From contig CM102289.1 of assembly GCA_046563655.1 (NCBI GenBank), positions 9,052,001-9,116,000 of the forward strand: DNA of 64,000 bases, given 5' to 3'. The position numbers were made by a program, and so were the translations under genes. Positions 1-64,000 of this stretch are shown here, one piece after another; position 1 is the stretch's first letter, and the number at the start of each line of letters is the position of its first letter. The notes beneath the pieces are model-generated. The model saw only the letters and a list, made by a program, of their open reading frames with translations, made no database searches and had not been told where the DNA came from. Source of the stretch: Yuukianura sp. NJ FZ-2021 (lineage: Eukaryota).

Positions 1-495
1 TAAGAAGTGGATTCCTGGAGAAGTAGTTGTCCAGAGCATCACAGATGAGCAACTTCAGGAGATAGACGATAGTCGCCTCTTTGGTCCACTCCAGCAAGTC
101 CGCCGAGTTCGATCGGGGTCACCGAGGTCAGTCTTAGTCTTTACCAAGGCATATCACCCTCAAAGACTAGCGGAGAAACTGTACGAGAAGTTTGGCGTCA
201 AGGCTGAGCCGAATACAAACAGTTATGACTTTGACGCCAACGGAAGCATTACGTAAGTGTCTGACGTTCCTGGTTCAATAAGACGTCAAAATTTTATTAA
301 TTGATTAAGTTTTTGATTAATTGTTTTGGCACTCACAGTTACAATCCGACAAGTGGTGGATTCGTCATTGAGAAGAAGTCGAGGCAAGGGGGCTACGCTG
401 GATTCAGAAACAAGTTTGTGTGGGAGTTTAATGTTAGGAATGGCAAAGTAAACTTACTTCGATCTGTCAAACCCGGGTTTGAATTTGGCGGCTAA
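1..495 (+). CDS. 3' part of an uncharacterised protein (exons <1-252, 339-495)
   Basis: Open frame KKWIPGEVVV...DANGSI from base 2; GTAAGT donor at 253; CAG acceptor at 338; phase-2 join to ...TYNPTSGGF...FEFGG*. Family not recognised. Confidence 0.6.
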
Positions 496-839
496 ATTCA
501 AAATTTTGAAAAGTTTCTAACATTTTTTAACCCATTTTTGTTACGTTTTTGAAATTACAAAGTTAAACTTTTGCATGTTTTACAATAATAAAAATTATTA
601 CAATAAAAGAAATTTTTACATCATGGATGAAAAAAATTGACAAAACAAAATTTCCCGCCCTGCAAAAAAACGTATTTTGGACGATTGTTCCTACACAGAA
701 TGTGTGTTCCAGATCTTTGACTAAGATGTAAAATGTAAAAACATAAAGTGTAAAAGTGTAAATCGTAAATGTAAAATGTAAAAATGTAAAAAAGTAAAAA
801 AGTAAATTTAAACAAAAACCTGAAGCAGTAAGTTTATTG

Positions 840-1733
840 CTAAATGAGCGACTGCGCAGAGGGCGTTCCTTTGATTTCAAAAGTGACTTTGACCGCTTCC
901 TCTCCTTCGACCTCTGAATCGGAAATTGGTTGCGTAAAAATTGCATTGTGGACCATACTGTATCCATCTCCGTTGGGATTTGGCTCCACGACTGGAAAAT
1001 TGTCTGCATGTTGCTTGGCAAATTTGAGCCGTTGGGCGTAGAGGCCAATGAGACACACAAAGTAGATTCTGAGTGGACCGTAGCTTCCGGAAATAAAAAA
1101 GAGAGAGCCATTTAAGAAAATGGCGACGGAGATGACGACACAGATCCATTCCAGAATCATGAAGATAACTACGAGAATCATCCAGGCTACCAGCAGTAAT
1201 CGGTATTTCTACAAAACAACAACAATTTTTGAATTTCGAGCCATTTGTAGTCTCTAGGAATTTCGTAATTTGAATGTTCGCGCTCACTACCTTGATTATT
1301 CCCACGAGGAGGACAATTGACAGTAAAATATAAACTCCAGCAAAGGCTATAACTCCTTCCCTGAGGATATCTGAAAAGTAATCAAAAATTAATTAACTGA
1401 AACACTTCAGGTAATTAACACTTCAACTAATTAGTTTTCTCAAGCGTTAAGAGCATTACCACTTCTAGGTTTCTCTACGTCGGGTTTCGCAGTGTCATGG
1501 AATACGGTAAGGCCGAGGGAAAACAATCCAGCTACCAAGCAGTAGAACAGCTATGAAAAATCAAAATCAAAACTAATTAAAAAACTAAATTAAAACTAAT
1601 TAACCAAAATTAATTCATAATCGTTTCAACTTACGCATTCTACAATACTAATTGTGAAGGCACAAAGTGGTAACGTCCAGCGCCTTCTTCTATGTTCAGG
1701 GATACCCGGTGGTCGGGCTGGAGGAGGATCCAT
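840..1733 (-). CDS. Small 4-TM membrane protein (LAPTM/DUF4728-like layout); exons 1733-1635, 1550-1460, 1370-~1291, 1208-840
   Basis: Canonical GT/AG junctions with phases 0,1,0 give MDPPPARPP...LCAFTISIVEC|LFYCLVAGLFSLGL...|DILREGVIAFAGVYILLSIVLLVGIIK|KYRLLLVAWMILVVIF...; four hydrophobic segments. Confidence 0.65.
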
Positions 1734-2189
1734 GGTACTTCATTAATCTAAATACTTCATTAATCAAAAATTAAGTATTTGATTTTGGCGGGAATGATTT
1801 TGAAAAACTTGTCATCAATCCGACGGCGCAGCACTCGGTTCTCTTCCAGCTTTGTCCGAATATCTTAGAAGCATTCCCTAGAAAATGAAAATCAACAAAA
1901 GAGAAACGTTCCGTAACTATTGGATTTTGAAAAAGATGAAAAACGTTTTTCAAACGTTCAGAAACGTTGGAATTTTTAGTGCACATGACCAAGCCTTCTT
2001 CTAAGCTTGATCTTAAGTTTATTCTGAAAATCATTACTGATCATGATCACAATGTTTTCTGTATTACAAGTTTGTTGGAATTTGGATGAATCTCACATGA
2101 CTTTTGTAGTTTTTATAGCTTATTGATAAATGGTAATCGCCGCTGTTCCTAATTTCAAAAATTTCAAATTTTCCCGCTCAAAATGGTCC

Positions 2190-3487
2190 TTACTCTACCA
2201 TGTACTTGAGAAAACTGGTTTGGAGCCACTTCAAGTATCTCTCTGCATACGTCTGATTCAGCTTCATACAGTCACTCATGTGGCAGCTGTTGAGCAAATC
2301 GTCATTCATACGTTCAGGATTAGATTTCGGTGAAATTCCTTCGACTAGGTTCTGCTCCTCCGCTAACAAGCGGAATAAAGTGTCCTCGAATTCGGAATTG
2401 GTAAGGAGAGCAGCAGTGTATTGCTTGATGAGGAATTTCCGGTGGTACCAAAGAGACTCATGTCCAGGATAGAACAGCAGCATCCCACGGTTCTCTTTCA
2501 GTTCATCCAAAAGCAACGTTCGGCTGTCGTCTGAACTCAATTGGAATTTCATCATGGAGGAAACTAAAGTCTGCCTGTAGTGATATCCGCAGTAATCTGA
2601 GATGTGTGTGTTGAGCCAAGCATCGGATGCCTGCTTCTCTGAATTGAGTATTCTGATTTTCAGATCATCAGAAACGGGTAATGATAGAAAAGTGTCCAGG
2701 ATCCACCGTCGGTAGTCCCAGGCATGGTAATTGCTAAAGTATTTAGAAGCTGCTTGTTGTGCTAGATTCACTTCTCGGTCAAAAAATTCCATCAAGAATT
2801 CTGTTCCTAGTCCGTTCTGTTTCAGAGAATGTTTGACTAGCCATCTACAAATCAGAAACATTTCAATTAGTTAATTCAAACGTAGACTAATAAAAAAGTT
2901 TATGAAATGTGAGTTAGACTTACTTTCGATAGTAAAATGTTTCAGAAGACTTTGGTTTTCTTGAACAGACGAGTCCGACTAAATGAAATTCTTGCTCCAC
3001 GCTAACATATCCATTGGTAACTGCCTCACGCCGGAAATTCCAAGCAGTAGTTAGATCAGGATTGAGAAGAATAAGCAACCGTGTCAATTCCAAACATTTG
3101 CTCCACTTCTCTCCTTCGGTGAGTTGGGAATAATCGATTTTAGTCTTCATAGGACTTGCATCTTTGGAACTGACGTGGACACATTTTTGAGGCCTCAATA
3201 AAATGAAGTTACAGAAGGAATGTGAGTAAACAAATCCAATACACCATGACTCTAGACCTAGTTTGTGCTCCAGATGAATCACTGGAGAACGGTTGGATTG
3301 GCTCTCCTGAGGTACAATGTCAAACTCGTCTCTAAATGAATAAAAAGCAATGAATCACCACAACTTCCCACTTATGTCAATTGTAACTTTGAATTTTATG
3401 TCAATTGACTTACAATTGATCATCCTTTTCGAACACCGAGTTCAGATTGAGGATGATCCTCTCGGCAACTTCGGCTACTTCGTTCAT
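2190..3487 (-). CDS. PTAR1: Protein prenyltransferase alpha subunit repeat-containing protein 1; exons 3487-3414, 3331-2924, 2844-2190
   Basis: NRSPVIHLEHKLGLESWC, LLNPDLTTAWNFRR, YFSNYHAWDYRRW, SDYCGYHYRQ and YPGHESLWYHR are PPTA-repeat/PTAR1 motifs; splice phases are consistent. Confidence 0.92.
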
Positions 3488-4101
3488 TGATCTGGTGTCA
3501 AGAGTATCCGAATCCGATTTGGCAAGACGAGAAGATGATGTTGATGGTGTTAGTTGTCTCACGCCTTTTCCCAGCCAGTATTGAACACATTGCATGAGTG
3601 AGCCTGAGCCGTGACTTATTAATGTTAGTTTTCCAACGTCCTGATTGTCCAATGTCCAGCCCCTCAGATTCAGAATGTCTCTCAATGTCTTCCGTAACGT
3701 TTCGGATATCAACAGCTGTAAAACCAAAACAAAAGTAGCAACAAGGTTGAAAATGAAAATAGTTTTCGAACTCGAAGAAAATTAAAGTTTGTTAACTTGA
3801 AATTAAGTTTCCTGTGTTAATGAATTACTTAAGTCTGACCTCTTTTATGGCTCGTAAACGATTAAAGTTGTGTCAACAAGTAATTGACGATTGACAGATT
3901 CCAGCCAAAATTTTAACACCCCGGTTTTAGCAACTGAAAGACTGAAACTGAAACCAGCAAAACACACGTGACAATTGAGTGATTCCTGTCTACATTTCGG
4001 CGGCGCCGTGTTGTAGTAAAAAAAAGTTGTCTGTTTTTAGGAACTAAAAATCGTTCGTTCCTTACCGAATTCCGTAACTTCCAAGTTGAAAACTGCTTAA
4101 A

Positions 4102-5150
4102 ATGTCGACAGTGGACCACGAGCAGCTGTTGACCTCTCTGGAAGACCGTGTTTTGACCCTGGAACGTCAAATTTTCGGTGACGAATTACATTCAAAAATT
4201 CAACAGCAAAGAAAGGTAAAGTTTTCCTTTTTAAAAATTTCTGTCACTTTTCAAATTTGTTTACATTAGTTTCTTTTTCAACCGTCGCTAGATGGCGTGC
4301 CACTTAGCATTGCCAATGTCAAATGACGCTCAACGCTTAAGTTTAACTTGACCTTTGACCCGAACATTTTGGTTTTTTTAGATTCCAGATGAAATCATCC
4401 AAATTAACTCACAGATTCATCGCTCAGTGCGAAACAAAGAAAATATTTCGACGCTTATGGGAAAAAGTAAGTATGATTCCGCTAAAGTTCGGAAAAATTC
4501 ATACTTTAGAAACCATTTTTTTGAAAGAATGAAATTGACTGATTTTTTTTAAATTATAGTTGAGAAAGTACTGGAGTTGCTGGAACTGGAAGAAAGTAGT
4601 CATCTTTTGGGATCAGAAGCCAAAGCCAATGCAATTCTAGCTGCTGAACCGCTGATTCGACAAACCCATGGCCTTATGCAGCAAATCAACCTGGATAAAA
4701 TCAATGACGCCATGAACAGTGACGCCATTCGAAGTGAGTTCCAAATCTGACACTATTTTGGTCCATACGCAATCATTCCACAAACTTAAACTTGTTTATC
4801 AATGCAGTTTTCTCAAAAACTGGTTTGTGTCTATGACGTAAACTTACTCTGAATTGAGCTTTCTTTAGAAAAAAAATTGACAGAAAATGCTTATCCTAGC
4901 AAAAATCTTGGACTTTCTGTGATACTGACGTACAGAATTTTCCAGTTTCCAGTTTAACCCAATTGAGTTTTAACTTAATTAAGGTTAACTTTATAATTTT
5001 TTCATAGGTTTGATCTCAATGTCCGGCCAATTATCCAAACTGCGTGTAACTCAAATGGAACAAGAAGCAGCATATGACGAAATTTCTGCCAGAATCAAAG
5101 GAATTGAGGAAGCCATCAAAGTCGTTCTCAGCGGTTTGGAATATGCTTGA
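4102..5150 (+). CDS. DCTN3: Dynactin subunit 3 (p24/p22); exons 4102-4215, 4382-4466, 4560-4734, 5008-5150 (3' end uncertain)
   Basis: Spliced product MSTVDHEQLLTSLEDRVLTLERQIFG...KENISTLMGKIEKVLELL...AKANAILAAEPLIRQ...LSKLRVTQMEQ resembles p24 (LQARVEELERWVYG; KLQFILAEEQFI). Head-to-head with PTAR1. Absent from the ORF track. Confidence 0.75.
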
Positions 5151-5260
5151 ATACTGGAATGCTGGAAAATACTTGAATACTGGAATACTGGAATATGCTT
5201 GAATACTTGGGAATACTTGAGTACTGGAATACTTGAATTTGCTAGAATACTTGAATATTT
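5138..5260. repeat. Degenerate tandem repeat of GAATAC(T/G)(T/G)G units
   Basis: ggaatatgcttgaatactggaatgctggaaaatacttgaatactggaatactgg... visible directly. Confidence 0.8.
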
Positions 5261-8200
5261 GAATTTACTAATTTGCTTCAGTTTCATCTTAAAATTAGTT
5301 TCCATAACTTTTTGTTTTAGTTCAACGTATTTCTGAACACAAGTAAAGATCTAGGAAGTATTGTCTAAAATGCTGTCAATAATTCATTAGATGCTGCAGA
5401 AGCATCAAATGCTGTCAACAGTTCCTTAGATACTGCGGAAGCATCAAATGGAACAACAAAGAATAGCTGCAATACTTAATACAGAAGTTCCTGGAAAGCT
5501 GGAATAAAAAAAAAGAGATTAACATATCACCACCACCGCCAGTATAATTTATGTTGAATTGTGGCTTTTTGCATGACTCATCTTTCTGATGCCACATGTT
5601 TTATTTTGGCTGATTTTGAGTGATACTGCGAATTAACTTTTTGGAAAACTGTTTTTTATGGTGTAATTTTTGGGAAAATACTAAATATTTTTAACTCAAA
5701 ACGCTGATAAAGTTAACACTGATTTGGCAATCGGAAAACAAAAATTTCCTCATCTCGAAAAGTGGCAAATTGTTTACCAACAATCAAGATACAAATTTTG
5801 TTGTCGTTTTTAAAAGAAACATATTTTTGAATTCCTATTTTTGGAATTTTTTTTTCATATTTGCTGCATTTTTTTAGCAATTGCACGATTGTATTCATGG
5901 TGGCTCTCCAACTGAATCAATTTCACAATGAACTCCGCCGTATCTTGTTTGTTTTTTAGTCCTGGACAAAAAAAGTTGTCTCTAAAATTGTAGATTAGCA
6001 AGTTTAACCACAAATTGACAACAAATGGCTGGGTTTTCACTTTTTAGCATTTGTTAGCACACCAACAAATACGCAGTTAGCCTAACCAGTCTTGTGAACT
6101 CTTAACTTTTTGGCGAAAAACAGCAAGGTTATCGTACGGAGGTCTAGACGCTGAGCATTCATTCGCATTTTGGCACAAAGTGCTAAAAACTATAAGGTTT
6201 TATAAGGCAAAAAAAATTTCAGTCTTTGTTTGTTCGCCAAAATCTGCAAAAGTAAAAGTTCTTTTTGCAGACGATAGGCTCAAGTAACTGCTTGTTTTTT
6301 GTTAAAACAAATTGGCAACAAATCAACTGCTAAAAGCTAGAGGTCACTTAACCCAGCATTATTGCTAATTTTGTTGCTAATTGCTAATTGTATTGCTAAT
6401 TGCTAACCTAACATTATGAATCCTTCAGTTTTCAAAAATTCGCACCTTTTGTGATAGTGACTCAACGTGTTTTTTTTTTTTTGTTCTAAAATTTCTGAAA
6501 CTTCATTCAAACATTTTTTGGCATCGAGAAGGCAAAGGCTAAGCGCCAGAGTCGCTTTTTAAGCCGGATTTGATTAAAAAATGAGTTGGTTTTTATTCAT
6601 TCATGTTCCGAAAAGACTAAAAAAGTCTAAAGAGCGCTGATTTTCAAAATGTGGGCGGATTACGGTTAGTGACAGACGTGATTTCCTGGAGCAGTTATGA
6701 TTTTCTATAAATCTAATTTGAACTTATCTAATCAGGTCATCATCATTACATGGACCGTCATCCGCCTTTTGAGTTTTCAACTAAAGTTCAATTCATTTGA
6801 AACTCATGACAAATCATGTCCGTGCGTCCAGGTAAACTATACCTGGACTCAATTACAAAACTTCAAAGTACTTGGCAGCATCAGTACTCTGATCTCATTT
6901 CAACACTTAGTTTAAGTACTGCTGACGTGTCCATTTGTACCCAACGTGTCCAATCACGCTACAAATCGACAAAAACCAAGTGATTAAAATCACCAAATCA
7001 GAAATGACGTAAACTTCCCCTAAATTGCATAAAATGAATCACGAAATTCGCATTGTTTGGTGTAAATTTTTTAATTTTGGGTTAAATGGGATATCCTTGT
7101 AAGGTTAAATTTACTTGACCTTGCATTAGCAAAGGTCAGCGCATTAAAAGCTACATTTCCTTTTTCTTTTGAGGAAATCCGGAAGGAAATTTCAAAATTT
7201 AGAAACTTTCCATAAAAAGCAAAGACAAAAATAAGCCGTACTTGTTTTGTCGTTTGATTTTATCGAATTTCGAATCAAAATTTTGTTTCGTGACTTCATA
7301 CATGTTCTAAAAAAGAAATAAAATGGAAAGTTTTCTTTTTCGTTTTTGGCCAAATGAGTCATGAGAATGGAACAGACAATGGAAAAGACTAGTGACTCAT
7401 GTCATGTCATGGGATCATTAGCAGTTAATAAACCCACGAAAGCAACAAACTTTCTACGTCCTTCTAGAATTTGCACGTTGCGGTTTTTTTAAATTTGGAA
7501 CACACCACGCTTCTTTGTTCCGGTGCCAAAAATTGACACGAAACGAAAAATAGCGACCCACGCCTTATGGGTTTTCCAATTCCAAAAATAGGCTATTTTT
7601 CTACGAACTTTATTTTGCCAAAATTATTCATTTTTTGAAAAAACTAAAGAAAAAAAACTTATTGTTGCAAAAAAAATTAAGATTTGAAGGATTTCCTTCC
7701 AGGATCCTTGGACAACACAACGGAAATTGGCCGATGTAGTTTTTATTTGAACCAGAATACTTCCGACCTTGGGTACTTCCAAGTATTTTTTGTACTTCCA
7801 AGTATATTGGGTACTTCCAAGCATGTTTCAGCATCATTCATAAGAATTAATTATAGGATTAACAAAGAAGTTTTTGCCAAAAAAGAGTTTTTGGTGGCAG
7901 AAGGTCAGCAGGAGTAAAAGGAAGTGGCCTCCATTTTGTTAGAGTTGTGCACCAAGTGCAAGGGAACCAGGAAGGAAGTACGGTTTGGCGGTTAAATTTG
8001 AAAATGAAAATCCAAAAGGTCAAATCCAAAGGTCACCATTTATTGGCAGGTTAACGTTACAATCATGATTTGTGTTAGGTTGGACATTACGTAACTTCCA
8101 TAAATTGAATTTTGGTTGTGGGTTTGACCTGATGAATGGCAAGTTAACTTGTGTAAGGTATTGCAAATATGGATAGCAAGGTCGTCTTCTTTTTTCTTAA

Positions 8201-10199
8201 CATCTGAGTGGTTTAGAAATTCAATTCACATGTAGTATACAAGTTTGTGAAAAAACTGTTTAAGTTTATATTACGTTAATGTACAAATGTGGAACACATA
8301 ACGATAAGATTAACTAACCTTTTTGTTGGATTTGCCAGTTGCTAATTTCAGACGCGTGCACAATTCTATGCAGTGTTTTTTCTTTACAACTTTTTGAATC
8401 TTTGATTATGCAATGTCCAGTCCAGCCAAAGGTGATCTGTCTGTGACCTAATGTTTCTTACGTGTCAACTCGTGGAAGTTTTAATTTATGTATACACGTT
8501 GCATAATCCAACATCAATGTAAAATGTGACACATTTACAAACTTTTACTACGACTTTAGGTAAATACACGCGGAAATAAGAAACAGACACATGCAAACTA
8601 AAATTTCGCAATTTAGCAAATGAAGGCCGACGGTTTTCTTGGAGGTGACCTTCAAATATTCTCCAGGTCAACTTTTTTTTTCTAAATGCAAAAGTCATCA
8701 TGTCATTTTCAAAATCTTGTCCACATTTTTATGTGAAAGACTTAAAAAGTTAACTTTGAAGTTTTCAGTTGAATTAAAGTTAAGTTTAAAGCGGATTAGA
8801 TTTTGAGAGAACAATAAACAGGATGAATGATATGAATTAAGCTTGAGAATAACATTGGATTTATTCTTGTAAAAGTTCAATTACTTTGTATTGTTTTTAG
8901 TTTTCTAAAGGTCATTGACCTGTTAAACGAGTTTTTCATGACACTACAATTCGAAACTGGTGCACAACTCTATTGTTCGCGGCGGGCAGAAATTCAAAGC
9001 CCGCGAAAATCAAATTTCCAGTGTCAACATGTTTGAAATTGAATTTGACATGTCACGTGTTTCTATCCTTCTCTCTTTTTTTCCTCTCTCTCTTTCGCTC
9101 CTTTGTCATTTTTCTTTTAAATCGAAACGTCACTGGAACGTAATCAATCGAAGGCTGTAGAAATTTTAGAAACTGCGGAGTAACGTTCTTGGAAAGTTTT
9201 TTGAAGTTGACCTTCAGTACTGGACGATAGACAGTAGTTTTTTGAGTTACTGTCTTTCAACGTTTCGATACCATTTCGATAGACGACAATCTCTGTAAGT
9301 ACCTTGAAGACTGAAACTAAGCTAATTGATTACTGATTGAAACTTTCAATTTGAAAGACATTCTATCAACGATCACAGAATCACAGGTAAAGTTAATCAT
9401 GGAAGATTTTTACGACTTAACTTCACTAAAGTTAAATTATGTCCAGCCAACATGGAAAAACATGAATCATACACCAAACCTAATGCATTACCTTCTGCTC
9501 TTGGTTTATTAGAATCCATCAATTCAAAATCCAGGTATTTTCAATCGTCATTCGAAGTCTTATCCAGGCAACAACCGCTGCTCCTCCAGTCGTCAATTGA
9601 CAGTCGCCCGATCAAGTTCCAGCTTTTTATTTCTCCATTTTTCAAACAAAGTCATACCCTACCCTGCCTTACATCACACTCTTCTGACTCAACGTTTTTA
9701 CAACGAAGTACAACGGATACCAACTGACAGATACCAAACAACAACAACTGGATCGACCAATAGCTGCTAAGAAGCATTGCATTTTCGCATTTTGGACACA
9801 CGGATAACGTGATTCTCCTTGATTCTCCGAAAAAAACGGTAAACACTTTTGACATTGTTTTTTGTTATTGCCAAAATCGTAGCTGAATCAGCAAGAGCGT
9901 ACGTGTCGCCGCAAAGTACAATGAAGAGAACAAGAGATATGCCACGGGGTGCTTGACGTGCTTCATGTCATGCCGATGACGACGTTACGGGGATCATCCT
10001 TGCCTCATGTAAATCGCTTTGGTGATTGCATGTGGTACTCCAGACAGACCACTCACTCACTACACAACTCGTGAACTGTTGCTGGACATGAAAGCTGTTT
10101 TACTACGGAAAAACCGTCATGTTTTGCATTCACTGCTGAGTTGGCTCAATTCTCATTTTTTTCTGTTGTTCTGTAGATTTCGCCTGAAGTTGTTGTGGC

Positions 10200-11878
10200 A
10201 TGATGGAAATGATGACGAAAGACTCTTCTGTGTATAAATGGGCCCACAAGGGAGCTGGGGCAATTCAGTCAGGATTTGCATTACTGTCGGCTCATCTCCT
10301 TACTGCACTCCTCTACTGTTGGCATTGGACAATAACTACTGCCAGCATCTGTCGTCAGAAGTATCCTCCAATTGCTGCTATTGAAAACTACTTTATCTCT
10401 GTCTGGAACTCTCTTTGCTCAACAATGACCGTGGAAGTTATTTCGGCGCCGGTGATACTTGAACCGCTTGGACTCCATGATTCATCTCCTCAACTCACGA
10501 CTGCTGCTGTGCCTATTCTCCGCCTCAATTCTGTTGCCATGGACGAATACTTGACTACTGCCAATACTGCTGAAACTGACGAAGTTCCTGAGTTTATTGG
10601 CAGTTGTAGTTACAATAGTAACTCAGACGACTGCGACAGTGGCCTAGTCGGTTCGGATCCAGACGAAAACGAATTGAGTTCAGATGATGCCGGATTTCAA
10701 GAAGAAAGTAACCGAATTCCACAAGAACCTTCTTATCGTCGAGACAGTGACTCTAGTGACATTTCGTCTGATGGGGGCCAAGAAGTCAATGAAAAACAAA
10801 CCAAAGAAGTTGCGACCAGACTCATCTCACAAGTTGAGTCCATGTTCTCAGATGAGCATTTGGCCAAAGATGGATTTCTGTTGAAACACGTTCGACGTCG
10901 GTCTGATGGCTTCGTTTCTCTTAAACTTGTTGCTGGACTGCGCAAGGTCAAACAAATTTCACGTGACTTTCCGACTGTGCTTGCGGCCTTGAAAGAATCG
11001 GGAAAGTTGGAAATCAATTCAGAGGGAACGAAGATTCGTCGTACAGAGGCCTTGACGCCGTACTTGAAGTCACTCCCTGTTGGAGGCGGGAATAAAGAGA
11101 AAGAGAATAAAGCATTTGGAACAAGCAACGGAGCATCTTCTGATTCTGCACAAGATGATCGGTAAGTCACAAAAAACGAAATTTTTAAAAATGATAAGAT
11201 TTTAATTACTTTTTTGAATTTTTGGAATGTTAATTAAAAGTTACCTTGAACTTTGGTTTTTGAACTTGAAACTTAATCTTATGTCTTGAATCTTGTTTTT
11301 GCAGAGTTTTGATGCGAAATGGCTACAACCACTCAAACGGTTACCAAAGACGGAATTCACGGAATAACAGCATCGTTTCTTCTGGAAGCTCCGCCCCGGG
11401 CAGTCGCAATGGCAGTTTCTGCAAGCAATCGAATGAACCTTTGTTTCGGAACATGATGGTCTACGCTCCAGATGAGCCGCAGGGTATTCGGCGCCGTGGT
11501 GGATCACTTCCGATGACCTCAGTCATGTCACATGGTGGCCAGCATCACTACTACCCAGCACCAGCACAAGATGCTGGACCGTTGAGCCAAAAACGCACCA
11601 GTCTCTTCCTGTCAACCAGCCCGCTGCAGGCCGAAGTCCCGAAGTTTCCAATTCGACCAAAGTCAAACAGCTACTGTGAAGGTCTTGGACTAAGAACTGG
11701 AAATGCTGGAAATACTGCCAATACTGGCACCAGCGTCTGGCTTCAGCGGAGAATGGAGTCGAGCCGTGCTGCTTCCGAGGGGTCGGTGGTCACCAATGGA
11801 GTCGTTCGTCAACCCCGTGGCCCGGATGGAACTCGAGGATTTGCTGCTGGGTCGCGTCGAACTCTGGCAGTTATGTAG
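10200..11878 (+). CDS. LARP6: La-related protein 6 (Acheron)-like; exons 10200-11161, 11305-11878
   Basis: La motif (QVESMFSDEHLAKDGFLLKHVRRRSDGFVSLKLVAGLRKVK...KIRR) and C-terminal SUZ-C/LSA motif VVRQPRGPDGTRGF; phase-2 GT-AG intron 11162-11304. Start codon uncertain. Confidence 0.85.
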
Positions 11879-12531
11879 ACAAAACCAGGATGAATTGATT
11901 TTACTTTTGTTTTTGTTTACGACGATCCTGCTACTCTTGTTTAACTTATTGTTTTTTAGATGTTTAAGTATTTATTTAGATTTTTTGTTTATTGTGAAAA
12001 CTTATTAGATAACTGCGCCTCTTTCTGTAGATCCGTTCAGCAACTGAGTTTTTACGTTGCTGATTTGATGGAAAAAGACTTGAAGTTTAAGCAGTTTGTG
12101 ACAAAGGGGGAGCCACTTGGTTCCCTACTACTAAAATATTGTACATTTTTGTTATTATTATTATTATATTTCTCATGACAAACCAAACCTGAGCAAATTG
12201 TTGCTCAATTTAAATGAGTAATCTATGAAGTTGATATTTTCAAAATTATTATTAACTTACTTCATAACCATGATGGAATAGTGTAGTAAAATTATATTAT
12301 CTTCAATTCAAAAACGTTGTTTTCTTTCAAAATCTGTAGCTGAGATTTTTGAAACTCGTGATTTATTTCATTTTTGATTGTTTATTTATTCTTAACCCAA
12401 GGAATTTGGTCGATTGGGATTGGTCGAAGAACTGACCAATCACTGGAGCCGTTACAAAACGAATGGCAGGGGGTTATAATTTTTATAACTTCTATAAAAC
12501 TTCCATGCTTTCTATAGCTTTCCATTCAGTT

Positions 12532-13821
12532 TTAGAAAAAAGTCGGAGCGACGTCCAGGACATTGTATGAGTCGTCAACCAGCAAAATTTGGCGCCATAG
12601 ACAAAACGTGTTACACGCATGGACGATATCGAAAGATAAAATATCTCCCGGATTTAGTTTATCCTCTTCGGATATTTCCATAAATGCATGTTGGTCCATC
12701 ACCTTAACAATCTTCCAGTGTTTTGGACAATCGCTGAAACAGCGTTTCTTTTCCTGTTCACCCTCACTTTTTGGCTGGACATGACAAACTTGAAATGGTT
12801 TTGGGAAGTCCACGTCCGTCGATACATCGCGCCGTCCGAAACCAATTATGGCCAGTGTCGGTTCCGGTCGTGACTGGACATAAGCTATGACCTTGAGAGC
12901 TGGTTGAAACATCTGAGCCATGTAACGCTCGGCCAATCGCAGCTCGGTTTCCTTGTACATTCCGACATCATGGATCGCGTAGCACCCCGGACGCAGAACC
13001 GGAACGATTTCTGTGGAAGCCGGGAAATATTTTTCAAGTAACGTATCGAGTTCGTCCGTCACAATGTCGAACCAAACCGATCCGGCTCCAGAGATGACCA
13101 GGTCCCGGCCATCGTCGAATGTCAATGACATAAACAGGAGAGCCTCAAACGCCTTGTTGCAAAACGCGCGAACTTCCGTTTCGGTTTTAAGGACTCCCTC
13201 AAAAAATTCTACTCCGGAAGTGACCAAAGTATTGTCAAACTTTTTGAGTTCTCTCAAAATTTCGGCCAATCCGGTCGCAGTTCTCACGCCTGTCCGTCCA
13301 CCGTCGACGCCGATTTCCACTAAAACACGGATTCGCTGCTTCTGCGCTCCAAAAAATGCTGCGAGTTCGTAGACATTGGTGACAGAGTCCACGAGACAGT
13401 AGAATTCCAACGTAGGATGCTTGGCCAGCATGTTAGAAATGATTTTCATGTTGGTTTTTCCTATCAGCTGATTGGCCATCAGGATTCGTTTGGTGGGGCC
13501 AATCTGTTGAACTACTAATGTCTGCTGGACATTGGCTGTCGTGAATCCCCACACTCCCTCCTTCCGCTGCTGGTCAATAATTTTGGGACACATTGTGGTC
13601 TTGACATGGGGACACAGTTTATACCCCATGTTAACAGCATACTTGGCCATCCGCTCAATGTTACTACACAGGACGGACTCAATGACGCAAACAGTCGGCA
13701 GACTTACGTCTTCCTCCAGGATGTTCCATTTCTGCGTTCCGGAGGTACCGTTCAGTATCGGTTTCCCGATTCCAAGACCTTTGTTCAGTTCCGAATCGGC
13801 GAATTCTACTGGATCGGACAT
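12532..13821 (-). CDS. Fold-type III PLP enzyme, bacterial D-serine dehydratase/'amino acid deaminase' (cryptic DSD)-like; intronless CDS
   Basis: PHVKT PLP-lysine motif, GGRTGVR, SGAGSVWFD, LRPGCYAIHD, GRRD, MDQHAF and an HxC metal-ligand motif (HAC). WNILEEDVSLP and the C-terminal WRQILLVD..Y.V.DV..TFF resemble proteobacterial homologues as I recall them. Confidence 0.88.
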   Translation of the reverse strand: MSDPVEFADSELNKGLGIGKPILNGTSGTQKWNILEEDVSLPTVCVIESVLCSNIERMAKYAVNMGYKLCPHVKTTMCPKIIDQQRKEGVWGFTTANVQQTLVVQQIGPTKRILMANQLIGKTNMKIISNMLAKHPTLEFYCLVDSVTNVYELAAFFGAQKQRIRVLVEIGVDGGRTGVRTATGLAEILRELKKFDNTLVTSGVEFFEGVLKTETEVRAFCNKAFEALLFMSLTFDDGRDLVISGAGSVWFDIVTDELDTLLEKYFPASTEIVPVLRPGCYAIHDVGMYKETELRLAERYMAQMFQPALKVIAYVQSRPEPTLAIIGFGRRDVSTDVDFPKPFQVCHVQPKSEGEQEKKRCFSDCPKHWKIVKVMDQHAFMEISEEDKLNPGDILSFDIVHACNTFCLWRQILLVDDSYNVLDVAPTFF

Positions 13822-13902
13822 AATTTTTTTTTACGTTTTTAACAGAAGTCAATGTATTGCGGGCGAACTGTGGAGGTCAAAGTTTCCGGAAAAAGCAAAA
13901 TC

Positions 13903-13964
13903 CTGAGAAAAATTGAATGAAAAATCGACTGAAACTTTCAAAAAAAATCTTAAGCCTCACTTAC
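13903..13964 (-). other. Predicted 62-nt spliceosomal intron in the 5' UTR of the dehydratase gene
   Basis: Minus-strand GTAAGT donor at 13964 and TTTTCTCAG acceptor at 13903, about 80 nt upstream of the ATG. Confidence 0.6.
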
Positions 13965-14382
13965 GTTAGTTCAGTTGCTCTGAAAACTTTTTTTTTGGAA
14001 TTTCGGAAATCTTAACTCAACTCTTCAAATGCTGTGGAATTCAAAATTTCCAAGCTTCTTTTTTCAAAACTGAAAGTGACAATGGTACACCCTCACGCCA
14101 CTGCAGTCTTAAGTAGTGTCAGAATCTTGTTGCTATCCTAGGTTAAACTAAAGCTAACCCGCTTTGTTTTTTCAAGTTTTACTGAAACAACAAAAGATAT
14201 GACTCGGAAAACTTGAAATTTTGAGTAAAGAAAGTACTTTTGAAAAATTTTGATATGGAGTTTGTTTATTTTTCGATGACTCAAACCTAACGTAAGGTTA
14301 TGTCAAGTACATTTGATGTACATAGGATGTTGATTAGAGGTCAAAGTTTATTGATTAGAGGTCATAGCTTATTGATTAGAGG

Positions 14383-15064
14383 TCACAACTCATTGACTGG
14401 TCCAACGATCGCCACTGCTTCAATTTCAACAAGAGCCTCAGGAATAGGCAAGCAAGCAACTTGATAAGCCATGCGAGCTGGAAATCTCTCTTTGAAGTCT
14501 GGAAATGGAAAAAAAATTGAATTGAAAAATTTTTATGGACTTTCAAAGTTTTGAATTTTCTTTTACATTCTCCATAGGCAGCATTCATGTCCTTAAAGTC
14601 TTTGATGTCTTTGAGTAACACGGTGACCTTCACAACTGAAATCCAAAAAACAGAAAAATGAAAAGATCATAATTTCAATAATTGGAAATTTTGGATTCAT
14701 GAAATTTTGATTCATTTTTTCATAAATTTTTTATACCATTTTTGAATGACGCTCCAGCAGCCTCCAGAATGTGTCCAATGTTATCCAGAGTTTGTCTCGT
14801 TTGACCTTTCATGCCTTCCACCAGCACTCCATCTTTCGTCATTCCAAGTTGTCCAGAAATGTACAAAGTCTTGTCAACCTGGACACCTTGACTTTTGTTA
14901 CAAAAAAAGAAAGTCATGTTACAAGGTCACGCAAGGTCACGCGTGTGACCTTCCATCATATAATACTCTTAGATTTCAACTTTTTACACTGTGTAATTTC
15001 ACCTGAGTGGAAGTGGAACTGGGTTGAGGTGTGGGCTTGTGATGATTTTCCGATTGGTGGCCAT
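14383..15064 (-). CDS. RIDA: RidA/YjgF/UK114 2-iminoacid (enamine) deaminase; exons 15064-15003, 14891-14737, 14635-14567, 14498-14383
   Basis: MATNRKIITS...SQGVQVDKTLYISGQLG...QTRQTLDNIGHILEAAG...VVKVTVLLKDIKDFKDMNAAYGEYF...FPARMAYQVACLP...VEIEAVA. The catalytic Arg (PAR) and the Glu of VEIE are retained. Confidence 0.95.
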
Positions 15065-15545
15065 TTTTTTCCCCAAAAATTTGAAAAACTTGAAGCTATT
15101 GGTTTTAAAATTGAACAAATTTAGCGCTGGAAAGACTGCTCCAACCAATTTCAAAAGCCAAAGTGAATTTTTTTTGCTTCCGAAGAGATTTCTTATGCTT
15201 ATGCAGAAGAAGATAGAAGTTTTTGGTTAGGTTTTATCGTGAGGGTGAATGAAAACATGACAAAGTGCTTTTGAAGAGTTCATGGCGTCATCCCGATGAC
15301 CTTGAACTCTTAAACTGTGCTTTTTTCATTTTGAACAACAATTTTGACTACAAAGGGAACTTTTATTTTGAAAACACCGAAATTTTACAAAAACATTGAC
15401 AAATTCGTTCACTACAAAAAGAGTGCTGCGTGATGGCGTTGTTTTGAAAACAGAACAAAAGTTGAAGTGATTTTTAATTGGAAGAAAAAGAAACCTCGAA
15501 ATTTTGAATTTCAAAACACCCGCGGTATTTTTTTTTTTGGAAAAA

Positions 15546-18500
15546 TTATGTCCGTTGACAAGCGTTCAGAACGTCGGTCATTTTCTGTTGAATTCCACCG
15601 ATTTCTCCCAGTTTGGAAGCGAGACGGGAGTTGATTTGGAGCAGAAGGCGGTTCCGTTCGTCTTGCATTTGAACAGTTTTGTTCAAAGTGACTTTCACGT
15701 CCTGAAATTTTCAAAATTTCAAAAAATGAAAATCAAAATTTTGAAAATACTAACATTGTCATCAAGTTCTTCTCGAAGCTTCAAAACTTCTTCTTCTTTC
15801 AGCGCCAATTGCCGATGAAGCGAGTCCGACCGTTTCCGGAGAATCTCGACTTGCTCAAAAAGCTTCAGCGTCGAACCACCATTGGATGAAACGTCGCCAC
15901 ACTTGTCGCCAGTGGTCGCCGGCGCTGCTGAATTGTCAGCATCTTGGATTTGGAGTTTCAATCGCTGATTTTCGCGCTTGTAAGACTCCAATTGCGATTT
16001 CCATTCTTCTACATTGGCAGCACATTCTTGCAGCGTCGTTGTGAGACGACTGTTGTTGGCTTTTAGATTTGACAGCTCGATTTCCCAGAGTTTGCTGTTG
16101 GCCGAACTAAAATGAAAATTTCCAAAAATTATTTCAAAATTGAGTTTCCTCTTTTCAAAATTTCAGTTTTTTCTACCTCTGCTGAAGTGCATTGCGCAAC
16201 TTTTCATTTTCTTGTTTCAGCAGCAGCGTTTCCGGAGTGTTGCGTCCTTCTTCGTCCTTGTCCAAGCACTGAATCCGTTTCGGACTGTCGACTTTAATTT
16301 TGCATGGACTTCCAAGTCCACATCCTGGAACGAGTGGCCGTCGCAGTTGATAAATGGAATTGGCATTCAAGTCAGTACTGGTTGAAGTAGGGCAGCCACT
16401 CCCAATGTTCCCAGCAGAAGTCGAAGAGTCAACCAATCCCTTGTTAACAGCATTCCCATTGGTTAATCTCGCATTCCCGCCAGAATTATTCGAAAGTCTT
16501 TGGGGACTGGACATGGAGAGGTGCAGAGTTTCTTTGATTTCGTCAAACTGCTCTTGGAACTGAAAAAAAGTAATGGATTCTGTTTGAACTTGAAAGTATA
16601 TAAGGTTTAGAGTAGGCAGAGGTCAAAGGTCAAAGGTCAAAGGTCACTGACCTTATCCAGATCCTGTTCCGTGTTGAATCCAATGCCGTAGACAGCATTT
16701 GACTTGGGGTCTGTCCACTGTCCAAACTTTTGTGACGTTTTGGTGAAAGTCATGGAAGGTCTCATGCAACTGTTGACAACAGCCTGCGGGAAACCAAAAG
16801 AAAAAGTGAAAGTGGCATGAAAATTTAAGTTGAAATTTTTTTGTTGTTGAAACTTTTGTTTTGAAATTTTAGTTTTTAGAAAGTATTTTTTGAAAAGAGT
16901 GGCCAGAGGGGGGTTTCTCATTTGTCATTTTGTGCTGGTGATGCCAAGTGCAGAGGTCCATTTGAAAAGAGAAAGTTGAGAATTCACAGCGTTATTTTGG
17001 TCGTGTCATTCGAAGTGACAGATTTATTGTGATGGGAGTACTATAATGTTTCAAAAGACTAAAAAAGACTAAAAAGACTAGAATTGCTAACCTTTGTTCC
17101 GTCGACACTTATGATTCGATACATTGCCCGCGTGGAGTCGTAGAAGAAGGAGACTGGCACGGCTGACTCAGTGGCTGGAACCCACGACTTCTTTGTCTCC
17201 TGGTTAATATGGAAGACATGGGCATGCACGGTCAGCAGAGGCTGCTGCCTAAAACAATAAATTTGAAATTTTTTTTGAAAACCAAACATTTTCAAAATTT
17301 TATCAGGTTCTTTACAAAAAACATGACATGAAACATTTTCATGTTTTTTTTTTTTGTTTCTGAAATAAATTGAATGTAAGTTCCTGTATGTCGTACTTTT
17401 CAGAGCTCATCTTCGTTCAAGCCGGTTAATTAACAACTAGTTGAGGTAAAAGTAATTGACTAATCAAGTTTTTGCACAGAGAATTTAAAAGAAAAACTCA
17501 AATCCAAACGAAGTGAGTTCTATTGCCCATGAGCACTGAAACACGATTTTACTTTTCAGAAATAAAAAAATCAAGGGTGGAAGAATTTTGAAAAATTTGA
17601 GATTACAAAAAGTCATCAAAATTCGTAAATAGGAAAAAAACATTTTGTGTTTCCATGGTGATTTTTTCTACTAAAAATTGAAATCATATAAAAACCCAAA
17701 ATGCATTGTGTCTGTACGAAAATTGAATTTGCCGCTTTTTCGCTTTTAAAAACACTTTTGCGTGTTTGAAAATTCGCTTCGTTGGATAGATTTTGACTTG
17801 ACACGGAAAACCATAAACCATGAAAACTAAAATCCTAAAAAAAATTTCTCCGGAAGCTTTCAGCAAAGCCCCAATTTCCGGACTTTGCAAAAGTGAAAAA
17901 AAAAATAGAAAAAAAGCAAAATAGAAATTTTGTCAAAAAAAAATGTTGGGAAACATTTTATCCAATTTCATGCATGTCTTGTTTGTGTTTTATGTAATGT
18001 TCACATACAGTGAAATTTGAAATTCGCGGGTTTTCTTTTTAAATCTTGTAAGATCCATTCATTACTCTTGAAAAGTCACCTTCTGGTGCTTCGGTCCGCG
18101 GAACAGCGGCATATTTCAAACTGCTCAAGTGAAAGTGAACATACTCCTTTGGCCTTAACATGTAGTAGCATGAGGAGGCTGTTGTGGAAGCATATGGCTA
18201 ACGAACTAAGAATCTGTCTCTAATTTAAATGCAGTGGAAACTCTTTTGTGGTCCATTTTCCAACAACCCCAATCCACATTTGTAGTTCCGGAAATAATTA
18301 AATTTGTGTCAAGCGGAGAGAACCAACCGTCCAAACTTTCTCCTCCGTTTACTCTCCAAAATTATTTTTTAAACTCAAATTACTTTTTACTTTATTACAA
18401 AAAGAAAAAAAAAACTTTTCAAAGTTGACTTTTCAGACTTTCTAAATTTGACTTTTCGTATTTTCTTTGAGAAAGAAAAGAGAAAGCCCATTTCCAAAAT

Positions 18501-19067
18501 TCAGAAGCGAAAGATGAACAAAATGGGCTTAATGCTATGTTTTGTTCAAATAATTTTGAATTTCCCGCCACAAACATTTCTCAAGTTTACAACAAAGTTA
18601 ACTTATGTTTTTACTCCTTAAGGAATTTGCTAAGTTTGTAATTGCTTGTGTTTCCAATGATCAAATTAAAGCATTTCACGATTTCGCAATAAATTTTGAA
18701 ACTAACAAGGCGGGAAAACACAATGGGTGTTCTAAAAAACACCTTCTTAGAAACACACCGCGTTCTAAAAACACTGTGTTCTGAAACACTGCGTTCTAAC
18801 GGTGTGTTAAGCCTAGTTTATACTTGAAAAGTTATGCTACCTAGAGTACCGTAAAACTTCTAACAAGCGCCTGGGCTCTATTGGACGCCCGAGGGCGTTC
18901 AACCCGGCAGATTTAAAAGTTAATGCCGAAAGGGAACCATAAAAATTAGAATAAGTGCCGGGGATTAAGTTGGAAATTTTACGGTAACGAAAGGTGTAGT
19001 AAGAGCCAGAGTTTATTAGTTAAGTTGAGTAATTAGAGGTGGGAATTAGATACCTTTTGCGTCCCAT
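15546..19067 (-). CDS. homer: Homer scaffold protein; exons 19067-19054, 17248-17092, 16783-16652, 16559-16177, 16106-15755, 15701-15546
   Basis: EVH1 domain ([46 protein letters not shown]) followed by coiled coil ([31 protein letters not shown]); all splice phases are consistent. Confidence 0.93.
18847..18986. mobile_element. MITE, Tc1/mariner-pogo-like, 140 bp including the flanking TA
   Basis: Left end TA-CCGTAAAACTTCTAAC; the right end reverse-complements to TA-CCGTAAAATTTCCAAC (18 bp, 2 mismatches); putative TA target duplication; no ORF. Confidence 0.7.
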
Positions 19068-21504
19068 TACGACACTTGAGAGGTACAGTTGCTGTAATTG
19101 TTCAGAACAAACTTCCCCACTGGAAGACATGACTCGCCTACCACACTAACCAGATTGACTTTTCAGCCTAACCTAACATGAACATAACCTGAGGCTAGTT
19201 CAGCCTAACTTGAAAGTTAACCTAACGAAGAAAGCCTTCCAGTAATGTTTGGTGGAGAAAGAGTGATAACTTGCTCTGGAGAAAGTTCGGGAGAGAATGA
19301 ACTCGAAATGGCCTGTTTTGTGCTAAAGTACAAAAAGAAGCTTCCTGGAAGGTGAAAGTTAGCAAGGCCAAAACCTCATCTTCACAAGACTCTTTTCCTG
19401 GATTGTGTACATTCTCTGATTTTTGAATTTTCCTGCATTGTGCTTTGACAAAAGTTTTAGTGATGCGCAAAATGCGTCCTCCAGGCTCTTCCGCTTTCAC
19501 TCAAAAGAGAAACACAGAAAATTTTGGTCTCTTTGAGGAAAAGTTTGGTCTCTTTTAAGTGAAACTGCGTTGCGTTTTGACTAATCAAATATTAAAGGAG
19601 AAAATGTGTCTAGTTGAGGGAAGCCAAACATCAATCCAAAACTGTGACACTAACTCAACAAAATTTAATTTATATGGAGATTTATTGGGGTTATGCCACA
19701 CCTTAGGCGAGCATAACTTTCTCCTGTGCCACGTCAAACATTTTGATTGAAAACCCAATTCTAAAATTTTGACATGAAACAACTCTTTTTCAAAAAAAAG
19801 CACAGCAGGAGTTACAGGCAGTTTTAGCCATACGTCGTTCCTTTCTTCTAAAATTCAAACCACAAAAACTTTCACTTTGAAAAAAAATTCTTTCGAAAAA
19901 AAATTCACCAATTTTTACGTTTTTGAAAAATCCTGTTAATGGTTTTCCACTTGACGTGAATGTTGAGAAAAATTTGTTATTAGATTAGGCCCACACTCAA
20001 ATCTGAAATCAGATTTTGTTTTCTAAATTTTTGAATTGCAACTTAGCACGACACGGTAATCGTACGTTAGACGTTTTTGTTTTTGCTTTCACTTGAGTTA
20101 TGAATAGAAAAGTTCAATTTGCAACGCTCGTAACTAAACTAATTCAAGATAAGTTTTGTTTTATGAAAAATTTGTGCAAATTTTATGGACGTTTACAGTT
20201 ATAGCGTCATTTTAGGAAAATTTCAACTCTGCATCAACATAATGGTGACATAAAGCTGCTCGACTATCTTATTTTTTTTGAAAACTGAATAAAAAATGTG
20301 ATTGACGCAACATTTCACGCTTCGATGAACAAAAAATCAGTTTTTTTTTTGTTTTGCAATCTTCGACGTTGTTGTTGCTTATTTTTTGCTACGCGTCGTT
20401 TCCATTTCTGACAGAAAAAAAAACGGAATTCGGGCTTATTTAGGCCAACTTTCTCCGCTGTTTCTTCAATCCTCTTCTTTCTGAGTTCGTTTTTCCTTTA
20501 AAAAGAATTTTTTTGAACATTTTTTAATAAAGAGGCTCCACAAAACGGACGGCATTTGGAATGAAAAAGGAAGCTTTTTGCACAAGGCAACTTTGAAGAT
20601 CGTGTGGCTATGCAGGGAGCATTTAGATGAGCTGATTAGAAAGGACGGCAGAATTCTTTGTAGGTCTCAAGGGCTTCTTCTCCAAAATTGTCTTTTTTCA
20701 AAAAATCCTGCTCTAGGACTTTCACCTTTCCAAAAAAAAGTATTGAAGAAAAGGCTTTTTTGGATTTTCACTTTTCAAAGTCTTCTGCGTTTCTTTTTTT
20801 TCTGGTTTTGGATTGATTTAAGAACAAAGTTTTTTGTTAAATGTTGAAATAAGAAAGTCTGCACAGTAACTCAAAAGTTCAATTTCAAAAAGCTTCCAAG
20901 ATCTTTTTTTTGCGCTTCTATAGATTTTGGTAATATGATCTGCCAAAATGGAAGAAGCGGTGTTTTTTTCTAAGTTTTATAGAAGTTTTTTTTTTAAAAA
21001 AAAAACGAAGTTTAACCTGGTAGTTAGTTGTCCCACTGAAAGGAAAAAGTGACAGTGAAAGCCAGAAAATGGATAACTCGATTGTCCCGTTTACTTTCTC
21101 CGGGAAACCATTTTCAAAAAAAAAAAAAGAACTTTTCGGCGGTTAAGTTCCAATTTTTTGAAAATAAAAGCAAACGCTAAAAGCTTGAGGCGCTTTAGAT
21201 AATATTATTTTATTTTCTCTAACGACATTGCATGTTTTTCTGCGCTTCAACCACTTATCAAAGAACGGATAAAAAATTGCAAAATTCTCAAAAAATTGGA
21301 TCATTTTCTATTTTTGAGGAAAGGACAAACATGAGAAATTGTCATGACGACGAAAGTTTTAAAAAAGTAACGGACAGGTTGACTTCAAAAAAAACTTTTG
21401 ATGATTTTTTTTTTGGCCAAACGTCTGTCTTCCGAATTTCGGTTTTTCTGAAACTCTTGTTCAAGTTTACACCAATTTTGGATCCGCATTGTTCTTCTTT
21501 AATC

Positions 21505-22158
21505 ATGGCTGCCTTCTTGGATATGGCGGTAAGTCAAAAGTTATTTTTCAAAATTTTTGGATAATTTTGAGTTCTCTGAATCTAAATCTTGTTTTTGTAC
21601 AGATCTATGAACTCCGCCAAACTGCTCTACTGGCTCTGCTGGCTTTCATGTTGAAAGGCCTCTTGGCCTTTTTGAACTTGGAAATTTTGCTGCCAATTTT
21701 TCTGATCCGAATTGTGTGGGTTCTGTCTGCTATGGGTTATAGTCTGTACAACGACTACCTCCAGATTTACTTGGCGACAGATGCCGAAGTTCGCTCTGTT
21801 CAAAGCCAAATGGTGAGAATTTGGCCAAAATTTTGCAAAACTCCTAAAATTGAATCAACATGTATCATTTTTGTTGTTTTCATAGGTTCGTTACGTCGTT
21901 CAACATTTGCTGGCCAATGCCAGTTGCAAGATTGCAAATTTGTACTGCCCCAATACATTTTCCATGTGGAGTGAACGGAACCACGATGCCTTGCTCGGTG
22001 ACGCTTTTTCTTCTTGCGCATGCTCTGCACACCACCTCTGCAATTTGGTACTCATCGGCCTCTCATGTACGTTTTCCACCGCACGGATTCGTGGTGGACT
22101 CATTTTGTCGGAAAATTTTGTGCGCTTTTGTAAATACCTGTCACAAAACTACTTTTGA
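21505..22158 (+). CDS. Orphan Cys-containing membrane protein, array copy 1; exons 21505-21528, 21603-21812, 21886-22158
   Basis: MAAFLDMA|IYELRQTALLALLAF...YNDY...SQM|VRYVVQHLL...YC...SSCACS..LC...ARIR.G...YLSQNYF*; two phase-0 introns. Confidence 0.8.
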
Positions 22159-22528
22159 TTTTCAATCACAACAATACTAAAAAATAATTAAAAAATACTA
22201 TAAATCTCACTAAAAGTGTTTCAAATGAAAATAAAATAAAGGCAATAAAATTTCATTTTATGAACATTTTGAAATTGGTGCCATTTCTTTGCTGCTGTTA
22301 AAATAAATTTCAATTTGGCAGAGTGATAAAAACGCGGACATCAGATACAGATAGCATCTTTGGACTCGCCATTTACCACAACGACAAATATGTTTTAAAA
22401 AACTAAACAAAATATTGATTTCAAATAACCTTTGAAGAATTTTTTCCTTCCAAACTTATTCCGAATTTTGTTTGTTTTTTTTTCCAAAAAGCTTTTTCAA
22501 GTTCAAGTGAAGTGTGGATCTGCAAAAA

Positions 22529-23284
22529 ATGTGTTCTTTTGTAATGGTGTCTGCATTCTTACGGGTGGTGGTGAGTCGAAAATCATTTTCAAAAATTTTG
22601 AAATACTTTTACATAATGGCAGGTGTAAGTTGTATCTTTCATCACAGTTCGCGACAATAAAAAAAAATAAAATAAAAAACTTTTACATATTTCTAACTTC
22701 CAAATTTTGTTTGAACAGAAGTATGAACTGCGCCAAACGACTTTGCTGTCTCTGCTAGCAATTTTTTTCCTATGCGTCTTATGGTTTTTGAATTTGGAAG
22801 TTTTGTTGCCACTATTTTGGATGCAAGTCGTAGCGGAATTGGTGGCGTTGATATTTTGTGTGTATAATGACTACGAGCAGATTTACTTGGCGCCAAATTC
22901 CGAATTTTGCTCCGTCCGCATCCAATTGGTGAGAGTTTCATGAAATTCCCAAAAATTTTTAACCTTTGCTAAAATTGAATTAAAATTTAAGTGTCTCTGT
23001 TATTTTGAAAGGTTCGTTTGGGTGTTCAGTATTTGCTGACAAAATCCAGTTTGAAAATAGAAAATTTGTACTGCCGAGGTGCATTTTCGATGGGGATTGA
23101 ACGGAATGAGGATGAAACGATTGCTGACGTCATTTCGTCCTGCGCATGCTCTGGACCGCTCTGCCATTTTGTACTTTTTGGCACCTACAGCACATTTTGC
23201 ATCGCCCGTATGCGCAGTGTAATAATTCTGCACGAAATCCTCTTGCCTGTTTGGGAATACTTGTCCCCTCATTTACACTTCTAG
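22529..23284 (+). CDS. Array copy 2; exons 22529 (or 22544)-22570, 22719-22928, 23012-23284
   Basis: Same exon layout and motifs (KYELRQT, YNDY, VRLGVQYLL, YC, SSCACSGPLCHF, YLS). Confidence 0.8.
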
Positions 23285-23720
23285 TTTTCATACAATAAGA
23301 ACTAAAACAAAATGTAAGTGTCACTTAAAATTGTATTAAATCAAAATTAAACAAATGAAATAGAGTTTCATTTTGTGTGTTTCACTATTGTGTGTAGCAA
23401 TTCTTTTGATTCTGTTAAAATAAATTTCAATTTGGCAAAGTGATAAAAAACGGCGCCACCAGATAAGATCTTGGACTTGCCATTTTTTCAAATAAGCACC
23501 GCATTGTACGAATAAAAAAAATTCAAAATTTTAGAAATTGCATCTTTTAAATTTTTGAGTAAATGAAAATCATTAGAAAGTACCGTGACGACAAAACTTA
23601 AAAAAAGAACGGACAAGGTAATTCCAAAAGAAACTTTTGATCAACTTTCTTTTTTCTCCGAAATTCAGTTTCTTTCTCAAACACTTTTTCAAGTTCAAGT
23701 CAACTTTGGATGTGCAAAGA

Positions 23721-24360
23721 ATGTCTTCTTTTGTAATCGTATCTGCATTCGTAGGAGTGGCGGTACGTCAAAATTCATTTTCAAAAATTTCGAAACATTT
23801 TGATTCATAACTTCCAAATGTTCTTTGAACAGACGTATGAACTTCGGCAAACGGCGCTGCTGTCTCTGCTAGCAGTTTTGTACATAGGCGTCGTTACGGT
23901 TCTGGATTTAGAATGTTTGATGCCAATATTATTGATGGGACTCGTTGCTCAATTGGTGGCGTTGATTTTCTGTTTATACAATGACTACATTTACTTTCCT
24001 CAATTTCGCTCCTTTCAGGCTCAACTGGTGAGAATTTCATTTATATGAAATTTTGGAAACTGAATTAAAAATTGAACATTTTTATTTTGAAAGGTTCGTT
24101 TTGGAGTTCAGCAGTTGCTGGCAAAATTAAGTTTTAAGATTGCAACTTTGTACTGCCAAGGTACATTTTCGATCTGGACTGAAAGGAGCGAGCTTGGAAT
24201 GATTGGCGACGTCTTTTCATCTTGCGCGTGCGCTGGGATACTCTGCCATTTTGTACTTTTTGCCATCTACAGCACATACTCCGCCGCTTGTTTACGCAGT
24301 GGAGTAATTCTTGCCGAAAATTTCTTTTGGGTTTTGGAATATCTTTCACGGTACTTTTAG
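23721..24360 (+). CDS. Array copy 3; exons 23721-23762, 23833-24027, 24094-24360
   Basis: Same layout; the homologous ATG is ATC but an in-frame upstream ATG is present; SSCACAGILCHF. Confidence 0.78.
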
Positions 24361-24892
24361 GTTTCATGAAATCAGAACTAAAACAAAGAGGTACTAAAAG
24401 TCTATTAAAAAAAATGAAACAAATGAAATAAAACTTCATTTCATGAACATAATGAAACTGGTTCTATTAAAATAAATTTCAATTTAGCAATGTGATAAAA
24501 ACGCCGACACCATAAATAGCATCTAGGACTTGCCATTTTTTCAAATAATGGCAAAAGTGCTAATGGCAGGTCAGGTGCCGGAATTTTCAATTTCAACTTT
24601 CAATTTTTTCTTTCATGCTCTCCTTTGCGTCAACCACTTAGGCATCAAAAAAACTATTACAGAATTCTCAGGAATTGCATCTTTTCCATTTTTGAGTAAA
24701 GGACAAGCATTAGAAAGTACTATGACGACAAAAGTTTTAAAAAACTAACGGACTTAGAAACTTTGACTTCAAAAAAAAATTTTTTTTTGATGAATTTATT
24801 TCATTTTTGTCTCAAATTATTCCAATTTCGGATTTTTTCCAAACGCTTTTTCAAGTTCAACTTTGGATCCGCAAAGACTTTGTTCTGTAATC

Positions 24893-25559
24893 ATGTTTCC
24901 ATTTGTACGAGCTGTGGTACGTCAAAAGTCATTTTCAAAAATGTCCAAATATTTTGAAATGTTTTTTGAAACTTCCAAATCTTTTTTGAACAGGCGTATG
25001 AACTCCGGCATACGGCATTGCTGTCGCTACTAGCATTTTTGTTCTTAGGCGTCTTATCGCTGTTGAATTTAGAATTTTTGATGCCGATTTTCCTGATGCG
25101 AATCGTAGTTTTTTTTGTGACGATGATTTTGTCCCTGTTAATTAACTACGACCAAATCTACATGGGGCCAAATCACGATTTTCTCTCCATTCCTATCCTA
25201 CTGGTGAGAATTTTATTGTATTAAGTAAATTAATTATTTTTAGAACCTTGAATTGAATTAAAATTTAAGCATCTTTGTTATTTTCAAAGGTTCGTTTCGT
25301 TGTTCAGAATTTACTGGCAAAAATTATTCTACAAATGACAAGTTTATACTGCCGAGATACAATTTTTATGTGGACGAAGACCTGGAACAAGGATGACCTT
25401 ATGGAGTACGTCCTCTCCTCTTGCTCATGCGCTGGACTCATCTGCCAATTTGTACTAATTGGCACCTACAGCATATTTTCCACCTCTCGTGTGCGCTGGT
25501 TAGTAATTGTGATGGAAATTGAATGGCGAGTTGCGGAATATCTGTCCCGTTGCTTTTAG
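24893..25559 (+). CDS. Array copy 4; exons 24893-24916, 24994-25203, 25290-25559
   Basis: MFPFVRAV|AYELRHTALL...|VRFVVQNLL...YC...SSCSCAGLICQF...YLSRCF*. Confidence 0.8.
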
Positions 25560-26149
25560 TTTTCATACAATCAGAACTAAAACAAAAAAGTAAATGTCAC
25601 TTGTATTACGTTATACTGTATTAAATCAAAATTAAACAAATGAAATAGAGTTTCATTTTATGAACATTGTGATGTGAAACTGGCCTAATTCCTGCGTTTT
25701 TTCGAATATAATTTCAATTTGGCAAATAATTGATAAAAACGCACGTGGACGCCAAATAGGATCTTGGACTTGCTATTTTTTTTTTCAAATAAGGGCATTG
25801 GTGCTTGTAGCACGCCATTACACAAAAAAAAACATCAACAGAAAACACATCGACACAAAATACATCGACAAAAAAATACATCGACAATGATGTTAGAAAA
25901 GTTAGGTGACGTTTCTAACGTCCTTTTCAGAAAATACTAGATCTTTTCCATTTTGGAGTAATAAAGGACAAACATTACAAAGTACCATGGCGACAAAAGT
26001 TCTAAAAAGTAACAGACACGTTGACTTCAAAAAAACTTTTGATGAATTTTTTTTTTGTTTCAACTCATTCCGAATTTCGGTTTTTCCCAAAACGCTTTTG
26101 CAAATTCACTTCAAGGTTGGATCTTGAAAGACTTTGTTTTGTCCAAATC

Positions 26150-26803
26150 ATGTCAGCATTTTTAGGAGTCATTGTACGTCAAATGTCATTTTCAAAAATT
26201 TCGAAACATTGTCATTTATGTCTAACTTCTGAACGTTGTTTGAACAGAAGTATGAGCTGCAGCAGACGGGTTTGCTGTGTCTACTAGCTATTCTGTTCAT
26301 AAGCGTCTTATCTTTCTTGAACATGGAATTTTTGGTGCCTGTCTTCTACATGGTATTGGTAGCGACAATGTTGGCGCTTATTTTCAGTATTTACAATGAC
26401 TTCCATCACATCTACATGGCGCAAGACCCCGGATTTCGGTCCATTCCGAACCAACTGGTGAGAATTTCATTAAATTAAATTTTGGAACCTTTGATAAAAT
26501 TGGATTCAAATTTAAGGATCTTTGTTATTTTCAAAGGTTCGTTACGCTTTACAGAATTTAGTGGCAGTATTGTGTTTTAACGCGGCAAGTTGGAACTGTC
26601 GTGGTAAATTTTGGATGTGGACTGAAAGGGACAAGAGTGAAACGATTGACAACATCATTTCATCATGTGAATGTTCTGGACCAATCTGTCATTTTGTGCT
26701 AAAGTGCGTCATCGCCACAATTTCCATCGCCCGTATCCGTGGTCTGCTTGTTCTGTACGAACACCTCTTCCGAGTTTTACTGTATCTGTCCCAATACTGC
26801 TAG
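26150..26803 (+). CDS. Array copy 5; exons 26150-26173, 26248-26457, 26537-26803
   Basis: MSAFLGVI|KYELQQTGLL...|VRYALQNLV...NC...SSCECSGPICHF...YLSQYC*. Confidence 0.8.
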
Positions 26804-26934
26804 TTTTGATACAATGACTCACCAAATCGTGATTTTGGATTCTTTTTGAAACAATTTGTAAGAATTTGAAATTGATTTTCGTTTTTACTCCAAATTTCTC
26901 TCCAATTCAAACATTTTTTTGTTATTTTCCGAAG

Positions 26935-27192
26935 GCTCGTTTCGGTATTCAACTTTTGCTGGTCAAGATCAGTTACAAAATTGGAAGTTCCTACTGCCCA
27001 AGTACAAATTCGATGTGGGCTGAAGAGGAAATGTATGTGCCTGGTGGAGAAATTTTTTCCTGCGCATGTTCAGGACAATTATGTGAGTGTAAGCTGTTCG
27101 TCGTCTCGTGCATATTTTCAGTTGCCCGCATTCGATGTGGGGTTATTCTACTGCAAAACTTTTTTTCCGTTCTTTACTGCAATTGCGCTTAA
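26935..27192 (+). CDS. Extra copy of the array's terminal exon only (alternative last exon of copy 5, or a relic)
   Basis: Phase-0 AG acceptor at 26934, then ARFGIQLLL...YCPS...FSCACSGQLC...ARIRCG...*; there is no room for exons 1-2 in the ~130 bp after the copy-5 stop. Confidence 0.65.
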   Translation, partial: ARFGIQLLLVKISYKIGSSYCPSTNSMWAEEEMYVPGGEIFSCACSGQLCECKLFVVSCIFSVARIRCGVILLQNFFSVLYCNCA

Positions 27193-28686
27193 CAATTTTG
27201 TCATTCCAATTATGAGCAAAAAAAGCTAACTAAACTTTTGATAAAAATCAAACCAAAATTATACAAGAGTAAAAAAAATAAATACTCGAATAAATAAAAA
27301 TTCAACTTCTCATAAAAAAAAGTACGAATTTGGAAAAATGAAAATCATTTTCTTTCTTCTGTTTTTGTGTCATTCTTTGGTAGACAAATTGAAATTCCTT
27401 AAATTGACACTTTTCAAAATGAATTTTCTAGCCAAGTCTAATTTGAGTCCATTGTTGTGACAAAAACAGCCTAATTTGAAATCCTGAACAGAAGTGGAAC
27501 GTAATGTAAACACTTCAGCGACAACGACGCTATGAGTGCTCATCAACAACAAATGTGGAGTCCTCACGTCCAGAAAGTGCTGGAACTGGAGGCAATACTG
27601 CCAGCATTCTCAAATTCCAAGAACAGTTGAAAAGACTTGAGCACGGAAGTGATAAAATGGATGTGACCAAAGGGCACTGAGTGTATCACCTTAACAAAAC
27701 ACAGGCGTCTTCTACGGTTAGGTTAAGGCTTTCGTTAGGTTATGTTTTGGTTAGGCTAAAAACCTAAGGTGAAAGCAGACTTTCTCCGCCAAAATAAATC
27801 TACTCACGTCCAAACACTTCAAAACCCCTTTAAACTTCATCCTCATTCGTTAGCCTTAACTGGCTAAGAAAGAAGAAGAAATGGACCTATCCTAACAAAA
27901 ACCTAACCTTAGTTTTACTATAGTTAGTACTGTAAGTTATGCACTGTTGACCTGCTCAAATGCCCGCATCCAAACTACCCGCCATTTTAGTCCACAACGA
28001 CACAGAATGCCTTAAAACCCGCATTTCATCCTAGATTTTCCTCCCACTTTTCTGTTTTATTATTCAAATTTCGTCAAACACAATGACTTTAGATAGGCAC
28101 ATAAAATGTGGGCGGATAGCACCAGTTTCGGAATTCAAAATTCCAACTTGTTTTGTTTGAATTATCAAATTTTAGTAGACATGGTTCGCAAAATTTGAAA
28201 ACCAAAACTATTATCTTGTTTTTCCTTTTGCATACAAATAGGAACGAATCAAACGTAAACCTAATCCAAAACAAAAAATTTCCCAAAAACCTTCAATTTT
28301 TTTTTACAATTTGTACCAAGTTTTTAAAACGGAATTCCAAATTGGAAATTCGAGTTCAAGAATTCAAAATTTAAGTTCGAGCATTCAAAGTTCAAGTTAA
28401 AGTTTTATCGGTTTTTGCTTTTACAAAAAAAAAACCTTCACAAAATCTAAACACAGTTTTGCAGAAGGGGCAGGAATTATTTTCGGAATGCGCGCTTTTG
28501 GCGCGAATTTTTGTATTTTAGAGCCGTTTGTAGCAGAAACTCTCAGAATTTTAGATCTGATAGAATTCCAGAAGTGTAGTGGTGAAAGTGAAAGTGAGAA
28601 TAATAGCAAGTAGGTGTTTAATGGTTTCAGCGGGAATGCTGAAAATGAAATATTAGGAGCGAAAGGCTTTTGAAAAGAAAACTCAC

Positions 28687-28832
28687 CGAATTGGGGCTGA
28701 ATGCTGTAGAGAATTATTCATCCAAGTCCAATGGAGCTTCTGTTCCAATTCCCTCTGCGTTGTAAACCCAAGTGTTTGAGCTTTGGAACAAAGAAAGCGG
28801 GAATTTGTGAATTTGATACAGATCAAGTTTGA
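28687..28832 (-). other. Candidate distal 5' exon of Homer (ATG at 28721: MNNSLQHSAPI-R)
   Basis: Strong TTCTCTCACTTTCTCCAG acceptor and CG|GTGAGT donor. The phase-2 end is in frame with both Homer exon 19119-19054 and exon 17248. An upstream AAG|GTAACC donor lies at 29018. Confidence 0.4.
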
Positions 28833-30482
28833 CTGGAGAAAGTGAGAGAAAGGAGTCCTCACTTTTATGGTTATGTCCTCACTGTTTCATTTATTAGGAA
28901 AAGGATTTTGGTTAGGAATTCCTATTGTTCCAATCTCCAGCGACAATTCCTGGAAGTTCCTGGAACTGCTGGAACTGATGAGAGACTGGAGTGAAAGTGA
29001 ATCTTCCCTTGTGGTTACCTTCTGAACACAAAACGGCTGTAGACACAAAACCGCTTTTTAGAGAAAGGACTTTGGGTTTGTGAGCAGGAGTGAAAACGAA
29101 GTCTAAACTTTCTCCTGAATTTCAAATTTTCACCACAACTTTATTTGAGGGCGGAGAAATGCTGGTGGTGGTCTATTCTTAATAAATTAGATCAAACTGG
29201 CGCGAATTCTGTGACGAAAGGGCTGATTGACCGCAGGAAGTTGTTGGTTGAGAGCGTCAAAATTTTCGGTTCGTTTATCCCGAAGGTCAAACGGGTCACA
29301 AAAGTTGCGGTTTTGTTCACAAATCCACAAATTTGTTCAACAGATTTAAGTTTTTTCCTCTAAAACTTCAGAATTGAAGCCCAGATTTAGGTCAAGTTTG
29401 GATTAAAATTCTTCCAACTTCTGCAGAAAAAAAAGAAGAATTCTAACTCTAAAAAAAATCTTTGCAGAGTGAAAGTTTTTGAAATGTTTTATTTCATTTC
29501 ACTTGCTTTCTTTTTAGTTTTTGTGTGTTTTGTTTTGAAGTTTAGTTTTTTGTTTGTTTTGAAGTTAGTTTTGTTTTTGGTTTTAAGTTAGTTTTTCTTT
29601 GTGAATGGAAAATGTTGAGGTCAAACGATGAGTTTGTTAGGCTATTAAGAATAGAGTGAAAAGCAGAGGTCAAACTTGTGGAAGTTGCATGTCAGAGTCC
29701 AGTGTGGGTAGGAAACTGTCTGCGTGGGTCTTAAATGTAACTATTTTTGTTTGGAGAAAGTTACTTTTCAGAGTTTGATGAAAAAAGTAGTTTTTTGGAA
29801 AGAGGCTTAATAGGATCTCGGAAGGTTGATATTCCCAAGGTGGAATTGAAAACATTTTCTTCCTTTAGAAGGAAAGTTTTGGTACTGTCGAACTTATTAA
29901 ATCCAATTCAATCCCATCCCCAAGCCTCTTTCTACAATCCTCCAATAACTCCTGCTTTCACTCGCTTTTCAAAAAAAAAACTCTGTTCAAATTGACAATT
30001 GAGACACGAGCTGCGAACCAGTTTCAATTCAGTTTGTATTTGATCCGGTAAAAATTTTTTAAAAACTCAATTTTTTAAAGTTCAAAGTTGCACTACAAAA
30101 CTTCAAACAAAATTCTCCAGTTTAAAAAGAAATCACAATTTTTTTCTTGGTTTACTGACAATCATTGATATTCGAAATTTTCCCTTCTATACTAAAGAAC
30201 ACGAAATATTTTTGTGAAAGTGTCAAATCGGATCAAAGCTTTCTGAATTCAACTTGAATTTTTTGAAGGTTTTGGTTGTCAGGACAACCAGTTTAAACGT
30301 CAATACAGCTCTTTTTAGAATTCCTAAAAAAAGTTGTGTATTTTAGACAAAATCCTTCAGGCGACATGACAAGAAAATCAAGTGACGTTTTTACTCATAA
30401 AATTGAAAATTGAGTGTAACAAAAGCCTATCAGCTCGTATCAGCTTTACTACAAGACTAAAAATTTTAACTTTGGCCTGATT

Positions 30483-31498
30483 ATGGAAGAAGGTGAAAAA
30501 GTTTGTTCGAAAACTACTAAGACAAGGAAGGCAAAAATGACCTTAGACAAAAGCCTAAAGACAAAGATAGACACTGGGACTGGTGACACGGAACAAAAAG
30601 GTTCCAGTGGCAAAGCTAACTTGAAAATTCCAGTGGAAGTTGCTGGAGCCAAGACGTTCCAGGAAGTTTTAGAGGCCTTGGCTTCTGGTTCTTTAGGACA
30701 GAAGGGTCCTGCTCTAAAGACAATTGAAACTGACAAGTCTCCCTCCCACTCCATAACTACTGCTGCTCTCATTCAACAAGACAAGCTTGAGTGTCGATCG
30801 ATTGAAGAAGGACAAGACGAAGGGCCCTCTGAAACTGAAGGGCCCCCAGTGGCTGACCCTGTGGTCAAGGTCATGGAGCACTTCCTCATGTGGATTGACG
30901 AAGTGGAGACGGAACAGATACTCACGAATGACATTTTGGCAATTCAGTCAGGTAAATTTACAAAGTGAAAAAAAATTTCAAAAAAGTTTTCCAGCCTGCA
31001 CTTTCTCAAATTCGATTTGAGGAAGCTAAAATTCTAGAAATCCGATATCCAAAATTACGTTTTGTGCACTTTTGAAGTTTTGAATTTTTTTGTACAGGTC
31101 ACGGTGACGAACTTCTTTTAAAAATTACGGCGGAGTTGGAGGAAACCAATGTGAAACTGGCATTTGAACGAGCCAATCAAGAAAAAGAAGAAACCAAAAA
31201 ATCTGAAGAAGATGTCAAAGTGCCAGGATCTGCGAAAACCAAAAAATGGAAAATTCCCGGGAATTTGTCGCTTGACCCCACATTGACTGAGCCACCGGAA
31301 GACTTGATGCCACCAACTATTCATGAGGATGCCCCGTCGCCACGGTCACCACTTCTGAGAACCAATCCCATGTCACCGTCCATTCCAAGTCCACCGCCAG
31401 CACAGTTCCTGCTGCACTCTCCATGTTCAAGTGCGAGACCAAGTGGATCCAGCCTCCGCAGTCCAAATCGTGCTCAAACTGGACTTCCTCCTCTGTCG
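30483..31498 (+). CDS. Probable alternative N-terminal exons (30483-30951, 31098-31498) of the PP2A B'' gene
   Basis: Two open exons joined at phase 1; acidic then Pro/Ser-rich; a phase-0 donor at 31499 fits the phase-0 acceptor of B'' core exon 38133. Could instead be a separate gene ending at 31582. Confidence 0.55.
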
Positions 31499-34400
31499 GT
31501 AATTCAATCATTCAATTACTTCAATTACTCTGTACAACATGTTGGGGTAAAACTATGGGGGACAGCGGATATGTTAGTTTAAAGCAACTGACTAACACTT
31601 CAAGGACAATGACACTTGTAAAACGTGAAAAAAGTCACTTAACCTCAGTGAAAGGTCACTAAAAGTCAAGAGAAAAGTCACTAAAAGTCAGTTTAAAGTT
31701 CACAAAATATTAGGGGAAAGTCATTAAAAAAAGTCAGTGAAAAGGTCACTGAAGGTCAGAAAAAGTCACTGAAAGTCAGTGAAAAATGTGACTAGTCATT
31801 GAAAAAGTTGTTACTAAACAAACTGTTCAAGCTCAGCTGTACACACTTTTTTTAATGCTAAAAGTTCAACATGCGTAACATTCAATGGGAGTGTTTTTAA
31901 GGCTAGGTTTTACGTTTTGGCTGTTTTTGTTTCTCCTTTTTTTTAAATCAAGTTTTCATGCCGTATTGTGAAAATGTCAAATTTAATTTCTTGTTTGTAG
32001 GGTGCTGCGTTTCTTAATTGTTTTCTTTTTGCCATTTTTTGTAAGTTTTGGTTTTAATTTGATTTCTTTTATACAAAATTAAAAGTGCAGAAGTTAAGCT
32101 TGCCAAGGGTTTTGTAGTTGCAAATTGCTCATTTTTTTTTACCTATTGCGAATTTTTCACCTTGAGAGTTTTACAGCCAAAGCTTAAAGTTGACAATGAC
32201 TGTCAAAAATCTCTTGACATCTCTTCTTCCCACGCCCTACGCATTGTTCTTCTCATCCTGTTTTTGGTAATTAGCGAACAGAAATAATTAACACCTTCAA
32301 AATTATGAACAGTTTAACTCTTGTTGGGAAATAACACAAAGTATACATGTAGAATTTGCCAAATTCATTAACTTTTGAGAGTCTGTGTACAAATACAGTA
32401 TGGTCCTCATGTCTTTTCAATTGACTCTTGAATCTCATGTGAATTTGTGAAATATGAAACCGCAAGACGTGATCAAGTAGCAACTAAAGTGGTAGGTACT
32501 ACAGTTATGGTGTAAGTTACATGCAATTTCTTCACGTAAATTGAAAGATATACTCTGTATGTACTTAAAGGAGCGCCGCATTTGTTTCACTTAGAGCATT
32601 AAACAGTTAAACCACTGCTGAAGTTTTCAAATTCAGAAAAATGTTAAGTGCGTGACGGCGCACGATGAATTAATAATGAACTTTCATCGAACAGGTCGAA
32701 TTTTTTTTCTTCATTTTCTTGTAAAATACTTGCCAAAAATGAAAAAAAAAATCGATCCCACCTCCTATCACCACTTTTTCCTAACAGATTCAAATGGTAA
32801 TCAATAATCATAATTTCTGAACTTGTTCACTTTATGTTTTACATGAAATCTCTGTTATTAACGATAACGTTATAAACATTAACAAACCATTTCGAAATTT
32901 CCCACCAAATTTTTCCTCCTGCTAAACTGTTAAACCTTGCCAAAGTTCTGCCTCTGCTTAAATTATTTATTTATTCAAGTCTTAACCAAAAGTTCAACAA
33001 AACTTTTTGCAACTTTTCCTCTATAAAAGGTTACAAATCCCGTTGGATTTTAGTAACTCTTGAAATTTAAGTCTTCAGCCTAAAACTTGGCCAATTCTGT
33101 ATTTGTTAGGCTTATTGTTAGTCTTAAGTGCATAGGTTTGTGCAAATTCACTATCGCAACATTTAGTTTCTGCCCAGACGCAGTTGATACTTGAAACTCG
33201 TGACATTTAGCTTTTCCAAGGTCGGAAGTTTAAAGTTGGTGCCAAAAGTTGCAAACTTTTGCAAGGAAAAGTGGAATGACGAAACCTTGCGGTTCCTTTT
33301 TGAGAACTTTTTTCTTGTTACTGTTAAAAGCGTGTGCGTTTTGTTGATGTTTCTTTCTTTACTGAAGGTTTTTGCGACGATTGTGAGGGCGTTATTCGCA
33401 AATTTTAAAAGTTGGTTTTTCATACATAAGGAAGTATGATTTGGCGACATCAGAATTGTACATGTACATATTCGGTTGATTAAACCTTGTACACTCACTT
33501 TTGCAAAGTTTTAACACCCTGGCCTTAGCATTTCTTTTAATATTTAGTTCCACAGTCTCACAAATCATGCTCCTACCTACCCCTTTTGCAAACCTAATTT
33601 GGAACTTGATTCATTTCGAATCTCAAATCTTTAAGAAAGAGTCAGAAGGTTATAGCAAGGTTAGGTTTGTTAGGTTTTAGGTTTAGGTAGGAGTGGTTAA
33701 CATCATCTCCATTGTGTTTCAGCGTAGGTGTCCAGAAATAGGCTTTGACTCCTCAGTTTTTAATTTGCATTTTGATTTAAAGGAACTTTGGATTTGAACG
33801 TGTGAACACAAAAGTTTCCATTTTTATTGCCATTTTGGATTCAATTTGCATTGTGATTTCAATTTTTAGTTCAATTTTGCCATTTGGATTGAAAATCTTG
33901 TCAGACGAGACACACTTTATTTCTTCAGAATTTGAAATTTGCGACGTCGTGTGAAGGAAGCATTTGGTGTTCCACTTTTTAGATTTTTTTGAAACTTCAA
34001 CTTTTAATTTGGTAATAATTATTATTGAAAGTGACTGTTTTGACCTGTGTGACTCGTTCTTAAGTGATTTTTGATCCACTGATCCATTTTTCTTAAGTGC
34101 ACAATCCCATACTAGTCCTACTGTTGATATTAACCAGCATGAGTCATACACAGCATCTGATCCAACCGCATTCTTCGTAATGACTTGACCATACTCACAA
34201 GATTTCGAGTGTTTTAGTGTTTCGGTTAGTCTTAGTCTTCAGTTTTCAAATGGTCAATTGTGTGGGATTTTGGCAGAGTCATGGGCTATTGTCCTTCTTC
34301 AAATTGTACTTGCGGATGCAGCATTTTTTTGTTCCGCAAAGAATCTGCACATCATTCATTCTTCCGTTTCAGTCCTAACTTCAACTGCATAGCCTTTGAA

Positions 34401-35704
34401 ACATTCTTGACTCTTCAACAATAACATTCTAAAAAAACTTTTTTGAAAAAGGTGACCTTTGACCTCTGCTAAACAGTTTTTAGACGAAGGTTGAATCAGT
34501 AACTAGTGCCAGTTTTTAGTTTTTGAGTAAAAACACTCTGAGTTTTGAAAACCTCATTTGGAAGAGGAAGGATATGACAAGCAGAGAAAGTGATTACTTG
34601 TGAAAACTTTTTTAAACAAGTTTTTTTTAAACAGTTTTTTTAAAAAACGGTGCCGTTTGAACGACGCGCTGCTCCAAGACTGCTTGTTTAGTGATTTTTT
34701 AGATACTCAGTGTACAACTTCCTTTTAAATGAATTCCCTACGGTTTTTTTCTAAAGTGTTTTCTTCTACGGTGTTTTTTTGAAAGTGTTTTTTTTTGAAA
34801 ACCTTGCCTGCCTGTCTTAAGCACTGAATTGGATTCTTGTGCCAGCGTTTTTATAGTGTTTTAGTGTTGGCGTAGATTTTTTGAAAGTTTTTTCAACTTT
34901 AGATTTTGGTTCCCCCATTGGATTTTAGGTTCTTCTGTCACTGTAACTTCCTCAAGTCCATACCTAAAAATAGCTACAGTGTACACTAACATGTACTAAA
35001 AGACTACAGCTTTGTACGAGCAGCCAAACGAATCTTCATCTTTGCATCTTCCAAACTCATCTTCAGTTTTTTCAATTCTTCTTCAAAGTGCAGATGTGGA
35101 AAAATTAATTCCGAATTCCTCGATACAGACAGCGGAAGTCAAAATTTTGAACCCAAAATCAAGAAATTCAAAGCTAAAACTTTCATTTGGATTTTCGCGT
35201 TTTCAGAATTTATTCAAAAATTGAACTGTTTCAGTTCAAAATCAAAGTTGAAAAATTGAAATCTACTTTTCAAAATTTGGAAATTGCGACAAAGTGAAAA
35301 TTGGAGTTGGAGTGAAAGTGTTAAAACGTTTGTACTTTTGTGAAACTTGGAAATTCTTTGAAGTCGGAAAAACTTCTCCTTTTGTGTGTTTTTGTTTCAA
35401 ACAGGCAGTTCGTGGCTTTTGGAAGAAAACTTTTTAGCCTTTCAGTAAATTTGAAAATTTGCATTAGAGTGTGTCCATTTGAGTTATTTTTCATTTCAAG
35501 GTTTTTTGGCAAGAGGGATTTGCATTTCACTAAAACAAAAAAGTTGAATTTAAAAAAAAAGTTTTAAGTCAAGGAAAGTTTTCTGTGAAAGGTCATTTTT
35601 CATGTTCAAGTGAAGTGTGTCAGCCGTAAGGTAATTTCCGAGTTTTTCAAAAAAGTTTACCCAGTTTTTTGAAATTTTTGACTAAAAAGTGAACTTTCCG
35701 AGGT

Positions 35705-38700
35705 ATGAGTGCGGATGAAGTTGCAGAGTTGGCAGAAGCTATTCATTCCCACGCTGATGCACTTTACGAATCTTGGACAAAGGGGTCAAAGGTCAATCGG
35801 CCCAGAAGTCACTCTTCGACTGACTTTGAACATGGAATGAAAGACACTTTGGAATTGTTGGCCCATCCAGAACTCACTCCCACCCTTGAACATTTAGTGT
35901 CCAACTTTGTGCGGCAAGACAAAGCCAAGAGACTTCAAGGGCCCCCATCTCCACTTCAAGGGCCCCCCTCCTCCGTCGTCATGAGCAGTGCCGTCAAACC
36001 GAGTGTTTTGATTGGTCGAGGGAGAAGTGCTAGTCCAAAGCTTATGGATGGGGATGACCCCTACGGTGGGGGGTCACCTCAAGGTCAAAGGTCAAAGGCC
36101 CTTCCGAAGAGCATTTTAGAAGTTGTGCAGCGATTTGAAGCGCCACAAGTCGAACGAAGATCTCCGAGTCGTGTGCCGTCGCCATCACAATTGAACGCTC
36201 TGATTGGTGTAGGCCCGGTGACGTCAAAATCCATTCACGAAAAACTTTATGGAGTTCAGCGCCATATTCCAATAGTAGCAGAAGCGGGAAATTCAAAAAG
36301 TTCAAAAAAAGAACAAAATCCACAACTCATCCCGACGCTCCACTTCCAAAAAATTACTCCACCTCAGATATTTGCCAATAGTCAACTTGCAAGTACTGGC
36401 AGTACTCAATTGGGAAATACTGGCAGTACTTCTGGAAAAGAACACCGGATACCAATTGTCCAGAAAAATGATGACGAAGTTGATGCTGGCCCAGCATCTT
36501 CCAGCATCAGTCCAGCATTTTACGACCAAAACCAAACTAGTCAACTCCCGACAAACAATATTCACATCATCAATGTCAATATGAACGCGCCTCCAGCGCG
36601 GGAAAAACTTTTAAACAAAAGCCCGGGCATCCAAGCCCTGGAAAAAGAGGAGGAGCGACTGTTCGAAGCTCTGCGGACAGGTCAAGTTATACGAGAACAA
36701 GAATCGACCAATCAAAAAGCAGCTTTTCAGCGCAGGTCACCTGACACTGACATTTTAAACAACAATTCAAGAGTTGCTTTTGCCAAAGAACGGATTAGAC
36801 AAAGTCAAGAACATCCGTTGACTCAGCAGCGATTGGAACTCCAGAAAAGACTTCCAGCACCTTCGAGCAATTTAGCTGCAGCGATTGCGCTGCAACAAGG
36901 AAAAGACAAGTTTAAGCAAAACGGAGACACTAATGTTTCAAATCCTCCCGCTACTCGTCACCATCACATTCGAATTGAGCGGGAAAATTATGGAAATGGG
37001 GGACGGCATGCTTGGGCAAATCTTCAAAGATTGAATGGCGGAGTCAGTTCGGCAAGCGTTGCTGACCGGGTTCAACTTTTTGAAAAATATCCTGCTCATA
37101 TTGTAACTAACGGCACGAGTCATGCGCCACCTCATCAGAATACGACGAGTCCTGCACATCAACACACTCACCACCAAAACTTTGAAAAGCCAGTGATTTC
37201 TCAAAATCATGCTCCGCCGTCATACCAAAGTGGTTCTACGCATGTGCCAAAGGAAATCACGCATCCAATCAGGAAGCTTGAAACGCACTACCATAATTCT
37301 ACCGTAATTGGTCCAATAGGAGACCCACCAAAATACGAATCCCACGTTCATAAAATTAATTCTGAGGCGCCAAAATACGAACCACCAGAATATGGAAAAC
37401 GACAAACGCAAATTATTTCAAACATTTCAAATAATTCACCCAGTCATTTCAAAAATTCACTTCAAACTCAGCAGGTTACACAGCATAAACTTTTCTTTTC
37501 AAAAATTTTTTTTATTTTTTTTCAAATCTCTCTTTTTTTTGTGTGACGTGTTGAGGTCAATTAAGTTTAACTTCAAACGATTCTACTGTAAAAGACGGTG
37601 TGACTTTTATGATTAACTTTTAAGTTTTTATCTCTCCGACACACATTTATCCTGGAAATTTTTAATCAGTCAAACCTTTGACCAGGTTGGATAAAAAAAA
37701 TTGAGTGCAAATATTTAATTCATGAAAAAGACAATTGAAAATTTCTAATCAAAATGCGATTGAATGGTCCTTTCTGTGATTCAATTTGAAAAATTTCGGT
37801 GTACTTTTGTAGTTTTAATTCAATTTAGGGCATGACTCAGTCAGTATGCAGAGGAATCAGTTTTTAGCATTTTTACAGGAATTGATTTGTGTTAAACGTG
37901 TAAATGTGAAGGTGACTCCTTAAAAATTTTTACAACTTAGGAAAATTTTTTACACCTATTGTAGATTTTGCACAGTTTTACAGGTTTTGCATAATTTTGC
38001 AAGTTTTGAGCAAAAATTTGTGTAGGTTGATGAGGATGGGGTGTAATAATGGGTGTTAATTTTCATAAAATAATTAGTATAAGTGCAGTTTAAAGTTTGT
38101 ATTTATTCAAAAATTGATTTATGTTTTTACAGCCCGATTTTTTGACTTCTAAGCATGGTCGAAGCCCCACCTCTTTGGAGAATTTGCGAAGGAGTAACAA
38201 GGAGTCAGTGCCAAGGTTTTACTGGCCAGAAGGAAAGCCTCCGCCTACAGCCTACATCCAACAGACATTAGCCAAGGCCGAGGCGGAATTTTCAAAATTT
38301 CATGCATCAACTACGGCCACGACGAGTCTAAATTACGAAGAATTTGGCAAAGTAAGGCAACTATTTCACACTTTACTTTGTGATGATGATGTAACTTACA
38401 TGATGATGTAATGCAAATGAGGAAAAAGACAAGAACTGCTGTAAAATCAGTTATGTTTATTTATGCTTTTAGTTTCTGCAAAGTCTGGGGATTAGTCTAT
38501 ACTGGAAAAAGCCGTTTTGGACAGCCCTGGGCCTTGTGCCTTCATCTACACTTCAACTGGAGCCCTTCAAGGGCTTCTACCGAACCCTTATTTCACAGTG
38601 TCCAGATGAAGCCTCGAGGTTCATGCGTATTTTATGGACAGCCAGAACTGTACTTACGGCAAATGAAGGCGATTTGTCAACATTCCCTTGCGGAAAAGCT

Positions 38701-40420
38701 TTGGACACGTTTCCAATTGAATTCAAAAAAATTGAACTCCAAATGGCCGATTTCGTTCCTATGATTCAAGATATTATCGATACACATCCAGGTAGAACAA
38801 AAAACTTCAAAAAAACGAAAAAAAAAAGTTTGAATTTCATTCTACTTTTCGAAAAATGTTGAGTTTTTTTTTTAATTTTAGGTCTGGGATTTCTCCGGGA
38901 AGCACCAGAGTTCCACAGTCGTTATGTCACTACCGTAATTTCTAGAATTTTCTATAAGGTGAGCTCATCGATAGCTAAAAAAGTTGATGACAGTTTTCCA
39001 AAATTTTTCAAAATTTTGAATCTTTTAAAATTTCGTTGTTGCAGGTAAACCGTTCATGGTCCGGTCGACTAACGTTGACGGAAGTGCGGCGTTCGAATCT
39101 CCTGCGGGTGATGAAACGACTGGAAGAAGAGACTGACGTTAACGCCATCACTGACTACTTTTCCTACGAGCATTTCTATGTCATCTACTGCAAGTTCTGG
39201 GAACTCGACAAGGACCATGACCTACTCATTGACAAAATTGACCTCTCCAGACACAATGACCAAGGTAACACAAAAGGTCACGAAAGGTCATATAAAAGTC
39301 ATCTAAAAGTCACAAAGGTCACTAAAAGTCACTCACTTCATTTGACTTAATTTCAGCCCTGTCATCACTCATAGTGGACCGCATTTTCAGTGGAACTGTG
39401 CTGCGCGGGTGGGACATCAACTCAACAACAAAATGTCCAACAGGAAAAATGACCTACAGCGACTTTGTCTGGTTCATTATTTCCGAAGAGGACAAGAAGG
39501 ATCCCACGGCAATTGGTAAGCTAGAATTTCAAAATTTCTCAAAAAACTTTTTTTGAAAAGCTTTTTTTTAAACCTTTTTTTTTGAAATTTTCAGAATACT
39601 GGTTCCGGTGCCTTGATCTCGATGGTGACGGGATCCTTAGTCCTTACGAACTCCAATATTTTTACAGAGAACAAGAAGCCAGAATCATCGCCCTAGGAAT
39701 TGAACCCCTCGAATTCTCAAACATTTTCTGTCAAATGGTTGACATGCTCCGATGTTCTTCCAAAGGTAAGCTCAAAATTTGAAATTTGCTAAATTTTTGT
39801 GAAATTTTAATCAAAATTTGCTGGTTTTTCTAGGTGTTAGACTCAAAGATCTTAAGAAGAATCCGCAACTGGCTGCCACATTTTTCAATACTTTGTTTAA
39901 TCTGGACAAGTACTTGGACCATGAGCAGAGAGATCCATTTGCTTCCAGCAGCAGCGGAATCCTGGGTATCGAAATCCCGGATAACGGAGAAACTGACTGG
40001 GATCGATTTGCTGCCACTGAATACGAACTACTCATCGCAGAAGAATCTCCAAGTGACCACATGTAAGTGTCAATTAATGTAATATAATTTCATTAATACA
40101 TTATTAATAATAGATATTTTGCGTTAAAAATCATTTATAGAAAGTATAGATAGAGTATATAAGGAAGTATAGATAGTGTATTAGTATAAGAAGAAATTTT
40201 AAGTATTCCTGTGACAGCTAGATTTCATCAAGCAGAAATTTATTAGGTATTCCTGTAACTTAAATTCTATAATTGATTTAAAACGCAAACTCTCTATTAT
40301 TATTATATTATTTTAATATACTAATACATTTTAGTATAGTGTATTAACTTATTCATTAATTAACATTTTAATTTTTACAGTCACAACGACAGTTCCGACT
40401 TTGAGGAACTGCCATCCTGA
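35705..40420 (+). CDS. PPP2R3: PP2A regulatory subunit B'' (PR72/PR130 family); exons 35705-37474, 38133-38351, 38473-38791, 38882-38958, 39045-39264, 39357-39515, 39595-39765, 39834-40062, 40381-40420
   Basis: [86 protein letters not shown] (EF hand), [14 protein letters not shown]. Confidence 0.93.
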
Positions 40421-40722
40421 GCCACACGGGTCATATTACTCCCACCGAGTAAAATCTAATCAAAATCTAGTTTTCAAAATACGCCAAAAAAGTGAACACT
40501 TTTGTCAAAATAGTTTAAAAATTTCACAAAAAAAAAGTTAGTTAATTAGAGTATTTATACAAACAAATTTTTGCATGTCAACTTTGGTTGGATGAAATTG
40601 GTTGTTATTGTTCAAAGTAAAAGTGAAATTTAATTAAGGAAAACTTTTCATTACTTAAAAATTAAAAGCAGAAAAAACTTTTCAAAATTTTCAAAATTTC
40701 TATTTAGTTAATACTCATTCAG

Positions 40723-43700
40723 TTAACGTGGTCGACCACCACTCATGGCAGACCTTCTGCCCAGGCTGCCACCAAGAGCATAGCTGTCTCCACGTGGAAC
40801 TTGTGGAAACATGCGCTTTTGGAGGTATCTCTCGTAAGCATACAGCGATCGTCGCTTAACAGGTGACGCTGTCCAGTCAATCGCTCGAATGTTCATTTCA
40901 GACATGGCTCCAACCAGCGTCTTCTGATTCATGTGCATTTGGTAGTACAGTCTTTTGGACTCCAGCAGTTGATGATGTGTCCCTGTCTCCACAATGTAGC
41001 CATCTTGTAAAACTATGATGAAATCGGCTTTTTTGACTAACGAAATCCTCTCGGTGGCAACAACTTTGGTTCGATTGTGGCCACAGAAGGCGATGGCTTG
41101 CTGGAACATAGCGTCTTCTTCTTCGTTTAGTGATGTCGTGTGGCCATCGATAAAAATTACTTTGGGATTTCGAATCAGCGCACGCGCAATGATCAGACGC
41201 TGAAGCAACCCACACATCCGATCGTCGTAGCCAAGTGACGAGGCCAGGGTGTCGTAACCCTGGCAACAAATCAGAGTTTAGTAATTGACATTAGTTAATT
41301 AACTTAACTTGGTTGTTGATTAACTTACTTGAGGAAGTCTGATGATGATGTCATGGATTTTTACATCAACGGCGACCTTGACGATTTGCTCAATCGTGAT
41401 TTTATCAGCATCTAATCCGTACACAATGTTTTCTTTTATGCTCAAATCAAAAATTGTCGGACTTTCTTCAAAAAATGCAGTTTCGGCTCGAAATGTTTTC
41501 AAATCCATGGAGAAAATATCAAATTTGTCAAAGAGCTGGAAAAAATAAAATTGAAATAAAAAAGAAACGGTTTTCAAAATTTTGAAATTGAAAATTTTTA
41601 AAACTGACGATGGATCCGCTTGTTGGTTTGTAAAATCGCGCCAGAATGTTGATGAGCATGGAACTGCCAGAATCCGGACCAACGCCGACAATTCCCAAAA
41701 ATCCTTTGGGTTTGACCTCAAAATTGATGTCGTTGAGAGAAATGGGATTTTCTGCACATTGGTAACACAAGTTTTCCACTACAATCGTCGGTACATCAGC
41801 AATTGTTGGCTAAAATTGAAATTTCAGAATTCAAATTTTGAAAAAAATGAAATCGAAATTTAATTTTAAATTTAATTCTGTTATTTTGCCTTGGTCAATT
41901 GAGACAGCCTGGTGGGAGCTTCTTTGATGGTCAGTATTTGTCTAATTTTTGTTGCAGCAGCACGAGCTGACGATGAATTTGGAAACATGCTGAGACCCAT
42001 TCCTGAAAAAAATCAAAATTTCAGAAAAATTACAAAAAATTTTCATGAGATTGAAAAAAATTAACAAAAAAATTTATACCAGCTAGAACCTGATTCCGAA
42101 TGAGTAGCTCCGTAAACCTTTATTAGCCAAGACAAACAGAAGAAAAAATTAGACAATAATGTAATAATTTTTAATGAATAATATAATATATTTTATTCGT
42201 TTCTTATTACACATTGTCCTTACAAAACAAGGTGCCAAGTATTGGTGGCAACGTTGCCAGTTTTAATGTTGTCTAAAGTTCGGCCAGCAATGGCGGCGTA
42301 CATGACATATGGAAATACTCGGCTCAATCCGAAAATCGCATTCCGGTAAATGTTTTCCCAAAAAATTTTTCTAAAAAAAAAATTAGAAAAAATTTACATA
42401 AAATTTTCCTTAGTGTTCATTTTTTTTTTTTGAAAAATTGTCCAACCTTTCAGCTATTTTCAACTGTTCAGTCATTTGTGCTAAAAAATGTTCTTCCAGT
42501 CCAAGCGTAATGACTGTTCTTATGTTCAACACAGCATCAGCTCCAGTCTAGTAATCCAGTACATTATGAAAAATCTAAATAACTTCAAAATTTCATAAAA
42601 TTTTAAACTTTTGAAATTTCTTACTTCAGCAACTTGAGCCAGCATCGTATCTAGTCTAGTGTTCCATGAAATCTGTGACCTGCCATCCAAGTACAGCACA
42701 AGTATGTACACGAAGGACAGCGGAATTAAGATGCTGGCAAATACTGCCAATCCATGCGAATTCTTGTCAGTAGCGGCGTAGTAAATAACTACTATGACTG
42801 AAGACATGAATTGAGTCAATCCTTGACTCAGCACACCAAAAGACACCATCAATGTCTACACTCAAAAAAATTAAAATTTTGAAATTTATTTTTTTTAATT
42901 TTTCGAAAAACTGTTACGTTTTCAATAGCGACGGTATCAATAGACAGACGTTGACACAGAATGCTGATGTCGTTTTCTGGAAGGTCAAACCACTCCAGAT
43001 CCTGCGCTAACATTTTTCTGAACAATTTGACCTTGAGCATGGCCGTTAGTTTGTAACATCCGCATGTAAATAGAGCCGTCTAGCACAAAACTTCAAAATT
43101 TAGCACATTTTTCGAAATTTTGGAAGATTTTTTTTGAAAATTTACCTGAGCAACTGCTAAAATGCCGGCAGTGGTGCCAGCGATAATGAAATTTCGAATA
43201 CTCGGGGTAGGACTCTGGGAAGTTTTCAGTATTCCGGAATGCGTTGTTTCCTGTAGTGATAAAAACAAATTTTCAAAAAACTTCAAAATTTTGAATTTTT
43301 TTTAAAAACATTACCTCGTAGAAGGTTCCGTAAACACTGTAACTAAATGTTGAACAGAAACCGAGAGATCCGGAAATTATAACTGCGAGTACCGGAATCC
43401 ACCAGGCGTGAAATCCAACGACGAAAATATCTTTCCAAGACCTTGCAGGAGCATCATCATCCTAAATTCAACATTTTTTGAAAAATCAAAATTTTCAACA
43501 AATGTAAAATTTTCCAAAATCTTACCAAACTTTCTAAAATAGTTTCGTACTCCTCCCAAAAAGCACCGTATCGGTCCGTTTCTGATTGGATACTCAAAGT
43601 GTCCGGATCCGGATCGTCATCCCGCTCATCCATACTTTGTTCGCTCTGCAGAGATGTTCTTGAAAAGAATCGACTTCGAAAATGCTGGGCAGCATCTCGT

Positions 43701-46700
43701 ATTGCGGGAGCATATGCTTCGCCAGCATTTTCTAGAGTGTCCGAATCACGGATGGCTGGAAGATCGGGTTTCCGTTTATTGGAATTTTGCTTTCTTTTCA
43801 GTTGAGTAACACGGCGCTGCAGAATCGCCAGTCCTACGTTTTTTTAAAATTATCATAATTTGATTTCCAAAATTTTGAAATTTTGAAATTCAATGACTGT
43901 TTACGTTACGAACCCCCAATATTTTTGGCTTTCTTCACCCCTTTGTCTCCGTCTCGTAGATTATCTTAAAAAAAGTACAATTTTTTCTTAAAGTTTTTTT
44001 TTTTGAAAAATTGTTTATATTTTATGAAATTATGAAACTAATTTATTTTTACAAGCTTGTGTGTCCCTCCGGGCGTAGTGGAAAGTGTTAAATCCTCCAA
44101 GGACGTACGGAGTGACTCGTGTTTTTCGTTGGTAATCGTACAAACCCTAAGTTAATTAAATTTTTGATTAATTGAAATTAAAAAGTAATTTAAGTTTTTA
44201 GTAATGTTGAACTTACACTGTCTTCATGTTTTCCAGATTTAGTCAAATCGATGTCCGAATCAATGTCGGAAGCGGCATCTGCATCTCGGTATTTCTTCTC
44301 ATCTCGGTTCTTCTTATCCAGCTTCCATTTTCGTAATGTTTTGGCAAAATTGTAAGATTTTAGTTGAGAAGTTAGTCGTAGCTTCCGTTCAGCTGAAAGT
44401 GACAATTCCAGCAGTTAATTGTCATCGTAATTAAGTTAATTATTAATTAAGTTATCTTGATATTGGAACTTGGAGTACCTGGAATTCCAGCGTCAATTCC
44501 ATTTTCCATCATGGAGTACAGGCCATCAGTTTCCATTAGAAAGGCGTGGCTTCCTTCTTGTAGAATCTACAATAAATAAAATTAAACGGAAATTAAATAT
44601 ATACGTAACCATACTAATGAGAGCATGTAATTCCGATGGAGGTGCAATTTTTGAATAATTTGAGTATCCCAACTTCAAGTGCTTGGGTTTTGAAATTTCC
44701 CAAGAGTGCCCCAATGCCCCACCAAAACGTGATCCCACCATTCGCGGAAACATTTTGGTGTAAGCTCTAGGCGGCAGAAGCTCTTGGGCAAAAATTGCAC
44801 AATTGGATTTTGGATTTGAAATTTCGGATTTTTACGCATTTCTGTTCATTCTCTTTTCGAGAATAGACAAAAATTTGCAAAAATAACATTTTATGTACTT
44901 TTTAGTAAAAGAATGAACGGGTTTGGGCGGAGCTCCACCACACTATGAGCAACATGCTAGTAAAACATAAGTAGAGAAAAATGTCCCTACCTGTCCTCTG
45001 TCCATGACGTAAATTCGGTCACTTTGTCGGACAATGGAATTGATATCACTTGCAGTGACTACGACAGTCGTATTTTGTCTAACTTGATTAATGACTGAAA
45101 GTAAAAATTCTTCATAGTCTTGGTCAGCTTCGCTAACAGGATCGTCTAGAAGTAGGACTTTCGGCTTTTGCAAAAAAGCTCGCGCAAGTGCTATGCGTCT
45201 GCGTTGAGCCAGTCGCAGTAGTTTTCCGTGTTGGCCAACAACAGTTTTGTAGCCCTAGATTTGAAACAAATGTTTTTAAAAAAAACTTCAAATTGGATTT
45301 TTGTAAAAGTTACTAGCCTGAGGAAGTAGCAAAATCTCGTCGTGAACTCCCGCCATTTTGCATGCACCTTCAACTTCAGCTTGCGTCGCTTCCCAATTTG
45401 CATACCGCACATTCTCGTCTACGCTTTTGTTAAAAAGACTGCAAAATTTTGAAGGATAAATAAATTTTAAAAAAAATCATTAAAATTACGAAATTAGCGA
45501 TTGAAGGAATCTCACATTGGTTTTTGTGTGACATGGCCAATTTGGGATCTCAACCAACCAACATTCAGCGCTTCGATGTGACGACCATCAAAGTAAACCT
45601 AAAGTTTTAGGCACCATTACTGAAAATAATCAAGTATTTGAGCGGGAAATTCAAAAATTTAAAAATTACAGAGCCGTCTGTCGGATCGTAAAGTCTGTGC
45701 ATTAGTCTTAAAATGGTGCTCTTGCCACAACCGCTGTCTCCTAAAATGGTAACCTGAAATTAAAAATAAATTCAAACTTGGCGCTTTTTAAAAATACAAT
45801 TTGAATTTCGTGTCTAACGGCGCACAAGTTGTCCAAGTTGAACCGTTAAGCTGACATTCTTGAGAGCGTTGACGTACATTTTCCTGGGATACCGGAACGT
45901 AACATTTTCAAATTCAATTTTCCCAACAGCTTTCGCGCCAGGAATTTCCCCATGCGTTGACATGTTGTCAATTCGCGGTTTCCTGGATTAAAAAAACAAC
46001 AACAATAAAAACGATTTTTTTTTATGAAAAAACGTTTTTTTAATCGATCAATTTTACCAATCAATCATAAAGAAAACGTCGGCAGCTATTTTTTTGGTTT
46101 CAGCGATTATGGCAATGATGTTGAACGTCTCCGTGATGTGAATAGTCGCCAGTACAACACACAGGAAAATCTAATTCAAAAAATACCGCGTGATTCAAAA
46201 TCTCCTTCATTTTCCATCCAAATCTCTAACAGTCCCAATTGGGGCAATATGAGACTGAAATATTAATGTGCATACGACAAACAATGCTCCGCCACCACGA
46301 ATATTTAGGAGTGGATACGTAATGTTTTCGACGACACCTCTTCGGTCACATCCCTGTTCCAGAAAGTCCGTGGATATCATTCGACGTCCGAAGTACAAGG
46401 ACAAGCAGGCTACGTAGTGATACACCGACCAGAGCAAGAAGACGCAAATGCCGGAGTAGCAAGCATACTTCCACAGTATCCGAGCTTCTCGAAGAATCAA
46501 ACCGTAACGGCCACATTCATACTCTTCAGTACTGAACAACTTGACAGCCTTGATGTTTGATAAAACTTGTTCAGCATAACTTTCAGTCGTGTCACTCAGC
46601 TGATCTTCGGCCTTTGTTTCTTGTTTTTCAAAGTGCAGCGCCAACCGTCCAGCTCCGGCCATGAACGGAGTCAGAGTGGCGAAGGTGACGAGCGTGACAA

Positions 46701-47921
46701 GCCAATTGATTGAAAATGCTGTGTACAACAGGCAAGGTACCACCACAATTGCAAAGACGAAGTACCCTACACGTCCTCCAAGGCCGTTTCTGATTATGGT
46801 CACATCACTAACATGATCAAAATACGTTAAGTTGACGTCGGTCGTAAGATATAGTAATGCATGGCATGAGTTGTGGCTACTCACTGGGTCATGTGTCGTC
46901 CGAACTCTCTTTGGATGTAGTTGTCCAGCCATGCCATGTCCTTGCGCAGAATGGATTCAAAGTAGGACAAACGTATCCTAATCGTCTTTGTCCAAAAAAA
47001 TCAAACGTAATATTAACGTCAACGTCAAACTAATACGTAACATATTACGTTATCCAAATGCTGGGCAGTTACGAACTTGATTCTCCGCAGCCAATGAAAA
47101 TGCTCCGGTTGTTACTGCGCTGGTGACAAAAAGGATAACTACAAAAGATATTCAGATATTCATGTACATTAACGACTCATGACAGTAATTGCATCAATTA
47201 TAAAATTTAGGTAAAATGATGGCGGGTACCACATAACACCAAAGCGTGGAGCCATAAATTAGTTCTGACGTGATGAGGCGCAGTGTTATACGACGAAGAA
47301 TTGAAACCAATCCTGTAAGGAATTCAAACGCAAACTTGGAAAGTTTTCAGGATTTTCGAAATGTTTTCTTGAAGAATCAACGGAAATGTGAAGTTACATG
47401 GACCGATTCCTTTCCATTGCTTCATTTCTGCAGTACTGATTATCCAGCATGACCTCAACCCACTTCCCGATCCTTCAAATTCGGTTAAAATTAAGTGTTA
47501 GTTTAATTAATAATTTAAGATTTACTGAAAACTAGTTACGCGCAAATTGTAGTTGGCAGAATAAGAGCCCACAGGATGGCACACACTACGCCGATGCCCA
47601 TCAGCACAAAATCCTTCAGCGTCGCGTAGCGAAACATGGCGAAGTAGCCCAACTCCTTTTGTTTCAGCGCCATGTCCAGCGCTTTGTCTGCTTCCTTTTC
47701 TCTATAACCAAAACAGAAAAAAATATCAGCGATGTTCAAAAATTTTATCTTACGATGAGTTAATTTTTGTTTGTGGAATCTTACGGATCATATCTGGGGA
47801 GGTTGACTTCAATATGGCCGGCCCTGGAGTGACTCCCGATACTTCTGTCAATGTTGGCGGAAGCAGAGACTAATCCTCTGTATCTGCTAGCCGCTGCACG
47901 AGCACTTCGCTTTTTATCCAT
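40723..47921 (-). CDS. Full-length ABCB/P-glycoprotein-like transporter (TMD-NBD-linker-TMD-NBD, more than 20 exons) with degenerate ATPase motifs
   Basis: N-terminal GYFAMFRYAT..D..LM.IG, LRKDMAWLD, YAEQVLSNIKAV, NBD1 GDSGCGKST, ML.QDLEWFD.PEN, and NBD2 IARALIRNPKV...ETGTHHQLL. The exons I traced (not every junction) splice in frame. Confidence 0.85.
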
Positions 47922-48295
47922 AACTGCTGAAGTATCTTGGTCCTGGAACCCTAACCTTCACAGTCCAGCATATAAATTCCACAGTACTAAAAACATGGTG
48001 AATTTTATACACTAAAAGTGGAAGGCAGTATCACTGCATGGGGCCTTCTCGGTTTGATTATAAGCTAAATGGAGGAAAATTCAACTCAATTTGTTTGAAC
48101 TCTATTTGTTTGGTGTTGACAAAAAGTGTTCCGGTCACCTTAGAAAATAAACATTTGAGATTTTAAGAAAATTCGAGTGCTGGCTCTAATTTATTCCCAG
48201 GAAATAGTTTTTGCTGAGAACAAATTGAGTGTCTGATGGTGAGAGACTGGCACTTAAATTTATGAATCTTAATAAAAACTTGATCTCTGAAACGT

Positions 48296-49132
<837 letters not shown>

Positions 49133-49712
49133 GTTGACTCGTTAATTGATGCTGATTACTGGATCCTTTTGAGAGCAGTTAATCGACCGAAGTTGACCTG
49201 ATGATCAATCAGTTTGCGAGAAAGACAAGAACACGCCGGATGAATTTGGAAAATCTGCTAAAGTGGCCTGTGAATGTGATGAGACAAATCAGAAAGCTGT
49301 TTCTTCACAAAATTCCTAAATTCCCATGCTGTTATACATGAGACGTGGACAATTTTATGAAACGGTGCAAAGTGATACGTAGACAGTAAACACTCATAGA
49401 TGGCAAGGCATTGGCGAATCTGCAACAACGGTAGCCTGCGAATAAGTACGATTACCGATACATCGTCGATTAGTAATCGACAATTACTCTACAGATGATC
49501 CCCTGAAAGTATTGTTGCAGTAGAGTTGAAGCGTTTAGTGTCTATGTCAATTTCCTTTCCGAAAATTTTTCGGAAATCGAAAGTACAACACAAAACATTT
49601 TATTTCTTGAAATATAAAACCTTATACAATTTAAGCTAAACTACAAATAAGACATGTCCTCAAGCGTCACTTTTTATGTTTTACTGTTATGGTCACTAAT
49701 TAGAAAAGTTAA

Positions 49713-50090
49713 CTATGTACTAGTACTAGCATCAGTAATCTTCGTCCTACGAGGAACTTTTGGTTCATCGGGTAGACTGAAACCCATAAGCGATGCAGTT
49801 TCGCGAGTTGACCTTTCCCCGGCTCCTTTGTAAGACCGAATCAGTTCCATATGTCTCTTGGTACTTTTTAAATACTCCAAGTACGTTTCGCCTAATTGTT
49901 GAGCAGCAATCTTATGCATATCATTATTTGCAGTATTTTCCTGAACTCGAACATAATTTACAATTCCATTCCACAGTGGCTTATTGCATGTCTGTGACTG
50001 TTTTGAAACATCCGTAATCCGTAGAGCTCGGTAAAGGTTTCTCAGCAGTGTCAGCACTTCCGGTTTCGTTTTCAATCGTAACGTGTTCAT
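49713..50090 (-). CDS. FMC1: FMC1 homolog (LYR-motif ATP synthase assembly factor), single coding exon
   Basis: LRNLYRALR LYR-like motif and YL.YL.S...H.EL...Y.G.GERS..E.A.LMGF.LP signature. Confidence 0.88.
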   Translation of the reverse strand: MNTLRLKTKPEVLTLLRNLYRALRITDVSKQSQTCNKPLWNGIVNYVRVQENTANNDMHKIAAQQLGETYLEYLKSTKRHMELIRSYKGAGERSTRETASLMGFSLPDEPKVPRRTKITDASTST

Positions 50091-50858
50091 CGCTTCATAA
50101 ATCACAAAAGTCCCCAAATAATTTCCAATCTCCGTTTCGTCCCGCTTTCTAAAACGTATATCAAATAAATATTAGTGACAATGACAAACATATAACATAC
50201 TTCCGAAAACACAATGATTTCACTCTGGGTATAAGCATTTCGTATATTATTACCTTCTGCCCGTGATTAACCACCTTTAAATTCAATTATTAATCAGTGG
50301 CTTGCAGCTTCCTTCGTTGATTTCAGATTTAACATTGCATTTGCAGCAATTTCAAAAATAAAAAAAACTCAAACAGAAGGCTCACCATTCCTCAGAAACC
50401 TCGGAATCTGCGTTTGCCGCGTAGTGACATATCGGCTAACGGCTAAGATTACGTTTCCTTTACGTTTGTAAATTAAAACAATGAAAGCATGTCTGAAAAC
50501 AAATAATTTTTACTATAAACTCAAGATTTATAAACTGTGAGTGTTTGGGAATCCTAGTTAATTTCGACATGTAAGACAAAGAGTGTAAACATAAATAATA
50601 GACAGATCACTTTACCCACCCAGTGATTAACTCGAATTTCAACTTAACAATGGAAATTCTAAGCAACAAGAGTGCAATTAATTGTACAAGGTGGATAAGG
50701 GTTTTTCGAATTCATCAACAATTTCAACAGCAATAACCAGTTCAACTTGTTAGGTAGCCTCCTTCTTATAGTTAGGTAAGTACTCCCTAAAACTAATATT
50801 TCACACTAATTACACCGTAACTAGTAAACTAGTATGACATGAGATATTATGTTACAAG

Positions 50859-55898
<5,040 letters not shown>

Positions 55899-57668
55899 GA
55901 TGTGACACGATGAAGCCCAGCAGTTGTATACTTTCCTAAAAGAGAGTAAGTCCCAATTAACGTTTTCTTGCGGTGTGGTTTCATTCAAACCAATCACTAA
56001 TCGTAGTCTTACCTACCTGCTGCAACGAAGATGATCGTTTGAGAATCGTACAAGGTTCGATTCAATCCGTCCGAACCAGAAATCGTAAAACCGCAACTCC
56101 AACCACTTACTCCTCTTCCTTGTCACCGTAAAGACCAGACGATGGCAAGAGTCTGCGAAGAACAATTACTAATTAATTACGAGAAGTTCAACAATAAACA
56201 AAAGAACTGAACACCACAATTGATTTTTTAATTTCCAGAAAAAGTAAACTATGCGGTGCTTTCACGTTCTGGGCAAGTGCAGACTGATATAACGAGTAGC
56301 CTAGTCTATAGTGCTTAAATTACTTTCAGTATAGGTGGATAGGCGTTACGGCTACTCGCGGGAAATTCGAAAAAAACTAAACTTTTCTGGTGCGGAAGAA
56401 GCACAGTCGTGTGTTTCGTATTTTTCATTAATTAAACCAAGAATTGTTATACGTGTTCGTCCATCCGTTTGTTTAACGTCAAGGCTAATAATTGTACTAA
56501 TTGATTACTGAGAAAATTAACGTAATTAATTACTGATTAAAGTTCGTATTTACAGTAATCACTCATGCTGTTTTCCAACCGCCTCGTCCCGCGCTCAGTC
56601 TGACTAAATATTCCCGCTTCGTAACATTCTAGGCATGCCACCACCATCGACAGATATGGACAATAGTTATTTACGCCTTTATTTATAATTATAAATTCAG
56701 TGCGTGTAAATAGTTATCTTAATTAAATAATAGATTAACTTAAATATTACATTAAAAACTATTATTATTCTACTATTATAATTGCTATTTGCCATACAAG
56801 TGTCCAATTTCGTTTGGTATTTGCATTTATTTTAAGTGGAAAAGATGAGTAGCTGGTTAAAATATATCAAGTAAAATTAAACTCGATTCCGATAAAAGTT
56901 AATATAATTGCGACTAATTATAAATAATTAACATTCTGTTTTTGTTCTTTTTTTGCAATGGTGATGAGATGAGTCATTAGAAATTCCCATTCATGCTTTT
57001 ACCTCTGCGTTCTTTGTTCTCACTTTCACTCTTTCTCTCTTTCTCCCTCTTTCCCCGCCCCCCACCCACCTTCCTCCAGGAACCACAATTCATTCATCAT
57101 TTCCAATTCACATTTAGATTTTAGTCAGCAGGTAATGTAAACAACAAAAACAACTGTAAACTCAACGATATTTCTAGAGCCATCACTTATCTTATCATCA
57201 ATCAACTCAATTGATTTAATCACTAATTGATACTATCCTTTAGGTCTACCACACCCAAATAACAATCTTCAGACTCGGACAGTCAGGAATTCATCATCCA
57301 CGGAAAGTCCAGGTTAAATTTCCAGGAAAGAGTACTTGTCTATCATTCACTTCTTGGTAAGAGATGCAGGAGGCAATAAACTTAAATGATTAGTAATTTG
57401 ACACCATTCACCTAAGAAGTGCTTGGTAAATAATGTTTGAATGAAGTCAGATTGTCAAACCAAGGTATTTCTATGAGTTGTAATGTGCGGTTACATGTTT
57501 ATTCTGGTGAAAATTTACGATTGGCATTTGTGGTTTAGAATTAGAGTACTAAAAATAATCTGTGTTTAATTCATTCAGGAACTTTTCTGTATGGAAAGCA
57601 GTGATTGACGAAGCAGGAAATCAGCCTGACGTGAACCCAGCGAAGCGAATTGTTTCCTTTTACCGAAA

Positions 57669-60600
57669 ATGGATTTTATAAGGTTACCGCAAAAACTACT
57701 TTTAGTAATTAAGAATTTAAGGATTTGAGAATATGATTAACGGTTTTTGTTTATATCAGGGCGACGTTAAGTTCTTTGCCACTGCCACCACCACCGATGA
57801 CCTTGGAAGATAACATTGGCATTGGCCTCCTGGATGACTTTGTTGACACATTGGACTTTGATTGTGAAAATAACGGCGGTGGGGATAGTCCTACCAATTC
57901 ATTTATTGCTCCTCCAGAGTCGCAGTGAGTGTATCACTATGTGGTTCAATACCAAAATTCCTCTGCGCAGTACAAATATTAAGCAAAGTGTTAATTAACC
58001 TATGATAATTCTTTTGTAGATGGTACCACGGGAGATTAGACCGTCATTCAACGGAAGAACGCTTGAGAGCAGCCGGAAAGCCTGGTAGCTACTTAGTCCG
58101 CGAGAGCGATCGAAAACCAGGCTCATATGTTCTGTCATACTTCGGCAAGACAGGAATCAATCACTTCCGGTAATTCTAAATCGTTTCAGAAACGTTTCGC
58201 ATAACAAATTTTTCTTTTATAAAACTAATAACTACGTTGTTTCCAGAATCACTGCTGTGTGTGGAGATTTTTATATTGGTGGAAGGCGTTTTGACTCTTT
58301 GATTGATCTGATTGGATACTACACGAGTGTATCCGATTTGCTCAAGAAAGAACGTCTTATCCTTCCGATTGCTCCCCCGGAACCTGTAAACGACAAGAAA
58401 CGTGTGATTGCCATACTTCCATACACACGAATGCCAGACACTGATGAGCTCTCTTTCCAAAAAGGCGACATTTTCTTCATGCATAATGACTTGGGTAAGG
58501 AAGCTTGCACTAACAGTGCTAATCAGCATAGGAATCTTTTTCAAAATGTTGGTTGTTTCTAGGCGACGGATGGATCTGGGTTACGGCTCATCGAACAGGA
58601 GAGCAAGGGCTTATCTTCAGAGATCTTGTGGAGGATCTGGATGATGTGATCGATCCAAACTCAGTTTTTGCCTGGTTCCATTCTAATGTCACGAAAGACG
58701 AAGCCGTGAACTTGCTTGTGGCAGGTCAGCAATATGATTAAGTCGAAGTTTTATTTACTTTGTACTTATATTTTTTTTTTCGTTTTAGCTGGCCCTGGAA
58801 GCTTCCTGGTTCGTCCAAGCGACAATTCTCCTGGAGATTATTCACTTTTCTTTCACATCAACAATCAGATTCAGCGATTCCGAATTGAAAAGAAGGGCGT
58901 GCGATATCTTATGGGCGGAAGAACGTTTGAATGTTTGGACGCCGTTATTAACCGGTACGCTTCCAGTACTTTCTAACTTTTTTAAGAATTAGAACTTAAT
59001 CTAAATAATTTCTACCTTGCGCAGATATAAAACAGAGCAAATCGTGGAAGGACATACGCTAGGTCATCCCGTGGTCAAGGTAAGGTCAACTCTAACATTT
59101 GTAACATTTTTGCACAACTTTCATCCTGAAGTAGCGTAAATACTGCTGGAAGGTTATCGTTATCTATCAATGAAAAAATGTCAATGGGGTGATTGATATT
59201 ACTTAACCCTTCCATTCCGGCAATGACATCATCTTGTGAAATGCGTATTTTCAGGCATTTTCCAATAGGTGGCACTTTGGTCAAATTCGCCAAATTCAAG
59301 GACATCTCATTTGGAAGGGTTTAACACCATCCAAAAAAATTTAATTCGGCATTTAAACAAAAAAAATGGCCGAAAGACGCCGCCAAAAATTAAAAACTCG
59401 ATAAAGTCCCCAAAGATGGCGGAGGAGCAATCTTAAACATCCGTCATTGACATAAACTTGTCAACATTACTTATTGCATGGAGGCCGTCCATGACAAGAA
59501 GTTGTCAGCGTCGTTGCCTAGTTGTACAAGTGGTAACACACAACCACGGAAACAATGTGACAACACTGTGTGACAACTTCTTGTCGACACAGGTTATGTA
59601 GTCGGGGTCCTGACTTTCACAGGAATATGTCGTTGCCGGTTTTCCAAATTAAAATTATTCAACGGTCGGGAGAGGTTAACTCTTCCCTCGATGTTATGAA
59701 GCGGAGGAAGCACTATTTCCACTATATTGCGTTTTATGAGTATCTGATAACTCAGAAATCAGTAACTGATGCTGATAGTAAATGTTTGTGTGCCAAACCG
59801 TGACATGCCATTTTTGGATTGTGAATGAGTGGAGTTTTGTGTGACAATGGAATGAATAATTAATAGATTTCTGGTTTTGAGTTCTTTTGTGATTTATTTT
59901 TTGAATCGCACTAAGGATGACAAATGCCGCGACACAGGCTGTTTACTTCCTTCAGGAAGACTTTGTACATTACAAATCCAAACTCTGTTGACTCCTTTCA
60001 GATTCGTGGAGAAAATGAAGAGTCCTACAAACCACCGGAAGTCAAGAATCCAGAAAAGATTTACGCCACTTTGCAAGAGTGTCGAGATACTTCTGGGATT
60101 AAGAAGACTGAAGGTAATAAAACTAAATTAATCAATTATTACTGGTTTCAAAAAGTAAAAGTTTAAACGATTTGTTTTTTCAGTTTGTAGGAAATCTGGA
60201 TACTTGTACAAGCGGAGTGACAAAAATAAAAAGTGGAAGTCAATGTTTTTCTTACTCCAAATGGATGGAACAGATACTCATCTCTTAATTTTTGAAAGTC
60301 CAAAGGTAATATACGACCAACCTTGTTTGAAATATTTTGGAAAAGTTTTTTTGAATTTTCTTTTTTTCTTTTTTTTAAAAATTTTGAAAATCTAACAGAG
60401 AACGAAGCCCAAAGGCCTGGTGGATCTCGGATGCGCTTACTTGTATCCTCTACATGACAGTTTTTTTGAGAAGCCCTACTGCTTTCAATTGGTCGAACGA
60501 GCTCTGCCCTGCCTAGCAACGGTCACCTATCTCTGCGCTCCGTCTTCCGAAGAACATCAGGTTAGCACGACTTCCAAAAAGTTTTTCCAAAAAGTTAAGT

Positions 60601-62745
60601 TTTTCCAAAATGTTTGAATCTGTGTTGTTACTTTTGTTTTTGTCCAGGACTGGATTGGAATTCTCAAACCGTTATGTGTTCCGCAACTAGCTCGCGCTCC
60701 GAAAATTCAGCGTCTGCGGGAACTACGTTGCCTCAACTTAGGAATTTTAGAGGCCCATCGACTTCCATACAAACTAGTGCCAAATCCCCTCTGTATCCTG
60801 TCTCTAAACCAAGTCAAAGTGGCCAGAACCAAGGTCAAAACGGGCTATGACCCTGTCTGGGACGAAGAGTTTCAATTAGAGTAACAAAATCAACACTTTT
60901 TAGTCAATTTGTCAATTGTTTAACTTTTTTTTATTTGCTTATTTGCAGTGACATCCCACCGGATGTGATCACCGTCACGGTGTCAGTTTATAACAAAGGA
61001 AAAAGAGCAAAGGATTCCGAGGTGGCTGAAATTACCATTGATTTGAATCACTTGGTCAACGGAGAGGAGGTAAGTGTCAAATTCCAAAAATTGAATTTTC
61101 TTTTCAAAATGTTGAAATTTTCCTTCAAAATTTTGATGTTTTTTTAGAAAGAGGACTGGTACTCCCTGAGTGGGATCACGCCGATAGGAGAATGGGGATC
61201 CCTTCGTCTCAGAATTCGTTACATGAATGATCTCATTATGCCAGTTGAGGAGTACTCGCCACTCAAAGAACTTCTGCTTGATTCAAAAGTGGAAGCTGTC
61301 AAGGCCCTTGCTGATGTTTGCCATTCGAACCGAACTGCCGTTGCAAATTCACTTCTGAGAGTATTTCAGTAAGCAATTTTCAAATTTTCATATTTTTCAA
61401 AATTTCGAATTTGAGTAAACCTGCGATTTTGAATTTTTAGGCATGAGAAGAAGGAGGTAGAGCTTCTGGCTTCACTGATGGAACAAACTGTGCAAAAAGA
61501 AGCCGACACTTCAACACTTTTTAGAGCCGATTCATTGACTACTGCCCTGATGGACTCTTACATGAAGAGTATCTGTCATGACTTTCTGCAAGCAGCAGTT
61601 TCCGATACGATCAACAGAATACTCGAAACGAAGCAATCATGTGAACTAAACCCAAGCAAAATTGAGCCAGGAGGGGACAATTGTGCCAATGCAGAGTTCT
61701 TACTCGTCGTTCTAGATGAAATCACGGATAACATCTTCCAAGCCTATGACTCTTGCCCGATGTAAGTTACTTACTGTAGTTAAAATTTGTATTTTGAAAT
61801 TGAATTTGAAATTGGCGGTGGATTTGTTATGATTTGCAGGACGTTGAGATACATTTGTGGATGCTTACAAAGAGCAGCCATAAGTAAGTGGCCAAATGAG
61901 CGACTAGTCAAGGCAAGAGTAGTGAGTGGATTCATTTTCCTCCGCTTGATCTGTCCATCATTGCTGAATCCACGTCAATTCGGACTTGTTTCAGGTAAAT
62001 CTGAAATACTATAGAATAACGTTCAAGACGTTTTCAAAACGTTCAAGACGTTTTCAAAACGTTCAAGACGTGTTCAAAACGTTCAACTTTTTCCAAAACT
62101 TGTTTTTCAGAAACTCCGCAGCAAATGGCCAATCGTTCTCTGGTGATGATTGCCAAATGCTTGCAGAACTTGGCCAATCTAGTCGAATTTGTTGGAAAGG
62201 AGCCGTACATGGAAGTTGTGAATCCATTCATCCTCAAAAACAAGGAGCGCATGATGGTGTTCCTGGATCATCTCTCTGTAAGTACTTTTTTTTAACCATT
62301 TTGTAATTTAAAGCTGAGATACTAAAAAAATTTAGTCACAGTAAAATTTAGTAACTTAGCAAGGTCTGGTTCACAGTAAAACTTTTTCATAGTCAAGGGA
62401 CTTAGCAAAGTCTCAGTCACTGGAAAATTTAGTAACTAAATGTTTTTTTGAAAATGTTATTTAGAATGTGAAGGAGCGTCCGGAACCAGAAGAAAGTCAT
62501 AGATTACAAACTGACCCTGCGAGGGACATGGGGACCCTTCATCACATTTGTGTCACCAATTTCAAGGACCTACAAGCAAAGAGCAAAACGCAAGTAAGTT
62601 TTGGCTCATTTTTATACGATTTTTGTGTGTTCTGTTGAATTTTGAATTTTTATTTTGTTTTTAGCCTACAATCAAGAAGTTAGCAACTGTAACAGAGATG
62701 CTGAGCAAACACAAGCAAAAATATCGTGAAATGATTCGAACTTAA
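57669..62745 (+). CDS. RASA1: p120 Ras GTPase-activating protein (SH2-SH3-SH2-PH-C2-RasGAP; vap/RASA1); multi-exon
   Basis: WYHGRLDR/GSYLVRESDRKPG (SH2), AILPYTRMPDTDELSFQKGD (SH3), GSFLVRPSDNSPGDYSL (SH2), PH, C2, TLFRADSL arginine finger and GFIFLRLICP. Confidence 0.96.
59493..59585. repeat. Intronic inverted repeat/hairpin
   Basis: GACAAGAAGTTGTCA (59493-59507) is the exact reverse complement of TGACAACTTCTTGTC (59571-59585). Confidence 0.8.
62018..62087. repeat. Roughly 20-bp tandem repeat (AACGTTCAAGACGTTTTCAA, about 3.5 copies) in a RasGAP intron
   Basis: Directly visible. Confidence 0.85.
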
Positions 62746-63331
62746 ACGACTTCTGCGTCAACAATAGCTTCTCCCCTTTCTTTTTAAGAAATCACATGAC
62801 CTTTGACCTTTAGTTTTAATTTCAGACGTGTAAAGACAACAAAACAAAATTCGATTTTTTTTCGAAATGCTTTGGAATCTGCCTGAATAGTGTTTCAAAT
62901 TCAGGTTTCGTCAAAGACCTTTTAGGTTTTAAAAGACAATTTTAACGTGTGAAACACATCGAACTTTTTTTTGCATTCAATGTTGAATGGTATAGTTTAC
63001 TATAAATGCAGTTGTTGTGATTAATTTAAGTCCTGAATGTGTCAATTCACCCAGTTTTTACTTCTCGTCGGTCGGAACTGTCGTAGTTTTTATAAAAAGC
63101 TTCATTTTAAAAATAATCTTGCCATTTTTAACAATTTTTATCCTCCCACTTTTTCCATAATTTGTGAATATTACCTTCCCAAACTTTGGAAATTAAAAAT
63201 GTTTTCCACGGTAATGTAGCCCAACTGTTGTGTTTAGTGTTTTTTAAAAACTGGACATTTCCAAAGTTTCTGAAAATCTGAATTTTCAATTTTTTTTTGA
63301 CACTTTCTGAGTATTAGATTTTCAGAAAAAA

Positions 63332-64000
63332 ATGGACGGAAAACTGGCACCGACTCATCGAAAAAAGCGGAAGTACATTTACTGGGACTTGTTTGCCTCA
63401 GCAGTCGTCATCCTCGTTGTCGAATTGGTGACTTTCAAAAAATATTTTCAAAATTTTGAAATTTTTTTCAATGTTTACTTATTTTCTGCAGGCGTTTTTC
63501 TTAAGTTGGACTGTGTACTACTGTATCATGCTGTGGAGCTACTACGACAATGGCGGAAGAACGACAAAATTCCTTGTGGAAGAAGAAAATGGTCACGATG
63601 TTAAAAGACCAGCGATTCCAGAAGGTGAATTCAAAATTTCGAAAATTTCCAGTATTTTCATTGGCAAATTCAAAATTTTTGATTTTCACAGATATCATGT
63701 ACTACTTCCTTTTGATCGGCCTTGTCTTCTCAATTGCCATTTGTCTTCTCTTATTCCTGGGAACTGTTTGGGTAAGCATTTTTTTTAAAGAAAATCAAAC
63801 TCCAAATTCAAAAAATTGTTCTATTTTTTTCAGAAAGATTCAAAAAAAAATCTTTCGTTTTTTTAGTTGTTTCCAGATTTTTTGATTTTGTGGAAACAAG
63901 GCACCGTACTGTCCAACACGTACTTTTTGGTTGTGTACATCATCGATGGAATCTTCAGTCGGGGCTCCTTTCCTGGCGAAATTTTGATCATCCCAGTTCG
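63332..64000 (+). CDS. Partial small 4-TM protein, likely paralog of 840-1733; exons 63332-63427, 63492-63624, 63692-63771, 63867->64000
   Basis: Phases 0,1,0; ...SAVVILVVEL|AFFLSWTVYYCIML...PE|DIMYYFLLIGLVFSIAICLLLFLGTVW|LFPDFLILW...IIPVR. Confidence 0.65.

Follow-up and report, generated by a model that had tools for sequence, protein, structure and literature searches.

A deaminase gene of bacterial type in a springtail chromosome, with altered residues near its cofactor lysine and putative metal site

Few animals carry as many foreign genes as springtails do, and we know of few such genes whose function has been worked out. The locus studied here raises the question of where an intronless gene for a bacterial-type amino acid deaminase, lying in a springtail chromosome, comes from, and of what its protein does in the animal that carries it. 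The window, i.e., the whole stretch of DNA that was analysed, comprises 64,000 nucleotides of Yuukianura sp. NJ FZ-2021 (assembly GCA_046563655.1, contig CM102289.1, positions 9,052,001 to 9,116,000), and all positions below refer to it. A preliminary description of this DNA had proposed horizontal transfer with signs of domestication. The features of the locus are as follows.

10188..11878, plus strand: native LARP6-like gene with a La domain and a SUZ-C motif; GT..AG intron at about 11162-11304
12362..12390, minus strand: three AATAAA hexamers (starts 12390, 12386 and 12367), candidate poly(A) signals
12532..13821, minus strand: CDS without introns, 429 codons and a stop; its product is a PLP enzyme of fold-type III, similar to 3GWQ and of the 'amino acid deaminase / D-serine deaminase' type
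13903..13964, minus strand: putative 5'-UTR intron of 62 nt, predicted only; GTAAGT ... TTTCTCAG, ending in CAG
15719..17406, minus strand: native Homer-like gene with a WH1 domain exon and coiled-coil exons; GT..AG intron at about 16108-16175

The ORF scan yields an uninterrupted frame of 429 amino acids on the minus strand, from ATG to TAA (12532..13821), which is the sole ORF longer than 202 aa within 9-18 kb. The LARP6-like gene, whose intron measures about 143 nt, is convergent with the deaminase gene and faces its 3' end; upstream of the deaminase gene, on the same strand, lies the Homer-like gene, whose intron measures about 68 nt. An intronless CDS of 429 codons between clearly animal genes, as described earlier, is what the locus contains: the frame has no break, and each neighbour has a GT..AG intron. 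When the LARP6-like exon was used as the query, the La + SUZ-C clusters of the protein atlas were commonest in Arthropoda, all at scores below 0.9 and to be taken as a lead only. Around the deaminase gene, repeat scans gave neither terminal repeats nor transposon ends as marks of an insertion.

The window protein presents a two-domain architecture, in which an alanine-racemase-like barrel (PF01168, 38.6 bits against a cut-off of 24.1) is followed by a beta domain (PF14031, 59.5 bits against a cut-off of 22). The 3gwq_A sequence aligns with it in full length (E 1e-90, residues 13-429), and the AF2 model of the protein (pLDDT 92.8) yielded Foldseek TM values of 0.83/0.87 against 3gwq, with matches to 3gwq, 4v15, 3wqc and 3anu extending over about 420 columns. 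K74 aligns with the lysine of PHGKT in 3gwq and with Lys59 of PHAKAHK in 4v15, which an extract of PMC4401734 gives as the PLP lysine of AxDTA. Judged by full-length similarity and tree placement, the window protein is a member of the 3GWQ-type subfamily. The only NCBIfam result was a sub-threshold BhcC match (61.7 bits, with a cut-off of 690), and the protein atlas returned solely bacterial D-serine dehydratase clusters for the deaminase query.

The best 120 of 2790 matches are 41-45% identical to the window protein, and all the named ones are bacterial. All seven GTDB loci found are bacterial as well, and in them the deaminase is accompanied by an Amidohydro_3 gene (4/7 loci), a GntP permease (3/7) and parts of a peptide-type ABC transporter (3/7), a neighbourhood that would fit D-amino-acid catabolism. 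The GntP neighbour had also led to the idea of D-glucosaminate dehydratase as the bacterial function, which was dropped after a search gave only the unrelated DgaE enzyme. In the careful tree (IQ-TREE, 50 rows), the window is placed in a nine-row clade with support 100/99, and this clade is nested in a 34-row bacterial group with support 98/95. Its surroundings in the tree are 'amino acid deaminases' of Proteobacteria and Acidobacteria, with additional contigs of bacterial scale placed outside the clade. The only named rows in the clade are Allacma fusca (P0140, CAG7716565.1) and Folsomia candida (P0293, Fcan01_12903), and the label springtail clade used here is based on these two and the window, of nine rows. 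No animal other than springtails is named among the 120 + 150 + 120 best matches listed; hits widespread across Metazoa in species-tree order, which the preliminary description had set against transfer, were not seen there. Its proposal of a horizontal origin is supported by the bacterial matches, by this nesting and by contigs that run across both borders of the gene.

These contigs, assembled from short reads (X2), span 11952-13249 and 13319-14025, with an even depth of 20-24 in the deaminase gene and 14-45 in the flanks; as they possibly come from the assembled sample itself, they exclude a misjoin and do not represent an independent individual. No coverage break, which had been named as a sign of misassembly, was found at the gene borders. 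In run X5 (organism B, 0.3-7x), both flanks and the 3' end of the CDS are covered, with no cover listed for 12913-13815, a gap without weight in either direction at such a depth. Intergenic GC on the two sides of the gene is 0.30 and 0.36, and the GC3 of the gene is 0.54, a value above that of host exons (0.36-0.51) and below that of bacterial homologues (0.58-0.92). The window copy is integrated in the chromosome between native genes, and its composition is shifted towards that of the host.

The 5'-UTR intron predicted earlier at 13964-13903 has its GTAAGT and CAG in the sequence, 82 nt upstream of the ATG, and shares the style of the host introns of about 68 and 143 nt; the intron itself is a prediction. 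The minus strand of the window has 17 copies of GTAAGT but just three instances of a crude intron-like pattern, so a position at this place by chance is unlikely. No ATG was found in the 200 nt upstream of the deaminase start. The minus-strand AATAAA hexamers, also noted earlier, are located 142-170 nt downstream of the stop; with 57 copies per 64 kb on the minus strand, AATAAA is frequent in DNA so rich in AT, and the trio is weak evidence for poly(A) signals of the deaminase gene. The claim of domestication is upheld in part, by the GC3 of the gene, the AT-rich flanks, a plausible UTR intron and the intact frame.

Two explanations would do away with a transfer into the animal. Bacterial contamination or misassembly, which would put the gene outside the animal genome, is the least likely reading, with a probability close to nil. 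It would agree with the absence of introns and with top full-length matches that are bacterial by score, but at each border short-read contigs continue from intergenic host sequence into the gene, with a depth equal to that of the flanks, GC3 is host-like within AT-rich surroundings, and the nearest relatives are springtail proteins, bacterial identity to the window protein never exceeding 45% among the best matches listed. Moreover, an intron-like break apparently interrupts one relative, and the methods of PMC5490193, in the extract available, report one springtail relative as linked by PacBio reads to native genes. Only a little less improbable is an ancient eukaryotic gene that was passed on by vertical descent and disappeared from most animals. 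Animals do possess distant PF14031 proteins, e.g., chicken D-serine dehydratase (TM 0.69/0.78 to the model), and eukaryotic members could hide among the database matches, most of which are nameless. However, the chicken-type enzyme is missing from the sequence matches at E <= 0.001, the clade sits inside one bacterial subgroup, and springtails are the only animals named among the best matches counted above. The text of the published tree, in an extract from which the topology is absent, lists Fcan01_12903_PA among Burkholderiales names; according to the same partial source, that tree also contains Arion, Branchiostoma and Trichoplax (PMC5490193).

The transfer is old, common to springtails and already in print. 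It is not private to this genome: the 2017 Folsomia genome paper, whose final HGT list has 809 genes, includes Fcan01_12903 in one of its HGT validation trees (PMC5490193, Additional file 3, p. 268). By its placement within a donor group and its linkage to native, intron-bearing genes, the window gene resembles the springtail genes of bacterial origin that have been described for Folsomia candida and Orchesella cincta. A literature search for springtail or arthropod HGT of a D-serine dehydratase or amino acid deaminase found no relevant paper, and the searchable supplement files of the Orchesella cincta paper contain no matching term.

What is new here is a divergent subclade with PHVKT and a rewritten metal-site motif, composed of the window, P0160, P0399 and P0172 (support 100/98). 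Its stem has a length of 0.48 and the terminal branch of the window one of 0.72 (IQ-TREE). The sister subclade (94/90) includes Allacma fusca, Folsomia candida and three unnamed rows. The window protein is 46-53% identical to its closest relatives. The motifs concerned are the following.

13597..13611, minus strand: PHVKT, residues 71-75, with K74 as the PLP-binding lysine by the 3gwq_A alignment; 3GWQ reads PHGKT
12826..12837, minus strand: GRRD, residues 329-332; bacterial relatives and 3GWQ read GKRD
12595..12624, minus strand: V-HAC-NTF-CLW, residues 400-409, the putative metal-site motif, with H401 and C403 kept

The family motifs given in the preliminary description agree with the 3gwq_A alignment: PHGKT, GKRD and HPCLTFDKW in 3GWQ correspond to PHVKT, GRRD and HACNTFCLW (residues 401-409, 12595-12621) in the window. 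The PLP lysine and the HxC residues are retained, as had been stated, H401 and C403 being each present in 120/120 bacterial relatives. By analogy this pair would hold the metal: the ligands of AxDTA are His347/Asp349 in the extract of PMC4401734, and PDB titles describe the H351A and C353A mutants of D-THA dehydratase as metal-free, with sequence alignments to both enzymes that stop short of the HxC region. According to the same extract, the metal of the relatives adjoins PLP, is held by His-x-Cys/Asp and binds the beta-hydroxyl of the substrate (PMC4401734).

V73 replaces a glycine that is invariant in 120/120 bacterial relatives, and is also found in P0172 and P0399; PHVKT is present in all three members of the divergent subclade that cover the position, and the longer string LCPHVKTTMCP is common to the window, P0172 and P0399. 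Since D-threo-3-hydroxyaspartate dehydratase (3wqc) likewise reads PHVKT, a valine before the lysine is, by analogy, compatible with catalysis. S400V, P402A, D407C and K408L depart from columns at least 90% conserved over 69 non-springtail family members, where D407 is invariant (69/69) and K408 nearly so (66/69); the window has lost both, and P0160 has S and A in their place with the remainder kept. The subfamily-invariant PHGKT and SHPCxTFDKW are absent from the window protein, and at G73V, P402A, L404N and D407C it carries residues seen in 0/120 bacterial members. PHVKT and the DK loss are specific to the divergent subclade, whereas GRRD and HAC also occur in Folsomia.

In terms of conservation, the window retains 62 of 68 family-wide conserved columns, including K74, R176, H401 and C403, and four of the six deviations fall within residues 400-409 (hypergeometric P = 0.0012, for a region chosen post hoc). 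It is off the consensus of the 120 bacterial members at 34/148 columns (32/146 in another alignment), compared with 0-8 columns and a median of 1/148 for the bacterial rows; the springtail clade overall departs at 15-23% of the conserved columns. Nine of the 18 listed CDS variants are synonymous, with about four expected (binomial P = 0.010), in a set selected automatically from mixed haplotypes and a paralogue. The frame of 1290 nt is intact despite the distance to its closest relatives.

Given this divergence, the protein might be thought to be losing its function. A transferred gene in slow decay, held open by chance or having lost constraint recently, and catalytically dead without the metal-site Asp-Lys, is an unlikely explanation, albeit the strongest of the competitors. 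It is favoured by the replacement of D407 and K408 at almost invariant columns, by the largest number of consensus departures of any full-length clade member, by the long terminal branch, and by the departures of the springtail clade as a whole, which relaxed selection would also produce. On the other hand, none of the 429 codons is hit by a stop or a frameshift, the conserved columns are largely kept with their catalytic residues, the deviations are clustered rather than spread, and the listed variants lean synonymous. The derived PHVKT loop is moreover identical in three sequences that are about 46-50% identical overall, and because P0160 also replaced D407 and K408 while keeping the rest, that change is an old and maintained one. 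Slightly less probable still is a folded, selected protein that is no D-amino-acid dehydratase and either runs another PLP reaction (aldolase, racemase) or binds without catalysis. Dehydratases, aldolases and racemases do share one fold, single residue changes switch the reaction (Y265A turns alanine racemase into a D-threonine aldolase, in the extract of PMC4401734), and the metal-site motif of the window protein departs from the family form. Yet the window protein retains both the PLP lysine and the HxC residues, which relatives use for beta-hydroxy-D-amino-acid chemistry, and no pointer to any specific alternative reaction emerged.

The reading we prefer, with a probability of roughly 0.72 as a whole, leads from a soil-bacterial deaminase through a springtail ancestor and a split of clades to an integrated, remodelled D-amino-acid enzyme. 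The ancestral gene would have been a soil-bacterial 'amino acid deaminase' of the 3GWQ type, with fold-type III and a dependence on PLP and a divalent metal. It would have entered a springtail ancestor and been retained in several springtails, and a subsequent split, most likely via duplication, would have separated a conservative group from a fast-evolving one to which the window copy, with its intronless coding region and probably a short 5'-UTR intron, belongs. Bacterial ancestry, physical linkage, an intact frame and the kept PLP lysine, Arg176 equivalent and HxC are the observed part of this account.

We infer that the window protein is still an enzyme, which would form an external aldimine with a D-alpha-amino acid and use the metal to activate the beta substituent for elimination, as D-serine and D-threo-3-hydroxyaspartate dehydratases do. 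G73V, A70C and L95T near the lysine, together with S400V, P402A, D407C and K408L at the metal site, may have altered the preference for substrate or metal, though the loss of D407 and K408 might just as well mean that activity is gone. As a hypothesis, the shift in specificity hinted at earlier finds support in altered motifs that are common to relatives of 46-53% identity and clustered at the metal site. That the duplicated copy (PHVKT, HxC without DK) was rebuilt near the lysine and the metal site for a new substrate or metal preference is nevertheless a tentative idea, which we hold to be somewhat improbable as it stands; Cys407, one helical turn from Cys403, may serve as an added thiol ligand. 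If true, an animal would have evolved a new activity on D-amino acids or beta-substituted amino acids from a bacterial scaffold, perhaps handling a specific compound of a microbial or fungal diet.

D-amino acids are abundant in bacterial cell walls and in soil, and a plausible role of the enzyme would be the disposal or use of those in the microbial diet. A bacterial D-amino-acid deaminase kept across deep springtail lineages, with one branch remodelled at the cofactor and metal sites, would offer a small and testable example of how an enzyme evolves in an animal after its transfer, and may bear on how soil animals handle D-amino acids. Nothing is overturned, because the transfer is already in a published supplement.

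In comparison with known systems, 3GWQ (Bxe_A4060, a putative D-serine deaminase of Paraburkholderia xenovorans LB400; P0333) presents the same PLP lysine, Arg176 equivalent and HxC as the window protein, and it and the 'amino acid deaminase' proteins of Burkholderiales, Cellvibrio, Pseudomonas and Acidobacteriaceae are 41-45% identical to it. The window gene differs from these bacterial genes in its eukaryotic context and host-like composition. The literature search found no published activity for any 3GWQ-subfamily enzyme, 3GWQ being cited there only as a molecular-replacement template, and for this reason the ancestral substrate is given as an inference. The D-threo-3-hydroxyaspartate dehydratase of Delftia sp. 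HT23 (3WQC), chicken D-serine dehydratase (3ANU) and the D-threonine aldolase of Alcaligenes xylosoxidans (4V15) have the same fold-type III barrel and beta domain, with a TM on the query of 0.67-0.73 (Foldseek), yet their structural-alignment identity to the window is 15-21% and their sequence matches cover the N-terminal barrel alone; because the subfamilies differ, no substrate is transferred from them. Closest among the named proteins in kind are Fcan01_12903 (P0293, 455 aa) and CAG7716565.1 (P0140, 426 aa), 'D-serine dehydratase-like domain-containing proteins' of the same two-domain length class and 40-42% identical to the window protein. Both keep PHGKT and TFDKW, whereas the window has neither, and the Folsomia protein shares GRRD and HAC with it.

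The ORF scan recovered the uninterrupted frame reported in the preliminary description, and found no second frame above 202 aa in the interval from 9 to 18 kb. The frame and its surroundings are as follows:

Ending at 11878, plus strand: gene of LARP6 architecture (La domain plus SUZ-C motif), from the domain search
Starts at 12390, 12386 and 12367, minus strand: AATAAA hexamers, candidate poly(A) signals, from the sequence (the window holds 57 such hexamers per strand)
12532..13821, minus strand: uninterrupted ORF of 429 codons, from the ORF scan
13964..13903, minus strand: candidate 5'-UTR intron of 62 nt, opening with GTAAGT at 13964 and closing at 13903 with a pyrimidine-rich CAG, from the sequence
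From 15719 upward, minus strand: Homer-like gene (WH1 domain plus coiled-coil exons), from the domain search

The encoded protein scores above the Pfam cut-offs for PF01168, the alanine-racemase-type N-terminal barrel (38.6 bits), and for PF14031, D-ser_dehydrat (59.5 bits). Its sole close solved-structure match is 3gwq_A (E 1e-90), the putative D-serine deaminase Bxe_A4060 of Paraburkholderia xenovorans LB400, where query residues 13-429 align to chain residues 16-426; the alignment shows no extra N-terminal segment compared with the bacterial proteins. The D-threonine aldolases, 3-hydroxy-D-aspartate aldolase and D-threo-3-hydroxyaspartate dehydratase are far weaker matches in the structure database, over the barrel only. 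The AlphaFold2 model obtained from a 76-row alignment is of high confidence (pLDDT 92.8, pTM 0.91); it matches 3gwq with TM scores of 0.83/0.87, and superposes also on D-threonine aldolases, D-THA dehydratase and chicken D-serine dehydratase.

A search of 5.8 billion clusters yielded 2790 matches, the best 120 of which are 41-45% identical to the window's protein, and all named ones among these are bacterial (Acidobacteriaceae, Cellvibrio, Paraherbaspirillum, Granulicella and others). Seven GTDB relatives, from Bordetella, Pseudomonas asuensis, Terracidiphilus and other bacteria, present 41-43% identity. An exhaustive phmmer search of 1.84 billion representatives gave 2455 matches, with no full-length relative closer than 44% among them; the nearer ones are the fragments P0160 (54%) and P0172 (50%). 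P0399 came from a search limited to shorter proteins. Look-ups and a profile search identified two animal members, P0140 as Allacma fusca CAG7716565.1 and P0293 as Folsomia candida Fcan01_12903.

The tree was inferred with IQ-TREE (LG+C20+F+G4 PMSF) from 50 rows hand-chosen from the matches over 429 columns. These rows comprised every one of the nine clade members, 18 bacterial proteins that carry names, two translated GTDB loci, seven unnamed close matches and 16 more distant representatives. The window's copy falls in a nine-row clade (support 100/99), labelled springtail on the basis of its two named rows, which divides into a subclade of the window, P0160, P0399 and P0172 (100/98) and a sister subclade of A. 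fusca, F. candida, P0138, P0288 and P0139 (94/90). This clade is nested in a 34-row group (98/95) of Burkholderiales, Cellvibrio, Pseudomonas, Andreprevotia, Oxalobacteraceae and Acidobacteriaceae proteins; given there is no firm branching order inside the group, the donor is not narrowed any further. FastTree on 191 rows gives the same picture.

The bacterial best matches and the nested position of the clade support horizontal transfer, as the preliminary description proposed, but not a transfer confined to one genome: it is ancient and shared between springtails, and has been on record for Folsomia since 2017. The F. candida genome paper (PMC5490193) describes 809 foreign genes checked by PacBio linkage and trees, and Fcan01_12903_PA appears on page 268 of its Additional file 3, which holds those validation trees. 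In the text of that page only labels are legible, not topology, and they include Herbaspirillum, Burkholderia glathei and Collimonas, as well as Arion, Branchiostoma, Trichoplax and Phytophthora sequences. No paper text connecting D-serine deaminase or dehydratase to springtails or to arthropod HGT was found in the literature. The new element is a sister lineage that evolves fast and whose cofactor and metal site has been rewritten, a change kept across divergent members.

An assembly artefact would appear as a coverage break or misjoin at the gene borders. When contigs from public short-read runs, which may derive from the assembled sample rather than from an independent individual, were aligned to 9000-18000, contigs of run X2 crossed both the 3' border (11952-13249) and the 5' border (13319-14025) at ~99% identity, and X2 depth was 20-24 in gene bins versus 14-45 in flanking bins. 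These contigs and depths show neither fault at the borders. Exons farther from the gene are PTAR1-like, ABC-transporter, ZFR-like and RasGAP, and both neighbouring genes contain short GT..AG introns (~143 nt in the LARP6-like and ~68 nt in the Homer-like gene). The CDS has a GC of 0.48 and a GC3 of 0.54, compared with a GC3 of 0.36-0.51 in ten native exon ORFs of the window and 0.58-0.92 in seven bacterial homologues; intergenic GC on either side is 0.30 and 0.36.

The candidate UTR intron lies 82 nt upstream of the ATG and resembles host introns in style, and the 200 nt before the start codon contain no upstream ATG. Since GTAAGT occurs 17 times on the window's minus strand, and a crude donor-plus-acceptor pattern three times, its placement is unlikely to be due to chance.

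Other features of the window were observed. All four runs show very high word depth at 15705-15748 and 16622-16645 (reaching ~14,000 in run X1, versus ~200 nearby), and dozens of contigs start or end there, a pattern indicative of a short dispersed repeat or a low-complexity word edging the Homer-like exons. A 21-nt tandem repeat (3.2 copies, 89% matches) occupies 14330-14396, ~500 nt upstream of the deaminase start codon. On the plus strand, 35693-37546 holds a one-piece, Ser/Pro/Gln-rich open frame of 617 aa, unusually long for one exon in this intron-dense window, with no Pfam family at E <= 0.001.

The deaminase frame is intact although its nearest relatives are just 46-53% identical. Nine of 18 listed CDS variants are synonymous versus ~4 expected from 291 synonymous and 996 non-synonymous sites (binomial P = 0.010), in a small, software-picked sample drawn from a mixture of haplotypes and at least one paralogue. 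That paralogue is probably a diverged second copy elsewhere in the same genome, given a 1495-base contig of run X3 matches 13078-13405 at ~85% identity with no gaps, then departs from the locus, at a depth (127.8) near the single-copy depth of that run. Lower-depth, gapped contigs of ~85% identity also cover 12733-13215. Within the window's subclade, P0399 and P0160 lie on one Logan contig of 9,718 bases as two halves of one relative: P0399 loses register directly after GVPGG, running into unrelated residues, and P0160 picks up ~36 residues later, which suggests an intron or frameshift in that copy.

At 146 columns at least 95% conserved across 120 bacterial relatives, the window departs at 32, mostly with residues found in none of the 120 (A70C, G73V, F82I, L95T, W312I, P402A, L404N and D407C). 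After re-alignment including clade members, departures from 148 consensus columns number 0-8 in bacterial rows (median 1), 22-25 in the four full-length conservative springtail-clade rows, and 34 in the window. By these counts, evolution has been faster throughout the clade than in its bacterial kin, and fastest in the window's copy. When 69 non-springtail rows at 30-45% identity are taken as a wider family sample, the window retains 62 of 68 columns at least 90% conserved, and its six departures are A90V, L201T, S400V, P402A, D407C and K408L. Four of them fall in residues 400-409, a stretch that holds eight of the conserved columns (hypergeometric P = 0.0012, for a region picked post hoc).

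In this fold, a lysine carries PLP, and a divalent metal ~5 A from the cofactor, ligated by His-x-Asp/Cys, binds and activates the substrate beta-hydroxyl, as described in PMC4401734. The window retains the PLP lysine (K74) and the HxC pair, as had been claimed, and also R176, the arginine pairing with PLP O3', aligned by eye to AxDTA Arg157. The family motifs given in the preliminary description prove to be exactly those of 3GWQ, and its readings of the window were likewise accurate: PHGKT becomes PHVKT, GKRD becomes GRRD, and HPCLTFDKW becomes HACNTFCLW. GRRD and HAC are found in Folsomia as well; LCPHVKTTMCP is identical in the window, P0172 and P0399, and P0160, with HPCNTFSAW, has also lost the Asp-Lys. 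The model places Cys407 a single helical turn away from Cys403 (helix 402-406), from where it could, speculatively, approach the metal.

Among the seven bacterial loci, Amidohydro_3 (a D-aminoacylase-type amidohydrolase) adjoins the deaminase gene in four, a GntP-family permease in three, and peptide-type ABC transporter parts in three. Two contexts are seen: Amidohydro_3, often with the permease (L003, L004, L005 and L007), accompanied in Pseudomonas asuensis by an RpiR regulator; and the transporter, SBP_bac_5 with BPD_transp_1 (L001, L002 and L006), which in Bordetella stands beside seryl-tRNA synthetase. Such a neighbourhood is what catabolism of D-amino acids taken up by the cell would fit; the GntP family includes DsdX, the D-serine permease of E. 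coli. From this context and the retained K74, R176 and HxC, we infer that the window's gene would encode a cytosolic PLP- and metal-dependent D-amino-acid deaminase/dehydratase, whose substrate or metal preference may be altered. Its lineage is a good candidate for post-transfer neofunctionalisation. A valine preceding the lysine is compatible with catalysis, given D-threo-3-hydroxyaspartate dehydratase, whose metal-site mutants H351A and C353A are named in PDB titles, has PHVKT like the window.

Follow-up and report, generated by a model that had tools for sequence, protein, structure and literature searches.

A bacterial-type deaminase gene of the OngC family next to the native RidA gene in a springtail genome

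The window, the whole 64-kb stretch of springtail DNA that was analysed, contains a gene for an amino acid deaminase of bacterial type directly behind the host gene for RidA. We propose that this OngC-family deaminase was acquired long ago by the springtail lineage, was domesticated, and re-creates with the native RidA a partnership that exists between the two families in bacteria. The probability of this reading is estimated at roughly 55%. A functional pairing of the deaminase with RidA, drawn from one adjacency, is plausible; the substrate, the expression and the functional meaning of the adjacency are what we infer.

The deaminase gene occupies positions 12532..13821 on the minus strand, with the ATG at 13821-13819 and the stop codon at 12534-12532. 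It is a single unbroken frame of 429 codons (13821-12535) before the stop. The product is collinear with residues 16-426 of the PDB entry 3gwq (PDB sequence search, residues 13-429, E 1e-90), and this full-length collinear alignment implies that the gene needs no intron. A 432-codon open frame at about 40% GC that also matches the family over its whole length at E 1e-90 greatly exceeds what chance could produce. The protein is matched by PF01168 (E 1.3e-9) and PF14031 (E 5e-16), both of which pass the curated cut-offs, and its architecture is that of an alanine-racemase-like N-terminal barrel followed by a D-ser_dehydrat C-terminal domain. The best 120 of 2770 matches all have 41-45% identity; the best relatives are bacterial "amino acid deaminases", and every named protein among these 120 is bacterial. 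D-threonine aldolases match at 1e-14 or weaker in the PDB search. The reading frame, the two domains, the match to 3gwq, the bacterial best matches and the phylogeny described below identify the predicted 429-aa product as a fold-type III PLP deaminase/dehydratase of the OngC family and of bacterial type. The entry 3gwq itself, named "D-serine deaminase", is a structural-genomics structure of a bacterial protein for which no published substrate was found. The bacterial "amino acid deaminase" group to which it belongs is presumably the one called "cryptic DSD".

The eukaryotic DSD1 or chicken-type D-serine dehydratase, which would imply vertical inheritance, was rejected as an identity for the gene. 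This enzyme likewise combines an alanine-racemase-like N-domain with a PF14031 C-domain and catalyzes the same type of reaction, but the window protein groups with the bacterial OngC-type proteins. Solved structures of DSD1 and the chicken enzyme are present in the PDB; none was among the 8 PDB sequences retrieved at E <= 0.01, and the named proteins in the best 120 of 2770 matches are all of bacterial type. The original prediction of an intronless, bacterial-like dehydratase is thus upheld, and the grouping with DSD1 that would have spoken against it was not found.

In the protein trees, the window protein forms a clade with the sequences P0144 and P0156 (support 100/99). These three, a protein of the springtail Allacma fusca and the sequences P0310, P0122 and P0123 make up a clade of seven (support 93/96), which is nested in a 100%-supported clade (SH-aLRT 100) with the genes of Pseudoalteromonas (L064) and Vibrio (L075). 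The branches are long (0.68-0.88). The identity of the deaminase is 40-54% to its nearest relatives and about 37-38% to the Pseudoalteromonas loci. An ancient horizontal transfer from a bacterium into the springtail lineage is, as judged from these comparisons, real. The enzyme had been expected to fall within Proteobacteria; its bacterial placement stands, and the donor cannot be narrowed to Proteobacteria, since the sister group is a mixture of Pseudomonadota and Acidobacteriota.

The search with the Allacma protein gave no named springtail orthologue beyond Allacma itself. Its next matches were unnamed or bacterial (Burkholderiaceae/Pseudomonadota), along with the rotifer Adineta steineri, and the database entries of Allacma fusca and Adineta steineri carry automatic names only. 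Allacma excepted, the protein searches gave no full-length orthologue among the named proteins that exceeds the bacterial similarity. At least 80 loci were obtained in the metagenome scan (alignment A3), all with identity of at most 44% and a bacterial layout, with no second eukaryotic locus among those listed; they entered solely into the RidA-linkage count given below.

Springtails are well known to have acquired genes horizontally. The transferred genes described for Folsomia candida and Orchesella cincta (beta-lactam and carbohydrate-degrading genes) are likewise intronless or intron-poor and encode bacterial-type enzymes among native genes. Unlike the genes described there, the foreign gene here adjoins the host's own version of the gene that accompanies it in bacterial clusters. 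Neither the deaminase family names nor PF14031 are present in three supplementary files of the F. candida genome paper (PMC5490193), the terms "D-serine dehydratase" and "arthropod" have no occurrences in a paper on the transfer of D-amino-acid enzymes in eukaryotes (PMC5169069), and no description of the deaminase family in animals was found in the literature searched.

The deaminase gene has the features of a resident nuclear gene. Its GC content is 0.48 (GC3 0.54), compared with 0.39-0.51 in the native exons, and its A-rich start context resembles that of RidA. Two AATAAA hexamers, candidate poly(A) signals found by hexamer search, are located about 145-170 nt past its stop (12362..12390, minus strand). 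Both flanking genes are animal and intron-bearing: a LARP6-like gene with a La domain and SUZ-C (10188..11878, plus strand; PF05383, PF12901) is convergent with the deaminase, and a Homer-like gene with WH1/EVH1 exons and a coiled coil (15719..17406, minus strand; PF00568) lies upstream of RidA. Exons for a prenyltransferase-alpha, an ABC transporter, DZF and RasGAP are present elsewhere in the window. No bacterial flank relics or homologues of other ong genes were detected in the 64 kb: a Pfam scan of the 52 ORFs of at least 100 aa gave no OngB (Amidohydro_3), RpiR regulator, KDG kinase or transporter, and tblastn of the window with OngB, RpiR, PfkB, GntP, ROK and GH20 queries gave nothing better than E 1. 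The host-like GC content and start context, the downstream AATAAA and the lack of bacterial flank relics indicate a domesticated nuclear gene.

The RidA gene is encoded on the same strand by four exons. Exon 1 (15003..15064) carries the ATG at 15064-15062 and ends in phase 2 within a Ser codon; exon 2 (14737..14891; PF01042 E 5e-11) is 76% identical to Folsomia candida RidA; the spliced frame of exon 3 (14567..14635) lines up with the RidA proteins of F. candida and Daphnia; and exon 4 (14383..14498; PF01042 E 8e-6) contains the conserved P-A-R arginine motif and the stop at 14385-14383. PF01042 is matched by exons 2 and 4 separately. The product has 133 aa, and the three GT...AG introns measure 111, 101 and 68 bp. 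Its best match is the F. candida [quoted passage not shown]. The style of the introns could suggest a nematode, which this best match contradicts. The identity is 70.7% to F. candida and 56.8% to Daphnia magna, and 31-35% to ten RidA proteins of the OngD type from bacterial clusters. At each of its three intron sites, Daphnia-like read-through ORFs depart from the protein alignment. Judged by these similarities, the window RidA is a native arthropod gene, in agreement with the three animal-like introns originally predicted. Its active-site loop reads P-L-P-L-S-Q, as in F. candida, with Leu in place of the Tyr of the canonical G-P-Y-S-Q that is found in Daphnia. We take this Tyr to be dispensable. 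The altered loop is already present in F. candida RidA and is therefore not tied to the deaminase. A 21-bp tandem repeat of 3.2 copies (14330..14396, no strand assigned; TRF score 99) spans the RidA stop and 3′UTR, and one copy is absent in some contigs of the DNA runs X1 and X2 (21 letters omitted at 14327).

The association of the two families in bacteria, which the original prediction had stated, was recovered by counting. A RidA-family ORF is found within about 4 kb of the deaminase in 54 of 80 bacterial genome loci; restricting the count to the 65 loci whose flanks both reach 3 kb or more gives 48. Of the metagenome loci listed, 34 of 80 have such an ORF. By the background of 46 PF01042 matches in 32.2 Mb, a match would be expected in about 1.2% of loci of 8.5 kb. 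The RidA gene of most bacterial loci lies at least 1.2 kb away on the opposite strand, in the same cluster and not directly adjacent. The Pseudoalteromonas locus L064 has the layout TonB receptor / deaminase-RpiR-Amidohydro_3-RidA (127 aa), which is the published layout of the ongOT-1/ongCRBD cluster (PMC9537276). This cluster for the utilisation of oxidised chitin comes from Pseudoalteromonas prydzensis ACAM 620 (Jiang et al. 2022, Nat Commun 13:5899; PMC9537276). OngC converts D-glucosaminate (GlcN1A), a product of LPMO-oxidised chitin, into 2-keto-3-deoxygluconate (KDG) and NH3. D-Ser and D-Thr are deaminated by OngC as well, and deleting the RidA-family gene ongD abolishes growth, so that OngD is essential (PMC9537276). 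OngC is the only characterised member of the clade to which the deaminase belongs (PMC9537276), which agrees with the earlier guess of D-glucosaminate from chitinous food. Orthology to OngC is suggested by the identical cluster layout of L064, which represents the ACAM 620 cluster in the comparison. OngC and the window protein share the Pfam architecture, the clade, the catalytic Lys, the H-x-C motif and a RidA-family neighbour. In contrast to the ong system, the deaminase here sits in an animal nuclear genome, its partner is the canonical-type RidA of the host and not an OngD-type protein, and the window has no OngR, OngB, KdgK or transporters; of the cluster features, the RidA-family linkage is present. 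In the window protein the conserved F-D-K-W motif and Gly73 are also altered, and its activity is a prediction.

The reaction that we propose follows from the family. Lys74 would carry PLP, and a D-alpha-amino acid with a beta-hydroxyl would be bound as the external aldimine; the substrate might be GlcN1A from C1-oxidised chitin, or D-Ser or D-Thr. Elimination of the beta-hydroxyl would be aided by the His401/Cys403 site. The released enamine/imine would then be converted by water or by RidA into a 2-keto acid and ammonia, with 2-keto-3-deoxygluconate, pyruvate or 2-ketobutyrate as possible keto-acid products. In the RidA paradigm (Salmonella RidA; Lambrecht/Downs), a PLP eliminase likewise releases an enamine/imine that RidA hydrolyses; the classical pairs there involve fold-type II L-specific dehydratases, whereas the enzyme here is a predicted fold-type III D-specific one. 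Since bacteria keep the essential OngD in the cluster and the RidA class hydrolyses such imines, the animal locus may be regarded as re-creating the partnership.

The deaminase could also be a real, functional transferred gene whose place behind RidA is an integration accident without functional meaning, and this has a substantial, if less than even, chance of being correct. The two genes are co-oriented on the minus strand with the deaminase downstream, and the gap between the RidA stop and the deaminase ATG is 561 bp, as had been described (about 560 bp, with 12532 as the deaminase stop and 15064 as the RidA start). This spacer (13822..14382, minus strand) consists by its sequence and hexamers of the RidA 3′ flank followed by the presumed promoter/5′UTR of the deaminase, and has AATAAA hexamers behind RidA at 14352-14347 and 14270-14265. 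With an AATAAA of its own for each gene, RidA and the deaminase look like separate transcription units and not like an operon, which speaks for an accident; of the operon-like pairing beside a native detoxifier proposed earlier, the adjacency is retained, at one locus, and the operon is not. An accident is further favoured by the single locus available, by its origin in a screen of very many windows for meaningful neighbours, and by F. candida, which has an orthologous RidA. No full-length deaminase orthologue was detected among the annotated F. candida proteins, either among the best 120 of 2770 matches or in the Allacma-protein search. No binding of RidA to the deaminase is expected, and RidA acts on freely diffusing imines, so function does not require linkage. 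On the other hand, the chance of landing by RidA is about 1e-4 per neighbour slot, an estimate that assumes one or few RidA copies and roughly 2 x 10^4 genes. RidA is also the very family tied to the enzyme in bacteria, by the 54 of 80 loci and by the essential ongD (PMC9537276). Furthermore, a contig with about 10% divergence (run X1, record 5) links the deaminase 5′ end (13786-13905) to the RidA 3′ flank (14168-14331) and thus retains the arrangement.

It is rather doubtful, but deserves weighing, that the deaminase has changed its job, acting on D-Ser/D-Thr or another D-hydroxy-amino acid to detoxify or use bacterial D-amino acids, or that it is relaxed and decaying. The window deaminase is the most divergent family member among those compared: of the 121 columns with 90% or higher conservation among 45 bacterial rows it keeps 92, as against 103/122 in Allacma and 114/122 in Adineta, and it has the long branches mentioned above. 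Its deviations include Ala70Cys and Gly73Val (both beside the catalytic Lys), Pro402Ala, Asp407Cys and Lys408Leu, and the family motif F-D-K-W reads F-C-L-W. The changes beside the catalytic Lys and in F-D-K-W suggest that the substrate may have shifted. Variants in other contigs comprise 10 synonymous and 14 non-synonymous changes in the deaminase and 6 and 1 in RidA; by the ratio of 10 to 14, constraint on the deaminase looks only moderate. OngC itself takes D-Ser and D-Thr (PMC9537276), and KDG kinase and deacetylase were not found in the window. Against drift, the reading frame has stayed unbroken through 429 codons despite divergence to 40-54% identity with the nearest relatives, and the protein retains every one of the 40 columns that are invariant in alignment A1, Lys74, His401 and Cys403 among them. 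The columns of His72, Lys74, Thr75, His401 and Cys403 are invariant over 30 sequences, and both the PLP-binding lysine motif P-H-x-K-T and the C-domain H-x-C motif are present. The H-x-C motif is presumably metal-binding, as in related enzymes. The motif changes are shared in part with P0144 and P0156, and a change common to this three-member clade is more in keeping with a lineage-specific shift than with random decay.

Bacterial contamination or a chimeric assembly is very improbable. In its favour are the lack of introns and the bacterial-like character of the ORF. No independent long read across the locus was seen, and the runs X1-X4 are probably from the same sample as the assembly. Read support consisted of Logan contigs of the DNA runs X1-X5, among which no single contig covers both coding regions. 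However, overlapping contigs tile the locus junctions, and run X5, from another study (organism B), contains pieces of both genes and no bridging contig. The best bacterial identity among the best 120 of 2770 matches is just 45%, intron-bearing animal genes lie 561 bp and about 650 bp to either side, and the lineage-specific motifs are common to the relatives P0144 and P0156. The GC content of 0.48 is also below that of the related bacterial lineages, which we take to be typically roughly 0.6 or more. A joint transfer of RidA and deaminase in a bacterial ong cluster with later gain of the RidA introns is extremely unlikely, for although both families occur in bacterial clusters, RidA resembles F. 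candida (70.7%) and Daphnia (56.8%) far more than the cluster RidA proteins (31-35%), and the Daphnia-like read-through ORFs agree with it in the placing of all three introns.

The domesticated OngC-family deaminase beside its native RidA leads to a further proposal, which we advance only tentatively and consider unlikely in this specific form: a cytosolic springtail route for C1-oxidised chitin, composed of two bacterial parts, an OngB-type deacetylase encoded at another genomic site and the OngC-type deaminase, together with the native RidA. Its input would be N-acetyl-glucosaminic acid that LPMOs release from fungal food or from the animal's own shed cuticle. The deaminase would have been kept behind RidA because the released imine must be cleared, which we propose is also the dependency that makes OngD essential. 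Arthropods use AA15 LPMOs in moulting (PMC9156745), and the literature found does not address the fate of the AA15 LPMO products in animals. If the enzyme acts on glucosaminate, animals could use the aldonic-acid ends that LPMOs make on chitin. The locus would also offer a simple two-gene system in which to ask what makes a RidA-family protein indispensable for the catabolism of glucosaminate, a question left by Jiang et al. (PMC9537276). It may be an instance of a foreign gene that came to rest next to the host equivalent of the gene with which it once shared an operon. If the chitin route is true, an animal would have reassembled a bacterial catabolic module, with a component supplied by the host.

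A springtail carrying a real, anciently acquired OngC-family deaminase of horizontal origin is the reading we favour, with a probability of about 0.9. The enzyme is encoded on the minus strand by a single uninterrupted frame of 429 codons, running from an ATG at 13821 to a stop codon at 12534-12532. Upstream of it, on the same strand, lies the RidA gene, with four exons (15064-15003, 14891-14737, 14635-14567 and 14498-14386), a stop codon at 14385-14383 and three GT...AG introns of 111, 101 and 68 bp; 561 bp separate the RidA stop from the deaminase ATG. The interval of 12532..15064 proposed for the pair in the original prediction is exact, extending from the deaminase stop to the RidA start. 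The 133-aa RidA product is a RidA/YjgF protein, and exons 2 and 4 each match PF01042 (Pfam) on their own. A 21-bp tandem repeat (14330-14396, 3.2 copies, an AATAA-like core in each unit) spans the RidA stop codon and 3′UTR; in the DNA runs X1 and X2 some contigs are one unit short, so the repeat is polymorphic in copy number. The pair sits within ordinary animal DNA. It is flanked by a La-domain/SUZ-C gene (10188-11878, plus strand) and a Homer-like gene (15719-17406, minus strand), and exons of prenyltransferase-alpha, ABC transporter, DZF/zinc-finger and RasGAP genes occur elsewhere in the window. A 617-codon open frame at 35693-37543 (plus strand), with a Ser/Pro/Gln/His-rich product, has no match in Pfam; the product is probably disordered, and the frame is likely a single large animal exon.

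The deaminase contains the Pfam domains Ala_racemase_N and D-ser_dehydrat. Its only close solved structure is 3gwq, a 'D-serine deaminase' (E 1e-90) collinear across residues 13-429. The next structures, of D-threonine aldolases and 3-hydroxyaspartate enzymes, score no better than E 1e-14, and no DSD1/chicken-type chain is found among the solved-structure matches at E <= 0.01. A search of 5.8 billion clustered proteins gave 2770 matches, of which the best 120 are all 41-45% identical to the deaminase; the names among them are all bacterial, read 'amino acid deaminase' or 'D-serine dehydratase', and include the carriers Acidobacteriaceae, Cellvibrio and Paraherbaspirillum. The exact protein has no entry in the protein collection searched. 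Nearest among the rows of a library of 50% representatives are the unnamed P0122 and P0123 and the protein P0124 of the springtail Allacma fusca (CAG7716565.1), and two fragments, P0144 (54%) and P0156 (50%), are closer in identity. Literature searches returned no description of an OngC-family enzyme in animals.

A quick tree of 92 rows (IQ-TREE, LG+C20) groups the window protein with P0144 and P0156 (SH-aLRT 96), with Allacma, P0122 and P0123 as the sister group (97); both are nested in a clade of 100% support together with Pseudoalteromonas and Vibrio cluster genes. A second set of 58 rows added the bdelloid rotifer Adineta steineri and the proteins nearest to that of Allacma, which, going by few names, are Burkholderiaceae/Pseudomonadota. 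The quick tree of this set keeps a seven-row clade of the window protein, P0144, P0156, Allacma, P0310, P0122 and P0123. In the careful tree of the 58 rows, this clade receives ultrafast bootstrap/SH-aLRT values of 93/96, the three-row window clade 100/99 and the enclosing soil-type group 99/94. In the quick trees several rows deviate in composition, which could inflate the grouping. All seven rows have replaced Leu404 of the H-P-C-L-T-F motif by Thr or Asn. Gly73Val and Ala70Cys, next to the catalytic Lys, are common to the three-row clade, which has also lost the Asp-Lys of F-D-K-W. We infer an animal origin for P0144, P0156, P0310, P0122 and P0123, Allacma alone being named among the relatives. 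We read these data as a single old acquisition in a springtail lineage, after which the sequence diverged fast. With Pseudomonadota and Acidobacteriota mixed in the sister group, no donor can be named. Adineta steineri carries several OngC-family copies (413 aa; P0427, P0477-P0479) on large contigs. Since they branch apart from the springtail clade, they look like an independent acquisition by another soil/freshwater micro-animal.

The deaminase frame has a GC content of 0.48, and its GC3 of 0.54 compares with 0.39-0.51 for the window's native exons. The sequence around its start codon is A-rich, as at the RidA start, and AATAAA hexamers lie about 145-170 nt beyond its stop codon. No relics of bacterial neighbour genes are present in the window. 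All 40 invariant columns of a 30-sequence alignment are kept, including Lys74, His401 and Cys403. Of the 121 columns conserved in at least 90% of 45 bacterial rows, only 92 are retained, the lowest value of all rows examined. Among the variants from other DNA-run contigs, 10 are synonymous and 14 non-synonymous in the deaminase, versus 6 and 1 in RidA; these figures cover the best-supported differences, with 242 further ones outside the counts. On these grounds, constraint on the deaminase looks real but moderate, and a substrate shift is possible.

RidA is almost certainly native to the host. For the peptide of exon 2, identity to Folsomia candida RidA is 76%. The full spliced product shows 70.7% identity with F. 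candida XP_021955504.1 and 56.8% with RidA of Daphnia magna, versus 31-35% with ten bacterial cluster RidA proteins; transfer of RidA together with the deaminase is excluded by these values. The animal-like intron positions stated in the original prediction gain indirect backing from P0282-P0287, which are near-identical to Daphnia RidA: their ORFs depart from the aligned sequence precisely at the three intron sites, with read-through residues that fit the same phases. Both springtail RidA proteins (window 15003-15064; F. candida P0278) have P-L-P-L-S-Q where canonical RidA, that of Daphnia included, has G-P-Y-S-Q, and bacterial OngD-type RidA has Phe at the Tyr position. We do not tie the springtail motif to the pairing, since F. 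candida has it with no deaminase orthologue detectable among the best 120 of the 2770 matches.

The suggested linkage of such deaminases to Rid genes in bacteria was borne out. Six-frame ORFs from 80 bacterial genome loci with flanks of about 4 kb were searched with a small RidA HMM, and 54 loci contained a RidA-family ORF (55 matches; 48 of the 65 loci whose flanks both reach 3 kb or more). Among the metagenome loci listed, the figures were 34/80 and 17/27, respectively. Five of these genomes give 46 PF01042 matches in 32.2 Mb, so that about 1.2% of 8.5-kb loci would be expected to hold one; the observed linkage is enriched some fifty-fold. In most loci RidA is not directly adjacent but is the last gene of a divergent unit; 46 genome-locus matches place it on the opposite strand, 1.2 kb or more upstream. 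In Vibrio penaeicida (L075), two RidA-family genes surround the deaminase: the divergent unit contains one of OngD type, and a canonical-type RidA lies 4 bp directly downstream on the same strand. Pfam searches of six loci revealed a recurrent core of deaminase, RpiR/SIS regulator, Amidohydro_3 (D-aminoacylase-like) and RidA, with a PfkB kinase added in a Pseudomonas and GntP permease, ROK and GH20 hexosaminidase genes in an acidobacterium (L001). In the set that includes L001, L015, L028, L033 and L010, many bacterial carriers belong to chitin-degrading genera (Amantichitinum, Andreprevotia, Silvimonas, Cellvibrionaceae). The order at Pseudoalteromonas locus L064, a TonB-dependent receptor beside deaminase-RpiR-Amidohydro_3-RidA (127 aa), equals the ong layout of Jiang et al. 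2022 (PMC9537276). The ong-type cluster seems to be widely distributed among soil Acidobacteriota and Burkholderiales and not confined to the Gammaproteobacteria that the paper emphasises.

According to that account (PMC9537276), the operon is ongCRBD; OngB deacetylates N-acetyl-glucosaminic acid derived from LPMO-oxidised chitin, and OngC converts glucosaminate into 2-keto-3-deoxygluconate and ammonia, with D-Ser and D-Thr as further substrates. Deleting ongD, which encodes a RidA-family protein of 127 aa, abolished growth; the authors leave the role of OngD open. That the adjacency in the springtail has been functionally selected has an even or slightly lower chance. RidA is exactly the family that bacteria keep with an OngC-type enzyme and need for the pathway, and the chance of integration beside it is small. 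One contig about 10% divergent (X1, record 5) joins the deaminase 5′ end to the RidA 3′ flank, and run X5, labelled as another organism, holds pieces of both genes. Against selection stand the single locus, drawn from a screen of very many windows, the separate poly(A) hexamers of RidA (14352, 14270) and the deaminase (12390, 12367), and the absence of any further pathway gene within the window. In one X1 contig, 262 bp of the spacer (13905-14168) are replaced by 286 other letters; the contig represents a haplotype or strain that has diverged in the spacer while keeping the gene order. The original suggestion of glucosaminate from chitinous food is supported by the ong layout and OngC activity (PMC9537276); that glucosaminate is the main substrate of the springtail enzyme is a tentative proposal, with somewhat less than an even chance of being right.

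Follow-up and report, generated by a model that had tools for sequence, protein, structure and literature searches.

To our knowledge, ABC exporters with a degenerate nucleotide-binding site retain, in every well-studied case, one hydrolysing site, and models of the transport cycle have been built on that rule. According to the review PMC7756269, the degenerate sites of asymmetric exporters (CFTR, SUR, TAP1/2, MRP1, ABCB11, TM287/288, and TmrAB) bind ATP tightly without turning it over and share a pattern in which Walker A is kept, the catalytic Glu is replaced by Asp, the H-loop His is lost, and the partner signature is altered. The abstract of PMC7544095 names a missing catalytic Glu as the hallmark of such a site. 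Phrase searches of the literature for exporters with two degenerate sites found nothing relevant. Here we describe an ABCB-type gene in the window (the whole 64-kb stretch of DNA that was analysed) whose Site 1 has this typical degenerate pattern and whose Site 2 is more damaged; whereas the asymmetric exporters keep one consensus hydrolysing site, this protein keeps none.

The gene lies on the minus strand and was modelled as a full transporter of 25-26 exons, the 26-exon model starting at ATG 47921 (1480 aa) and the 25-exon model at ATG 47673 (1425 aa), with both ending at 40723 (Table 1). An earlier note on this DNA had flagged the span 40900..45760; the gene is indeed there, but it reaches to ~47.9 kb upstream and to 40.7 kb downstream. 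That note's statement that the traced exons remain in frame was confirmed, since both models read through to the stop codon at 40725-40723 without an internal stop or frame break, i.e., over an open coding span of 4.3-4.4 kb. Splice junctions were inferred from sequence alone, and all 25 acceptors are AG, while donors are GT in 23 of 25 cases and GC in the other two, both of weak consensus (Table 1); for the second of these, AAG/GCAAAA, no in-frame GT alternative exists. Since the other 23 donors are likewise loosely conserved (e.g., GTACCC, GTTCGT, and GTGCGC), weak donors seem to be normal for this gene. Two long introns measure 424 and 400 nt, and tblastn with a canonical ABCB (P0005) shows no other ABC gene in the window.

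Table 1. Coordinates of the modelled ABCB-type gene and its motifs (window positions; exons in order of transcription).
Feature	Position	Strand	Evidence or remark
Whole gene, ABCB-type full transporter	40723..47921	-	Exon tracing, model checks
Probable first coding exon, ATG 47921, MDKKRS...	47785..47921	-	Inferred from open frame, GT donor, 83-nt intron, in frame with next exon; homology support none
Exon with alternative ATG 47673, FAMFRYA motif, TM1	47540..47701	-	
Loop and start of TM2	47230..47312	-	
TM2	47077..47138	-	
Intracellular loop 1; followed by 77-nt intron, open in another frame	46885..46985	-	Frame checked; spacing as in the ABCB pattern
Large TMD1 exon, TM3-TM6	46276..46807	-	PF00664 ABC_membrane, 64.7 bits (cut-off 28); 50% identity to P0001, 40% to P0002
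End of TM6	46058..46170	-	L001 homologue of equal size with equal splice sites
Start of NBD1, A-loop FRYP	45826..45982	-	L001 homologue, 157 nt
NBD1 Walker A GDSGCGKST (45741-45715), intact	45670..45753	-	L001 counterpart GDSSSGKST
NBD1 Q-loop VTQKP (45532-45518), Gln kept	45516..45598	-	81% DNA identity to L001
NBD1 helical subdomain	45318..45438	-	GC donor CAG/GCTAGT at end
NBD1 signature LRLAQ (45218-45204), Walker B LLLDD (45155-45141), D-loop SEAD (45134-45123), H-loop position Ser in VTASDI (45059-45042)	44991..45254	-	PF00005 ABC_tran, 28.4 bits (cut-off 25); 4f4c alignment
End of NBD1	44479..44566	-	
Linker exon	44217..44392	-	3' boundary uncertain (alternative donor 44219)
Linker exon	43526..43816	-	5' boundary uncertain (alternative acceptor 43833)
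TM7	43315..43461	-	
Loop, TM8	43146..43250	-	
TM8 to intracellular loop	42918..43079	-	tblastn, 34.6% identity to canonical ABCB P0005
TM9-TM10	42625..42855	-	No Pfam match when scanned alone
Exon	42447..42547	-	Frame checked in model
TM11 position	42224..42370	-	
38-nt exon, TM12 position	42080..42117	-	Needed for frame
End of TM12	41890..42002	-	GC donor AAG/GCAAAA at end
NBD2 Walker A position GVGPDSGSSM (41686-41657), no Lys, one-residue insertion	41609..41809	-	PF00005 ABC_tran, 24.5 bits (cut-off 25)
NBD2 Q-loop position FFEESP (41475-41458), Gln replaced by Glu	41329..41535	-	Second half 71% protein identity to L001
Last exon: NBD2 signature (R)MCGLLQ (41220-41200), Walker B IFIDG (41157-41143), D-loop TSLN, H-loop position Glu in VATER (41061-41047), ~55 aa tail, stop	40723..41259	-	No Pfam match
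Tail motif K.RS..AYERYLQKRM..Q.PR, invariant	40857-40792	-	Within last exon

The predicted product has two nucleotide-binding domains (NBDs) and is closest to ABCB, not to ABCC or other families. The spliced model follows a canonical ABCB through its first half and then its second within one polypeptide (TMD1-NBD1-linker-TMD2-NBD2), and it resembles the ABCB1/P-glycoprotein type (type IV ABC exporter fold) in this single-chain layout, in its Pfam ABC_membrane and ABC_tran matches, and in its motif spacing. For all three exons searched against the PDB (TMD1, NBD1, and NBD2), the top matches were ABCB full transporters, namely C. elegans Pgp-1 (4f4c), ABCB4, ABCB1, ABCB11, and yeast Ste6, and with the last exon (E 5e-39) and the NBD1 exon (E 2e-23) these ranked above ABCC and MsbA. 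Although the TMD2 exon alone had no Pfam match, TMD2 aligns to P0005 by tblastn. Hydropathy peaks were found for TM1-6 and TM7-10; where TM11 and TM12 are expected, the sequence is unusually polar and stays under the threshold. The best full-length match to the TMD1 exon among 1.84 billion representatives was distant (E 4.7e-10, ~24% identity in TMD1), and compared with the P-glycoprotein type the window protein has a charged linker of ~170 aa and an added, conserved C-terminal tail of ~55 aa.

Motif columns in the two NBDs were set by aligning them with solved ABCB structures in HMMER, with 4f4c as the best match. Each of the ten motif strings quoted in the earlier note occurs once in the spliced minus-strand product, and all are also present in the raw open reading frame lists. 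In these alignments, the LSGGQ signature expected from the opposing NBD is LRLAQ in NBD1 and RMCGL in NBD2, the D-E of Walker B is D-D and D-G, respectively, and Ser (NBD1) and Glu (NBD2) replace the H-loop His. Unlike P-glycoprotein-type exporters, then, the window ABCB is without both catalytic Glu residues, both H-loop His residues, and both LSGGQ signatures; in NBD2, moreover, Ser stands in for the Walker A Lys and Glu for the Q-loop Gln, as a tblastn comparison with a canonical bacterial exporter shows. The Lys of the Walker A consensus, GxxGxGK[ST], is present in NBD1 (GDSGCGKST) and absent from NBD2 (GVGPDSGSS), and NBD1 further retains its Q-loop Gln and A-loop Tyr, neither of which the earlier note mentions. 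Site 2, which combines Walker A and B of NBD2 with the signature of NBD1, is destroyed (no Walker A Lys, Glu to Gly, His to Glu, Gln to Glu, and LRLAQ as partner). Site 1 keeps Walker A, the Q-loop, and the A-loop, but its Glu has become Asp and its His Ser, and the signature facing it, RMCGL, retains the fourth-position Gly and is without the Ser and one Gly. Glu, His, and LSGGQ occur together in neither of the two composite sites. The HMMER and tblastn alignments thus bear out the original claim that neither site has the catalytic set and that both are degenerate; they are not equally dead, however, since Site 1 looks like an ordinary degenerate site and Site 2 is worse.

Selection was measured against L001, a syntenic metagenome contig and the sole relative compared at the DNA level. 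Exons 7-10 of the 26-exon model share 106 of 145 residues with it (pN 0.163, pS 0.713), the second half of exon 25 shares 27 of 38 (pN 0.174, pS 0.741), and the last exon shares 96 of 173 (pN 0.291, pS 0.824). Protein identity of the exons is 55-79%, and synonymous sites and introns are randomised: exon DNA identity (0.70-0.81) exceeded all 30 shuffles in 6 of 6 segments, while identity in 4 of 4 introns compared and in the 3' flank fell inside the shuffle range. The Walker A exon of NBD1 ranks with the best conserved segments of the gene (79% identical, GK(S/T) kept). A check of divergence against a relative, as the earlier note had proposed, therefore gave pN of 0.16-0.29 against pS of 0.71-0.82, the latter saturated in every comparison. 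Together with the open frame and the conservation of exon DNA against randomised introns, this upholds the view that the gene is not a pseudogene and indicates that its coding sequence has been under long-term purifying selection and is not drifting.

The degenerate states of NBD2 are themselves shared. In the last exon, all three family members (the window, P0151, and P0152) carry Gly in place of the catalytic Glu, read R(M/I)(C/L)GL at the signature, have no His in the H-loop (Glu in the window and P0152, Gly in P0151), and share an invariant AYERYLQKRM motif in the tail. This sharing covers the last exon of NBD2: the NBD2 Walker A exon is absent from L001, and a search with the exon carrying the NBD1 signature, Walker B, and H-loop found no relatives, L001 being without that exon too. 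The L001 locus is broken: a TAA interrupts the counterpart of the Q-loop exon, the counterpart of exon 25 carries frameshifts, and exons 11-24 (26-exon model) are deleted. Because of this stop, these frameshifts, and the 14-exon deletion, the locus can be lost in a relative; it seems to be dispensable in the L001 organism and so not universally indispensable.

The damaged copy in L001 raises the question of whether the window gene is itself on its way out, i.e., a duplicate with no expression or hardly any function, which only recently lost constraint in this genome and whose open frame is a leftover. The two poor GC donors and the extreme divergence from normal ABCBs would fit such a history. 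However, 25-26 exons without a stop or frameshift, pN far below saturated pS beside randomised introns, and a tail motif invariant in three of three members all argue against it, and the weak donors lose their force in a gene whose GT donors are loose as well. We consider decay quite unlikely. The degeneracy could also be spurious, arising from the choice of exons or from misassembly, with canonical NBD exons lying elsewhere in the locus, e.g., as alternative cassettes. The two long introns could hide small exons, and the linker junction is ambiguous. Yet tblastn of P0005 against the whole window matched the modelled exons only, with no NBD-like segment outside them, and the same degenerate strings recur in independent sequences (L001/P0151 and P0152), which leaves an artefact very improbable.

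A slow ATP-driven transporter or flippase, in which Site 1 hydrolyses at a low rate for a specialised substrate, is a further rival reading, favoured by the intact and strongly conserved nucleotide-binding core of NBD1. With Asp at the catalytic position, slow hydrolysis is possible in some ABC proteins. According to PMC7756269, ABCB1 with Asp in place of Glu at both Walker B motifs keeps residual ATPase activity only. Site 1, however, has Ser for the H-loop His and faces an RMCGL signature, a combination that marks the non-hydrolysing site of asymmetric exporters in the same review, and there is no second consensus site to drive a cycle. We therefore regard slow transport as unlikely.

We instead think it probable that this is an intact gene of a small, fast-diverged ABCB lineage that long ago gave up ATP hydrolysis and that most likely encodes a non-pumping membrane protein. 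The lineage has so far been found only in the springtail-like source arthropod and a few close relatives. NBD1 would still bind ATP, since Walker A, the A-loop Tyr, the Q-loop Gln, and the Walker B Asp are retained and well conserved and the partner signature has its fourth Gly; the nucleotide may stay stably bound, serving as cofactor or ligand in the manner of the degenerate sites of CFTR, SUR, TAP, and MRP1. Site 2 would be nucleotide-dead, in which case there would be no hydrolytic transport cycle. Conformation could then depend on ATP binding, or on the conserved tail and the long, charged linker. Candidate roles are those of a regulatory subunit, a receptor subunit, or a passive conduit; the channel, nucleotide sensor, or scaffold proposed in the earlier note is conjectural, and a primary active exporter is unlikely. 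More tentatively, it is possible that the springtail family turned from pumps into ATP-liganded, non-hydrolysing proteins in which the stably occupied NBD1, the dead NBD2, an R-domain-like linker with basic Ser/Thr sites, and the newly evolved K.RS..AYERYLQKRM tail jointly gate or regulate either a conductance or some partner protein.

Were a full-length ABCB maintained by purifying selection without a consensus site, it would serve as a natural experiment on the capabilities of the type IV exporter fold when ATP is bound but not turned over, or when there is no nucleotide cycle at all, and it would offer a ready-made "catalytically dead" scaffold for structures of ATP-bound, non-cycling states. 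Censuses of arthropod gene families count such genes among the detoxification ABCB pumps, although their products are probably non-pumping. If the reading is true, the springtail family would parallel CFTR and SUR independently and in a more extreme form, hydrolysis having been wholly dispensed with.

Searches by tblastn with a canonical ABCB (P0005) and with our own gene model placed one ABC gene in the window, on the minus strand, and neither query revealed a further ABC gene or segment there. The DNA is rich in A and T (34-45% G+C), with numerous short introns. Exon boundaries were traced on three-frame displays and the resulting model was then checked by script. The model beginning at the first ATG comprised 25 exons and 1425 codons with no internal stop; addition of a 5' exon, which probably belongs to the ABCB gene, and an 83-nt intron gave 26 exons and 1480 codons, likewise free of internal stops, bearing out an earlier claim that the exons remain in frame. 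In the 26-exon model all 25 acceptors are AG, while the donors are GT in 23 of 25 cases and GC in two. Twenty-two of the 25 introns measure 62-106 nt, and the remaining three are 227, 424, and 400 nt. A suspected frameshift was ruled out, since a canonical 77-nt intron explains the apparent frame clash. From genomic sequence alone, the linker junction is compatible with either of two splice-site pairs; an additional linker exon within the 400-nt intron was rejected because its only GT donor produces a TGA at the following junction.

Window coordinates of the ABCB gene, its parts, and surrounding features
Feature	Position	Strand	Detail
ABCB gene	~47.9-40.7 kb	-
Added 5' exon	47921-47785
ATG of 25-exon model	47673
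Suspected frameshift	46956-46884		ruled out
GC donor 1	after 45318	-	CAG/GCTAGT
GC donor 2	after 41890	-	AAG/GCAAAA
Linker junction	44217/43816 or 44219/43833
Additional linker exon	~44125-44040		rejected
Tail motif	40792-40857
Region collinear with L001	46172-39896		L001:1-2140
66-nt 3'-flank stretch	40356-40421		L001:1851-1916
Low-complexity word, examples	41560-41600, 42870-42900, 43290-43310, 43870-43900, 40680-40710
Convergent EF-hand gene	35693-40066	+
617-codon open frame	35693-37546
Protein prenyltransferase alpha repeats gene	2190-3354	-
La + SUZ-C (LARP-like) gene	10188-11878	+
D-serine dehydratase-like gene	12532-13830	-

Neighboring genes are of an ordinary housekeeping type, and the ABCB gene therefore lies in normal gene-dense DNA rather than in a repeat or transposon desert. 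The convergent neighbor contains EF-hand exons (Pfam EF-hand_13 and EF-hand_5/6) and resembles a PP2A B''-type regulatory subunit; the 617-codon open frame upstream of these exons, for which there was no Pfam match, may be a disordered N-terminal exon of the same gene. No Rfam or tRNA match was found in the window. Many introns of the ABCB gene, as well as its 3' flank, carry a low-complexity word, an a/t-rich 'caaaattttgaaaat'-like unit whose translations read K-F-Q-N-F or N-F-E-N-F, and which looks like a genome-wide short repeat.

Pfam matches were obtained for three of the five pieces scanned, i.e., the large TMD1 exon (ABC_membrane, 64.7 bits), the NBD1 exon (ABC_tran, 28.4 bits), and the NBD2 Walker A exon (24.5 bits, counted here although the cut-off is 25); no match was obtained for one TMD2 exon or for the last exon. 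In a PDB sequence search, the three exons tested (TMD1, NBD1, and last exon) best matched ABCB full transporters, ahead of ABCC and MsbA, with Pgp-1, ABCB4, ABCB1, ABCB11, Ste6, and plant ABCBs as the top matches. When the TMD1 exon was compared by HMMER with all of 1.84 billion representatives, there were 184 matches at E <= 1e-3 and only two at E <= 1e-10, both of them short single-exon ORFs (P0001, 50% identity; P0002, 39%), with 52 invariant columns shared among the TMD1 exon and these two. Among full-length ABCBs, the top match had 24% identity and E 4.7e-10, and the predicted gene product is very distant from normal ABCBs. Word-indexed protein searches gave 1144 candidates for the TMD1 exon, none at E <= 0.001, and five for the NBD1 signature/Walker B exon, none at E <= 0.01; the ESM Atlas returned only generic bacterial ABC_tran clusters for the last exon. 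Hydropathy peaks occur at TM1-6 and TM7-10, and the positions of TM11 and TM12 are unusually polar and fall under the threshold. The linker between NBD1 and TMD2 (~170 residues) is highly charged and has several basic-X-Ser/Thr sites, and a tail of ~55 residues follows NBD2.

Each motif string quoted in the earlier note was found once in the spliced product and fell in the motif columns when aligned by HMMER with solved structures, of which C. elegans Pgp-1 (4f4c) was the best-matching chain. The signature (LSGGQ) reads LRLAQ in NBD1 and RMCGL in NBD2, Walker B (D-E) reads D-D and D-G, the D-loop (SALD) reads SEAD and TSLN, and the H-loop His is replaced by Ser and Glu, respectively. Alignment to a canonical bacterial exporter showed that in the NBD2 Walker A (G-VGPDSG-S-S) Lys is replaced by Ser and one residue is inserted, and that the NBD2 Q-loop has Glu in place of Gln. 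In NBD1, by contrast, Walker A is perfect (GDSGCGKST), and two features that the earlier note does not mention, the Q-loop Gln (VTQKP) and the A-loop Tyr (FRYP), are also retained. The composite sites are therefore unequal. Site 1, formed by the NBD1 Walker A and B and the NBD2 signature, is patterned like an ordinary degenerate site. In site 2, formed by the NBD2 Walker A and B and the NBD1 signature, essentially all motifs are gone except the Walker B Asp. The earlier proposal that neither site is hydrolytic thus stood insofar as the alignments contain no consensus site, and was refined in that site 1 is less damaged than site 2.

A search with the last exon recovered 10 proteins at E <= 0.01 from 90 candidates. 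Two are close relatives, P0151 (56% identity), encoded on a metagenome contig (L001), and P0152 (53%), and the remaining eight, with identities of <= 48%, belong to canonical ABC domains. When the window gene, P0151, and P0152 were aligned, the catalytic-Glu position of NBD2 was Gly and the H-loop His was absent in all three, and R(M/I)(C/L)GL replaced LSGGQ in every last exon, with the fourth-position Gly kept throughout. The Walker B Asp is Asn in P0152. The NBD2 substitutions shared by these sequences had already arisen in their common ancestor. A tail motif, K.RS..AYERYLQKRM..Q.PR, is also invariant in the three proteins and has no counterpart in ordinary ABCBs. It begins KRRSL, a basic-basic-X-Ser string that we take to resemble a kinase consensus.

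A metagenome scan gave two loci, L001 and L002. The latter (L002:2437-5866) is an intronless bacterial ABC exporter gene pair of 55% G+C, whose first NBD has LLLDD, as in the classic heterodimer with one degenerate site; being unrelated, this pair was not considered further. The 2140-bp contig L001 follows the window collinearly up to its end, which lies in the last exon of the same convergent EF-hand (PP2A B''-like) gene; it thus represents the syntenic locus in a related organism. Since its start overlaps the C-terminus of P0001, the two represent the same or near-identical sequence. Four consecutive exons, from the end of TM6 to the NBD1 Q-loop, have identical lengths (113, 157, 84, and 83 nt) and splice sites in the window and L001, and 106 of 145 residues are identical (pN 0.163, pS 0.713). 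The corresponding values were 27/38 (pN 0.174, pS 0.741) for the second half of the NBD2 Q-loop exon and 96/173 (pN 0.291, pS 0.824) for the last exon. Synonymous sites are saturated or beyond, so that corrected pN/pS-type ratios (0.06-0.08 where computable) are rough, and the uncorrected 0.23-0.35 serves as a conservative upper bound. In a second, independent test, homologous segments were globally aligned with 30 shuffles each. All six exon segments scored above every shuffle (identity 0.70-0.81), whereas the four introns and the 3' flank fell inside the shuffle range (0.39-0.59). Selection has thus maintained the coding sequence for so long that neutral similarity has been erased, and the comparison with a relative called for earlier points to purifying selection. 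Within the gene, conservation is highest in the NBD1 Walker A and Q-loop exons (by tblastx, each is 79% identical to L001 in protein); the L001 Walker A reads GDSSSGKST, with GK(S/T) kept. Within the 3' flank, otherwise at shuffle level, a 66-nt stretch that lies between the convergent genes has 73% identity to L001 (blastn E 2e-4) and is possibly a regulatory element or conserved 3'-UTR.

The L001 copy is itself broken. In its homologue of the NBD1 Q-loop exon, a CAA codon of the window is replaced by TAA. What follows ~20 nt past the donor is a remnant, frameshifted, of the NBD2 Q-loop exon's first half, and the intervening 14 exons, which span ~4 kb of the window in the 26-exon model, are absent; the second half of the NBD2 Q-loop exon and the entire last exon are intact. 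L001 is apparently a recently inactivated gene or deletion allele of the same locus, or a chimeric assembly with errors. Assembly error seems an insufficient explanation for a deletion, a nonsense change, and two or more frameshifts together, and the locus would thus be dispensable in at least one relative. This keeps alive, for the window copy too, the view of a recently relaxed gene on its way out; the long-term constraint on the coding sequence still stands against it, and we consider such decay unlikely. That the unusual motifs stem from faulty modeling or assembly of the window is highly improbable.

In open-access text we found no pseudoenzyme or pseudo-ATPase ABC transporter of this kind, no such degenerate arthropod ABCB, and no account of a full-length, conserved ABC exporter in which both sites are degenerate, the accessible part of a degenerate-site review (PMC7756269) included. 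For Collembola, the ABCB literature found was a gene-count table for Folsomia candida, as far as the available portion of the source extends (PMC10087712). The 'Subfamily J' paper, in its accessible portion, has no bearing on an ABC transporter with two degenerate sites (PMC7339416).

According to the accessible part of the review, Glu replaced by Asp, a lost His, and an altered partner signature mark the non-hydrolyzing, ATP-retaining site of CFTR, SUR, TAP, MRP1, TM287/288, and TmrAB, and only residual ATPase is left in ABCB1 when both catalytic positions are Asp (PMC7756269). Site 1 resembles the former in all three respects; a slow transporter driven by it is a doubtful prospect. NBD1 would still bind ATP, as suggested by its conserved Walker A and Q-loop exons and by the GK(S/T) kept in L001, while site 2 would not be expected to hold phosphates because its Walker A Lys is absent. 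With no consensus site, a hydrolytic alternating-access cycle should not run. Asymmetric exporters keep one consensus site, and the window protein does not; it is like ABCB full transporters and of their descent, but lacks the catalytic-site features of that pump family. Our favored reading, held with moderate confidence, is an ATP-liganded, non-cycling ABCB that would act as a passive conduit or as a subunit with a regulatory or receptor role, perhaps under the control of its long linker and conserved tail.
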